Assembly (NCBI GenBank): GCA_002269645.1
Contig: NIVC01000486.1
Span: 390,327 to 454,326, forward strand
DNA from: Macrostomum lignano
Lineage: Eukaryota
Length of the DNA: 64,000 nucleotides
Direction: 5' to 3'
Part shown: positions 1 through 64,000 of the stretch, in pieces
Layout: each line of letters starts with the position of its first letter
Position numbering within the stretch: position 1 is the first letter of the stretch
Translations under genes and position numbers: made by a program
Notes under the pieces: model-generated
Seen by the model: only the letters and a program-made list of their open reading frames with translations
What the model was told of the DNA's origin: nothing
Databases searched by the model: none

Positions 1-1123
1 AAAAAGAGGAAGAAGAGATACAACTATGCATTGCAAGGTGTTGATGATGCTGCTAAGAACCCGCTGTATCGGTCTGTTGATGTATTTGTACCACTGAGAT
101 TCATGAGTGGATTCTGTAATACATTTAATCGATTGACTAGTAACTTTAGCTACACCTTTAGGATGACTAGAGATGATCGCAGTAGAGTGTTGTGGACTGG
201 GGCGGACCACACAAGGATGGAGGTGAAGCTAACCGGAATCGAGCTGTATTTGGAAGTCATTGAGCCAAAGACTGCACTAAAAGCTGATTATCTCAAGGCA
301 ATAGAGAAGGACATTGATGTTGCATACACGGCCTACATGTGTCGAGATGAGCGAAACGAAACTAGAACAAACATCTGCATTAAACATCTGCATTAAAGAG
401 GGATCATGCAGCAATCCAAGGTATATTATTATTAACATGAGAAACCCAAATAGCATTATACGCTACATGCATGGAGACGTGCGGTCCATTCAGCATGAAA
501 TCAGTGATAATCTTTTACCCTGTGTGGTGTCTCAACAGACTAACACAGGAAACACGAGTACGTGGCAGGTAAGACTTGCCGGAAAAAAGGTACGAGCTCC
601 ACTTAGGGCAACCCGCGCTTATATTTGATATTTAGGAGTAAATTGTTACACGATCGATAAATTCAACCGCCAAAATGTCACGTGGTTAAAAATACGTTTC
701 ACAATACAATATACGAATAATTTATTAACTGCACTACTTGAAGTAGAGTAGTAAGAAAAAGTAAGAAAAGGTTAGTTAGACGAACGGCCCTTTTACGGGC
801 TCCTAGTCACGACACAACACCCTGCACTGCCACAAAATGGAGATTTCAGTCAGAACAAGATTAGCAAATTTTACAGCGAGTTGGTCGACTTGGCTGTGAA
901 AGAGAACAATGGAATTGCTATCACTGCTCTTCAATATGGAACTCTATATCCGATGTTTGGCGCTGATGTGTCTGCCAGACAAATGCCTACTGATAATAGC
1001 CCTGTGAATATCGTGACTAACATTGAGAGGACTACCGCAACACCCGTGGACCTGTACATTATCTATGCATTTGAGAGGAAGGTGAAGCTTAACATGATCA
1101 ACAATTCATCCAGTAAAGTTTAA
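1..1123 (+). pseudogene. Polinton/adintovirus-like major capsid protein (double jelly-roll), C-terminal part, disrupted
   Basis: Frame +1 reads KKRKKRYNY...VDVFVPLRFMSGFC...IELYLEVIEP. A 13-bp tandem duplication (369-381/382-394) shifts it to frame +2 (NPRYIII...RSIQHE). Removing 501-806 rejoins in frame as HEITTQHPALPQNGDFSQNKISKFY...LYPMFGADVS...IYAFER, stop at 1123. Motifs resemble Maverick/Polinton MCPs (family recognition, no search). The gene begins before the window. Confidence 0.72.
501..806 (+). mobile_element. Non-autonomous Helitron-like insertion (306 bp)
   Basis: Starts TC, ends with a GCCC-TTTTAC-GGGC hairpin (787-800) then CTAG, sits between A and T with no TSD. Its excision restores the capsid reading frame. 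Confidence 0.75.
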
Positions 1124-1142
1124 ATATTTTTTAGGACAAAAA

Positions 1143-2055
1143 ATGGAAGCTATAGCCGAAAGACTAAACAACATTGTTTCACACTCTAAGGAGAGCATTC
1201 CTATTACAATAACCGGGCGAATTAATGACTCAAACGGGATGTTTGTTGAAAAATTAGAGCAGGCGATTCGCCTGGATCCAGGCGCTAATTACCATGTCTA
1301 TCTTAACGACTTCACTGGTTGGTCAAACGTTCCCAATGTGACGGCAGCAAATAATAAGTTTCATTACAAATGGAAAGGTGCAGCAGCAGACCCTGTGGTA
1401 TTCCCTGTGAGCACGCAGTGTGGATACCTACAATTACTTTCTAGAAAACGTCTTTACTAAAAGAGGCCATTTTGAGACACCTGATGCGAGTAAGCCAGAG
1501 AAGAAACTGTTCCCTGTCAAACTAACCTATGATCTCACTGTAATGAGAGTGGTCATGCAAGTTCACAAAGATGCGGAGGTTGAGTTTAAAGATGACACTT
1601 GGTATAGGGAACTGGAATTCGAGAAGAAAGTTTATAAGGCAGAATCCACGGCGCGGACCCAACCCCATCTCCCACCTCAGATCCGTATCCCACCTGAGCT
1701 TCATTTCCCACCCGCCACTCAAGCAACGGGGGCCGTTAGAATGGCCCGGGAAAGTGTAAGCGGTTTGTTCTTAGCACCCAATATTGCAGACATTGTAAAG
1801 GGTTTGAATATTATAATCAGAACTAATCTCAGTCTTGATTGGGTATTTAAGGGAAAGCGAACGAATATTTTGTACAACATCTCCAACTCGGTTGCTGGAG
1901 GACAGACGGTGGTAGAGAAACCAAATCCAGTGAAAAGAGTTGTATTGAGTAATAAGGAGATTCACGAGATTGTGCTACAGTTTGAGACTGAAGATGGGGT
2001 GGGTGTTGATTTCAATGAAGAGTTTGTATTGACGTTGATCATTGAGAGAATGTGA
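1143..2055 (+). pseudogene. Polinton/adintovirus-like minor capsid (penton, single jelly-roll), frameshifted
   Basis: Two overlapping ORFs join near 1415. Motifs: WSNVPNVTAANNKF, RELEFEKKVY, NIADI...IIIRTNL...NILY...VVEKPNP...DGVGVDFNEE. Starts 19 nt after the MCP stop. Confidence 0.72.
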
Positions 2056-3082
2056 GAAAATGCGTTCCCTTTTAAGTATGCTTACCGAGAATAGAGTATA
2101 GAGTGGTATGAAAAAATGCGCTCATGTGTACCCCAGTCTGAGAGGTTGTGGGCGCGGGCGTCGCGTGTGTGGGGGAGAGGGGAGTGTATGTGTGTGGGCG
2201 CAGCGTGCGTGGGGGAGAGAGATTTTCACTTTAACTGAGCCCAGCCGAGGAAGAATTCCGTCTCGAGGGAAGGCCAGAATGCAAACGATTTCGGCCTCGG
2301 GCGAGGCCAAAATGAAAACGATTTTGGCCTTTCAGTTTTTTGGCTGCATACTATTAATTATAAGTCCTGTAACTTAAGTGAGAATACCGCTACTTTTCGC
2401 CCTTAGATTATGTTGATTTTTTTGCTGTCCTAGGGAGGGGTGGGGGTGGTAGACTGATGTTATCCCCCTTAGATGAGTGGTTGTAAGTATTGCATTGGGA
2501 TAGCTAATTTTAAATGTAAGAGCATTATGTATAGATAGATTTTACTAGATGTTGATCTATGGGGGATTTAATCTCTAATGTCCCAGAACTTCCCTCATGA
2601 CAACTACTGAGTTTCGACTTGAGATTTTTAGCGCAATTGCCTAATGATTTCTGCAAAGTATAGTAGCTGTCGTAATCTTTTACGTAGGTTACTCCATACT
2701 TATGAAACTAGTGTCTTTGGAGAGCTAGATTAATATTAGGGACATTGATATCAACGCCGGGCCAATATTTTCTCATGTACTCGCTGCATTCAAGTTTGCA
2801 TTGGTACTTGGATTTGTACAATGGATTAGGCTGAGTATAATAAGAACCTGGAGAGACAGCTGGAAACATTTTTAGAGAAAATTTAGATTTTTTTCAAAGG
2901 GTAAGGACCCTGCGCTGATAATTTAAAGTCTTAGGGATCTGGTTTCGCCGCTTCGGATTGAATATGGGGAGAAGAATGCAGATTCTCTTCTGATTGTTTC
3001 GAAGATGTTATGGGTGGATGCCAGTGGATTATTTCAGTGTCAGTGAGCATAACAGGTGTTAGCACAGATACTCGTACTAAAA

Positions 3083-4781
3083 CACTAGATGGGTCACTTA
3101 ATACAAATTCGCTCGATGTCTGAATAGCCTACTTTCTTCTGGGCATATGAACGCGCAAGACTATCGATTTTTTGTTCTCCCACGTCAGTGCTATGGTTTA
3201 AGCCATAGACAAAAGTTTCAAGCATCGAAATCAAGCTTACTAGTAGGGGTTCAGCATGGCTTTCCTATTAGATATCAGAGCGAAAGCAAGGAGTATATAT
3301 ATTTTGACTTTTCTCCTTTGCTAGAGCGCAAATTCGTTTTCATTTAAGCAAGTAAAAACAATTGTCTAAATGGCTGCCGGAGGAAGAACGCATGAAGACC
3401 GAGTGCTGGCAAATATCGAAGAGTTGAAATACACAAGCGAAGATTGCTGTGCGGCGACTTGTACCAGCACTAGTACCTCTGTAAACGAAGATGGCATCCC
3501 GATTCGCATGCATCAGTTTCCGAAGAATCAGTCCATAGCATTGAAGTGGCAATCAATGCTGGAGTTACGAGCCATTTCACTCGAGAAGCTGTGGAAAATG
3601 AAGTGGAAGGTATGCAGCTTGCATTTTACAGACGAGGCATACAATTGCCCAAGACTACACCATGACCGAAGTACAAGGCTACGGTGGGATGCTGTTCCTG
3701 ACAGAGAGCTGGTGTTGCCACGACTAATCAGGGAGAAGCCACTAGAAATAATTCGGAGTGACGATGCGGCTGATAATACGTACCCACCCGTTCTGTCGCG
3801 CTTTGACGTCGAAGACGCAGTTCCAGAAGCAGATCAGATTCCTTCAATGGCAGGTGATTTAGCTAGCGCTGCTCCACGAGAACCAACTGCGTCTTGCTCT
3901 GCATCATTTCTACGACTGCATGCATCGTCCAGCAAAGTAGCTAGAAACCTACGACGAAAGCTGTGTCGGCAGGAGAAGACGATCGATAAGCTGCGGCGCA
4001 AAATCGAAGACTCGCAGGTTGGAAAGTTCAGCAGCAGCAGCAGCAGCGCCCTCCACCGTCTAGTGCAGAGCTCTATGAAGCAAACAAAGTCTCGCCACCG
4101 TGGCATGCGTTGGGCTGTCAAAGACATCTGCTCTGCTATTCAAGTGCATCACAAAAGTCCTGCCGCGTACCGACTTCTGCGAGATCAGTGGAAGATGCCA
4201 TTTCCATCAGAGACGTCAATTAAGCGGCGCATCAGATTGTTTTTTCAGGAAGAAGGCGTTTGTGAAGTTACCATGAAGCTGATGAGAAAAAAGTTGCAAG
4301 ACTGCACAGAGAAAGAGCGAGTGGCCACTCTTTGCTTTGATGGAATGAGCTTGTCGGGATAGCTAGCTTAAACTATAAAGTAAAATTTTGTTTTCATAAT
4401 GCTTTTGTCTTGCCCAAATGCTTTATATGTACGAGTATAATATTTACTTTTGTGAAATCTTCTTTCAATCTGTGTATACATGATAAGTTGATACGACCCT
4501 GTGCATCAAAATATATATACATGTAAGTGCAATGCGCATGCCTCTATTATAACAAGTTTAAACCAAGCCCACATTTTTGTTAATTTTTTTTCATTTTCCG
4601 TCGGTAATAAACTTCAATGATTGAAAAATGAGGGTCTGAAATGTCAAAACTTTTTGTCTACATCATAATCTAAATATAGTATTAAAATTTTACTTGGTGC
4701 ACAAAAATATCCAAAAAACTCTATACAGACGCCCAATTGAAAGTAGCTTATTCATGAAATAGGCGAGTGACCCATCTAGTG
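3083..4781 (+). mobile_element. THAP/P-superfamily DNA transposon, internal-deletion derivative
   Basis: TIR CACTAGATGGGTCACT at 3083-3098, exact reverse complement at 4766-4781. Imperfect subterminal inverted match around 3122-3136/4740-4754. Encloses the THAP transposase ORF. No TSD found. Confidence 0.75.
3370..4362 (+). CDS. Truncated THAP-domain P-element-type (THAP9-like) transposase
   Basis: THAP C2CH motif (CCAATC...HQFP...W...VCSLHF), coiled coil, then SPAAYRLLR...PFPSETSIKR...LCFDGM. The ORF stops right after the first catalytic Asp region. Confidence 0.8.
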   Translation: MAAGGRTHEDRVLANIEELKYTSEDCCAATCTSTSTSVNEDGIPIRMHQFPKNQSIALKWQSMLELRAISLEKLWKMKWKVCSLHFTDEAYNCPRLHHDRSTRLRWDAVPDRELVLPRLIREKPLEIIRSDDAADNTYPPVLSRFDVEDAVPEADQIPSMAGDLASAAPREPTASCSASFLRLHASSSKVARNLRRKLCRQEKTIDKLRRKIEDSQVGKFSSSSSSALHRLVQSSMKQTKSRHRGMRWAVKDICSAIQVHHKSPAAYRLLRDQWKMPFPSETSIKRRIRLFFQEEGVCEVTMKLMRKKLQDCTEKERVATLCFDGMSLSG

Positions 4782-4820
4782 TTTTTATTATCTATGGTGT
4801 TAGTGGACACCTGTTATGCT

Positions 4821-5035
4821 CTGATTCTGTAAGGGATAATATGGATGGATTTTAATGGGATTATGGAGGAGGTTTTGTGAGTGAGTGCGGCCCCCCTTTT
4901 TTTCTGGTTCTGTCAGGGATAATATCGATGGATTTAGGTGGATTATGGAGGATGTTTTGTGAGCAAGTGCGACACCCCTTTTTTTCTGATTCTGTCAGGG
5001 TTAATATGGATGGATTTAGGTGGATTATGGAGGAC
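4821..5035. repeat. 82-bp tandem repeat, about 2.6 copies
   Basis: TTATGGAGGA recurs at 4861, 4943 and 5025. Confidence 0.85.
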
Positions 5036-5956
5036 GTGAAAAATTTTGTCCCAGAAGCCCCCTCATGCATTCTACTCTTGCCTCTGAACTACCGGGAGTC
5101 TTGCCCAAGCACATTAACGGGAATAGGAATTAAGGGAACTAATGTAACCAACCTTTTGTACGATTGAGCCTCTTTTTTTAATATCAATTTTATCAACCAG
5201 TTAACTATAAAATTCATTGGTGCCCTGACTCGCTTCTTTAAATCTAACTACTAGAATTAGGAACAGCAGGAACCTGGTGGCAGCGAACTACCAAATCTCG
5301 AATCAGTAGGAAGTAAAATCCACTAAGAAATCCTTATGTCGAGAAAATAAGACTAAAAACTAGAAGTTTAACTAGATGTTGAATACTGTTGAAAATTGAG
5401 TACTAAGATAAGCCAGTAAGTGGGCGCAGGGCCCAAACAAGTATTATACCAGACATTAACTTAGGGGGTTTGAATTGCAGATAATAAAGAGAGGGATGGA
5501 GTGCGCGACTAAATAGAGAGGCGAGAATGGAGAACCAATCAGAAGGCAGCAAGGGAGAGAGAGATAAGAATAACAAGATTGAGCTAGACACAGAGAGAGA
5601 AAACAGTAAACAGAGACAAGTGAAGGTGAACTAAAGAAATGACCAGGAAAGTCGCGACACCTTAGTATAAAACCAGTAGCTTAACCGCGAGGTACACGCC
5701 CGATCCCATGACCAACTTCACAAGCAATCAAAACAATCAAAACAAGCAAGCAAACAAGAAAATAATTGGACTGGTTTGTGCGGCGAAAGTGCACAAACCG
5801 GCTTTAGTGCCCAGCGCGTTGATTGTACATCGCCGCCTGCCCCCCCCCCTTGGGTGGCAGGGGTGTTTTTAAACCCCCGTCGCGCTCTACTGGCGGCTCA
5901 CTTGGCCTTTTCGCAGTGAATTTTTTTGACTTAGAAATAGAAACTTTTGCTGAGTC

Positions 5957-7018
5957 ATGAACCGCACCCGTAGCCAGTCAGCCGATTCCGTCCCCACAAC
6001 TGTGCCAGCACTGCGAGGGAAACTAAAGGAGCTTGGTTTGCCAACCTCTGGCAACAAAGCAAAACTAGTCCAAAGGCTTCGCGCCCATATTCAAGACGTG
6101 GAGACCTCTGTCGAGAGTGACGAGCTGACGAACGTTCAGGCCATTCTGCGAGCTACAGGGCAGAACTCGGCGGTAGCGAGCAGCGGGGGCAGCCCCCCAA
6201 ATCGGCGACAGGTCGAGAACGGTGGGTCTGGCGCGGCTGGCGGCCTGGACGAACAGCTGCTGGAGGCGGAGAAGTGAATCCGTCTGCTGAAGCTGCGCAA
6301 AGAAGAAGCGCAGCTGGAATCCGAGTTCGCGCAGCTACGGGTCGGCCGTTCTGAGGCACGTGATGTACCGGGTGAGTTGCTAAATTGCCTAACTGGATGT
6401 GTGCAGCATGAAGTTGGGCAGCAGCATGAGAACATGGGAGCCTCAGGGAGAAGTACCAGTAGCGTCTACCGAATCGTTGACTTCGTCAGCAAGCGCAAGC
6501 AGTGTCTTCTAGGCCAGAGTAAGTCTAAAGAAGTGGCGGTCGAGGCGCTGTCGTTAGGCGATTGGGTGACGGGCAATGCGCAGGCGATGCTTCAGATGCT
6601 GACTGACGGGCGTCTAGTCAGACTGGATCAGCATGGTCGATTGGATGTGGCAGAGCTCAGAGACTATCTCAGGTACACCGCACGCATTGGCGAGTTGTTG
6701 GACCTGGGCTTCGACAAGAGCCGTGTGATGAGATTTGATGACGAGTGCCGGCTCAGCCAAACGTCTGATGGCAAGTGGGAGTCGCACAGCTCGGACCTGA
6801 GTCTGGTTGCGGCGTACCTCATGGCTCCCCAGGAGCAGCAATCGGGGGGTGGTGCCCAGAAGCGCAATCAACTGGTTTGCTTCGACTACAACAGGATACG
6901 CGGGTGCGAACGCAAGAGCTGTCGGTTCCTGCATCGCTGCCGAAGATGCGGCCTGGCGCACTCTGAGGCAGCCTTCCACCGCGACGAATCGAGCGGTGAG
7001 GAGAAACCGCAACACTGA
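5957..7018 (+). pseudogene. Ngaro ORF1 (Gag-like): N-terminal SAP domain, coiled coil, C-terminal CCCH/CCHC finger; one in-frame TGA
   Basis: TVPALRGKLKELGLPTSGNKAKLVQRL fits the SAP consensus. The frame continues past TGA 6275-6277 (IRLLKLRKEEAQLE) into ORF 6377-7018, ending CFDYN...C...C..LHRCRRCGLAH. Confidence 0.75.
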
Positions 7019-8831
7019 CTCGATCATAGCGCGAATTTTATTCCTCCTGTTTTATCCTCTGATCTCAATCTGGCCCAGTGGCAGGCGGAGTTGTCCAAGC
7101 TGGATCTCCCGCCCGGTCGGATGGCTTTTATCCTTGATGGCGTTGCTAGTGGCTTTCGCATCACCAATCGTCAGATGCATGGCAACGAGCTGGTTGAAGT
7201 GGCAAACTACTCATCGGTTTTTAAGCACCATGACAGAGTTGCGCGTCAGATTGCTAATGAGCTTCGTCTCGGTCGTTATCGTCTCTGTGCTGCTGGTGAC
7301 AAACCTCGCATAGTCAGCGCCCTTGGTGCGCTGCCGAAGTCCAACGGTGGCGTTCGCTTAATCCATGACTGCAGCCGGCCGCAAGGGAAGTCTGTCAACT
7401 CCGCTTACGAGAGCGAGCAGAGACTGCGCTTCACCTGTGTCCAGAACTTTGCTAAGAGGCTTAAGAAGAATTACTTTATGTGCAAGGTCGATCTAAGCGA
7501 AGCCTATCGTTCATGTGGGATCCATCCTGACGACCAAAAGTTTGAAGTTTCGGCTAGGTAGCGATGCTTGCGACACCTACATGGTGGACACGCGCCTGCC
7601 ATTTGGTGCTGCTGCTTCCGTCACGGCTTTCTATCATCTCAGCGAGGCGGTCAAGTTGATGATGGTGCACCGCGGCTTCGTCAATACTGAGGCCTATCTG
7701 GACGATTTTGCCTTTTGCGGTTTGCAAAACGAGTGCGAGGCCTTCTTTAATGTGTTGACGTCGCTGATGACCAGACTGGGCTTCACCGTGAATTGGACGA
7801 AGTGTCAGCGGCCTTCGCAAAGGATGACGTTTCTCGGTGTGGAGCTCGACACCGTCAAGGGCCTGAAGCGGCTTTCAGACGAGAAAGTGGAGAAACTTTT
7901 AGAGCAACTGGACGATGCTGCTGCCAAGGATCGCATCAGCAAGCAAAGTTTACAGCAGATCATCGGCAGGCTGGTGTGGGCTTCGCAGGTGATCGAATGC
8001 GGTCGCCCCTTTCTTCAGGACCTGATTTCGCGCTCTAACAATTTGGCCGTCGGTCAGCAAGATGAGATGGATGCGGCCCTGCGTAGTCAGCTGCGCTGGT
8101 GGAAGTGTGCTCTGCTAGCTCAAAGGTGGAAGACACTCTGGTTCAATGGCGACTTCGATGCCGCGATCGAGTCGGACGCCTGCCTGGTGGGCGGCGCTGC
8201 CGTGCTGCGGTTGCCGGGGGGCGTGAGTGACTGGCGCTACGTTAATTGGGATCTCGACGCGGATGCTGTTTTTCGGGATCTGCCTATCAATTACAAGGAG
8301 GCTGCGATACCTCTGATGGCGTTGCTGTCGTGGCGGGACCGCCTGCACAACTGTCGGCTGTGCATCTACTGCGATAATATGGCAGCGTGCTGTATTATCA
8401 ACAATGGTGTCTCCAAGTGCCCTCTGGTGATGAGGCTGTTGCAGACGGTGGCGCTGCTTTGCATTCGTCAGAACATTCGGCTGCGTGCTTACCATGTGCC
8501 AGGGCCGTTTCAAATTTTTGCTGACGCCGCGTCTCGGCTGCACGAGGGCAGTCAGTTGTTGAATTTTTTGCTGCGCTTTTATGGCTCATTGATGCGTCTC
8601 ACCAATTGCTCGCTTTCCCGGCACACGCTTTCTGCTGCCACATCCGCTTTTCTCCGTTTTCAGGTCGCCAGACTGCGCCAGACCACCTCAGCCACCGAGC
8701 CCGTGAACTACTCGGTTCCTCCTACGCGGCCCGCTCGAAAAGCGCCATCAGCTCACACGTGCGGTCCTGGCGCGCGTACTGCTCAGCCAAGGGACTCGAC
8801 CCCGCCGGGTGTACTGTGTCCACGCTGCTAA
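7019..8831 (+). pseudogene. Ngaro reverse transcriptase + RNase H, frameshift near 7535
   Basis: LNLAQWQAEL...GVASGF, VRLIHDCS, KVDLSEAYR, then after the shift RLPFG, YLDDF, MTFLGVELD; RNase H ESDAC...INYKE...YCDN. Confidence 0.9.
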
Positions 8832-9651
8832 ACTACCTGGCTGGCCTCACGGGCACGCGCCTGCGAGCCTACAGTAGCGTTCGCGGTCACGTCAGCTCGC
8901 TTTCACTGTGGTTTCGGCTGAACGGCGCTCAGGACCTGACGAAGCACACCCTCACCCAGCATCTGCTGCGGGGCTGCAAGCGAGCGCTGGGGCTTCAGGT
9001 CAACCAGAAGCTACCAATGTCTCCGTCGGTGCTGCAAAAGCTTTGGTCTCTGGTTGACAAGGGCGACAATCGGCAACTGGCCTGCTGGGCGGTCACCATC
9101 ACTGCCTGGTGGGGATGCTGCGAAAATCATCACTCCTTCTATCGTCGCCTCAGTTGGGTAGTGGGATGAAGGTGCAGAATCTGACACCTCACCGTTGCGG
9201 CCTCCTCTTAAGCGTGGACTTTGGCAAGACTATTCAGTTCCGTGATCGAGTCCACCACGTCCTGCTTCCGAAGTTCCCCGCCTGCCCTGCGCTCTGCCCG
9301 GTAGTGGCGATTCGCCGACATCTGTGTGTCAACAAGCTGGCGATGGCCGAGGCGCCACTCTGGTCCTTCATCGATCGCAATGGACAGCGGCGCCATCTGG
9401 CTGCTCGGGACTTGGACCGGTTTCTTGACTCTAAGCTGCAGAGGGCTGGGTGTGGCGGCAAGCTCTACTCGGCTCACAGCCTGCGTCGAGGTGGAGCCAC
9501 CTGGGCAGCTCGCATGGGCCTGCCGGTGGCGGAGATCCAGCGGATCGGCGACTGGAAGAGTTCGGCGGTGGAGCGCTACTTGCCCCGCTCGGGTGTTGCC
9601 ACTGCTGCGGCCTCTCTGCATTTTTCGTCCGCCCTTAGTGCTCATTTTTGA
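8606..9651 (+). pseudogene. Ngaro tyrosine recombinase, 1-nt frameshift in the G-run near 9110
   Basis: SAM-like N-terminal part, then GMLRKS (R), GKTIQF (K), HSLRRGGA (HxxR), IGDW (W), VERYL (catalytic Y). Overlaps the end of the RT/RH ORF. Confidence 0.9.
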
Positions 9652-10139
9652 CGGTGGTCTTCCCGCTGATTTGTTTTTTGCTCAATGCCTAGCTGCTGCT
9701 CTTATCCCCCGTTGTGTTTGGCTTTGGAGGCCTGCTTCGTTTCTGTGCCAAGTTCGTGTTTTAATTGCCTTTGTTGCTGGAAGCACTAATGGACTGGTTT
9801 GTGCGGCGAAAGTGCACAAACCGGCTTTAGTGCCCAGCGCGTTGATTGTACATCGCCGCCTGCCCCCCCCCTTGGGTGGCAGGGGTGTTTTTAAACCCCC
9901 GTCGCGCTCTACTGGCGGCTCACTTGGCCTTCTCGCAGTGAATTTTTTTTCTTTTTCGTGTTAAGTTTGCTTTAAGCCAAATATACTCGTAGATTGAAGT
10001 TCGAAACACTTTTTTATTGACGGAGGCCTGCTTCGTTTCTGTGCCAAGTTCGTGTTTTAATTGCCTTTGTTGCTGGAAGCACTAATCGGCAGGTTAAAAC
10101 CTTGCAATTGTGATTTCGAATTTCCAGGAAGCAGACATC

Positions 10140-10430
10140 AAAATTGCGCAAGCAAACTTCGGCAAGCAAAATTCCTGCAAGCAAACTTCGGCAAGCAAAG
10201 TTCCTGCAAGCAAAGTTCCTGCAAGCAAACTTCGGCAAGCAAAATTCCTGCAAGCAAACTTCGGCAAGCAAAGTTCCTGAAAGCAAATTTCCTGCAAGCA
10301 AAGTTCCTGCAAGCAAAGTTCGGCAAGCAAAATTCCTGCAAGCAAAGTTCGGCAAGCAAAATTCCTGCAAGCAAAGTTCGGCAAGCAAAGTTCCTGCAAG
10401 CAAAGTTCGGCAAGCAAACTTCCCGCAAGA
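10140..10430. repeat. 14/15-bp minisatellite GCAAGCAAA(C/A/G)TTC(G/CT)
   Basis: About 20 tandem units, read directly. Confidence 0.9.
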
Positions 10431-10738
10431 AAACGTCGTACTCCCCATATGGACGATCTGTTGAGGAAGCAAAAGCTAATCCTGAATGACAGCTACGGCT
10501 GGGTGTTAATACGAGCTAGGTTTGATTGGTTTGATATTGAGAAGAGCAAAGCAATTTTCTCAGGTTCAATATATAAATATATATAGTAATAATAATAGGA
10601 TAAAGTTATTTAAGTATCAATAAAAATAAGTCTACAGTAGGATTTAGAAGTTATAAGCAAGCTAATACAGATACTCTTGGCATCCGTGCTCACAATAACA
10701 GAGGATGATCAGTCAGTAGAGCCAGGTTTTCACGAAGT

Positions 10739-11614
10739 CTATAGATTATCAAATCGCTTCCTAAGCTTTTCCATTTCTTGCTTTAGCATGCCGTCCTCGA
10801 TGTTCTTGGCCCTTCGGTCAGCATTTTCTAGCATAGTTATTAGTTTTGCCGTGGCTTGAACACCGGCTCGAATTTTATCACCAATTTTGGATAAATTCTT
10901 GACCACTCCGTCCAAGGCAGTCTTGAGTTGATTAAAGCTCTCTTTGAGTTTTTTCATATTATTCGCGTTGATTCCAGTCGCTACTCCACCAGCAACAGCG
11001 CCGGCTCCGCAGACGGCTGCGCCAATCAGAAGCGGTGGAAAGAAGATCCCGGCAATGCCCAGGCCAACAGCGGCTCCGCCGGCTGCGCCGCTACCGACCC
11101 CACCACCGACACTGATCGTCCTTTCCTTACCGTCCGCCTTTTCTGCCTCTATGCCGCAGTGAGTGCGCAAATCCTTCAGGGCGTTCTCGGCTTCAACTAC
11201 GCTTTCCTTCAGGCCAAAGAAGAGTGAGTAGAGAGAGTCAGCGGACGACCTTAGATCCTGCAGCTTCCGGATCAAAGTCTTAATGTCATCAAGAGTGACG
11301 TCACTATCGGAGCTGTAGAAATCCATAACTTCCTTGCTCTGAACCTGAACTGGCTGGCACTTTTCAATCACTTTGTCACATCTGTTTGAAACTTCTTGCA
11401 TCGACTTTGTAAAGTCCTCCAGGTAGCTTTTCACAGTAGAGTCATTCGCCTCCTTATTGACTGGGGCCAGTTCAGTAACCTTTTTCTCAGCCTCATCCTT
11501 CACTTTATCAGCGGTTTCATGCAGAACCTTGACAGTCTTGTTCAGTGTCTCAGAAATTCTGGCGGATTCTTGAAGAGCCGTCATCAATCGAATGCCATCA
11601 GCGAAGTTCGCCAT
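10739..11614 (-). CDS. Single-exon 291-aa coiled-coil protein with a central Gly/Ala-rich hydrophobic hairpin (ApoL-like / ClyA-HBL-like architecture)
   Basis: ATG at 11614, uninterrupted non-repetitive ORF. Long amphipathic helices flank GGGVGSGAAGGAAVGLGIAGIFFPPLLIGAAVCGAGAVAGGVATGI. The family call rests on architecture only. Confidence 0.7.
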   Translation of the reverse strand: MANFADGIRLMTALQESARISETLNKTVKVLHETADKVKDEAEKKVTELAPVNKEANDSTVKSYLEDFTKSMQEVSNRCDKVIEKCQPVQVQSKEVMDFYSSDSDVTLDDIKTLIRKLQDLRSSADSLYSLFFGLKESVVEAENALKDLRTHCGIEAEKADGKERTISVGGGVGSGAAGGAAVGLGIAGIFFPPLLIGAAVCGAGAVAGGVATGINANNMKKLKESFNQLKTALDGVVKNLSKIGDKIRAGVQATAKLITMLENADRRAKNIEDGMLKQEMEKLRKRFDNL

Positions 11615-12732
11615 CAGAGAAGCGAAATAATTAAGCTGGACTTACTTTCCTTGTCTGGTTAAAATGGTTGCTAGCGATTTCGACGTGTGACCAACGTATG
11701 TGAGATTGAAACCGTCCTTATCTGAATAGACTTCAGTGAAATTGAATCGGCTCGAACTCTGGGCAGGCTGCTTTAATAATGTAATGGGGAGGGTGGGCCG
11801 TCGTAAACAAGCACATTCTTTTCGTTTTCTTAAATAGGAAACCCGTCATCCATAGGCAGATTTCGTGGCACAGAAAGTTCCACATAGAAGCATGCAATAA
11901 ATTTCTTTTGTCACAATTGAGCTGCCTCATCCAGTCCCGAAGCTCCAGAGGCTAAGTTAGCTAACTTAGTTATTAATGCGAATTCTTGTTTAGAAAATTA
12001 TGAGACTTCAAAAGTTGAGACAGAGCTGAGAGACAAGTAGGTATCTTCACTTGAAAGCAGCGTTTTTGTGTGTAACAGTCGGAATACTAACCTAAGTAGA
12101 GGTTGATAATAAAGCACTGCTCAGTGCACAAAGTGGAACTTCATTTTTGCACTGCTTATGTTAGCTAGAATTTTGTATCGGAGTCTCAATATTGAGTTAT
12201 ATGCATGTTTTGTTAACAAATTTTTAAATTAACCAAATTCAGGAACTTAGGCTTCATTTTATGAGCCATATATTTGGGGGCTTTTTGTCGTTATTATTGC
12301 TCTAAAATGTGTATCACTGTTCACAGCCATTGAATCAAAAACTAAGAAAAAGACTGATCTATTTGTTAATATTCTAAAAAATATATAAAATGGGACGTGA
12401 AAACCTGAGGCATGATTCACTTTCCAGAAGTACATTGTAGTTTTTAATTTAAGTAACATGGCGGCAATGCGTGCACAAACTTAGGATTGCGTGGGTGAGC
12501 GCAAAATGTTTCAAGAGAAAGACATTTTATTTAGAGTAGCTACTCAGAGTAAGAGAGAACTTCAGCCTCATTCAAGCTTTGCAGAAGCAAAACGAATATC
12601 ACGTTTATTGTCATGATAAAGATACAATTGGCGGCCCCAATGCAGTGAACAGTCAACAGTTGGGGGTGGCTGTTTCTGCTTAAAAAACGCTCGCACGAGG
12701 CGCTCGCAAAACAGCGAGTTGCCCATGCAAAA

Positions 12733-14014
12733 ATGGCTGCTGAAAAAGTCTGCAACTTCACGGCACTTACAGCCTTTGGCATGAAATTTTGGTGAGTCAC
12801 TCCTTTCAATAGTGAAATTGCTCCGAAGCTTGAAGGTGAAATAGCTCGTCACAAAAATATTCGTGGCAATATACTCGTAAGATTTTACTAACTTTAATAA
12901 ATTACATTAAACCGTTCCTTCCGATCTGAGCATAGTCGCAATCTATAATTTATTGTCGAAAATCCACAGGGGAAGGCTGACTGGAAGCACTACTGACTGG
13001 CAGGTGAGCCAAGCCAACCAACTGAAGCTGCAGAGTCGCTGGCTCGAGGCGGGAGACGCCTTCTGCAAAGCCGCCGAGCTGCACCAAAAAAACGGCGGCC
13101 GCCAGGCCGTTGAGTTGATTGCAGTACGCCTGGGAGATGCCGCGAACTGCTTCAAGAAGGTGGATCCGCGCTATGCAATTCTAGCCATGGAGGCGGTCGC
13201 CTCGCTGCGGGCTCAGCAGAACCAGTTCTCTGAAGCCGCTGAAGTTCACGAAAACATCGCCGACTTGGCAAAGAAGATGGCTATGCAGGACCGGACAGGC
13301 GGAAGCTGGCTGATGCTGGGCGGCCAGCTCGATGAGCAAAGGAGACGAAGGCTCCAAGATCTGCACAGGACCGGCAGTACAACCGAAACTGGAACCCTCA
13401 GCTACGTGAAGTCCTGGATTCCAGGCTGGAGCACACCTTCAACGTCGTCACAGCAAGGATCAGCCAGCCAAGCCTCATCAGCTCATCCACTCCCGATCCC
13501 AGCAGCCGAAGCTCCATCAGTGATTAAGCTGGCTGCTCAACACTACCAGCTGGCGGCAGACGGTTTCAGTGGGGAGAGGCTGACGACAAGGGAGTGCGAG
13601 TGCCTGACGAAGAAGGCGGAGCTGCTGACCGAAATCGGCGAGCTGGGGGCGGCGGCCCAGCAGTTCCTGGAGCTGGCCAGGCAAGCTCAGAGCCACGAAC
13701 TGCTCGCTTTCAGCGCGGTGAGCCACGTCTTCAAGGCCTGCCTTCTGCGGTTGCAGTCAGCCAGCTGTCATCTGGGCGAGACCGAGCCAGCCGAGCGGCT
13801 ACTCGCAGATGCTCAAGCTGCATGCGCCGGCTTCAGCAAATCCGAGGAGGCCGTCTTCGTTCGCGAGCTCGCCGAGGCGGTGCGGGCCCGCGACGTGGCC
13901 GCGCTAGACAACGCCAAGCGGAGGTTCGTGAAGGCCAACAGCGTGGATGACTTCTGCAAGAGCAGGCTGGGCGACTTGCGCAGGGCGCTCAGCGGAGAGG
14001 TGCAGCTCACTTGA
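12733..14014 (+). CDS. Divergent alpha-SNAP (NAPA)-like protein; exons about 12733-12791 and 12970-14014
   Basis: ANQLKLQSRWLEAGDAFCKAAELH, DAANCFKKVDP, AQHYQLAAD, LLAFSAVSHVFKACL and the penultimate Leu align by eye with alpha-SNAP. Phase-2 GT-AG intron 12792-12969 joins in frame. The start codon is uncertain. Confidence 0.8.
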
Positions 14015-15058
14015 AGTGGCGTCTCTTCTACTCTGATTTCTCTTATGAGAGAAAAAAACGGAAAAATCACAAACTTATAGAATCAATATTTTATCATTAA
14101 TCAAATCGATGCTTAAGTGTTTAGTTTTTCTTCTGTTTTCACTATATAGCTATGCTTTCTAAAACTGTTATTCTAAACTTTTTGATCCTGGTTTCTTTTT
14201 TATAACTTGCTTCCGATCTCGAAAATTTGCTGAATTTTAATCAAAAAACAGACAAACGACAAGATTTGCAATTTGTTTAAACGCGACGCAAAGAATCGCG
14301 GGCGTGTATTGAAATAATCAATACAACAGGTAAATTTTAAAAAAACAGGTTTAAAAAAGCAACAAATAAATCAAATGCAAAAGAGTCGATACGTACACCG
14401 GACAACATGAGCAAGCAATGGCAAAATTAAAGACAATGTCACGATGTTAAAAACGCCGTTTAAACAGACGTGACGATTTCACTTCTTGGCTGTAGCGAGC
14501 AAAGCTGTCTGAAATGATGCAGAATAAAGCATGGAGCTCATTAGAAATCGGATGTCTATGAGAGCCATGCTCGCAGCTGCACTGACTCACCCTGATCGCA
14601 CTGACTACCACCCCGGGGAACAATGCCGCAGGCGGTGGCCCAGCACTGGCACTCAGCTGCGCCGGGTAACCTGCCTGCTGCACACATTGCGAATTTGACG
14701 CGAAATTCTGCGCAACACGCGGCTGCGTCAGGCTTGCCGCAGAGCTTTAAAATAAAAATACAGATTACAAATTAGCAGCCATTAACTGATTCAGTCAGCA
14801 CAATAGCAAGAAATCTAGTAGCTACCTTCTCAGACAGCAGATCATCACTGAACGATACTAACTTGATCGAATCCGCTTGCGCCAGGTACTTTAAACAGGT
14901 GGGCGACAGATAGCGATTGCCTTTAGGTGTTTTTCAAGCAATGCTTTGATTATGAAGACGCAGGTTGATAGTTAGGAAGTTTCTGAACATTTCTTCCTCC
15001 AGGTAAGTACTAAATATTTACTACCTGCCAGTTAAACAATGGTGAGTGGCGCTCATAC

Positions 15059-15594
15059 CGCCTATTAGCCGCAATGACTGGCACAAGCGGGTGCTGGTCC
15101 CACAGCCGGACACCGCGAATTGACACCCTGCGCAGCCAGCGCATCAGCGGCAGAACCAGCAGCAGCCGGTTGCACAGAGGTGAGCCCGGCTCCACCTGAA
15201 TGAAGTCCAAGCACAGACAGGTGCAAAAACTGTCGCTAAACGCCTGGTCCATGAGCCGACAGACGCTAACTAACCGATCATCAGGGTCGCAGCTCCTATT
15301 CTCAAGCTGCTCAACTGCAGTCGCACTGCAGAAGCGTTGCAGCATGTCCAAGCCCAGGTGCTCGGGCACGAATGCCAGCGAATCAACTTGGTGCAGATGA
15401 GGACCGATGAATCTGCAGCAGATGGCGGTCAGGCTCTCGGGCTGGTGCATCGCAGACTGGCTGCAGTGGAAATTTGAATTCCTCTGTAATAATGGCCTCC
15501 TTTGTATGCAATCATAATCAAGAGTGAGGCTACAATATTCTAAGGGAATTAAAGGACACTTAGTAGTCACTGCACAGCCATCTGGTATAAACAC
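15059..15594 (-). CDS. LRRC42-like leucine-rich-repeat protein exon (further exons toward about 14600 unresolved)
   Basis: ESLTAICCRFIGPHLHQVDSLAFVPEHLG, DQAFSDSFCTCLCL and LRRVSIRGVRLWDQHPLV resemble the LRRC42 N-terminal block (from memory). GT donor at 15058. Confidence 0.6.
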
Positions 15595-16170
15595 ACCCGT
15601 CCACTATAAACACACCCGTCCACTATAAACACACCTATCCACTATAAACACACCCGTCCACTATAAACACACCCGTCCACTATAAACACACACCGTCCAC
15701 TATAAACACACTCGTCCACTATAAACACACCTATCCACTATAAACACACCCGTCCACTATAAACACACACCGTCTACTATAAACACATACGTCTACTATA
15801 AACACACCCGTCCACTATAAACACACTCGTCCACTATAAACACACCCGTCCACTATAAACACACCCACCCACTATAAACACACCCGTCCACTATAAACAC
15901 ACCCATCCACTATAAACACACCCATCCACTATAAACACACCCGTCCACTATAAACACACCCATCCATTATAAACACACCCGTCTACTATAAACACACCCG
16001 TCCACTATAAACACACACATCCACTATAAACACACCCGTCCACTATAAACACACCCATCCATTATAAACACACCCGTCCACTATAAACACACCCATCCAC
16101 TATAAACACACCCATCCACTATAAACACACCCGTCCACTATAAACACACCCATGCACTATAAACACACCC
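15586..16170. repeat. 19-bp minisatellite CCACTATAAACACACCCGT
   Basis: About 30 tandem units. Confidence 0.95.
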
Positions 16171-16597
16171 GTCTACCTACAGAAACTATAGGAACTTATA
16201 GAAAGTCAAAATGATCAAGCTAGCTTTAGCCACATTTTGTTAAAAAAGAAAAATAGCAATCGACTGAACTAAATAATAAAAAATACACGCAAAAAGCTGT
16301 GTATTTTGGTAGCAATAATATTTAAAACATTTTCAAACAAAAAAAACAAATGGCAATAACGTGTTGGAACTAGAAGCAAAATAAATAATAACAAAACTGC
16401 AGATACATAAAAAACAGCAAATGCTTAAAACTTGAGTTTAAATACTAATTCAACCTTCTTGAAAGAGAGGCGCAAAATACCCTGGACAGCTGAAGTAGCA
16501 AGACTTTACGCTCGCACACTCGACTTGATCCTTCTGCATCGGCTGTCTTCTCTTCTGGGGTCCGGGCGGATTTGCTGGCCAGCTGCAAATCCCCAGA

Positions 16598-17381
16598 TCA
16601 GCGAAGCCGCTTCTCCTCCAGCAGCCGTTTCAACAGCGCCCTGGCCAGCTCTTCCGCGTTGGCCAGCATGCAGCGAAATTTATAGTCGAAGGTGTCTCTC
16701 TCGCCGCGGGTGCAGCCGCTGGGCAGCTTCAGCAGCTGACAGAATTTATAGAACTGCGCCAAAGGTGGCGGCGACCCAGATGGCTTGATGAGGCACACAG
16801 ATTCTGACTGGGGGCACAGGATCAGTTTGCTGTGGTCAGACAGGTTGTTCACCTGTCGAGTGGGCGGTTCAATGGCGTTAATTAATTAATTAGTTGGTTA
16901 GTCAGTTAGTTAGTTACATTTAGTTAGTTAGTTGGTTAGTCAGTTAGTTAGTTACATTTAGTTAGTTAGTTGGTCAGTCAGTTAGTTAGTTACATTTAGT
17001 TAGTTAGTTGGTTAGTCAGTTAGTTAGTTACATTTAGTTAGTTAGTTGGTCAGTCAGTTAGTTAGTTACATTTAGTTAGTTAGTTGGTTAGTCAGTTAGT
17101 TAGTTAGTAAGTTAGTTGGCCAGTTAGATAGTTAGTCAGTCAGTCAGTCAGTCAGTCAGTCAGTCAGTCAGTCAGTCAGTCAGTCAGTCAGTCAGTCAGT
17201 TAGTTAGATAGCTAGTTAGTTAGTTAGTTAGTTAGTTTGTTAGTTAGTTAGTTAGTTAGTTAGCTAGTTAGTTAGTTAGTTAGTTAGCTAGTTAGTTAGT
17301 TAGTCAGTTAGTTAGTTTATCAGTCAGTCAGTCAGTCAGTCAGTCAGTCAGTCAGTCAGTCAGTCAGTCAGTCAGTCAGTC

Positions 17382-17418
<37 letters not shown>

Positions 17419-20400
17419 CTTAGTTAGTTAGTGAGTGAGCTACATATCTATCATCTACCTGCATCCGCCCTGCTACATGTAAATCAATCAATCTCGATCA
17501 AGGTACCCATCAACTTATCAACCTACTCCCACGACAGCCTACCTGCAGCACGCCGTCGCTCATGCAGAATGCCACGTAGCGTCGAGTCCGCATCCAGGCC
17601 GTCACCAGAATCGGCGCTCTGTCTCGCGTCGAACCGCCGACATCCAACAATTCGTTCCGACAGTTTTCTCTTCCGCTGGCGCTGTCGACTTCGCTGCTTA
17701 GAGCGTCAGCAGCGGATGCCAGGTTCTGCTCCAGGTAGCTTCTAAACAGGCCCAGCAATTTGAGTCGCTTGGCTTCGACCTTGTCCTCGACTTTTACAGC
17801 GCTCCAACTGTACAAGACGTCAGGAGACGAGCAGCGCTGAAGCGCTCGACAGCCGTCGTTGAAGACGGCGCCAACCGAGCCATCTGGCAGCTGGTAGCCC
17901 AGCCCGATGCCGGCCGTGACGCAGTCAACCCAGCGGCACACCCAGGCTGGCGGGGTCAGCGTCATTGGCTGCAGCTCTGTTGGGTCAAATATGCCGTCTA
18001 GTGGTCTGGCGGGCGGGCCTGGAATGGCGATGCTATGGCGATTGGAGGGCGATGCTATGGCGATTGGAGGGCGATGCTATGGCGATTGGAGGGCGATGCT
18101 ATAGCGATTGGAGGGCGATGCTATGGCGATTGGAGGGCGATGCTATGGGGATTGGAGGGCGATGCTATGGCGATTGGAGGGCGATGCTATAGCGATTGGA
18201 AGGCGATGTTATAGCGATTGGAGGGCGATGCTATGGGGATTGGAGCTCGATGCTATAGCGATTGAAAGGCGATGCTATGGCGATTGAAAGGCGATGCTAT
18301 GGCGATTAAAGGGTGATGCTATAGCGATTGGAGCTCGATGCTATAGCGATTGAAAGGCGATGCTATGGCGATTGAAAGGCGATGCTATGGCGATTGGAGG
18401 GCGATGCTATAGCGATTGAAAGGCGATGCTATGGCGATTGGAGGGCGATGCTATGGCGATTGGAGGGCGATGCTATGGCGATTGGAGGGCGATGCTATAG
18501 CGATTGGAAGGCGATGTTATAGCGATTGGAGGGCGATGCTATAGCGATTGGAGGGCGATTTATAATTATATATTGAGCACATGGTCACTCCTTAGTGAAT
18601 GGGCCGTTGATAATTGATTACACCTGCCTCAATTGGGCCAGATGTGCAACCGATAGCTCAGCCGCAGCTATTTGCGCGGCGCATCTGAAGGCTGCGTACG
18701 GCTGTTCCGTCCAAGGACTGGGGGGTCGCCACACACACCCTAAATTACCCCAGCTAATGCTGGCATCCATTTTACAGCTGGGTGTCCTGCTCAAGGTCAC
18801 AAATTGTTTCGAGGGGGTCAAGAATCGAACCCCTGACCTTTCAATCGTGAGTCCACATGCTTTCAGACAATGAGGATTAAATAAGTTTGAGCTCAAAAGC
18901 GTATTAATCATTGTTCCAAAAACAAAATGAAAATCAAGATCCCATTCACCAGCCAGTCGCTTGCCCTTCCTCTTCAACGACAGCTCGGCCTCCTCTGCAG
19001 CGTCCGCCCCGTCCACCAGGTTCTGCAGCAGGCGGGACAGGCTCCGACAGCTGGCGATGGACACGTCGAGATCATCGAGGGCGCCGCGACAGCTGCTGGA
19101 GAACAGCGGCGGGCTGCTGAATGCAGAATCGGGCAGGCAGCGCAGCTGGAGCCGTGCGGCGCCCAGGTAGGCGGCCGAGTCGGTGTCCGCCAGGTTGGCA
19201 ACGTCGGCTGCCGATGGCCGAGCCGAGGGCGACGCGGACAGCAGGCGGGTGATGAAATTGGCGGCCGCAGGCGGGAAGTGGCGCCGCTGGAGGCTGAGGC
19301 GGCCAGCGCGGATGAGGCGGCAGGTCTTGATGAAGGAGGGAGAGGGAGAGGGAGATACGAGCCTGTAGATCTGAATACAGAATCCTGAATTTGAGACCAT
19401 CGATGTGCGACTGGGACATGGAATCTGGATCTAAAATATATTTGTAGGACCGTATTGGGATCTGGGATCAGGAATGTAGGATTAGGCATCTGGAATCGGG
19501 AATGTAGGATTAGGCATCTGGAATCGGGAATATAGGATTAGGCATCTGGAATCGGGAATGTAGGATTAGGCATCTGGAATCGGGAATATAGGATTAGGCA
19601 TCTGGAATCGGGAATGCAGGATTAGGCATCTGGAATCGGGAATGCAGAATTAGGCATCTGGAATAAGGAATGCAGAATTAGGCATCTGGAATCGGGAATG
19701 TAGGATTAGGCATCTGGAATCGGGAATATAGGGTTAGGCATCTGGAATCGGGAATATAGAATTAGGCATCTGGAATCGGGAATGTAGGATTAGGCATCTG
19801 GAATCGGGAATGTAGGATTAGGCATCTGGAATCGGGAATGTAGGATTAGGCATCTGGAATCGGGAATGTAGGATTAGGCATCTGGAATCGGGAATGCAGG
19901 ATTAGGCATCTGGAATCGGGAATGCAGGACTAGGCATCTGGAATCGGGTATGTAGGATTAGGCATCTGGAATCGGGTATGTAGGATTAGGCATCTGGAAT
20001 CGGGTATGTAGGATTAGGCATCTGGAATCGGGAATGTAGGATTAGGCATCTGGAATCGGGAATGTAGGATTAGGCATCTGGAATCGGGAATGTAGGATTA
20101 GGCATCTGGAATCGGGTATGTAGGATTAGGCATCTGGAATCGGGAATGTAGGATTAGGCATCTGGAATCGGGTATGTAGGATTAGGCATCTGGAATCGGG
20201 AATGTAGGATTAGGCATCTGGAATCGGGAATGTAGGATTAGGCATCTGGAATCGGGAATGTAGGATTAGGCATCTGGAATCGGGAATGTAGGATTAGGCA
20301 TCTGGAATCGGGAATGTAGGATTAGGCATCTGGAATCGGGTATGTAGGATTAGGCATCTGGAATCGGGAATGTAGGATTAGGCATCTGGAATCGGGAATG

Positions 20401-22236
20401 TAGGATTAGGCATCTGGAATCGGGAATGTAGGATTAGGCATCTGGAATCGGGAATGTAGGATTAGGCATCTGGAATCGGGAATGTAGGATTAGGCATCTG
20501 GAATCGGGTATGTAGGATTAGGCATCTGGAATCGGGTATGTAGGATTAGGCATCTGGAATCGGGTATGTAGGATTAGGCATCTGGAATCGGGTATGTAGG
20601 ATTAGGCATCTGGAATCGGGTATGTAGGATTAGGCATCTGGAATCGGGAATGTAGGATTAGGCATCTGGAATCGGGAATGTAGGATTAGGCATCTGGAAT
20701 CGGGAATGTAGGATTAGGCATCTCGAATCCAGGATCGGATAATAATAATAATTCATTCTGAAAGTGTTAGCAAAGAACTGAAATTCTCCACCGCTCACCT
20801 CCAACGCATTCGCTCCCTTGAATGGCAAGTCGCCAGCCAGCATAACGTGCATAATGCAACCAATGGCCCAGATATCCGCGGCGAAGTAGCAGCAGCAGGC
20901 GAAGTTCGAACTCCTCGGCGAGCCGATAGCGCCGAGCAGCTCCGGCGCCATGTAGGCGAGGGTGCCGCAGACGGGCTGCCGGCTGCCGGACTCCTCGGCT
21001 GGCCGGCAGGCGAACCCGAAATCGGCGATGCGCAGCAGCATCCGCTCGGTGAGCACCAGGTTGCTGGGCTTCAGGTCGCGGTGGGCAACGCCGCAACGGC
21101 GGTGCAAATGCTGGCAGCCGTCGAATAGTTGGCGAAGATAGAACTGCGCCTCCGGCTGCGAGACCGCGCCGCGAAGGCTGATCACGTCCTGCGGGGGAGG
21201 GAGGAATGGCGATAATGTCAAATCATGTCAAATGATTATCATGTCAAATGATGATTATGTCAAATAATGATCATGTCAAATGATGACCCTGTCAAATGAT
21301 GATCATGTCAAATAATTATTATGTCAAATGATGATCATGTCAAATAATGATCATGTCAAATGATGACCCTGTCAAATGATGATTATGTCAAATAATGATT
21401 ATGTCAAATGATGATCATGTCAAATAATGATCATGTCAAATGATGACCCTGTCAAATGATGATTATGTCAAATAATGATTATGTCAAATGATGATCATGT
21501 TAAATGATGATGATGCCAAATGATGATCATGTCAAATAATGATCATGTCAAATGATGACCATGTCAAATGATGATCATGTCAAATGATGACCATGTCAAA
21601 TGATGATCATGTTAAATGATGATGATGCCAAATGATGATGATGCCAAATGATATTCATGTCAAATGATAATCATGACAAATGATAATCATGTCAAATGAT
21701 AATCATGCCAAATGATAATCATGACAAATGGTTATCATGTCAAATGATTATTATTATTAAATGATGATGATTATTATTTTAAATGATGATGATGATGTCA
21801 AATAATGATGATGTCAAATAATGATGTGACAAATGATGATCATGACATATCTGTCAAATAATAAATCATACAATGCACCAATCACCTGTAAAGTCTGCCT
21901 AGTGCACAGCTCAGTCAGCAGGTAGACACCAACGGAGTCCTCAAACCAGTCAATCAGTTGCAGCACATGCCGATGCTTAGGCAGACTGGAATGCAGGCGA
22001 ATCTCTCTGGCCAATCGCTGCTGAGCAGCCGGGCTGTCAATCAGTCGGCATTTTGGCAAAGCTTTGCAGGCGAGGCACTGCAGTCTGGCAGTTCTAGTTG
22101 TAGGCAGAAGTGACAGCACAGCGAAACAGCTTGACGTGGCACCCCGGCCAAGCAGGCAGAGTCGGCGATATGTGGTGCCATTGCGCTTGTTGGTCAGCTG
22201 CAGACTGGGCGTGAACTCTATGGGGGCCTGGAGCAT
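16598..22236 (-). CDS. PLK: Polo-like kinase, about 615 aa; exons 22236-21886, 21188-20799, 19325-18950, 18018-17543, 16852-16598
   Basis: Kinase: GRGATS, LACK, REIRLH, HRDLKPSN, DFG, CGT..MAPE, DIWAIG. Polo box 1: WVCRWVD...GLGYQL.DGSVGAVFND. Polo box 2: DHSKLILCP. All four introns are GT-AG and phase-compatible (0,0,1,0). An alternative acceptor exists at 19370, and an upstream exon is possible. Confidence 0.9.
16885..17432. repeat. (TTAG)n/(CAGT)n microsatellite in PLK intron 4
   Basis: Read directly. Confidence 0.95.
18022..18558. repeat. 22-bp minisatellite GGCGATTGGAGGGCGATGCTAT in PLK intron 3
   Basis: About 24 units with an 11-bp sub-period, abutting the acceptor AG. Confidence 0.95.
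19460..20725. repeat. 28-bp minisatellite TCTGGAATCGGGAATGTAGGATTAGGCA in PLK intron 2
   Basis: About 45 near-identical units. Confidence 0.97.
21213..21860. repeat. Degenerate ATGATCATGTCAA-type repeat in PLK intron 1
   Basis: Short-period array filling most of the 697-bp intron. Confidence 0.9.
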
Positions 22237-24866
22237 ACATTATATAATTATTTTAAATACCATTCTTAAAACTATTTTTACTACTTTAGCTGAAAACAAT
22301 AATTACTACTACATGTAGTAGCATATACAAAAAATTACACATTATTAATAGTAAAAATTTACATACTTCCTCATATTTCAATGTAAAATGCCAGTAAAAG
22401 TGTATTATTATCAATTTTTATAAGAATATATGTATACTAAAAGAACACAAGTAACAAGAGAATGGTAGGTATTTGTATAATATTTATATTTTTTGATAGT
22501 ACAGTTTTTTCCAGACAATATTATTTTGGGGCAATCCAGCTGAGTCAAGCCTAGAGGCTATGTATATGTTTATATTAATATATATATAAACACTGAAGCA
22601 TCTATGGTTTTGCTCACTAAGCTTAACTAAAAATTCAAGGCTTGTTCTTTTGTACAACATATACAGTACTCAAGGAATTAGGACTATTTAGCAGTTCTAT
22701 CAAGATCAGACAACAATAGACTAGATTATAGACATTTATCAACTTTAATTCCAAAATGAAAGAGCTTTTAAAGATTTTTAACCTATCCTAGCAAATAATA
22801 CACACCAAACAAGATAGGAAATTGAAAAGGAAATATCTAGGCTGGGAAAAATTATAGAAAAGATATATAACTTGATTAGTTTAGATTAGATTAGTTTGTT
22901 TCTATTTATATCTATGTCTACAACTAACCTAAGACTTATTACATATTTTTTCTCAAAAGACAAAAAGAAGTAATTTTATAGAAAATTTTATAAAGAATTT
23001 CTTAGGCCTATTAGTTCTTGGTATTTTCCAGTGTTAGGCACCCTTAATTAAAATCTTAACTTCCATTAATGGCAAAAAGTAGCATTAAAACAAAAATCTT
23101 AATTTTAAAAATCTAAACTCTAAAAATCTTAACTCTAATTTCATTAAGTTAATTGAAAGTTAACTGATTAATCTGTTAATGTTAAAATTTTAATAATCAA
23201 CATAGAAAATATAGAAATCATACACTTTTTTCAAAACAGACTTCCATAATGCATTGTCTTTGCTTTTTTACCTTTATAGCAAAACACAGGTCATCTAAGG
23301 GATCTACAAGCAAAAAAGTAATAAATAATAATTTAAAAAGCTTTTATATATAATACTACTAAAATTAAGCATATGGTAAAATAAGTAACTCATTTATTTG
23401 AAACTTGAAAGCTAATTAGATATTAATAAAATACAACTAGGAAGGTTGTTTCAGTAGCATTAGCAGGCATAGCAGAAAGTTACAAAAGATTGGGAAAGAA
23501 GTGAATCAAAATGATCCATGCTTATGTGCAAGCAATAAAGTTCATAATTTGAATTCATTATTAAAGTTCATTAATGCAAATTTGTTGCATTAATCTTTAA
23601 TTGCATTAATTAAACAAAAAAATCTTGATGATAGTCAATTAACATTAATGAAAAATCTTAATGCTTATAAATGCTTATTAATAGATTAACATTTATTAAT
23701 GGACTGGTGCCCAACACTGGTATTTTCAGACATTTAAAAAATCTTTAAAAGCATGCGATGGCAGTCAATATGTTGTATTTAATATCTTGACAAGATTTGA
23801 GACAATATATAAAACTATGATAGACTTCTAAAAGATGTCAAATAATTTTAATCTATCAAAAACTTATACAAAATTTAATTTAACTAAGTATGACTAGTAG
23901 TGCAAGCTAGGCTTACTGTCTAGCCTACACAAAAGCTATTTTTCATCTTTTATTTATATTTTTTGATATTAAGCTCATTTATTTAAGGCTAAATTAGATA
24001 GAAAACTTTTCCCAAAATGGATATAACTAGAGATTAAAAATGAAGTTTAGAAAAATCACAAACTGTTAAACACAAAACACCCCTGGATAGGTTAAATTAT
24101 AGTGATCTATGTGCTAAAAAATCATAGGTCTAAATGTTAAAAAGAATATAAAATCATATCAATGAATGAATTAGGTTTATTAATCAGCACAAAAACTTTT
24201 GATGCAACGAAAACTAACAATGTACTTGTAAATCACAAAAAAGTGCTAGTGGTCAAATATTCAGCATTGTGATATGTGGGAATGATGATAACATGCAAAT
24301 ATGCTTTATTCCATGCAATGCAAGGACTTTATATTTAAAGGGCCTGAAATCTTCACTGGTTCTACAGTGAATAAAATATCTAATAATTTATTTTGAAGAG
24401 CCCCTAGCGATTTCTTTATTGCTGCAGTATAATGATACTGACAAGTGACAACTACAGCTAGGCGACTTAATTCAAATCAGTTGTCAAAGTGGCGCAGCCT
24501 GGCGGGAGCGCAAAAGTAGTAGTAGTAAGTTGGCTCAGGCAAGAAGCCTGTTTGGCCAGTATATTTCTGTGTATTTAAGTTATTTTAGCATTAGTTGTTT
24601 AATTACGATTAAGTTCAAAAGGTTAAATTTGTTCAAAAGGTTAAATTTTTACACGAGTTACGATGCGAGTTACGATATTTGTAAAATTATTAAGGTATTT
24701 GAAAGAGCGTTTTTTGTAAAAAGATGTAGTATTTTGCAAGTGCGCAATATTTCAAAGCGTGAAAAACGAACGAAAAATGAACAAAAACGAACTTCGAAAG
24801 AACTTTAACGTTAAACGAATAGCGACGATTTAAATAGCGATGGCAATTCGAGCATGCGATGGCAAT

Positions 24867-25170
24867 GGGTCTCCCTAAAACACGCACCGCCCCGCCCCGA
24901 ACCGCTACACATTATAACATTTTTTGTCAACGCAGTATTTGATTGCAAAGAAAACTATTTGTTGTACAAGTAATGGAATAAATATCTTTAAACAATATTA
25001 TAAATATCACTTATTATTCACCGAATTTTATATTTCATAGTAAAAAACTTAATTTAATAAAAACTTTGAAGCTTAACAGAAAACGCATTTTGAAGTGTCT
25101 TCAGTTATAGTCCAATTTGTTTTAATGTGTAGCGCTGCAGGGCGGTGCGGGGCGTGTTTTAGGGAGACCC
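24867..25170. mobile_element. MITE (304 bp) with about 48-bp imperfect TIRs and an 8-bp TSD
   Basis: GGGTCTCCCTAAAACACG...CGCTACACATTA and its inverted copy. TSD ATGGCAAT at 24859-24866 and 25171-25178. Confidence 0.85.
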
Positions 25171-27611
25171 ATGGCAATTCGAAAATCGTTTGATGATGTG
25201 GGTTAAAACAAAAGCGTTGAAAAATAGACCTATTAAGACTGATAAAGTAGCTTCTGTAATAATTTTTTCTCACTTTTAAGCAATCTCGCAACTGTTGGTT
25301 AAGAATATAATTTCGCGAAAACTGTTGCAGATTTTTTGCCAATTTTCGCGAGCATGCAGTGGTAAGGGAATCAGTCAAACTATGAGAATAGTTTCACTGA
25401 GTTTTCACTGAGTTCCTCTGAATAGTTTCACATAGTTTCTCCTAGTTTCTCAAACTATGAGAAACTATGAGATTTTTAGTTTGACGGTGCACATGTACAA
25501 ATTTACGTAAGTATTGTACAAATACAAATTTACAAATTATACAAATTTACGTAGTAGTAGTACATGTACTACTACTACGTCTCAAAAAATTTTCCTGTGT
25601 ATATAGCTACTTAGGAGAGCAAAACATTATTTTTTAGACTTGAAGGGCCAGAAAAATCACATAGAAGGGAAATATAAGGCTAAATAAAGGTGTTTAAGTG
25701 CTTTCTCACGTACGAGAACAGCCGCGATAACTGCCTGCATGGCTAAAAAATCATTAAATACTATCAGTTCATCTGACTGCATGCAGCTTTGAACTATAGT
25801 TTATATCTGATTTTAAGGACCTATAAGTTTTCGAGCTGGCATGGGAACCGCTAAGCTATATGACTGTACTAAATCGAACAAAAATTGGCAGTTCTTTTAA
25901 TTGCAGGGCCGGCCATGAACATGTGATCGAACGCTTAGAATAGAATAGAACATTCACAGAATGGGAGTATTTGTCTATGTTGCGGATTATAAGGTCGTTT
26001 GAATTAAGTCTTACTCACCAGAGGAATTTTTCGAGATTGAGCAAATTCGATTTTTTCATACGGCCTATCACATTGTACATGTATAGTCGCTAAAGTGCGC
26101 ATATTATAAGCTTCTTATATACGAGTTATATGATTCCCAGGATTCGAAAATTCGGCTCTAAGTTACTCAACGATACTCCCTTGTTACTCACTGATTCACT
26201 AAGTTACTCAATGATCTCCAAAGTTACTCAATGATTCCCAGATTTACTCAGTATCTCAAGAACTGCCTTAGATGTACTGTAGACGTGTGGTTTTTGTAGG
26301 CACCTGCTGCCCAGGGGCCCGTGCTATAGAATACTCTTAACTCCTAAATCCTTAAGAGAGTCCTAACTCCTAGCTCCTAGCTGGCTTTTCTGTGCTATAG
26401 AATCAAGAGTAAATTTTAAGAGCTAGGAGGCTCCTTAAGGACGTTAGGAGACTCCTGGGTGAATTTAGGAGAACTCATTTTAAAGGTCCGTGGCATGCTA
26501 TAGAATTAGGAGAGGAAGTCTAGGAGCTAGGAGTTGGCTTTTAGGAGTGATTCTAGGAGCGTGTGTCCTATAGAATGAGAAAATTTCGCTCCTAACTCTT
26601 GACTCCTAAGCCAGAGTTCAAGGGCCAATTTTCACTCTTAGACAAGCTAGGATTATAATGTTTTCGGACATCGAATCGGATTCTGATGAGGAAGGAGTCA
26701 ATGATAGACGCCGTCGACAATTTAAGACAAGAATTACTTTTTTTGAAGAAGATCCAGCCGAGAGTGCTATGCATTTTAGACTTAACGAGATCCAGCTTTC
26801 AAGCCTAACAGATAGAATTCGACACAGAATCGAACATCTTTGTACCAAACTTTTCACGGCATTCCAATATCACGTCTTGCCACATAGCAATCTTCGCATT
26901 CTTAGTTATGGTTGTACTAAACGCACCAAAGAGAACCTCTTTGCATGCAGCGACGGCTCTCACAAAAGATATTTTTTAGAAATTTGCATTTCCTATATAC
27001 TAAAAATGAAAATCTTGCTTGCTTGCTTGCTTGTAATCGATTAGAGAAAAAATGGCTTAACCGATTTTCATGAGACTTGCACTGTTCGATCAGAAATTTT
27101 CCCGTGACTGTACATGCATCGTGGCTAAGAAATTTCTCGATGCTAAAGGCATTAAATATTCGAAAAACATGCTTTTTTGCAAAGGTCAAGCAAACTTTTC
27201 GACTTGAAATGCATTGTAAGAATGCTAGAGAAAAAACTGACTGGTTGAATTCTGATTCTGAAATAGATTGCATCATAACTGAATTGTAACTCCGACTTGA
27301 ATTGCGTCACAGTATTGAAAATGCAGTGTGGAAGCGTAGCACCAGACTTGATTTAGATTGCGTAACCATATTGTCAACTTTAATTGAGACTGATACTGAC
27401 TTGCCTGGGAAATTGATTATGTCATAACTGCTTCGTGAGTGAGTGTTAAATTTTATATAAGTGCTACAATATTTCATTAATAAATTCGATAAGAGCTTGC
27501 CTAGATGTGAACAGACTGGACTGCCAATGCAGCGACCTGGGTTCGAATCTTAGTAGAGAAATGTTTTTTTTATTGAAAGCTTTTATTAAAGGACTAATTA
27601 AAGGACTAAAG

Positions 27612-30170
27612 GCGTCATGTAAAAACCATAGAAGCGTCATGTAAACAATCGTAGAAGCGTCATGTAAAAAATCGTAGAAGCGTCATGTAAAGAATCGTAG
27701 AAGCGTCATGTAAAAAATCGTAGAAGCGTCATGCAAAGAATCGTAGAAGCGTCATGAAAAATCATAGAAGCGTCATGTAAACAATCGTAGAAGCGTCATT
27801 TAAACAATCATAGAAGCGTCATGTAAACAATCATAGAAGCGTCATGTAAACAATCATAGAAGCGTCATGTAAACAATCATAGAAGCGTCATGAAAAATCA
27901 CAGAAGCGTCATGTAAAAGTCATAGAAGCGTCATGTAAACAATCATAGAAGCGTCATGTAAACAATCATAGAAGCATCATGTAAACAATCATAGAAGCGT
28001 CATGAAAAATCATAGAAGCGTCATGTAAACAATCATAGAAGCGTCATGTAAACAATCATAGAAGCGTCATACAAAAAATCATAGAAGCGTCATGTAAAAA
28101 TCATAGAAGCGTCATGTAAAAATCATAGAAGCGTCATGTAAAAAATCATAGAAGCGTCATGTAAAAAAATCATAGAAGCGTCATGTAAAAAATCATAGAA
28201 GCGTCATATAAAAAATCATAGAAGCGTCATGTAAAAATCATAGATGCGTCATGTAAAAATCATAGAAGCGTCATGTAAAAATCATAGAAGTGTCACGTAA
28301 AAAATCATAGAAGCGTCATGTAAAAGTCATAGAAGCGTCATGTAAACAATCATAGAAGCGTCATGTAAACAATCGTAGAAGCGTCATTTAAACAATCATA
28401 GAAGCGTCATGTAAACAATCATAGAAGCGTCATGTAAACAATCGTAGAAGCGTCATGTAAACAATCGTAGAAGCGTCATGTAAACAATCGTAGAAGCGTC
28501 CTACAAAAAATCATAGAAGCGTCATGTAAACAATCATAGAAGCGTCATGAAAAATCACAGAAGCGTCATGTAAAAGTCATAGAAGCGTCATGTAAACAGT
28601 CATAGAAGCGTCATGTAAACAATCATAGAAGCGTCATACAAAAAATCATAGAAGCGTCATGTAAACAATCATAGAAGCGTCATGAAAAATCATAGAAGCG
28701 TCATGTAAACAATCATAGAAGCGTAATGTAAACAATCATAGAAGCGTCATACAAAAAATCATAGAAGCGTCATGTAAAAATCATAGAAGCGTCATGTAAA
28801 AATCATAGAAGCGTCATGTAAAAAAATCATAGAAGCGTCATGTAAACAATCATAAAAGCGTCATGTAAACAATCATAGAAGCGTCATGTAAACAATCATA
28901 AAAGCGTCATGTAAGAAATCGTAGAAGCGTCATTAAAAATCATAGAAGCGTCATGTAAACAATCATAAAAGCGTCATGTAAACAATCATACAAGCGTCAT
29001 GTAAAAAAATCAGAGAAGCGTCATGTAAACAATCATAAAAGCGTCATTTAAAAATCATAGAAGCGTCATGTAAAAATCATAGAAGCGTCATGTAAAAAAT
29101 TATAGAAGCGTCATGTAAACAATCATAGAAGCGTTATGTAAACAATCATAGAAGCGTCATGTAAACAATCATAGAAGTGTCATGTGAAAAATCGTAGAAG
29201 CGTCATTTTAAAATCATGGAAGCGTCATTTAAAAAATCATAGAAGCGTCATGTAAACAATCATAGAAGCGTCATGTAAACAATCATAGAAGCGTCATGAA
29301 AAATCACAGAAGCGTCATGTAAAAGTCATAGAAGCGTCATGTAAACAATCATAGAAGCGTCATGTAAACAATCATAGAAGCATCATGTAAACAATCATAG
29401 AAGCGTCATGAAAAATCATAGAAGCGTCATGTAAACAATCATAGAAGCGTCATGTAAACAATCATAGAAGCGTCATACAAAAAATCATAGAAGCGTCATG
29501 TAAAAATCATAGAAGCGTCATGTAAAAATCATAGAAGCGTCATGTAAAAAATCATAGAAGCGTCATGTAAAAAAATCATAGAAGCGTCATGTAAAAAATT
29601 ATAGAAGCGTCATGTAAACAATCATAGAAGCGTTATGTAAACAATCATAGAAGCGTCATGTAAACAATCATAGAAGTGTCATGTGAAAAATCGTAGAAGC
29701 GTCATTTTAAAATCATGGAAGCGTCATTTAAAAAATCATAGAAGCGTCATGTAAAAAATCATAGAAGCGTCATGTAAAAAATCATAGGAGCGTCATGTAA
29801 ACAATCATAGAAGCGTTATGTAAACAATCATAAAAGCGTCATGTAAACAATCATAGAAGCGTCATGTAAAAAATCATAGAAGCGTCATGTAAACAATCAT
29901 AAAAGCGTCATGTAAACAATCATACAAGCGTCATTTAAAAAATCGTAGAAGCGTCATATAAAAATCATAGAAGCGTCATGTAAAAATCATAGAAGCGTCA
30001 TGTAAAAAATTATAGAAGCGTCATGTAAAAATCATAGAAGCGTCATGTAAAAATCATAGAAGCGTCATGTAAACAATCATAGAAGCGTCATGTAAACAAT
30101 CATAGAAGCGTCATATAAAAATCATAGAAGCGTCAAGAAAAAATCATTGAAGCCTCATTTAAAATCTAAT
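27612..30170. repeat. 21-24-bp satellite (GTAAACAATCATAGAAGCGTCAT) inside Helitron copy 1
   Basis: Roughly 110 units; only about 6 units at the matching place in copy 2 (32018-32145). Confidence 0.97.
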
Positions 30171-31066
30171 GAAAGTGTCATTTAAAAAATTAAGAAGCAT
30201 CATGGTAGAATAAAAGAAGCGTCATGTCAGACATGAAGGGTGTCATGTAAAAATTAAATGCAGCTATAATGCTGTGCTGGGGAGAAAAACTGAGACGTAA
30301 AGGCTCTCAGAGAATAACTGACATTACGGGGGGGGGTTCTGAGATGTCAAAGCAAAAGTCAGAAGCTACTTCAAAGTTCATGTACTTTACTCAATTTTTT
30401 TATTGCATTCTTTGTTGGCTCGCCACGGGGGGGGTCGCTGATAGAAGAAGAGTCATGTAAAAAATAAAAGTAGCACTATGTATACATAAAGGAAAAGTCA
30501 TGTCGAAGTTAAAAGATTCATTTGGGAATTGCTACGATGTCAAAGCTTGGTGGAAATCGTTATAGTGCTGTGATTCTTAAAGAAGGAATCACTAAAATTT
30601 CAAGGCTTAGGGGAGAAGAATTGCTGAGATTTCAAGGCTTTAGGTTGGGTTAAAGTTAGGTTTAGGTCAGGTGTGGGTTGAGGGTTATATTTTATCGGGT
30701 TTCAAGGTTAACAGAATAACAGAAGATTTTTTAGATTTCAAGGTTTATGGGGGCCATCGCTGACATGTTAAGGCTTACGGGGGGAATAGCTGAGATGTCA
30801 AGGCTCACGGGGGTATAAATGAGATTTCAAGGCTAAAGCCAGAAGCTACATGTAGTTTATTGAAAACTTTTTATTACATTATTTGATGCCTCCTCAGGGG
30901 AGGGATCGCTGATAAAAAAAGCGTAATGTAAAAAATAAAAGAAGCTTCATGTCGAAGTTAAGAGATTCATTTGGGAATCCCTACGATGTCGAGGCTTGCA
31001 GGGAATCGCTATAATGCTGTAATAGTGCTATAATGACTCTTAGAGAGAATTACTGAAATTTCAATG

Positions 31067-31176
31067 TTAGGTTAGGGTTAGGGTTAGGGTTAGGGCTAGG
31101 GTTAGGGTTAGGGTTAGGGTTAGGGTTAGGGTTAGGGCTAGGGTTAGGGTTAGGGTTAGGCTAGGGTTAGGGTTAG
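31067..31176 (+). repeat. Interstitial telomeric repeat (TTAGGG)n, Helitron copy 1
   Basis: About 18 units with occasional CTAGGG variants. Confidence 0.95.
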
Positions 31177-32994
31177 AAGGTTGACAGTTTTTAGATTTCC
31201 AAGGCTTTTTGGGGGCATTGCTGTGATGTCAAGGGGGGAAGTTGATAAGTTAAAGCTTGTGGGGGGTAAATTACTGACATGTCAAGGCTTACAAGGTTTG
31301 ACAGGAGATTTTTTAAGATTTCAAGGATACATGTAGCTTATTAAAAAAACGTGTATTGCATTTCTTTGGCTCCCCAACGGGGGGCGTAGATTGCTAGTCC
31401 TATATACTAAAAATGAAAATCTTGCTTGCTTGCTTGTAATCGATTACAGAAAAAATGGCTTAACCGATTTTCATAAGACTTGCACTGTTCGATCAGAAAT
31501 TTTCCCGTGACTGTACATGCATCGTGGCTAAGAAATTGCTCGATGCTAAAGGCATTAAATATTCGAAAAACATGCTTTTTTGCAAAGGTCAAGACAACTT
31601 TTCGACTTGAAATGCATTGTAAGAATGCTAGAGAAAAAACTGACTGGTTGAATTCTGATTCTGAAATAGATTGCATCATAACTGAATTGTAACTCCGACT
31701 TGAATTGAAAATGCAGTGTGGAAGCGTAGCACCAGACTTGATTTAAATTGCGTAACCATATTGTTAACTGATACTGACTGACTGAGAAACTGATTATGTC
31801 ATAACTGCTTTGTGTGATTTACTCTATGCTTGGATTTTAAAGTGTTGAATTATATAAGTGCAAAATTTGATGTTATCAAAACGATGAGAGCTAGCCTAGA
31901 GGTGTACAAACTGAACTGCTAAATGCAGTTTGGTTCGAATTGGTTCGAATTTTCATAAAGTATAATTTTTTTAATTAAAGCTTTTCAACGTCAGGAAAAC
32001 TAAAAGACTTTTTAAAAAGAAGCGTCATGTAAACAATCATAGAAGCGTCATGTAAAAAATCATAGAAATGCCATGTAAAAAATCATAGAAGCGTCATGTA
32101 AAAAATCATAGAAGCGTCATGTAAAAAATCATAGAAGCGTCATGTCAGACATGAAGGGTGTCATGTAAAAAATTAAATGCAGCTATAATGCTGTGCTGGG
32201 AAGAAAAACTGAGACGTAAAGGCTCTCAGAGAATAACTGAGATTACGGGGGGGGGGGTTTCTGAGATGTCAAAGCAAAAGTCAGAAGCTACTTCAAAGTT
32301 CATGTACTTTACTCAATTTTTTTATTACATTTGTTGGCTCGCCACCGGGGGCGCTGATAGAAGAAGAGTCATGTAAAAAATAAAAGTAGCACTATGTATA
32401 CATAAAAGAAAAGTCATGTCGAAGTTAAAAGATTCATTTGGGAATTGCTACGATGTCAAAGCTTGGTGGAAATCGTTATAATGCTGTGATTCTTAAAGAA
32501 GGAATCACTAAAATGTCAAGGCTTAGGGGAGAAGAATTGCTGAGATTTCAAGGCTTTAGGTTGGGTTAAAGTTAGGTTTAGGTCAGGTTTGGGTTGAGGG
32601 TTATATTTTATCGGGTTTCAAGGTTAACAGAATAACGGGATTTTTTAGATTTCAAGGTTTATGGGGGCCATCGCTGACATGTCAAGGCTTACGGGGGGAA
32701 TAGCTGAGATGTCAAGGCTCACGGGGGTATAAATGAGATTTCAAGGCTAAAGTCAGAAGCTACATGTAGTTTATTGAAAACTTTTTATTACATTATTTGA
32801 TGCCTCCTCAGGGGAGGGATCGCTGATAAAAAAGCGTAATGTAAAAAATAAAAGAAGCTTCATGTCGAAGTTAAGAGATTCATTTGGGAATCCCTACGAT
32901 GTCAAGGCTTGCAGGGAATCGCTATAATGCTGTAGTAGTGCTATAATGACTCTTAGAGAGAATTACTGAAATTTCAATGCTTTATTTCAATGCT

Positions 32995-33054
32995 TTAGGG
33001 TTAGGTTAGGGTAGGGTTAGGGTAGGGTTAGGGTTAGGCTAGGGTTAGGGTTAG
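32995..33054 (+). repeat. Interstitial telomeric repeat (TTAGGG)n, Helitron copy 2
   Basis: About 10 units, some degenerate, at the position homologous to copy 1. Confidence 0.92.
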
Positions 33055-33782
33055 AAAGTTGACAGATATTTTTAGATTTCCAAGGCTTATTGGGGGCATT
33101 GCTGAGATGTCAAGGGGGGAAGTTGATATGTTAAAGCTTGTGGGGGGGGAATTACTTACATGTCAAGGCTTACAAGGTTTGACAGGAGATTTTTTAAGAT
33201 TTCAAGGATACATGTAGCTTATTAAAAAACGTGTATTGCATTTCTTTGGCTCCCCAACGGGGGGCGTAGATTGCTAGTTGACTCCTGAGATTCAATCCTT
33301 AAGGACCGTAAAGTTAGGATTGTGATATAGCACACAATTCTCTATCATCCTTAAACGATGGCGCAACACTCCTTGAACACACCCCCACTCCTAGGCTGCA
33401 CTCCTTGCGAGAACTCCTAGCTCCTAGCTCCTAACTCCTGAAATCTATAGCACACAAAATTCAATCACTCCTTGTCAAGAGTACTCTTGAGTCCTAGCTC
33501 CTAACTCCTAACTCCTGATTCTATAGCACGGGCCCCAGTGCTTGCATAATAAGTGATTTTAGTCCTGGTGTGCATTTCCGATGTACATCCAATATTCTTG
33601 GCTTTCTGTTTTTAATGTACGCAGTCTCAACTGCAGGGTCGCTGCTAAATATATAAATCGATCGCACAGAGCCTACAGTGGATTGAGGCTTTATTCGGCT
33701 ACACACAACACATAGCTTTCTCTCTCTCGGCTTCGCTCTCTACAGTGGCGTCGCAAGCCGCCTACCGCGTGGTAAACAAATC

Positions 33783-36700
33783 ATGGCAGCCAACTTTCTC
33801 TCACTGCCCCCACCTGAGCCATTTTCAGTATCAGCAGACCCACACAACGCGGGCAAGCGCTGGAGTCAATGGGCAGACCGCTTTGAAGACTTCATCGATG
33901 CATCAGGCATCACCAACGAGAAGCAAAAGTGCAAACTACTCAGCTACACAGCAGGCAAGGAAATCGCCGACATCATCCGCGAGGAGGCCAAGCCTGCAGC
34001 GGCCACAGAGGACGGCCAAGTCACCCTCAAGCAGACGCTGGAAGCTTTGAAGACATTCTTCAACGGAAGAAAGAACATAGTATTCGCCAGATATCAGTTC
34101 CGCCTATGCACCCAGGCCACCGGGGAGTCCATCGAGTCCTGGTACGCCAGACTGCGCACTGCGGCAGAGCCGAGCGACTTCGAGCAGCTGAAGGACTCGC
34201 TCATCAGAGACCAGCTCGTGGCAACCTGCAGCTCTGACAAGCTGCGCAGGCGGCTGCTTCAGGAGGTGAACATCAGCCTGGAAGAGGCCTTGCGAAAGGC
34301 GAGGGCATTCGAGGCTGCTGAGGAACAAGCCACCGAGATGGAGAAGACAGACTCGCACGTGGCCAGCGTTGCCAAGGGCGACAAGGTGAGAACAAACAGG
34401 TGTGGCCCGGCTCAGACGACCAGCAGGCCCGGCGACCAGCAGCAGCGCACCTGCTACCGCTGCGGCGAGAAAGGCCACGCTACCTGCGACGCTGCCAAGG
34501 GCAAGATCTGCCACAACTGCGGCAAGCCCAACCACCTCGCTCTTGCCTGCCGTCAGCCTCGGCAGTCAAACAGCAGCCGGATCCCACAGCAGCAAATCAG
34601 CACCAATGCTGTATTCACAGCTGCCGACGGCTCCGTCAACGAGGATGTGTTCGCGCTGTACAACCGCGACAAATACCCATCCGACGTCTCACTGACTGTG
34701 CAGGTGGCAAACCGGCAGCTTCCCATGATGATTGACAGCGGAGCCAGCTGCAGCATCATGAGTCTCGGCACCTTCAGAGCGCTCAGCCTGCCAAGCCCAC
34801 GCCCAACAAGAGCCGAAGTTCGCGCCTACGGGGTACCGACACCTCTCAGGATTGTGGGTACCGCCGATCTTGACATCCAAGTGGGATCTGCCAGAACAAC
34901 CGCGACCTTCCACATCATGGACGGCGACGGGCTGACGATACTAGGGCGTCAGCCCGCATTCAAGCTAGGAGTGCTGAAGATCCAGCGACCTGAAGCTACC
35001 AAGCCGCAAAACATAAACGCCATCGCCGACACCACACCCTCCGAGCAGTGTAGCGACCCCCAGCTCAAGGCCATCCTGCAGAGGCACAAAGAAGTCTTCA
35101 ACGGACGAGCTCAAGGCTTTGGAGGAGCAAGGCATCATTGAGGCAGTCAAAGGTCCTAGCGCCTGGGTGTCACGCATGGTGGTGGTGCCCAAGGGCGACG
35201 GTGGCGTTCGAATCTGCCAGGACCTCCGTGATCTCAACGCTTTCGTCATCCCAGAGAAGCAGCAAATCCCCACGCTGGACGAAATCACCGAGGAAATAGC
35301 AGACGCCAAGCTGTTCAGCGAACTCGATATCCGGAAGGCTTTTTATCAGATCCCAGTCCACGAGAGCAGCCGTCACCTCTTCACCTTCAGCACGCCCCTC
35401 GGACTGATGCGGCTCAAGAGGTTCAGCATGGGGTTCACAAATGCCTCGGAAATCCTTCAACGAGTCATGCTTGGCATCCTCAGCGGCATCGACGGCGTCC
35501 GGTGGGCGCACGACGACGTGGTGGTATACGCCTCCGACCTGAAGCAGCACCATGAGAGGCTGGACGCCTGCCTTCAGCGCCTCCGAGAGTTCGGGATCAC
35601 CATCAATCAGGACAAGTGCAGGTTCGCCCGACCGACTGTCGAGTTTCTCGGGATGCGCCTGACCGCCCGGGGCATGCAACCGGCCACCGAGAAAATTGAC
35701 GCCATGCAGAACTTCCGAGAGCCCTCCAACGTGGCCGACGCCCGCTCTTTCCTGGCAAAGTCATCCCAAACTTCGCTGACCTCGCGGCCCCACTCCGGCA
35801 GCTAACGAAGAAGGGCCAGGCCTGGGAGTGGACAGAAAAACACAAAGCGGCGTTCAACGGCATCAAGAAGGCATTCTCAGACGCGGACACGCTGGCCTTT
35901 TTCGACCGCAGGCTGCACACGGAGCTCCTGGTGGACGCATCGCCGATCGGCCTCGGCGCCATCCTCACGCAGCGGCAGCCAGACGGCAACAGCAGACCCG
36001 TCGCCTACGCCAGCAGAGCCCTCTCGCCGGTGGAGCAGCGGTACGCGCAGATCGAGCGGGAGGCGTTGGCCATCAAATTTGGGTGTCTCAAGTTTGAGCA
36101 CTATCTGGCTGGCGACCCAGACTTCACCGTGGTGACGGACCACCGACCGCTCGTGCCGCTTTTCAAGCCTGGCTCCCGTCCGCCACCGCGGATTGAGCGT
36201 ATGGCACTGCGCATTCAGCATCTCCGCTTCAACCTGCTCTACCGGCCAGGCTCGACCAACCTGGCTGACCTGCTGAGTCGGCAGCCACTGCCAGAGCGGC
36301 GTCGGAATGTCGGTGAAGAGCTCGACGCCGCCTTCATCAACGCCGCGTCGACCGGGGCCGTGCCGAAGGGCTTCAGTCTCGACCAGGTTCGGGAAGCATC
36401 GCTCACCGACAGGGACGTCCAGGCGGCGCTGAACGCGATTCGAACCGGCCGCTGGGACATGCGAGCGGCGGCCCAGCGCTCCTTCAAGTCCATCAGCAGC
36501 GAACTGTCGGAAAGCGACGGAGTATTACTCCGCGGTGACCTCATCGTCATCCCCGAGTCGCTGCGCAGGCCGATCCTTCAACTGGCGCACACCGGTCATC
36601 TGAGCGCCGACCGCACCCTTAAACGCCTGCAGACGAAGGTGTGGTGGCCTCGGATGCGCAGCGACTGCGAGCTCTTCGTCCAGTGCTGCACACTGTGCCA

Positions 36701-39700
36701 GGCTGCGGCCACCGGATTGCGACAGACACCATTGAGGCCGACAGATATTCCGGACGGTGCCTGGCTGCTGCTAGGTATGGATTTCTACGGCCCAGTGCAG
36801 GGCCAGATGCTCCTGGTCACCACCGACTTGTATTCAAAATACCCAGAAGTCAATTTTCTCAACTCGACGACGGCGGAGAGCGTGATCCCCCACCTGCGGA
36901 GGCTGTTCGGCAGATACGGCGTCCCGATTGAGGTGGTCACCGACAACGGCCCGCCATTCAGCTCGGCAGCTTTCCGCAGCTAATTCCTCGCTTCGTACGG
37001 CATTCAACACCGCCTCATCTGCCCGCTGCACCCAGAATCCAACGGAGCGACGGAGCGAGTCAACCGCAGCATCGGGAAAGTGATTCAGACGGCAGTGGCC
37101 GAAGGTCGTAACTGGCGGGAGGCTATCGAGGACTGGCTGTTGGCGTTCCGCACGACACCACATCGAGCGACCGGCCGCGCACCCGCTGAGCTACTCATGG
37201 GCAGGACGATGAACGACGGCATCCCGACCATCAAACCATCACAGCTCATCGACGTTAACCATGAAGAGGTGCAGAGCTGGCACAGAAACTATGTCCAAGA
37301 CATGAAGGCGCGCTTCGATGATCGCAAGGGTGTCAAAGAGCACGGCGTCAGAGTCGGCAACAAAGTTCTGCGAAAGAAGCAACCACGTAACAAACTGCAG
37401 CTGCCGTTGGAGCCACATCCTTGGACAGTCAAGCAGGTCCAGGGAGACACGTGTGTCCTGCAACGCGGCGAACAGTCCTGCATGCGCCACGTCTCGCAGC
37501 TGCGGCCCCTGGTCGGAGACCCTGCCGGCCAACCTGCCGGAGAGCCTGCCGGCCAGCCTGCCGGCCAGCCTGCCGGCCAGCCTGCCGGCCAGCCTGCCGG
37601 CCAGCCTGCCGGCCAGCCTGCCGGCCAACCTGCCGGAGAGCCTGCCGGAGAGCCTGCCGGCCAACCTGCAGGAGAGCCTGCCGGCCAGCCTGCCGGAGAG
37701 CCTGCCGGCCAACCTGCCGGCCAGCCTGCCGGAGAGCCTGCCGGCCAGCCTGCCGGCCAACCTGCCGGAGAGCCTGCCGGCCAACCTGCAGGAGAGCCTG
37801 CCGGCCAGCCTGCCGGAGAGCCTGCCGGCCAGCCTGCCGGCCAGCCTGCCGGCCAGCCTGCCGGCCAGCCTGCCGGCCAGCCTGCCGGCCAACCTGCCGG
37901 AGAGCCTGCCGGCCAACCTGCCGGCCAGCCTGCCGGCCAACCTGCAGGAGAGCCTGCCGGCCAGCCTGCCGGCCAACCTGCCGGAGAGCCTGCCGGCCAG
38001 CCTGCCGGAGAGCCTGCCGGCCAGCCTGCCGGCCAACCTGCCGGAGAGCCTGCCGGCCAACCTGCAGGAGAGCCTGCCGGCCAGCCTGCCGGCCAACCTG
38101 CAGGAGAGCCTGCCGGCCAGCCTGCAGGAGAGCCTGCCGGCCAGCCTGCCGGCCAACCTGCCGGAGAGCCTGCCGGCCAGCCTGCCGGCCAGCCTGCCGG
38201 AGAGCCTGCCGGCCAACCTGCCGGCCAACCTGCCGGAGAGCCTGCCGGCCAACCTGCAGGAGAGCCTGCCGGCCAGCCTGCCGGCCAACCTGCCGGAGAG
38301 CCTGCCGGCCAACCTGCAGGAGAGCCTGCCGGCCAACCTGCCGGCCAGCCTGCCGGCCAACCTGCAGGAGAGCCTGCCGGCCAGCCTGCCGGAGAGCCTG
38401 CCGGCCAACCTGCAGGAGAGCCTGCCGGCCAGCCTGCCGGCCAACCTGCAGGAGAGCCTGCCGGCCAGCCTGCCGGAGAGCCTGCCGGCCAACCTGCCGG
38501 CCAGCCTGCCGGAGAGCCTGCCGGCCAACCTGCCGGCCAACCTGCCGGAGAGCCTGCCGGCCAACCTGCAGGAGAGCCTGCCGGCCAGCCTGCCGGAGAG
38601 CCTGCCGGCCAGCCTGCCGGCCAGCCTGCCGGAGAGCCTGCCGGCCAGCCTGCCGGCCAGCCTGCCGGCCAGCCTGCCGGCCAGCCTGCCGGCCAGCCTG
38701 CCGGCCAACCTGCCGGAGAGCCTGCCGGCCAACCTGCCGGCCAGCCTGCCGGCCAACCTGCAGGAGAGCCTGCCGGCCAGCCTGCCGGCCAACCTGCCGG
38801 AGAGCCTGCCGGCCAGCCTGCCGGAGAGCCTGCCGGCCAGCCTGCCGGCCAACCTGCCGGAGAGCCTGCCGGCCAACCTGCAGGAGAGCCTGCCGGCCAG
38901 CCTGCCGGCCAACCTGCAGGAGAGCCTGCCGGCCAGCCTGCAGGAGAGCCTGCCGGCCAGCCTGCCGGCCAACCTGCCGGAGAGCCTGCCGGCCAGCCTG
39001 CCGGCCAGCCTGCCGGAGAGCCTGCCGGCCAACCTGCCGGCCAACCTGCCGGAGAGCCTGCCGGCCAACCTGCAGGAGAGCCTGCCGGCCAGCCTGCCGG
39101 CCAACCTGCCGGAGAGCCTGCCGGCCAACCTGCAGGAGAGCCTGCCGGCCAACCTGCCGGCCAGCCTGCCGGCCAACCTGCAGGAGAGCCTGCCGGCCAG
39201 CCTGCCGGAGAGCCTGCCGGCCAACCTGCAGGAGAGCCTGCCGGCCAGCCTGCCGGCCAACCTGCAGGAGAGCCTGCCGGCCAGCCTGCCGGAGAGCCTG
39301 CCGGCCAACCTGCCGGCCAGCCTGCCGGAGAGCCTGCCGGCCAACCTGCCGGCCAACCTGCCGGAGAGCCTGCCGGCCAACCTGCAGGAGAGCCTGCCGG
39401 CCAGCCTGCCGGAGAGCCTGCCGGCCAGCCTGCCGGCCAACCTGCCGGAGAGCCTGCCGGCCAACCTGCCGGCCAGCCTGCCGGAGAGCCTGCCGGCCAA
39501 CCTGCAGGAGAGCCTGCCGGCCAGCCTGCCGGCCAACCTGCCGGAGAGCCTGCCGGCCAACCTGCCGGAGAGCCTGCCGGCCAACCTGCCGGCCAGCCTG
39601 CCGGCCAACCTGCAGGAGAGCCTGCCGGCCAGCCTGCCGGCCAACCTGCCGGAGAGCCTGCCGGCCAACCTGCCGGAGAGCCTGCCGGCCAGCCTGCCGG

Positions 39701-40532
39701 CCAACCTGCCGGAGAGCCTGCCGGCCAACCTGCAGGAGAGCCTGCCGGCCAGCCTGCCGGCCAACCTGCAGGAGAGCCTGCCGGCCAGCCTGCCGGCCAA
39801 CCTGCCGGAGAGCCTGCCGGCCAGCCTGCCGGAGAGCCTGCCGGCCAACCTGCCGGCCAACATGCCGGAGAGCCTGCCGGCCAACCTGCAGGAGAGCCTG
39901 CCGGCCAACCTGCCGGAGAGCCTGCCGGCCAACCTGCAGGAGAGCCTGCCGGCCAACCTGCCGGCCAGCCTGCCGGCCAACCTGCAGGAGAGCCTGCCGG
40001 CCAGCCTGCCGGCCAACCTGCCGGAGAGCCTGCCGGCCAGCCTGCCGGCCAACCTGCCGGAGAGCCTGCCGGCCAACCTGCAGGAGAGCCTGCCGGCCAA
40101 ACTGCCGGCCAGCCTGCCGGCCAACCTGCAGGAGAGCCTGCCGGCCAGCCTGCCGGCCAACCTGCAGGAGAGCCTGCCGGCCAGCCTGCCGGCCAACCTG
40201 CAGGAGAGCCTGCCGGCCAGCCTGCCGGCCAGCCTGCCGGCCAACCTGCCGGAGAGCCTGCCGGCCAGCCTGCCGGAGAGCCTGCCGGCCAGCCTGCCGG
40301 CCAGCCTGCCGGCCAACCTGCCGGAGAGCCTGCCGGCCAACCTGCCGGAGAGCCTGCCGGCCAACCTGCAGGAGAGCCTGCCGGCCAACCTGCCGGAGAG
40401 CCTGCCGGCCAACCTGCAGGAGAGCCTGCCGGCCAACCTACCGGTCAGCCCGCCGGTCTACCCAGCGGTAGCATCGCCACGCGAGAACACCAAAGAGCTG
40501 CCCGTAACAGAGTGCTCAGCTACAAATTGTGA
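33783..40532 (+). pseudogene. Gypsy gag-pro-RT-RH-IN polyprotein, disrupted
   Basis: Two CCHC-type knuckles, protease IDSGA, RT ELDIRKAF...FGFTNAS-like SMGFTNAS...AHDD, RH VDASPIGLGA/EREALA/TDHRPL, IN H-H-C-C plus MDFYG, TDNG, TER. Deletion frameshifts near 35108 and 35757; in-frame TAA at 36981-36983. Confidence 0.95.
37521..40460 (+). repeat. 12-bp minisatellite CCTGC(C/A)GG(CCA[A/G]/AGAG), about 245 units, in frame with the integrase C-terminus (PAGQ/PAGE)
   Basis: Read directly. The pol frame stays open through the array to the stop at 40532. Confidence 0.97.
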
Positions 40533-40862
40533 TTGCTTTGGGGTTTGGGCTGGTAGTAACTGAGTAATTGAGCTCGTTTTTTTATCCCCTGCGATCTCTC
40601 TGGTTGGGGAGAATTGTAGGCACCTGCTGCCCAGTGCTTGCATAATAAGTGATTTTAGTCCTGGTGTGCATTTCCGATGTACATCCAATATTCTTGGCTT
40701 TCTGTTTTTAATGTACGCAGTCTCAACTGCAGGGTCGCTGCTAAATATATAAATCGATCGCACAGAGCCTACAGTGGATTGAGGCTTTATTTGGCTACAC
40801 ACAACACATAGCTTTCTCTCTCTCGGCTTCGCTCTCTACAGTTTTGTCACTCATTTTTTTAA

Positions 40863-41285
40863 TATCTTCGGAAACCATAGATCGAGTAACTTGGGAACTC
40901 ATTGAATAACTTTGGAAATTATTGATCGTAACTTGCGGAATCATTGAGTAACTTTGTGAATCATTGAGTAACTTTGGGAATCATTGAGTAACTTTAAGAA
41001 TCATTGAGTAAGTTTGGGAATCATTGAGTAACTTTAAGACTCACTGAGTAACTTTGGGAATCCTTGTGTAACTTTGGGAATAAAATTGAGTAACTTTAAG
41101 AATTATTGAGTAACTTTGGGAATAATTGAGTAACTTTGGGAATCATTGAGTAACTTTGGAAATCATTGAGTAACTTTGAGAAAAATTGTGTAACTTGCGG
41201 AATCATTGAGTAACTTTAAGAATCATTGAGTAACTTTGGGAAAAATTGTGTAACTTGCGGAATCATTGAGTAACTAAGGAAATCA
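40863..41285. repeat. 20-bp array GAATCATTGAGTAACTTTGG
   Basis: About 20 units. A few degenerate inverted copies lie at about 26160-26250, on the other side of the Gypsy. Confidence 0.9.
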
Positions 41286-42174
41286 TAGGAGAATTGAACA
41301 AACAAAAAAAATACCACCTGCAGGAAATTTCCGAGTTCGAATCTGCGTCACTCGGCAAGGATAATTCCGTGAGCTAATTAGCTGATCAAAGGCAGTTGCC
41401 AGCAGGCGATGAGCAAGTCAATTATTTAAGACAGCGACGACTCAATAAAAAATTCTTCTGAACAACCGAAAAATGCGAATATTGCAGGCATCTCCTGGGA
41501 GCAGATTAATCTGGAGGCGTGTGCCGAACAGATAACAGGGCCAACCCTAATTAGCAATTTATTGGATTGACAGTGGCGGCTCGCTCACGGCAGCTCAAAA
41601 TTATGACAAAAATTTTAATGAAATTTTAATGACTGACAAGTCGCCACGGGATCGCTGGGCGTTGCGTGTCGCTTCATTTTCCTTTGGGCCTGATCGCCAT
41701 TTTAATCTGGTCGATCTGCTGACGCAAAGCGAGCAGCAGGTCGTCGCGGGGGTGCCGGTCTCGCCCCATGGCTGTAGGTTGCAGATATCCGGAATTGTCG
41801 CCGTGGGACCTCCGCGCTCAGGCAACCCACCGCCCCTGGGGCCCGGCGCCAGGGACCTCGTGAAAGCTTGAAATTTGGAAACGAAACTCGAGCAGGGATT
41901 GACGGGGGTTTTTTGGCATGCAAAAATGCTTAATACCCGAAAAATGGTAACTTATTACCTCAGCAATGGTTACAAGTAGCCCCTCCCTGACCCACGCTGT
42001 CCCGCTGTAGCATATAAATCAAGCACTGTCATCGGTGACTCATTTGAGCGTGAATGAATTTAAAAAAGAATGGAAATGCCACACAATTGCAGTCACTTCA
42101 TCAGGGGCGTCGCCAGGATCATTGAAGGAGCCTTTTTTCACAGGCGTTTTTTAACTTGGCAATTTTTTTATCGC

Positions 42175-43550
42175 ACTGGGCGCCACCTTTTATTTGACTG
42201 GGCGCCACTTTTTTATTTGACTGGGCGCCACACTTTTATTTGACTGGGCGCCACACTTTTAGTTGACTGGGCGCCATTAGAGCTGACTGGGCGCCATTAG
42301 AGCTGCCTGACCGCCATTAGAGATGACTGGGCGCCAGTATAGCTGCCTGGGCGCCAGTATAGCTGACTGGGCGCCATTAGAGCTGCCTGGGCGCATTAGA
42401 GCTGCCTGGGCGACAGTATAGCTGCCTGGGCGCCAGTATAGCTGACTGGGCGCCAGTATAGCTGACTGGGCGCCATTAGAGCTGCCTGGGCGCCAGTATA
42501 GCTGCCTGGGCGCCAGTATAGCTGACTGGGCGCCAGTATAGCTGACTGGGCGCCAGTATAGCTGCCTGGGCGCCAGTATAGCTTCCTGGGCGACAGTATA
42601 GCTTACTGGGCGCATTAGAGCTGACTAGGCGCCATTAGAGCTGCCTGGCCGCCATTAGAGCTGACTGGGCGCCATTAGAGCTGCCTGGCCGCCATTAGAG
42701 CTGACTGGGCGCCATTAGAGCTGCCTGGCCGCCATTAGAGCTGACTGGGCGCCATTAGAGCTGCCTGGGCGCCATTAGAGTTGACTGGGCGCCAGTATAG
42801 CTGCCTGGGCGCCAGTATAGCTGACTGGGCGCCATTAGAGCTGCCTGGGCGCCATTAGAGCTGCCTGGGCGCCAGTATAGCTGCCTGGGCGCCAGTATAG
42901 CTGCCTGGGCGCCAGTATAGCTGACTGGGCGCCAGTATAGCTGACTGGGCGCCAGTATAGCTTCCTGGGCGCCAGTATAGCTGACTGGGCGCGTTAGAGC
43001 TGACTAGGCGCCATTAGAGCTGCCTGGCCGCCATTAGAGCTGCCTGGCCGCCATTAGAGCTGCCTGGCCGCCATTAGAGCTGCCTGGGCGCCATTAGAGC
43101 TGCCTGGGCGCCAGTATAGCTGCCTGGGCGCCAGTATAGCTGCCTGGGCGCCAGTATAGCTGCCTGGGCGCCAGTATAGCTGCCTGGGCGCCAGTATAGC
43201 TTCCTGGGCGCCAGTATAGCTGACTGGGCGCATTAGAGCTGACTAGGCGCCATTAGAGCTGCCTGGCCGCCATTAGAGCTGCCTGGCCGCCATTAGAGCT
43301 GACTGGGCGCCATTAGAGCTGCCTGGGCGCCATTAGAGCTGACTGGGCGCCATTAGAGCTGCCTGGGCGCCAGTATAGCTGCCTGGGCGCCAGTATAGCT
43401 GACTGGGCGCCATTAGAGCTGCCTGGGCGCATTAGAGCTGCCTGGGCGCCATTAGAGCTGCCTGGGCGCCAGTATAGCTGCCTGGGCGCCAGTATAGCTG
43501 ACTGGGCGCCATTAGAGCTGCCTGGGCGCATTAGAGCTGCCTGGGCGCCA
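42175..43550. repeat. 20-bp minisatellite CTGGGCGCCA(GTAT/TTAG)AGCTG(C/A)
   Basis: About 68 units of two interleaved variants. Confidence 0.97.
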
Positions 43551-44139
43551 TTGTTTAGCTTCGTCTCGAGGCGCGAGGTGACCGCGTGGAGTGCGAGAGG
43601 GCCTGTAAGAGGCTCCCCAAGTGTATTCCTCAATACAGCTGTTCCTATCGAGTTAGCAACAATAGCTATGTTTTGCATCATCACTGACGGTAGTGTTGAG
43701 TCTGATCATTTCTTGCTTTTTCTATGCTCGGTTTCTGCAAACTGCGGTATTTTGAATTAAATTAACAAGTCTCACCTGCATATAAGTGAGGGCAAGCAAG
43801 GGGGCATTGCCATTGACTCTGTGGAAGGGTGCTGTTTAGCAACTAAAACCATGGTTTTTTAAGTAAAATTTTTCACGTATTTATATGCTCTACGAGATTT
43901 TGGATAACCAGTTTAGCCACTAAATAATGAGAATACGATGCACAGGTAACATTGAGGAAAGTAGGAAAAATAAGACTTTCTGCTGATCATTGTTACATTT
44001 GGAGGTTAAACCAGGTGGAAGGGACAACCAGTTTAATGGAGGGAGGCAATTACCAGATAGGGGGGCAAACCACTTGGGGATAAACCAGTTGGGGGGACAC
44101 TAGTTGGGGGGGAATCTGTTGGGGGGAATCAGTTGGGGG

Positions 44140-44310
44140 ACAGGTGGAGGGCAAACAAGGTGCAGGTGGGGACAAAGCAGGTGGGGGACAAAGCAGGTGG
44201 GGACAAAGCAGGTGGGTGACAAAGCAGGTGGGTGACAAAGCAGGTGGGGACAAAGCAGGTGGGGACAAAGCAGGTGGGGGACAAAGCAGGTGGGGACAAA
44301 GCAGGTGGAG
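44140..44310. repeat. 15-17-bp repeat GGGGACAAAGCAGGT
   Basis: About 10 units just upstream of the neuropeptide promoter. Confidence 0.9.
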
Positions 44311-44337
44311 ACAAAACTTCGCAGCGAGGCCAGGTGG

Positions 44338-44480
44338 CCAATAGCAGCGAACGGTTTGGCGGCTTTCTACAAAAGAGCAGAAAAGCCAGCCCGAACTGGT
44401 GGAAGCCAATCAAATTCGCCGTCCAGATGCGCAGCCTCAGGGGTCCGTGGCTCGGGCACGGGCGGAGCGGTCTGTATAAA
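44338..44480 (+). promoter_or_regulatory. Candidate core promoter of the neuropeptide gene
   Basis: CCAAT boxes near 44338 and 44405; TATAAA at 44475-44480, about 110 nt before the ATG. Confidence 0.55.
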
Positions 44481-44588
44481 TGCACCCAACGCTGGCAGGC
44501 AGTTCGGTCGCGTCCCAGCTATCGAAGTCTCCCGCACAGCTCCGATCAGCAATCAAATCCAGTCAAATCAACTCAGAGCTCAACAACA

Positions 44589-45318
44589 ATGCGCGTCGGA
44601 GTCATCGGTCTCGTCCTCTGCGCCGTGCTGGTGCTGATGCAGTGCGCCTTCGCCCAGCAGTTCCACTTTAGCCACGGTAACTGCAGTTCATATAATGGCC
44701 GTTTGTTACATTAAACTTGCTACAAACTTGCTATCTACAATGAATTGCTACCATTTCAGGAGTTAACGGTAAAACTTCTCAGTAAATTACCTCTACATTA
44801 CTTGTACCAATGTACATACCGGTATACCGATTATTATTTGCTTTGGCAACAAATCACTCGCTTGTATAGTTTGGTTAAGCATGGCAATATTCGCCTCTGT
44901 GCTTTATAACTAACAATCACTAATTCGATTGAGTACATAGCCTACTCAAGTTAGGTGCGACAACTACTTGTACTTAAACGTAACGTCGCAGGTTGGAAGC
45001 CCGGCAAGCGCGGCCTGGCCGAGGAGGGCCACGCTGGCCATCAGATCTTCCGGCTGAAGAAAGGCTACCACTTCTTCCGCCTGAAGAAGGACCAGGAGTG
45101 CGCCATCGGCGAGGAGGCCCGGGCGCTGCTGGCCGATATTGTGGTCAGTTTTTTGCTTCCGTTTAAAAACGCGCATCAATACCAGCAAACCACTCTACTA
45201 TAAGTAGAAAAATACGAATATTTGTATTTTTTCTCCGTTTGTACAGAAATCTACCCAGAGCGGCTCGCTGTGCCCGGCAGACAGGCAGGTGATTGCCGCG
45301 TTCGTGCAGAACCTCTGA
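44589..45318 (+). CDS. GnRH/corazonin-type neuropeptide precursor, 103 aa; exons 44589-44676, 44992-45143, 45247-45318
   Basis: Spliced: MRVGVIGLVLCAVLVLMQCAFA | QQFHFSHGWKPG KR | GLAEEGHAGHQIFRL KK | GYHFFRL KK | DQECAIG...SLCPADRQVIAAFVQNL. Signal peptide, dibasic sites, GT-AG introns of phase 1 and 0, AATAAA at 45422. Confidence 0.9.
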
Positions 45319-45421
45319 GAACGGCATCGGGACAGCTGATGGCAGCCGGATGACTTGTCAGCATCGGCAACAGCAAAACAACTGCACACTTTTTATTGTC
45401 TTAACTGTGACTGATATATGG

Positions 45422-45427
45422 AATAAA
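45422..45427 (+). terminator. Polyadenylation signal AATAAA
   Basis: Canonical hexamer about 100 nt after the stop codon. Confidence 0.65.
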
Positions 45428-45510
45428 CAAATATACGAGGCATGCTTGTGAAGATGGAATGATTGAATATTCGCCATCGTTACAGCAATTTGACCTCATC
45501 TAACAGTGTT

Positions 45511-49238
<3,728 letters not shown>

Positions 49239-49269
49239 TTAATTATTCTGGAGTTGAGAAAGTGGAATA

Positions 49270-49440
49270 ACACTGATGGGGAAGAGAGGAGACTGGGGAG
49301 GCAGAGTGCCACTGATGGAGAGAGAGGAGACTGGGGAGGTGGAGTGCCACTGATGGAGAAGAGAGGAGACTGGGGAGGTAGAGTGACACTGATGGGGAGA
49401 GAGGAGACTGGGGAAGCAGAGTGGCACAGGTGGGGAAGAG
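49270..49440. repeat. About 42-bp purine-rich tandem repeat
   Basis: CACTGATGG...AGAGGAGACTGGGGAGG, about 4 copies. Confidence 0.75.
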
Positions 49441-49784
49441 AAGAGATCAGGGATACTGATGTGGAGGATACGTGTAATGTAAAAAAACTAAGAAAGCAAT
49501 GAGACACGGTAAGACTGCAACAGATATTACAGACGATAAACTTTATGTTAAATTTTTACCATTTGAAATGAGGACTTGCACGCGGCACAAAGGCGTGCAT
49601 CAGCAAAGTATGATTATTATTATTATTATTAACAATATTTTCATAAAATAAAAATGCAACACTTGCATTGCACTGCGCATACAGAGGCATTGTGAACCAA
49701 TTTGCGCAGAAATTTTATAAGCAAAAATATCAACAGGGTTTACAGTCTTATGGGCCAATTTATGTCGATGTGCAAAACCCGCCT

Positions 49785-50025
49785 AACAGGTGGGATAATA
49801 ATCCTAAATGAGATCGCACTAGCGTAACGGGTAGGATAATAATCCTCAATGGGATAGCCCATATTCTAACAGGTAGGATAATAATCCTCAATGGGATCAC
49901 ACTTAATCTAACAGGCGGGATAATAATCCTCAATGGGATCACACTTAATCTAACAGGTAGGATAATAATCCTCAATGGGATCACACTTAATCTAACAGGC
50001 GGGATAATAATCCTCAATGGGATCA
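49785..50025. repeat. 42-bp minisatellite GGATAATAATCCTCAATGGGATCACACTTAATCTAACAGGTA
   Basis: About 5-6 units. Confidence 0.9.
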
Positions 50026-50172
50026 TATAGTTCTATACAAAGCGGGAAATGATTAAAAGCATAGTGATTGAATATCGGAGCTGCAGTGAAAGGTCCAACT
50101 GTGCAATGAAGCTGGGTGCATTAGTAGGGGTTGGGATCAAGACAGTGCGATCAGCTGACAGGCAACGCTGTC

Positions 50173-50505
50173 TCAGGGCAGGAAGGCCGGCCTGATGACC
50201 CACTCGGGGGTGCCGGCAGGAATCGGCCGCTGACTCCGGGTGGCCTCGTCGCGGACGCACTTGCCGAGCTGGGCGCGCTGCTTCACCGTGGCAAAGCGGC
50301 GCATGAACGCCTCGCCAAGGCTCCGCTTGATGTCGCGCACCCGGTCAGACTCCCAGGCCAGACAGCGGACTCGCAGCGTCTCGTCCTCTTCTTCCTCATC
50401 TGATGAGGTCAGATCGCGGGTGAGCACGATTCGGTACTGCTCAAGATCGTCAGGCGACAGGTTCGGCAGCAGAGTCTCGAAGGCCTTCTGACGGCGGCTC
50501 AGCTT
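50173..50505 (-). CDS. Terminal coding exon of an uncharacterised protein (acidic SSDEEE motif, LAWES, SQRPIP..P.W)
   Basis: GC-rich, acceptor TGCAG before 50505, protein-like composition. Resembles the C-terminus of C14orf93-like invertebrate proteins (weak, from memory). Confidence 0.55.
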   Translation of the reverse strand, partial: KLSRRQKAFETLLPNLSPDDLEQYRIVLTRDLTSSDEEEEDETLRVRCLAWESDRVRDIKRSLGEAFMRRFATVKQRAQLGKCVRDEATRSQRPIPAGTPEWVIRPAFLP

Positions 50506-50769
50506 CTGCATATTTAGGTACAGGAAGGTAGAGAAGCGGTATGAACTACTGTAAGTAGCGAAATTGAATTTTACATATTTTCAAAAATTTTACTTCATAA
50601 AATATTTCCAAACAGCTGAAATTGGTAAATATTAGGTGTTAAATTGACGGGGCAAAATCCGACAGTGTGGAATCTGGCACAAACTAGGTAGGTCATGGTG
50701 AATGACCACAGAATGATCCTTTTGATAAGCATCAATAAATTCAATGATATTCAATGATATTGCTGACTG

Positions 50770-51140
50770 AGTAGCAGAGCTCACTCAGAGACATTGGGGA
50801 TTGAGTAGCGGAGCTCACTCAGGGACATTGGGGATTGAGTAGCGGAGCTCACTCAGGGACATTGGGGATTGAGTAGCGGAGCTCACTCAGGGACTCACTC
50901 ATGGACATTGGGGATTGAGTAGCGGTGCTCACTCAGGGACATTGGGGATTGAGTAGCGGTGCTCACTCAAGGACATTGGGGACTGAGTAGCGGTGCTCAC
51001 TCAGGGACATTGGGGATTGAGTAGCGGAGCTCACTCAGGGACTCACTCAAGGACATTTGGGATTGAGTAGCGGTGCTCAATCAGGGACATTGGGGATTGA
51101 GTACCCAGAGCTCACTCAGGGACATTGAGCATTGAGTAGC
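50770..51140. repeat. 34-bp minisatellite GGGATTGAGTAGCGGAGCTCACTCAGGGACATTG
   Basis: About 10 units. Confidence 0.9.
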
Positions 51141-51499
51141 TCAGTCACTCAGACTCTCCAACCAGTAGCAAGACTCTCTCACCCGCTTCCATCTGCCACT
51201 CTTTGCAGCAGACTTTCTACGCACAATAATCCACTTAAGTTCGTAAGCAAAGTATTTTGAAATTTTGCCTGAAAATTGAATTATCAGAATTAATCTATTT
51301 TCAAGCAGAGTATAAAAAGCAAAAAACTTACAATACTATTCAAGCGAGTTTGCCATGTCAGCCCAAAAGAGCTACGTTTAAATTTTTTATATTTAATAAG
51401 ACCTGATGGCACAAAAACTTTTTTTATTTAGTAGATCATTTTAAGTTTTAGTACTACTTGCATTAGTACATGTGTATGCAGAAGATGGAAACAGTGTAG

Positions 51500-51900
51500 G
51501 TACCCCAAGGCCCAGTGTCAATGTACATTTGTGGGGCTTGTGCCAGTTCAGTGGGGGAAGGGAGACACTGTACGGTAAGGGAAGGCCCAGTGTCAATGTA
51601 CATTGGTGGGGCTTGTGCCAGTTCAGCGGGGGAAGGGAGACACTGTACGGTAAGGGAAGGCCCAGTGTCAATGTACATTGGTGAGGCTTGTGCCAGTTTA
51701 GCGGGGAAGAGAGACAGTGTACGGTAAGGGAAGGCCCAGTGTCAATGTACATTGGTGAGGCTTGTGACAGTTTAGCGGGGAAGAGAGACAGTGTACGGTA
51801 AGGGAAGGCCCAGTGTCAATGTACATTGGTGGGGCTTGTGACAGTTCGGCGCGGGGAGAGACAGTGTACAAAAAGTCGAGGCCCAGTGTCAATTTACACT
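51500..51900. repeat. About 75-bp tandem repeat
   Basis: GGCCCAGTGTCAATGTACAT recurs about every 75 nt, 5 or more copies. Confidence 0.9.
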
Positions 51901-53309
51901 TGAAAAAAATCTAGTCAAAAACCGATCTGGAAGGATGCCTTGTGGCTGTTTTAAATTCTCATAATAACCGACTTCACTCGATAAGAGCGCCAGGCACGCC
52001 TTCGCTTATCCATAACAAATTTTCTCTCCGAGTCAAATGACGTCTTCATCTTGTCGCTGGCAGCTGGGGGAATCGATTTGTAATAGATAATAACACAAAT
52101 AAAATTTACAGTGGGAGACTAAAGCTAGCAAGGGCAGAGATTGACAGAGACAGGCAGCTTAAGACAGGCAACTGACCACGCGCAATCGGGCAGACTTTCT
52201 GGCTGTCCGCCGGTTGTACAAAATCATATGGGCCAATCGGCTGTGAAAAATTTCCACGTTAGCTAAAATAATTATAATAGCAATATAATTGATATACAGA
52301 TAACTGCAGTAATTAGCGCACAAGCCCACACTGAAAATGCTGCTGCCTTAAAAAACGCTGCAATATGAATTTGATAATTCCTATCGTCCAAATTTTGAAT
52401 AATGCTGTTTTTAGCTTGCAAGTGGGAGATGGCTATAAGCATTGAATATTAATTAAATGGAAATTGTCATTGAAACCTTAAAAACCTCCAGGAACTCCAT
52501 CTCCGCACACACAGTGCACATCGCAGATACTATGCCACTCAGGCATATTCAATACATACTTAGTAAAACAGCTTTCTACTTTCAGTTCAGTAGCAAAGAA
52601 GAATACATAAGCTATTTTATAAGAATAAAGGCCGCTGAAATGACTTTGATAAGTTTAGAAGCCCAAGCTTGCAGGCGTAAACAATTTGCTAGCTAATTAG
52701 TTAAGCAGTAATGTACATTAGCCAGTCCACTGAAATGTACATGGCAGCTTTAGGCTGGAATTCCGAGAAAGGCAATAAAAATTGGGCGTAGTGTGTAAAG
52801 GGGGCTGTTGGAGGGTTTAAGCTAGGGGGGTAAGAGCCAATAAAAAGAGCCTTGGCTTTAAAAATACCATAAAATGCTTCTGTTTAGCTAACTACTGAAC
52901 TGAAAGTAGTTTATACGAAACGTGCTTTGTGGCCCATCTAGTTATTATCTATCTCACGTAGATCTTTGGTGCACACACAGACAAACTGGCAGGCCACACA
53001 CATCTCCCAACACAGGCACTAACCACGCGGAGTCGGCCAGCTCGTTTAGCAGTTCTCCGATTAGACAATACAATATTGCCCAGCCGCCTGTGGAACTGTT
53101 CTGTGCTGGCTAAAATATTTCATGAGAAAATATTTATATATACATATATGCTAATGTATATAGATCTGCTTTTAAAAGCAAATTAGCAGAATGCTGTCAC
53201 AGTGCTGCCAAAAAAAACGCTGCTGCTTTTTTATTTAAAAAATAATTGCATGGTGGAGTTGTGTTTTAAACTGCCTCAGAGGCCAGGGACCACTGGAAGG
53301 TCAGGTGCT

Positions 53310-53778
53310 CAGGACTAACCTAGCTGTTCAGTCTCAGGTGTTCAGGACTAACCTAGCTGTTCAGTCTCAGGTGTTCAGGACTAACCTAGCTGTTCAGTCT
53401 CAGGTGTTCAGGACTAACCTAGCTGTTCAGTCTCAGGTGTTCAGTCTCAGGTGTTCAGGACTAACCTAGCTGTTCAGCCTCAGGTGTTCAGGACTAACCT
53501 AGCTGTTCAGCCTCAGGTGCTGAGGACTAACCTAGCTGTTCAGTCTCAGGTGTTCAGTCTCAGGTGTTCAGGACTAACCTAGCTGTTCAGTCTCAGGTGT
53601 TCAGGACTAACCTAGCTGTTCAGTCTCAGGTGTTCAGTCTCAGGTGTTCAGGACTAACCTAGCTGTTCAGTCTCAGGTGTTCAGGACTAACCTAGCTGTT
53701 CAGTCTCAGGTGTTCAGGACTAACCTAGCTGTTCAGTCTCAGGTGTTCAGGACTAACCTAGCTGTTCAGTCTCAGGTA
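53310..53778. repeat. 33-bp minisatellite TCAGGACTAACCTAGCTGTTCAGTCTCAGGTGT
   Basis: About 13 units, some with a 14-bp internal duplication. Confidence 0.93.
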
Positions 53779-54814
53779 GGTTTTCAGGATTTCTAGAATT
53801 AATCAAAACGTCCTACTAAAATAACCAGCTTACACTTTTGTTCTGAACCATTTCTTAGCACTTTTGCGATGCTTCTCAATGGCAATGCGCTGAGCTGTGA
53901 ACCAGGCGGAACAAGTCTCTAGTTTAAAAAAGTTATTAAGGTAAAAAAAATTTTTAAAAGACGACGCTAAAAGCAGAGCCTATTCACAACCATAGCGTCA
54001 AAGAGGTTTCAACAGAAACAAAAAGATTTCACCCCATACTACTACAAGTAGGCAGCTTACATTACGAATTCGACCGGATTTTTTTGCACTTTTACGATTT
54101 CTCTGCACTGTAACGCTCTGCGATTGAAACCACGTGAGTAGCTTGTCCGTCAGCTCTGACGCGTCATTAAAATATTATTCAATAAAGCTAGTTGAATAAA
54201 GATTAGCTAATTCTGAGAAATTATAGATATCGCGTTGTAGAGGCTTGCGTGCAATAGAAAATATTGAAAAAATAAGTTTTTTATTAAAAACACCAGGAAT
54301 TTACTGTTTTCCATCGTTTGGACGTTTGGCACTGATTCTATGCTTAGCCATGGTGACGCCCTGGGTGACAAAATATCTATTGATTGCGCCTGACGGATTG
54401 CGGCGGGGTGTTGCACCTTTAAAACACTTATTTAACAATATAAACAGCAAATGGCAGCAAACCGCCTGCTGAACAGAAAGATAATAGAGCGCGTTGAAGA
54501 GGCAATTTTCACAACTTACAGCCTTTTGCCTGTTACTCTTGCGCCAAATTAATCTGGAACGCAAACTAGACTGCTGCAGGAAACCGTATTCCTTCTGACA
54601 CGTGGCTGCGTGAGTGCGGAATATTTGTTTCTTAGAATTTATATTTAAATATCGTTTCTTATAACATACTTTAATAAAACAAGCTATGATCTCAAAATGG
54701 CTCGTTTCACAAACTCTCAAAGCTTTCGCTATTGATTTGATTTTATAAATGTAATTTTAGAAAAAAATCTGTTGTTTCGAAGTTTCCGGATATTGTAATC
54801 TCTTAATTGTAGAT

Positions 54815-55625
54815 GACTAGCGTCTGTCTAAATGCACATAGGGTTGGGGGTGGGACTAGGCACAGTATTCTGTGGGACTAGCGTCTGTCTAAATGTACAT
54901 AGGGTTGGGGTGATGACTAGCGTCTGTCTAAATGTACATAGGGTTGGGGTGATGACTAGCGTCTGTCTAAATGTACATAGGTTTGGGGGTGATGACTAGC
55001 GTCTGTTTAAATGTACATAGGGTTGGGGTGATGACTAGCGTCTGTCTAAATGTACATAGGGTTGGGGTGATGACTAGCGTCTGTCTAAATGTACATAGGT
55101 TTGGGGGTGATGACTAGCGTCTGTTTAAATGTACATAGGGTTGGGGTGATGACTAGCGTCTGTCTAAATGTACATAGGGTTGGGGTGATGACTAGCGTCT
55201 GTCTAAATGTACATAGGGTTGGGGGTAATGACTAGCGTCTGTCTAAATGTACATAGGGTTGGGGGTGGGACTAGCGTCTGTCTAAATGTACATAGGTTTG
55301 GGGGTGATGACTAGCGTCTGTTTAAATGTACATAGGGTTGGGGTGATGACTAGCGTCTGTCTAAATGTACATAGGGTTGGGGTGATGACTAGCGTCTGTC
55401 TAAATGTACATAGGGTTGGGGGTAATGACTAGCGTCTGTTTAAATGTACATAGGGTTGGGGGTAATGACTAGCGTCTGTTTAAATGTACATAGGGTTGGG
55501 GGTAATGACTAGCGTCTGTTTAAATGTACATAGGGTTGGGGGTAATGACTAGCGTCTGTTTAAATGTACATAGGGTTGGGGGTGATGACTAGCGTCTGTT
55601 TAAATGTACATAGGTTTGGGGGTGA
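54815..55625. repeat. 39/40-bp minisatellite GACTAGCGTCTGTCTAAATGTACATAGGGTTGGGGTGAT
   Basis: About 20 units. Confidence 0.97.
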
Positions 55626-56204
55626 ACTCAAAAGACGGTCACGTGATTCTACGATCTGGAAGCCTCAACAAAAGATTTTTTAAATACACGACTGAATTAT
55701 TTAATAGCTTTTCCACCTTACTTGCGCACCTTTTCAATCATCTTTGAATTTCTTAAACTGGATTCCCCCAGCATTAAATATCGACTTGATTGACTGAGTT
55801 TTTAAAACTACCAGGTTAGCTAGTATCTTAAATATAATGAGATTTATAGCATTAGCAGAAGTCTACAAAATCGGAGCACATTATACTATTATTATCACTA
55901 ATATAATACAATTTGTGGGACAATAAATATGACTACAACATTGAAGCCAATGCACAGAGGCCTGGTGAACCCCCCGGTTCCAGCAACTCGCTTGGCATGC
56001 TAAATCAATCGGAGCCGAGACTCACCATTGTTCGCCTGTAAAATTTGGCCACATTCCTACGATTAGACAGAACTGGCTGCCTATACTGTGAGTAGACGGA
56101 GCTTAGCACGGCTGCAAAATAGGCGATTGTGAGTGCCGAGAGATGCTCAGCTGTGCTGCTGCGACTGGGCTTGCGTTGCTTAATGTCTGATTAGCACTGC
56201 GGCT

Positions 56205-57032
56205 TGGCCCAGTGGGAGGCTGGCCCAGCAACTGAGGATCTGGGAGGCTGGCCCAGCAACTGAGGATCTGGGAGGCTGGCCCAGCAACTGAGGATCTGGG
56301 AGGCTGGCCCAGCAACTGACACTCTGGGAGGCTGGCCCAGCAACTGAGGATCTGGGAGGCTGGCCCAGCAACTGAGGATAAGGGAGGCTGGCCCAGCAAC
56401 TGAGGATCTGGGAGGCTGGCCCAGCAACTGACACTCTGGGAGGCTGGCCCAGCAACTGAGGATCTGGGAGGCTGGCCCAGCAACTGACACTCTGGGAGGC
56501 TGGCCCAGCAACTGACACTCTGGGAGGCTGGCCCAGCAACTGACACTCTGGGAGGCTGGCCCAGCAACCGAGGATCTGGAAGGCTGGCCCAGCAACTGAG
56601 GATCTGGGAGGCTGGCCCAGCAACTGAAGATCTGGGAGGCTGGCCCAGCAACTGACACTCTGGGAGGCTGGCCCAGCAACTGAGGATAAGGGAGGCTGGC
56701 CCAGCAACTGAGGATCTGGGAGGCTGGCCCAGCAACTGAGGATATGGGAGGCTGGCCCAGCAACTGAGGATAAGGGAGGCTGGCCCAGCAACTGAGGATC
56801 TGGGAGGCTGGCCCAGCAACTGAGGATCTGGGAGGCTGGCCCAGCAACTGAGGATCTGGGAGGGTGGCCTAGCAACTGAGGATCTGGGAGGGTGGCCTAG
56901 CAACTGAGGATCTGGGAGGCTGGCCCAGCAACTGAGGATCTGGGAGGCTGGCCCAGCAACTGAGGATCTGGGAGGCTGGCCCAGCAACTGAGGATCTGGG
57001 AGGCTGGCCCAGCAACTGAGGATCTGGGAGGG
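56205..57032. repeat. 28-bp minisatellite GGGAGGCTGGCCCAGCAACTGAGGATCT
   Basis: About 29 units. Confidence 0.97.
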
Positions 57033-57729
57033 GGCCCATGTACACGTAAGTCTAGTATTCGCTATAAAAGTCTGTCTAAATCTGCAGATTTTTAAGAAGT
57101 GTTGCAAGCATAACGCAAAACTCAAATCGGAATCCAACAGCAAACATGAGAGCCAACAAGCCTACACCAACTGACGCTAAATAGTATAGTTGAAGAAAAC
57201 GACAAACAAAATGTTAAATTTATAATTTTAGGGAATAATTAATTAGGATAATTAATGCATACAATGGGCCGCACTTCTTGAACAGCCGGGACGCCAAAGT
57301 TCTGGCGCAGTGGGAGTCTGCACACCAATTTTAGAACCAAGTAGTGTATGTAGCTCAATATAAATTGCATTGACTCAATAAATTTTTACGATTATAAATC
57401 TGAGACACCTGGGCAGCGGCAATTATAACTAATTTTAAGCGATTTTTACGGCAGACTTGCAAACACTCGCTGGTTTCTTTCTTTCTCTGTAAACCTCTGC
57501 AACGCTATAGCTTAATAATTCAATTGAATACGGCAGTATAAGTTCATTTAAATAGACATGTAACATACAGGTAAGAAATGCAGTAAATATTAATTAACTT
57601 ACTGCGCCAAACTTCAGCGTTTGCTGCAATGCCGGACACAGCCTGGGCCTGATCGATTACTTTCTTGGCCACCATCTGATTCATCGGGTGCTCGAAGCTG
57701 AGCAAATTGGAGTGGCGTTGGGTTGGCTG

Positions 57730-57789
57730 CCTGTCTGTCTGTGTGTGTCTGTCTGTTCTGTCTGTCTGTCTGTCTGTCCGTCTGTCTGT

Positions 57790-57830
<41 letters not shown>

Positions 57831-57863
57831 TCTGTCTGTCTGTCTGTCTGTCCGTCTGTCTGT

Positions 57864-57914
<51 letters not shown>

Positions 57915-58041
57915 TAGTGTCTGTGTGTCTGTCTTAGTGTCTGTGTGTCTGTCTTAGTGTCTGTGTGTATGTCTGTCTTAGTGTCTGTGTGTATGTCTGT
58001 CTTAGTGTCTGTGTGTATGTCTGTCTTAGTGTCTCTGCGTA

Positions 58042-58080
<39 letters not shown>

Positions 58081-58155
58081 GTCTGCCTGTCTGTGTGTCT
58101 GTCTGTCTGTGTGTCTGTCTGTCTGCCTGTCTATCTGTCTGTCTGTCTGTCTGTG
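57730..58155. repeat. (TGTC)n compound microsatellite
   Basis: Read directly. Confidence 0.95.
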
Positions 58156-58376
58156 CGGCAGCATGAAGCAAAGGCACAACTCACGGTTTAGCAAAGTCGA
58201 ACAGGTGTGGTCCGCTGCCTCGCAAATTCTTATAAGTGTCCTTCAGAAGATTCTGGAATTCCCAAGACATTCAAAGTAATTATATATAAAAACATTAACT
58301 TTTTATTGGGTCACTGGCTCAATCCCATATTTTAAGAAATTTTTTGAACAAGAATTGCATTCTACATTAGCTACTA

Positions 58377-59681
58377 CGAGGGGCGTACCGAAAGTTTTGA
58401 GATACGCCGAAACCACAAATATCTGAAGCAAAATTTCTGTCACAATTTTTTGAAGTAGTTGCCACCAGCTTGCACGCATTTCCTCATCCGGTGAAACCAC
58501 TGCGTTCAGGCTCCAGCCCACTGTTCTTCTGGCACTGCTGACACCACCTGCTCGAACTCGAATCTTGCTGCTTTAGGGCTCTCAAACCGAGTCCCACGCA
58601 GTTGGATCTTCACCAAAGGGAAGGGAAAGAAGTCGCAGGGTGCCAGGTCAGGGAATATGCTGGATGCGTCCAACTGGACTTCATTCTCGGCCAGAAATGC
58701 CAATGTTGCAACAGCCATGTGCGCACTGGCATTGTTGTGGTGCAGCAGCAGGCCACGAAGTCCGGTGCGCAGCCGGCGTCTGCGCCACGCATCGAGCACG
58801 AGCGGCAGGCACTGGTTAGTATACCAGTCGGCATTGACTGTCCGCCTGTTTTGGAGCGCTACAGTCGCCAATTGGCCGGCCTGGCTGAAGAAAGTCGCCA
58901 CCATCTGCTTCCCGACGCTGCGGGCCCGCTTAACTTTCGTTGGAGTGGCATCGTCCGGAAGGAGCCAAACTGCAGAATGCTGCTTGGTTTCCGGGTCGTG
59001 CTGGCAGACCCAGGTCTCTTCGCCACTGATGATCTCCCAGCATCACTTTGAAGTCCCAGAATCAAATCTTTCCAGCATAAACTCGCACCAAAGCACCCTC
59101 TCCGCTTTCTGGTTCTCCGTTAGGTTGTGGGCACCCAGCGGGCACACCGCTTGGAGGCTCCCAGCTTGTCGTGCAGGATGGTCGTAACTGCTGCCGATCC
59201 AATGCCGAGAGCCTCTCTGACCTATGCACAGGTCACTCGCCGGTCCTCGTCAATCATTCTTCGGACAGCAGCGATGTTTTCGTCCGTGACAGCGGAAGCT
59301 GGACGTTCCGTCCGAGGCTCGTCATCAAGGCTGCTTCGGCCCCACTTACATTCGCTGTACCACCGAAAAAACTATGGCACGTGAAGGGGCTTGATCTCCA
59401 AAGACAGCATGTAAAGTTTCAACGCACTGCTCCTACGTGAGACCTTTTCGCTGGTTGTAAACAATCATGACTCGAAAGTCGCGATTTGTCACTTCATTGG
59501 AGCAAGTACAGTTTGGTAGGGGGTATCGTTTTTAAGGATGTGATTGTGAAAGATTGACAAAAGCGCAAAGGCTGAAAATTAATACTCAATCATCTTAAAG
59601 GTGGTACAGTATGTAAATAAAAATTCCTGCAGTTGTGATTTATGAGTCAGCCGTATCTCAAAACTTTCAGTACGCCCCTCG
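58377..59681 (-). mobile_element. Mariner (DD34D) element, 1305 bp, transposase decayed
   Basis: 30-bp TIR CGAGGGGCGTAC(C/T)GAAAGTTTTGAGATACG, TA TSD at both ends. Minus-strand fragments: VFRWY...LDDEPRTERP, RWVP/HNLTE, SGEETWV, LLHHNNASAH, PDLAPCDF, with stops and frameshifts. Confidence 0.95.
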
Positions 59682-59911
59682 TATAGTTAATAGCTAGCTA
59701 GTAGCTAGGCCTTTCCATTTGCTTATTTCCGCTACACTGACTGCTACAAGAGCTCCATGAAATGCTTTCGCTACGTTCATTAATTAACAAGCCAGGCTGT
59801 CTATCTAATAAGGAAGAGAACTGAGAGTTTTCAATAAATTTAATTCATACTACTCAGAAAGTTCATATGGTAAGTAGGCAGTGCGAATTTTAACTCTTTT
59901 TTGGCACTCAC

Positions 59912-60532
59912 CCGAACATCCACGTTGCTGGGGCCGCCAGCAGCGCAAGCGCCGGCGCCGCCGCTGAAGCTGCTCTCCTCCTCCAGCAGCAGACAGTCGT
60001 CGTCTTCGTCGTCCCCGGGAAACGATGAGGCTCCCCCAGCATCGCTAGCAAAGCTGTCAACGTGGCCGAGAGTCTGCTGATGAAGCTGCTGGTGCTGCTG
60101 TTCCAGCTTCACGCCGAGTAGCGGCTCCTTCGGCTCCAATTTGCACGGCCGCTTTGCCGACGGCGGACTGGCGCCATCGCCGGCGCCAGCAGCAGCGGCA
60201 GCACTGGAGCAACTGGCCGCGGCTGAGTGATGCTGGCGGAGACTCTGCTGCTGCTGTTGCAGCTGCTGCAGCTGTTCCTGCAGCTCCCGATTGGAGGACT
60301 GCACCTGACCAGCGCACGGCTGCATCACATCAACAGCCTGGTGCTGCAGGTTGCAGATGAGGCGCACAGCGGCCACCAGTTCGTCCAGCGTCATGCTGTC
60401 CAGCAGCATGCCGGCATTGAGCAGAGTGGACTCAAACAGGGTCAGCGCGGAGAATGAGGACTGAGCAGCTGACGGCTGCTGCTGATGATGGATAGGTAGC
60501 ACGGATGCGGCAGACATGACTCTGGTTGACAA
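59912..60532 (-). CDS. Coding exon of an unidentified low-complexity/coiled-coil, probably nuclear protein
   Basis: ATG at 60532, GC-rich codons, poly-Q coiled coil, PPSAKRPCK NLS-like motif, acidic tract, phase-0 GTGAGT donor at 59911. Confidence 0.6.
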
Positions 60533-61214
60533 TTGTCTTCAGTGTTGAACAAATGGACAAAGGGCTTGGAGAGTTAGATATTGCTGGCTGGAAAAATTGC
60601 AGCAATAAAGTATTTTTTACATGCCTGACATGTCCGCTTAAACTACTGACTAATGAGTAGCTTGAAGGAGTATTACTACTCGCATGAGAAATACAAGTGC
60701 GGGGTGGGTCCTAAACTGACCAGCAAGGTTTTTATAAGTTTTATTATGCAACGATTTTGTAAAAATCGAGTTCATGTTCTATGCTACTTACTAAGTAGCT
60801 TAACTAACTTTCTTTTGTAAGATAGTAAAAGAAAAAAGGAAATAAAAATTAACTATTATATTTTTACAAGGACAGTAAATTTGTTGTATAAAACAACAAA
60901 TTAAATGTCAATAGTCATTTGCTTTCAATTAAAACTTAAAGATAAATATTTATAACAAAATTTACAATAATATTAGCAAACTCGTGCAGAATTCGGACAC
61001 GAAAAAGCACATTGAACTAAATGCAAAGTAAGACAGATTACCACTTGTTGACAACATTACGTAACGAAATCAGTTGATGATTAATCACGTAAGGAAATTA
61101 TGGTTACTAAGTACAGCAGATAGGATAACTTATTGATATGAATGCATTAAAAACTGAGAACTACAAATAAGAGATTACAGGATAGGACATAAATGAATAC
61201 GAGTATTAGAATAT

Positions 61215-61490
61215 GGTTTAGAGAATGGGGGCCTGGAGGAGAGGAGTTGTGTACACTAGGATAGGTGTTAAAGAATGGGGGCCCTGGAGGGGAGGAGTGT
61301 GTACGCTGGGATAGGGGTTCGAGAATGGGGGCCTGGGGAGAGGTGTGTACAATAGAATAGGGGTTAAAGAATGGGGCCTAGAGGAGTATGTACACTGGGA
61401 TAGGGATTAGAGAATGGGGGCCTGGAGGAGAGGAGTGTGTACATTGGGATAGGGATTAGAGAATGGGGGCCTGGAGGAGAGGAGTGTGTA
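61215..61490. repeat. About 48-bp minisatellite (GGGATAGGGGTTAGAGAATGGGGGCCTGGAGGAG...), resuming at 63400-63520
   Basis: The same unit lies on both sides of the 61491-63399 insertion. Confidence 0.85.
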
Positions 61491-63399
61491 CCCCGCCGGG
61501 CTGAATTTAGCCGTCTTTTATCCGATGCGTTGTCCGGAGTTTAATCCGGCAGGAATAGCAAATTTACATGCAAAAAAACGGACGAAAACCGGACGAAAAG
61601 TTTACAAAACGGATGAAAGTGTTGAAAATATGACGTTTATCCGGTTTGGTATCCGGCTGTGTGTCCGGTTATTGCCCGATAAGTAATCCGGAGGAAGCCG
61701 GATGGGAGAGCGGAGCCAATTCCGGATGAAAACCGGATGAAATGTATGGATGTTACAGCCGGATAAGAAACCGGAGCCATTTCCGGATCAAATGTATGGA
61801 TACCTGTATACTGTCGTCGGATAATAATGGATATTCTAGATGCTTATTACTCAGCCTTAATTTGTGCTCTTTACAGCGGCTTCCAAAGGTTTGGCACAAA
61901 AATTGCACTATGTGGCGGCTATTATAGCTACGGCTCCTGCTCCTATCTATAGCTGCTGCTCCTGCTATGATTCTGCTCGTATCTGTATGAACAAGCGAGG
62001 AGCTCTAGAGAAGCTTACTAGTAGAAAGCTTTCGGCAGGGGCGCGTCCAGAGGTTTCAGGATGGGGGGCCGATCAGGAGAGGGGAGAGAAGAGAGAGGAA
62101 GGATGAAAGAAGAGAGAAGAGATGAGATAGGAGAGATGAAAGAGGGGAAAGGAGAGATGAGAGAGCAGAGACAAGAAATGTGACAGTAGAGCTAGAACAG
62201 AGGAGAGAGGAGAGGGAAGAGAAATATGTGAGAGCAGACATGAGAGACAGTGGGAGACAAGTGGAGTGGATGGGAGGAGAAAGGAGAAAAAGGGGGGAGA
62301 ATCGAGAGGACAAGAAGAGAGGGGAAGGGAGAGAAGAGGGAGGAGAGGAAAGAGAAGAATGGAGAAGGGAGAGAGTAGAAAGAAGAGGAGATGGAGAGCA
62401 GGAGAGGTGAGAGATGAGAGGGAGGAGAGAGTAGAGACGAAAGAGAAGAGGTGAGGGAAGATGGACGAGAGAAGAGGGGAGATATAAGCGAAAATAATTC
62501 CGGGGATCAGAATTCCACATGTTCAAAATCCGCGGGTTTCAACAGCTAAGGTAAAAAAACTGAAAGTGGGGGGCCAATGGGGGGCCATGGCTTTACAGGG
62601 GGGGCCTGGGCCCCCTAGCCCCCCCCCCTTGGACGGGCCACTGGCTTTCGGTAATTAAAACAGAGGATTATAAGGCTTTAATCGAACAGTAAGGCGATCT
62701 ATATAACTTTTATCCCAACACATACATGGGCGAATGCCGCTGAAAAAAATTGTAGGGCCAGCGCCAGTTTAATTAGATGCAAATATTTCCAACGGGTATT
62801 GTAAACAGTACAATAAATAGACATGGCATGATCAATAAAATTTCCTGTCAACATTGATGCCCGGTGGCATCTGGTTAATAGATTCGGGTACAGAAGTAAA
62901 CAACGGGCACATGTCCAATCGGCAGTCTTTTCCGTGGTATTTGAGCCGCAGTCCGCGTTTTGCTTCTCCCGGTCCATTTTTGAGCCTTGTGCGCTGAAAA
63001 TTGACATTGACTTCAAGTGAACTCCCTCATCCGGATTTTGTCCGTTTCACTATCCGGAAGTTTATCACTGTAAGCCGGATTCACAGCCGGATAAAAACCG
63101 GAACAACTCCGGGTAGAAAGTTATGATTCATCCGACTTTCATCGCGCTTCTTATTCCGGTTGGCAGTCCGGTTTTCATCCGCTGATCGACCGGAGCAGGA
63201 ATCGGACACAATCCGGATAAAATGTGATCATAAAAACACTTTAATCCGGTTTTGCTCCGGAGTTTCCTCCGTTTGTTAGTCGGTAAGAACTGCCGGATCA
63301 AAACCGGATAAAAATTCATTTTCGTCCGGAAAAGTCTAAAATTACGGATTAAACCGGATGAAGGCCGGGTAAATACCGGGTACCGACAGCCAGGCGGGA
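61491..63399. mobile_element. Non-autonomous DNA transposon with CCGGA-rich subterminal regions
   Basis: Short TIR CCCGCC(G/T)GGCTG; dense CCGGA/TCCGG motifs at 61491-61830 and 63020-63399. It interrupts the minisatellite at GTGTGTA|CATTGG. The TSD is unclear. Confidence 0.65.
62036..62643. mobile_element. hAT-type MITE (608 bp) with a GA-rich core
   Basis: Imperfect TIR CAG(G/T)GGC(G/C)CGTCCA; 8-bp TSD GCTTTCGG at 62028-62035 and 62644-62651. Confidence 0.85.
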
Positions 63400-64000
63400 C
63401 ATTGGGATAGGGGTTAGAGAATGGGGGCCTGGAGGAGAGAAGTGTGTACACTGGGATAGGGGTTAGAGAATGGGGGCCTGGAGGAGAGAAGTGTGTACAT
63501 TGGGATAGGGGTTAGAGAATGAAGGTCCAAAGAAAGAGAGGTTAATGGTTTAACAGGAGCGTGAATGTGTACCATACACCCAGGATAGTCGTAGAGGTTA
63601 AGAGAATGGTGAAATGATATAGATAGCACACAACGATGCTACAATACTATATTTTCAAAACAATCAATAGATTATTAACATTATTATACGTTTGGAGGAT
63701 TAAAAATTGCACAATTTCAGCTGTTAATTGCAATACTCGTTGTACAATATAGTTATAGTTATAGTTACTTCAGACTTAACTGAATGTGAACACAAAACTA
63801 TGGTATAAAAGCTTACATTAACTGCTACCAATATTAAAACAAGATGGACCATTAAAACTTTGAATCAATGAACAGACTCAAGCCGCATCTATTGACACTA
63901 TCGATGTTAATTTTTAACTGCTACACCCATAGCTCTCCTCGCCGTCTCCGCTGCCGCCGCCGGGCAGAGCCTGCGCAGGCGGGATTCCTGGCCCAGGTCA

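What the first reader, a model, noticed from the sequence alone, without database searches (positions are those of the whole stretch)
44589..45318. Single precursor joining a GnRH/corazonin-type peptide with GHQIFRL and GYHFFRL peptides
Seen only after splicing: the intron splits the peptide at the Gly codon, so no ORF in the track shows it. The predicted product is pQQFHFSHGWKP-amide directly after the signal peptide, then two KK-flanked FRL peptides and a two-Cys tail. Established: molluscan GnRH/corazonin-like peptides are pQNYHFSNGWxxG-type and follow the signal peptide. From memory (unverified), planarian and schistosome precursors encode YHFFRL and HIGHQIFRL peptides. Inference: this gene links the flatworm-specific FRL peptides to the GnRH/AKH/corazonin superfamily and may show the ancestral arrangement; it is a candidate reproductive regulator.
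Basis: partly seen in the sequence, partly recalled or inferred. Interest (0 to 1): 0.8.

Follow-up and report, generated by a model that had tools for sequence, protein, structure and literature searches.

The report
Macrostomum GnRH-like/FRL neuropeptide precursor gene
This is the Macrostomum lignano copy of a flatworm neuropeptide gene (planarian grh-1), already known to encode a GnRH/corazonin-like peptide together with "FRL" peptides; the only fresh point is a hidden 9-base micro-exon that probably lengthens the hormone-like peptide by three residues.

Summary
The three-exon model is real. Exons 44589-44676, 44992-45143 and 45247-45318 have GT..AG introns and GC3 of 87% against about 35% GC in the introns. 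They encode signal peptide, QQFHFSHGWKPGKR, GLAEEGHAGHQIFRL-KK, GYHFFRL-KK and a two-Cys tail.

The window is Macrostomum lignano, gene Mlig008027 copy g6, annotated in GenBank only as "hypothetical protein".

The combined GnRH-like plus FRL precursor is not new. Schmidtea mediterranea grh-1 (Collins et al. 2010) has the same layout, and those authors grouped it with spp-18 and spp-19 as an "FRL-containing" family. Polyclad "GnRH-2" entries in GenBank share the layout too. An exhaustive profile search found relatives only in flatworms. The three-exon structure, with intron phases 1 and 0, is conserved across the family.

Three of the four transcript-derived GenBank models include it, giving QQFHFSHGVNGWKPGKR. 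The predicted 11-residue peptide is therefore at best one isoform, and probably the minor one.

A polyclad homologue carries a different insertion at exactly the same site.

Verdict: a new member of a known kind, of modest interest. Any reproductive role is untested.

The parts
44475..44480 (+). TATAAA box, about 110 nt upstream of the ATG
   Evidence: Read directly from the sequence. The 5' end of the g6 transcript model (P0004) lies about 35 nt downstream. Function as a promoter element is inferred.
44589..44676 (+). Coding exon 1. It encodes the 22-aa signal peptide (44589-44654, ...CAFA|Q), then QQFHFSH and the first base of a Gly codon.
   Evidence: The donor is CACG|GTAACT. The cleavage site was assigned by the -3/-1 rule (A-F-A|Q), by inspection; SignalP was not run.
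44760..44768 (+). 9-nt micro-exon GAGTTAACG. With the flanking split codons it adds Gly-Val-Asn, i.e. a net VNG: ...SHG-VNG-WKP.
   Evidence: The signals are tttcag|GAGTTAACG|gtaaaa. It is present in the GenBank models P0001, P0002 and P0003. It is identical, with flanks, in the diverged paralogue L003. Only 140 of 5000 shuffled introns contain an equally good in-frame candidate.
44992..45143 (+). Coding exon 2. It encodes (G)WKP-GKR (44992-45011), GLAEEGHAGHQIFRL (45012-45056), KK, GYHFFRL (45063-45083), KK, and the first half of the tail with Cys 1.
   Evidence: The acceptor is gtcgcag|GT and the donor is GTG|GTCAGT. It aligns with Smed-grh-1 and polyclad GnRH-2.
45247..45318 (+). Coding exon 3. 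It encodes KSTQSGSLCPADRQVIAAFVQNL and the stop codon, and holds the second conserved Cys and the C-x-x-D motif.
   Evidence: The preceding intron is phase 0 and sits at the same place in Mlig013730, Mlig024884 and Sma-npp-28.
45422..45427 (+). AATAAA polyadenylation signal, about 105 nt after the stop codon
   Evidence: Read directly from the sequence. Function is inferred.

Best explanation
Window 44475-45427 (+) is one of several near-identical copies (Mlig008027 g6) of the Macrostomum lignano orthologue of planarian grh-1 and polyclad 'GnRH-2'. It is a small neuropeptide preprohormone gene.

Inferred processing, by analogy with planarian prohormones whose FRL peptides were confirmed by mass spectrometry:
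- Signal peptidase cuts after Ala22.
- A prohormone convertase cuts at GKR, KK and KK.
- The N-terminal Gln cyclises to pGlu, and the Gly before KR donates a C-terminal amide.

Predicted products:
1. A GnRH/corazonin-type peptide. It is pQQFHFSHGVNGWKP-NH2 when the 9-nt micro-exon is included (probably the main mRNA), and the canonical-length pQQFHFSHGWKP-NH2 when it is skipped.
2. Non-amidated GLAEEGHAGHQIFRL.
3. Non-amidated GYHFFRL, identical to the planarian peptide seen by mass spectrometry.
4. A 41-residue C-terminal peptide with two conserved Cys.

The combined GnRH-like plus FRL layout is the conserved state of this flatworm family. spp-19, spp-18, npp-28 and the two other M. lignano genes are relatives that keep the gene structure but lack the GnRH-like peptide, and some also lack the first FRL peptide.

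Shown here: gene structure, orthology and family-wide intron conservation. Inferred: processing, secretion, and receptor type (presumably a corazonin/GnRH-type GPCR).
For: - The spliced ORF has canonical splice sites and a strong exon/intron composition contrast.
- It is identical or near-identical to the GenBank M. lignano proteins PAA82237.1, PAA68647.1, PAA46590.1 and PAA94807.1.
- Window 41514-48119 is 100% identical to NIVC01000486.1, the g6 locus.
- BLASTP gives 1e-21 against Smed-grh-1 and 5e-23 against S. pusilla GnRH-2, both over nearly full length.
- Profile searches give E = 1e-35 to 1e-47.
- Smed-grh-1 reads SP-QSYHFSNDWLPGKR-YHTGHQMFRL-KK-GFHYFRL-KK-2Cys tail.
- Collins et al. Table S4 puts grh-1, spp-18 and spp-19 in one 'FRL-containing' family. 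GYHFFRL and KHIGHQIFRL were confirmed by mass spectrometry. The mass computed here, 938.48, matches their value.
- Three coding exons with phase-1 and phase-0 introns at equivalent positions are found in the window gene, Mlig013730, Mlig024884 and S. mansoni npp-28.
- Micro-exon: three of four transcript-derived models include VNG, although loci g2, g4 and g6 are 100%, 99.9% and 100% identical in DNA. Paralogue g1 carries the same 9 nt fused to the end of exon 1. Such a sequence can only arise from spliced RNA. The assembly was polished with RNA-seq.
Against: - No RNA-seq reads or cDNA could be inspected here, so the relative use of the micro-exon is unknown.
- The models rest on an annotation pipeline (StringTie/TACO plus BLAT-mapped de novo transcripts), which can both miss and mis-place 9-nt exons.
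- No peptidomic data exist for M. lignano.
- The GnRH-like peptide of Smed-grh-1 was itself only predicted, not seen by mass spectrometry.
- No homologue outside flatworms was recovered at the precursor level. Assignment to the GnRH/corazonin superfamily therefore rests on an 11-residue motif and its position in the precursor.
- This particular copy has a LINE inserted about 190 bp after the stop codon, and it may be expressed differently from the other copies.
Confidence: 0.85

Rival explanations
1. The first reader's three-exon transcript (E1 joined directly to E2) is the only or main mRNA. On this view the 9-nt micro-exon in the GenBank models is an annotation or assembly artefact.
For: - The model annotated at this exact locus (PAA82237.1, P0004) uses the direct join.
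- The resulting 11-mer aligns without gaps to planarian QSYHFSNDWLP and polyclad QNMHFSNGWQP.
- The 9 nt fused to exon 1 in paralogue g1 may be a polishing artefact.
Against: - A polishing artefact of that kind itself requires RNA reads that carry exon 1 followed by GAGTTAACG.
- Two complete models (g1, g2) and one frameshifted model (g4) include VNG. The only model without it is partial at both ends.
- BLAT cannot place a 9-nt block, so a micro-exon transcript mapped with BLAT would yield exactly such a 'skipped' model (inference).
- The micro-exon has a strong acceptor (tttcag|G) and donor (G|gtaaaa), while the exon 2 acceptor has a poor pyrimidine tract.
Confidence: 0.15
2. Both forms are made. 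The micro-exon is a regulated alternative exon, so the gene delivers two different GnRH/corazonin-like ligands (an 11-mer and a 14-mer) with the same FRL peptides.
For: - Both joins occur among models derived from identical DNA.
- Both forms are frame-preserving. They keep pQQFHFS at the N-terminus and GWKP-amide at the C-terminus, and the insert (V-N-G) is made of turn-forming residues placed at the central Gly.
- N. humilis GnRH-2 has an unrelated 8-residue net insertion at exactly this position, relative to S. pusilla GnRH-2. Its first and last inserted residues (E, S) fit a phase-1 G|..|GY intron.
Against: - The skipped form is supported only by one fragmentary model.
- No read-level, tissue-level or stage-level data are available.
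- No polyclad genomic sequence was available to show that there is an intron at that position.
Confidence: 0.4
3. The N-terminal peptide only resembles GnRH/corazonin by chance or convergence. The gene would then be simply an FRL-peptide precursor whose N-terminal propeptide is inert.
For: - No precursor-level homology outside flatworms was found.
- Paralogues (spp-19, spp-18, npp-28, Mlig013730, Mlig024884) function without this peptide.
- The main isoform may disrupt the canonical spacing.
Against: - The block Q-x-x-H-F-S-x-x-W-x-P-G-K-R, sitting directly after the signal peptide, is invariant across three flatworm orders.
- It matches the molluscan pQNYHFSNGW-type motif (established knowledge; the peptide string occurs in the reviews listed).
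- Polyclads are reported to have GnRH-type and corazonin-type receptors, with their two GnRH/corazonin peptides tested as ligands (PMC13551398; the authors' unpublished data).
Confidence: 0.08

Closest known systems
[quoted passage not shown] 2010
   Same: - The order of parts is the same: signal peptide, pQ-x-[YF]-HFS-x-x-W-x-P-GKR, x-GHQ[IM]FRL, KK, G[YF]H[FY]FRL, KK, two-Cys tail.
- It is 40% identical over 97 residues (BLASTP 1e-21).
- Its authors already grouped it with the FRL genes.
   Different: - The planarian peptide has Asp where Macrostomum has Gly8.
- No VNG-type insertion is reported in the cloned cDNA.
- The planarian spacer before GHQMFRL is 5 residues shorter.
- The planarian gene structure could not be checked.
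Polyclad 'gonadotropin-releasing hormone-2' (Stylochoplana pusilla BCO16381.1; Notocomplana humilis)
   Same: - The architecture is the same (QNMHFSNGWQPGKR ... THDFFRV-RR-VYHFFRL-RK-2Cys tail). BLASTP gives 5e-23.
- The N. humilis form has an insertion at the same N-G-W position as the Macrostomum micro-exon.
   Different: - The first FRL-type peptide is FFRV.
- The cleavage sites are RR and RK.
- The N. humilis insertion is 8 residues net and unrelated in sequence to VNG.
FRL-only relatives: Smed-spp-19, Smed-spp-18, Schistosoma and other trematode npp-28, M. lignano Mlig013730 and Mlig024884
   Same: - They share the GYHFFRL/AYHFFRL core flanked by dibasic sites and the two-Cys tail.
- They share three coding exons with phase-1 and phase-0 introns.
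- GYHFFRL is identical to the planarian peptide confirmed by mass spectrometry.
   Different: - They lack the GnRH/corazonin-like peptide.
- spp-18 and npp-28 also lack the HQIFRL peptide.
Lophotrochozoan invertebrate GnRH/corazonin-type peptides (mollusc/annelid pQNYHFSNGWxx-amide type)
   Same: - The micro-exon-skipped isoform has the same length (11-12 residues).
- It shares the pGlu start directly after the signal peptide, the HFS-x-GW core, the Pro-amide end and the GKR processing site.
   Different: - No FRL peptides are known in those precursors (from memory; not tested here).
- No precursor-level similarity was detectable.
- The micro-exon form has a 3-residue longer centre.
- Receptor pairing is untested.

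Membership tests
Flatworm grh-1 / 'FRL-containing' prohormone family (Collins et al. 2010) | A non-amidated [GA]-[YF]-H-[FY]-F-R-L heptapeptide flanked by dibasic cleavage sites | tested here: met
   KK-GYHFFRL-KK is encoded at 45057-45089. It is identical to the planarian GYHFFRL confirmed by mass spectrometry.
Flatworm grh-1 / 'FRL-containing' prohormone family (Collins et al. 2010) | An upstream x-GHQ[IM]FRL peptide (grh-1 and spp-19 subtypes) | tested here: met
   GLAEEGHAGHQIFRL-KK is encoded at 45012-45062. It aligns with YHTGHQMFRL of grh-1 and KHIGHQIFRL of spp-19.
Flatworm grh-1 / 'FRL-containing' prohormone family (Collins et al. 2010) | A C-terminal tail with two conserved Cys and a C-x-x-D motif | tested here: met
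   Columns C66, C89 and D92 are invariant across 8 sequences.
Flatworm grh-1 / 'FRL-containing' prohormone family (Collins et al. 2010) | Significant full-length sequence similarity to named members | tested here: met
   BLASTP gives 1e-21 against grh-1 and 5e-23 against S. pusilla GnRH-2. Profile E-values are 1e-35 to 1e-47. All 16 hits of the exhaustive search are flatworm proteins.
Flatworm grh-1 / 'FRL-containing' prohormone family (Collins et al. 2010) | A shared gene structure: three main coding exons, with intron 1 in phase 1 after the signal/N-terminal region and intron 2 in phase 0 before the second Cys | tested here: met
   Exact spliced mapping was done for the window gene, Mlig013730, Mlig024884 and Sma-npp-28. 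Smed-grh-1 and the polyclads could not be tested, because no genomic DNA was available.
Flatworm grh-1 / 'FRL-containing' prohormone family (Collins et al. 2010) | Expression in neurons and processing into the predicted peptides | not testable with these tools
   This needs in situ hybridisation and LC-MS/MS. The [M+H]+ values to look for are 1380.660 (11-mer), 1650.792 (14-mer), 939.484 (GYHFFRL) and 1634.840 (GLAEEGHAGHQIFRL).
GnRH/AKH/corazonin superfamily (lophotrochozoan invGnRH/corazonin type) | The peptide starts with Gln (which becomes pGlu) immediately after the signal peptide, and ends with Gly plus a dibasic site (amidation) | tested here: met
   The sequence reads ...CAFA|QQFHF...KPGKR. 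The cleavage site was assigned by the -3/-1 rule, by inspection; SignalP was not available.
GnRH/AKH/corazonin superfamily (lophotrochozoan invGnRH/corazonin type) | The core motif pQ-x-[YF]-H-F-S-x-G-W-x-P with canonical spacing (11-12 residues) | tested here: inconclusive
   The motif is met by the micro-exon-skipped isoform (QQFHFSHGWKP). In the isoform carried by three of four annotated models, the centre is lengthened to ...SHGVNGWKP.
GnRH/AKH/corazonin superfamily (lophotrochozoan invGnRH/corazonin type) | Precursor-level homology to mollusc or annelid GnRH/corazonin precursors | tested here: not met
   The exhaustive HMM search of 1.84 billion representatives returned only flatworm proteins, and so did the word-indexed profile search. 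The shared region is too short to score, so this weakens proof of membership but not the resemblance.
GnRH/AKH/corazonin superfamily (lophotrochozoan invGnRH/corazonin type) | The peptide activates a GnRH-, corazonin- or AKH-type GPCR of the same species | not testable with these tools
   This needs receptor cloning and a cell-based assay. A review reports such receptors and ligand tests in polyclads, but only as unpublished data (PMC13551398).

The most novel reading that the evidence does not exclude
The 9-nt micro-exon is a genuinely regulated alternative exon lying inside the mature hormone sequence. One gene would then release either a canonical 11-residue or an extended 14-residue GnRH/corazonin-like amide, always together with the same FRL peptides. 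The phase-1 intron in the central Gly codon would be an old flatworm feature, used repeatedly for such insertions; the polyclad Notocomplana GnRH-2 carries an unrelated insertion at the same spot. Splicing-based tuning of ligand shape within a GnRH/corazonin-family peptide has not, to my knowledge, been described.
Probability: 0.3. Interest if true: 0.6.

Novelty: new member of a known kind. Interest (0 to 1): 0.3.

Why it matters
- It adds the earliest-branching rhabditophoran lineage (Macrostomorpha) to planarians and polyclads as carriers of the combined GnRH/corazonin-like plus FRL precursor. This strengthens the view that this layout is ancestral in flatworms, and that the FRL-only genes of planarians and parasites (spp-18, spp-19, npp-28) are reduced relatives.
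- M. lignano has stable transgenesis and RNAi (PMC5730564, PMC8717057, PMC7053086; RNAi in PMC4490696). A correctly annotated gene model, including the micro-exon, is therefore practically useful for reporter lines, knock-down and peptide synthesis.
- A peptide synthesised from the naive three-exon model could be the wrong, or a minor, ligand.
- If the micro-exon is alternatively used, it would be a compact example of splicing that changes a hormone's core.

Tried and rejected
1. I asked whether the VNG difference among GenBank models reflects different gene copies. Rejected: loci g2, g4 and g6 are 100%, 99.9% and 100% identical to the window over 44400-45460, and all keep the intronic micro-exon.
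2. I looked for transcript contigs by exact-protein look-up of the two full-length isoforms. The protein cluster holds only the four NCBI models, so no independent transcript-derived proteins are available.
3. I tried to fetch genomic DNA for Smed-grh-1 to compare intron position. It is not on record. The polyclad entries have no contigs.
4. I searched for relatives outside flatworms with a word-indexed profile and an exhaustive HMM search. None was found. P0018 and P0019 (E > 1) share only an FRLKKGYHF-like stretch and were treated as chance matches.
5. Literature searches for the exact peptide strings (FHFSHGW, QFHFSHG, SHGVNGW) gave no paper. A search for micro-exon plus corazonin gave nothing relevant. 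A search for npp-28, spp-18 and spp-19 gave no later paper discussing the GnRH link.
6. I considered that the 9 nt fused to exon 1 in paralogue g1 is a true genomic change, such as cDNA-mediated conversion. This cannot be excluded. However, the assembly was Pilon-polished with STAR-mapped RNA-seq, and g1 is the only copy to which reads map uniquely, so an artefact is the simpler reading.
7. A tandem acceptor (cagGAG|) could give a 6-nt version of the micro-exon. No model supports it.

Full report
**1. The observation**

Reading 44200-45700 and splicing by script confirms the model.
- Exon 1 is 44589-44676, exon 2 is 44992-45143, and exon 3 is 45247-45318.
- The introns are 315 nt and 103 nt, both GT..AG.
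- The CDS is 312 nt and encodes a 103-aa product: MRVGVIGLVLCAVLVLMQCAFA | QQFHFSHGWKPGKR | GLAEEGHAGHQIFRL | KK | GYHFFRL | KK | DQECAIGEEARALLADIVKSTQSGSLCPADRQVIAAFVQNL.
- Exons are 64% GC (GC3 87%), against 34-37% in the introns.
- A TATAAA box (44475-44480) and an AATAAA signal (45422-45427) bracket the gene.

This is a real gene, not a chance ORF.

**2. Identity**

The product hits one protein cluster, four Macrostomum lignano 'hypothetical proteins' of gene Mlig008027: copies g1, g2, g4 and g6.
- Window 41514-48119 is 100% identical to NIVC01000486.1, the g6 copy.
- Copies g2 and g4 are 100% and 99.9% identical over the gene.
- Copy g1 is a paralogue about 90-95% identical.

**3.

Three of the four GenBank proteins read ...QQFHFSHGVNGWKPGKR.... 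The extra residues come from a 9-nt micro-exon inside intron 1, at 44760-44768: accatttcag|GAGTTAACG|gtaaaac. The codons then read CAC G|GA GTT AAC G|GT TGG.

Only P0004 lacks it. P0004 is the model annotated at this very locus; it is partial at both ends and stops at ...GEEA.

The DNA of g2, g4 and g6 is identical here, so the difference lies in transcripts or annotation, not in the genome.

How the models were made (PMC5730564):
- They come from StringTie/TACO on STAR alignments, plus de novo transcripts mapped with BLAT.
- BLAT cannot place a 9-nt block. A micro-exon transcript would then be rendered as a frame-preserving 'skip' (my inference).

Paralogue g1 carries the same nine bases fused directly to the end of exon 1 (...CACG GAGTTAACG GTAACTGC). 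It also still keeps the intronic copy.
- That junction sequence exists only in spliced RNA.
- The assembly was Pilon-polished with RNA-seq, and g1 is the only copy to which reads map uniquely.
- This is most simply a polishing artefact, and so an indirect trace of abundant micro-exon-containing mRNA. A real cDNA-mediated conversion is not excluded.

Signal quality:
- The micro-exon has better splice signals than the exon 2 acceptor, whose pyrimidine tract is poor.
- Only 2.8% of shuffled introns offer an equally good in-frame candidate.

I conclude that the micro-exon form is real and probably predominant (about 0.75).

**4. The family**

GYHFFRL (spp-18, spp-19) and KHIGHQIFRL/HQIFRL (spp-19) were seen by mass spectrometry, and schistosome npp-28 encodes AYHFFRL.

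[quoted passage not shown]. This is exactly the arrangement of the window gene. Table S4 of that paper already lists grh-1, spp-18 and spp-19 as one 'FRL-containing' family.

Search results:
- BLASTP of the window product gives 1e-21 against grh-1 (40% identity) and 5e-23 against 'gonadotropin-releasing hormone-2' of the polyclad Stylochoplana pusilla.
- An exhaustive HMM search of 1.84 billion representatives found 16 significant proteins, all from flatworms.
- These include polyclad GnRH-2 and trematode npp-28 orthologues.
- They also include two further M. lignano genes: Mlig013730 (...GHSGHQIFRL KK GYHFFRL KK...) and Mlig024884. Both lack the GnRH-like peptide.

It is not a new link.

**5. 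Gene structure**

Exact spliced mapping shows that all four genes tested have three main coding exons:

| Gene | Exon lengths (nt) |
|---|---|
| Window gene | 88 / 152 / 72 |
| Mlig013730 | 79 / 167 / 78 |
| Mlig024884 | 64 / 149 / 78 |
| S. mansoni npp-28 | 82 / 116 / 48 |

- Intron 1 is in phase 1, just after the signal/N-terminal region.
- Intron 2 is in phase 0, shortly before the second Cys.

The intron that splits the GnRH-like peptide is therefore a family-wide, old intron.

**6. A parallel in a polyclad**

Notocomplana humilis GnRH-2 reads QNMHFSN-EPEVSAQSS-WQPGKR, where S. pusilla has QNMHFSN-G-WQPGKR.
- The insertion replaces the Gly at exactly the position of the Macrostomum intron and micro-exon.
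- Its first residue (E, codon GAR) and last residue (S, codon AGY) are what a 24-nt insert in a phase-1 G|GY codon requires.
- This is suggestive only, because no polyclad genomic DNA was available.

**7. Mechanism (inferred)**

- Signal peptidase cuts after A-F-A.
- A convertase cuts at GKR, KK and KK.
- The N-terminal Gln forms pGlu, and the C-terminal Gly directs amidation.

Predicted products:
- pQQFHFSHGVNGWKP-NH2 ([M+H]+ 1650.79) and/or pQQFHFSHGWKP-NH2 (1380.66).
- GLAEEGHAGHQIFRL (1634.84).
- GYHFFRL (939.48).
- A 41-aa two-Cys peptide.

Both forms of the first peptide keep the N-terminal pQQFHFS and the C-terminal GWKP-amide. The insert V-N-G consists of turn-forming residues at the central Gly, so a hairpin-type ligand might tolerate it; this is speculation.

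Receptor type and physiological role are untested. In the main text of Collins et al., grh-1 appears only in the gene-name table and among genes with restricted CNS expression. A 2026 review mentions polyclad GnRH-type and corazonin-type receptors, and ligand tests, only as unpublished data.

**8. Novelty and score**

No paper in the searchable library contains the M. lignano peptide strings, and the GenBank entries are unnamed. The gene is therefore a new member of a known kind.

What remains of interest is the micro-exon inside the hormone sequence and its possible polyclad counterpart. Interest is 0.3.

**9. Context**

The gene lies in minisatellite-rich DNA. A LINE, with a 12-bp target-site duplication, is inserted about 190 bp after its stop codon. 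This insertion is absent from copies g2 and g4.

Noticed in passing
window 45511-49202 (minus strand; ORF 45600-49067): A full-length LINE with one 1155-aa ORF (endonuclease, reverse transcriptase, RNase H). It is flanked by a 12-bp target-site duplication, TCTAACAGTGTT. It is absent from the otherwise identical g2 and g4 copies (L001, L004), so it is a recent, copy-specific insertion about 190 bp downstream of the neuropeptide gene's stop codon.
   Followed up: partly
L003 3194-3202 (NIVC01000001.1, paralogue g1), equivalent to window 44676/44677: The nine micro-exon bases GAGTTAACG are fused to the end of exon 1, while the intronic micro-exon copy is retained. This is likely an artefact of polishing the assembly with RNA-seq reads, though possibly a real cDNA-mediated change. 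It may be a general hazard at micro-exons in the Mlig_3_7 assembly.
   Followed up: partly
L004, equivalent to window 45120: A single-base deletion in a C run (GGCCCGGG to GGCCGGG) in copy g4. It explains the frameshifted C-terminus of PAA46590.1 (...GEEAGRCWPIL) and is probably a long-read homopolymer error.
   Followed up: yes
window 44162-44315 and 42267-43552: The region directly upstream of the promoter is minisatellite: a 15-nt unit GCAGGTGGGGACAAA (10 copies) and a 20-nt unit (65 copies). Copy number differs between gene copies (multiple staggered BLAST hits against L001). This is relevant when choosing a promoter fragment for reporter constructs.
   Followed up: no
window 33783-40456: LTR-retroelement gag/protease and RNaseH/integrase ORFs (33783-36983) are followed by a 2.9-kb array of a 24-nt unit, CCTGCCGGCCAG x2, at 76% GC. 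The array creates long spurious ORFs in several frames.
   Followed up: partly
window 12953-14014 (+) and 3370-4362 (+): An ORF with a SNAP (soluble NSF attachment protein) domain (E = 4e-32) and an ORF with a THAP domain (E = 3e-12). These are probably exons of a host gene and a domesticated or transposon-derived gene, respectively.
   Followed up: no
L005/L006 (Mlig013730) and L007/L008 (Mlig024884): M. lignano has two more FRL-family prohormone genes without the GnRH-like peptide. UniProt automatic names for them ('BofC_C domain-containing', 'CBP domain-containing', 'Venom peptide') look wrong.
   Followed up: partly
window 44757-44768: The micro-exon acceptor is a tandem cagGAG| site. Use of the second AG would give a 6-nt exon and the peptide ...FSH-VNG-WKP (13 residues). 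No annotated model supports it.
   Followed up: no
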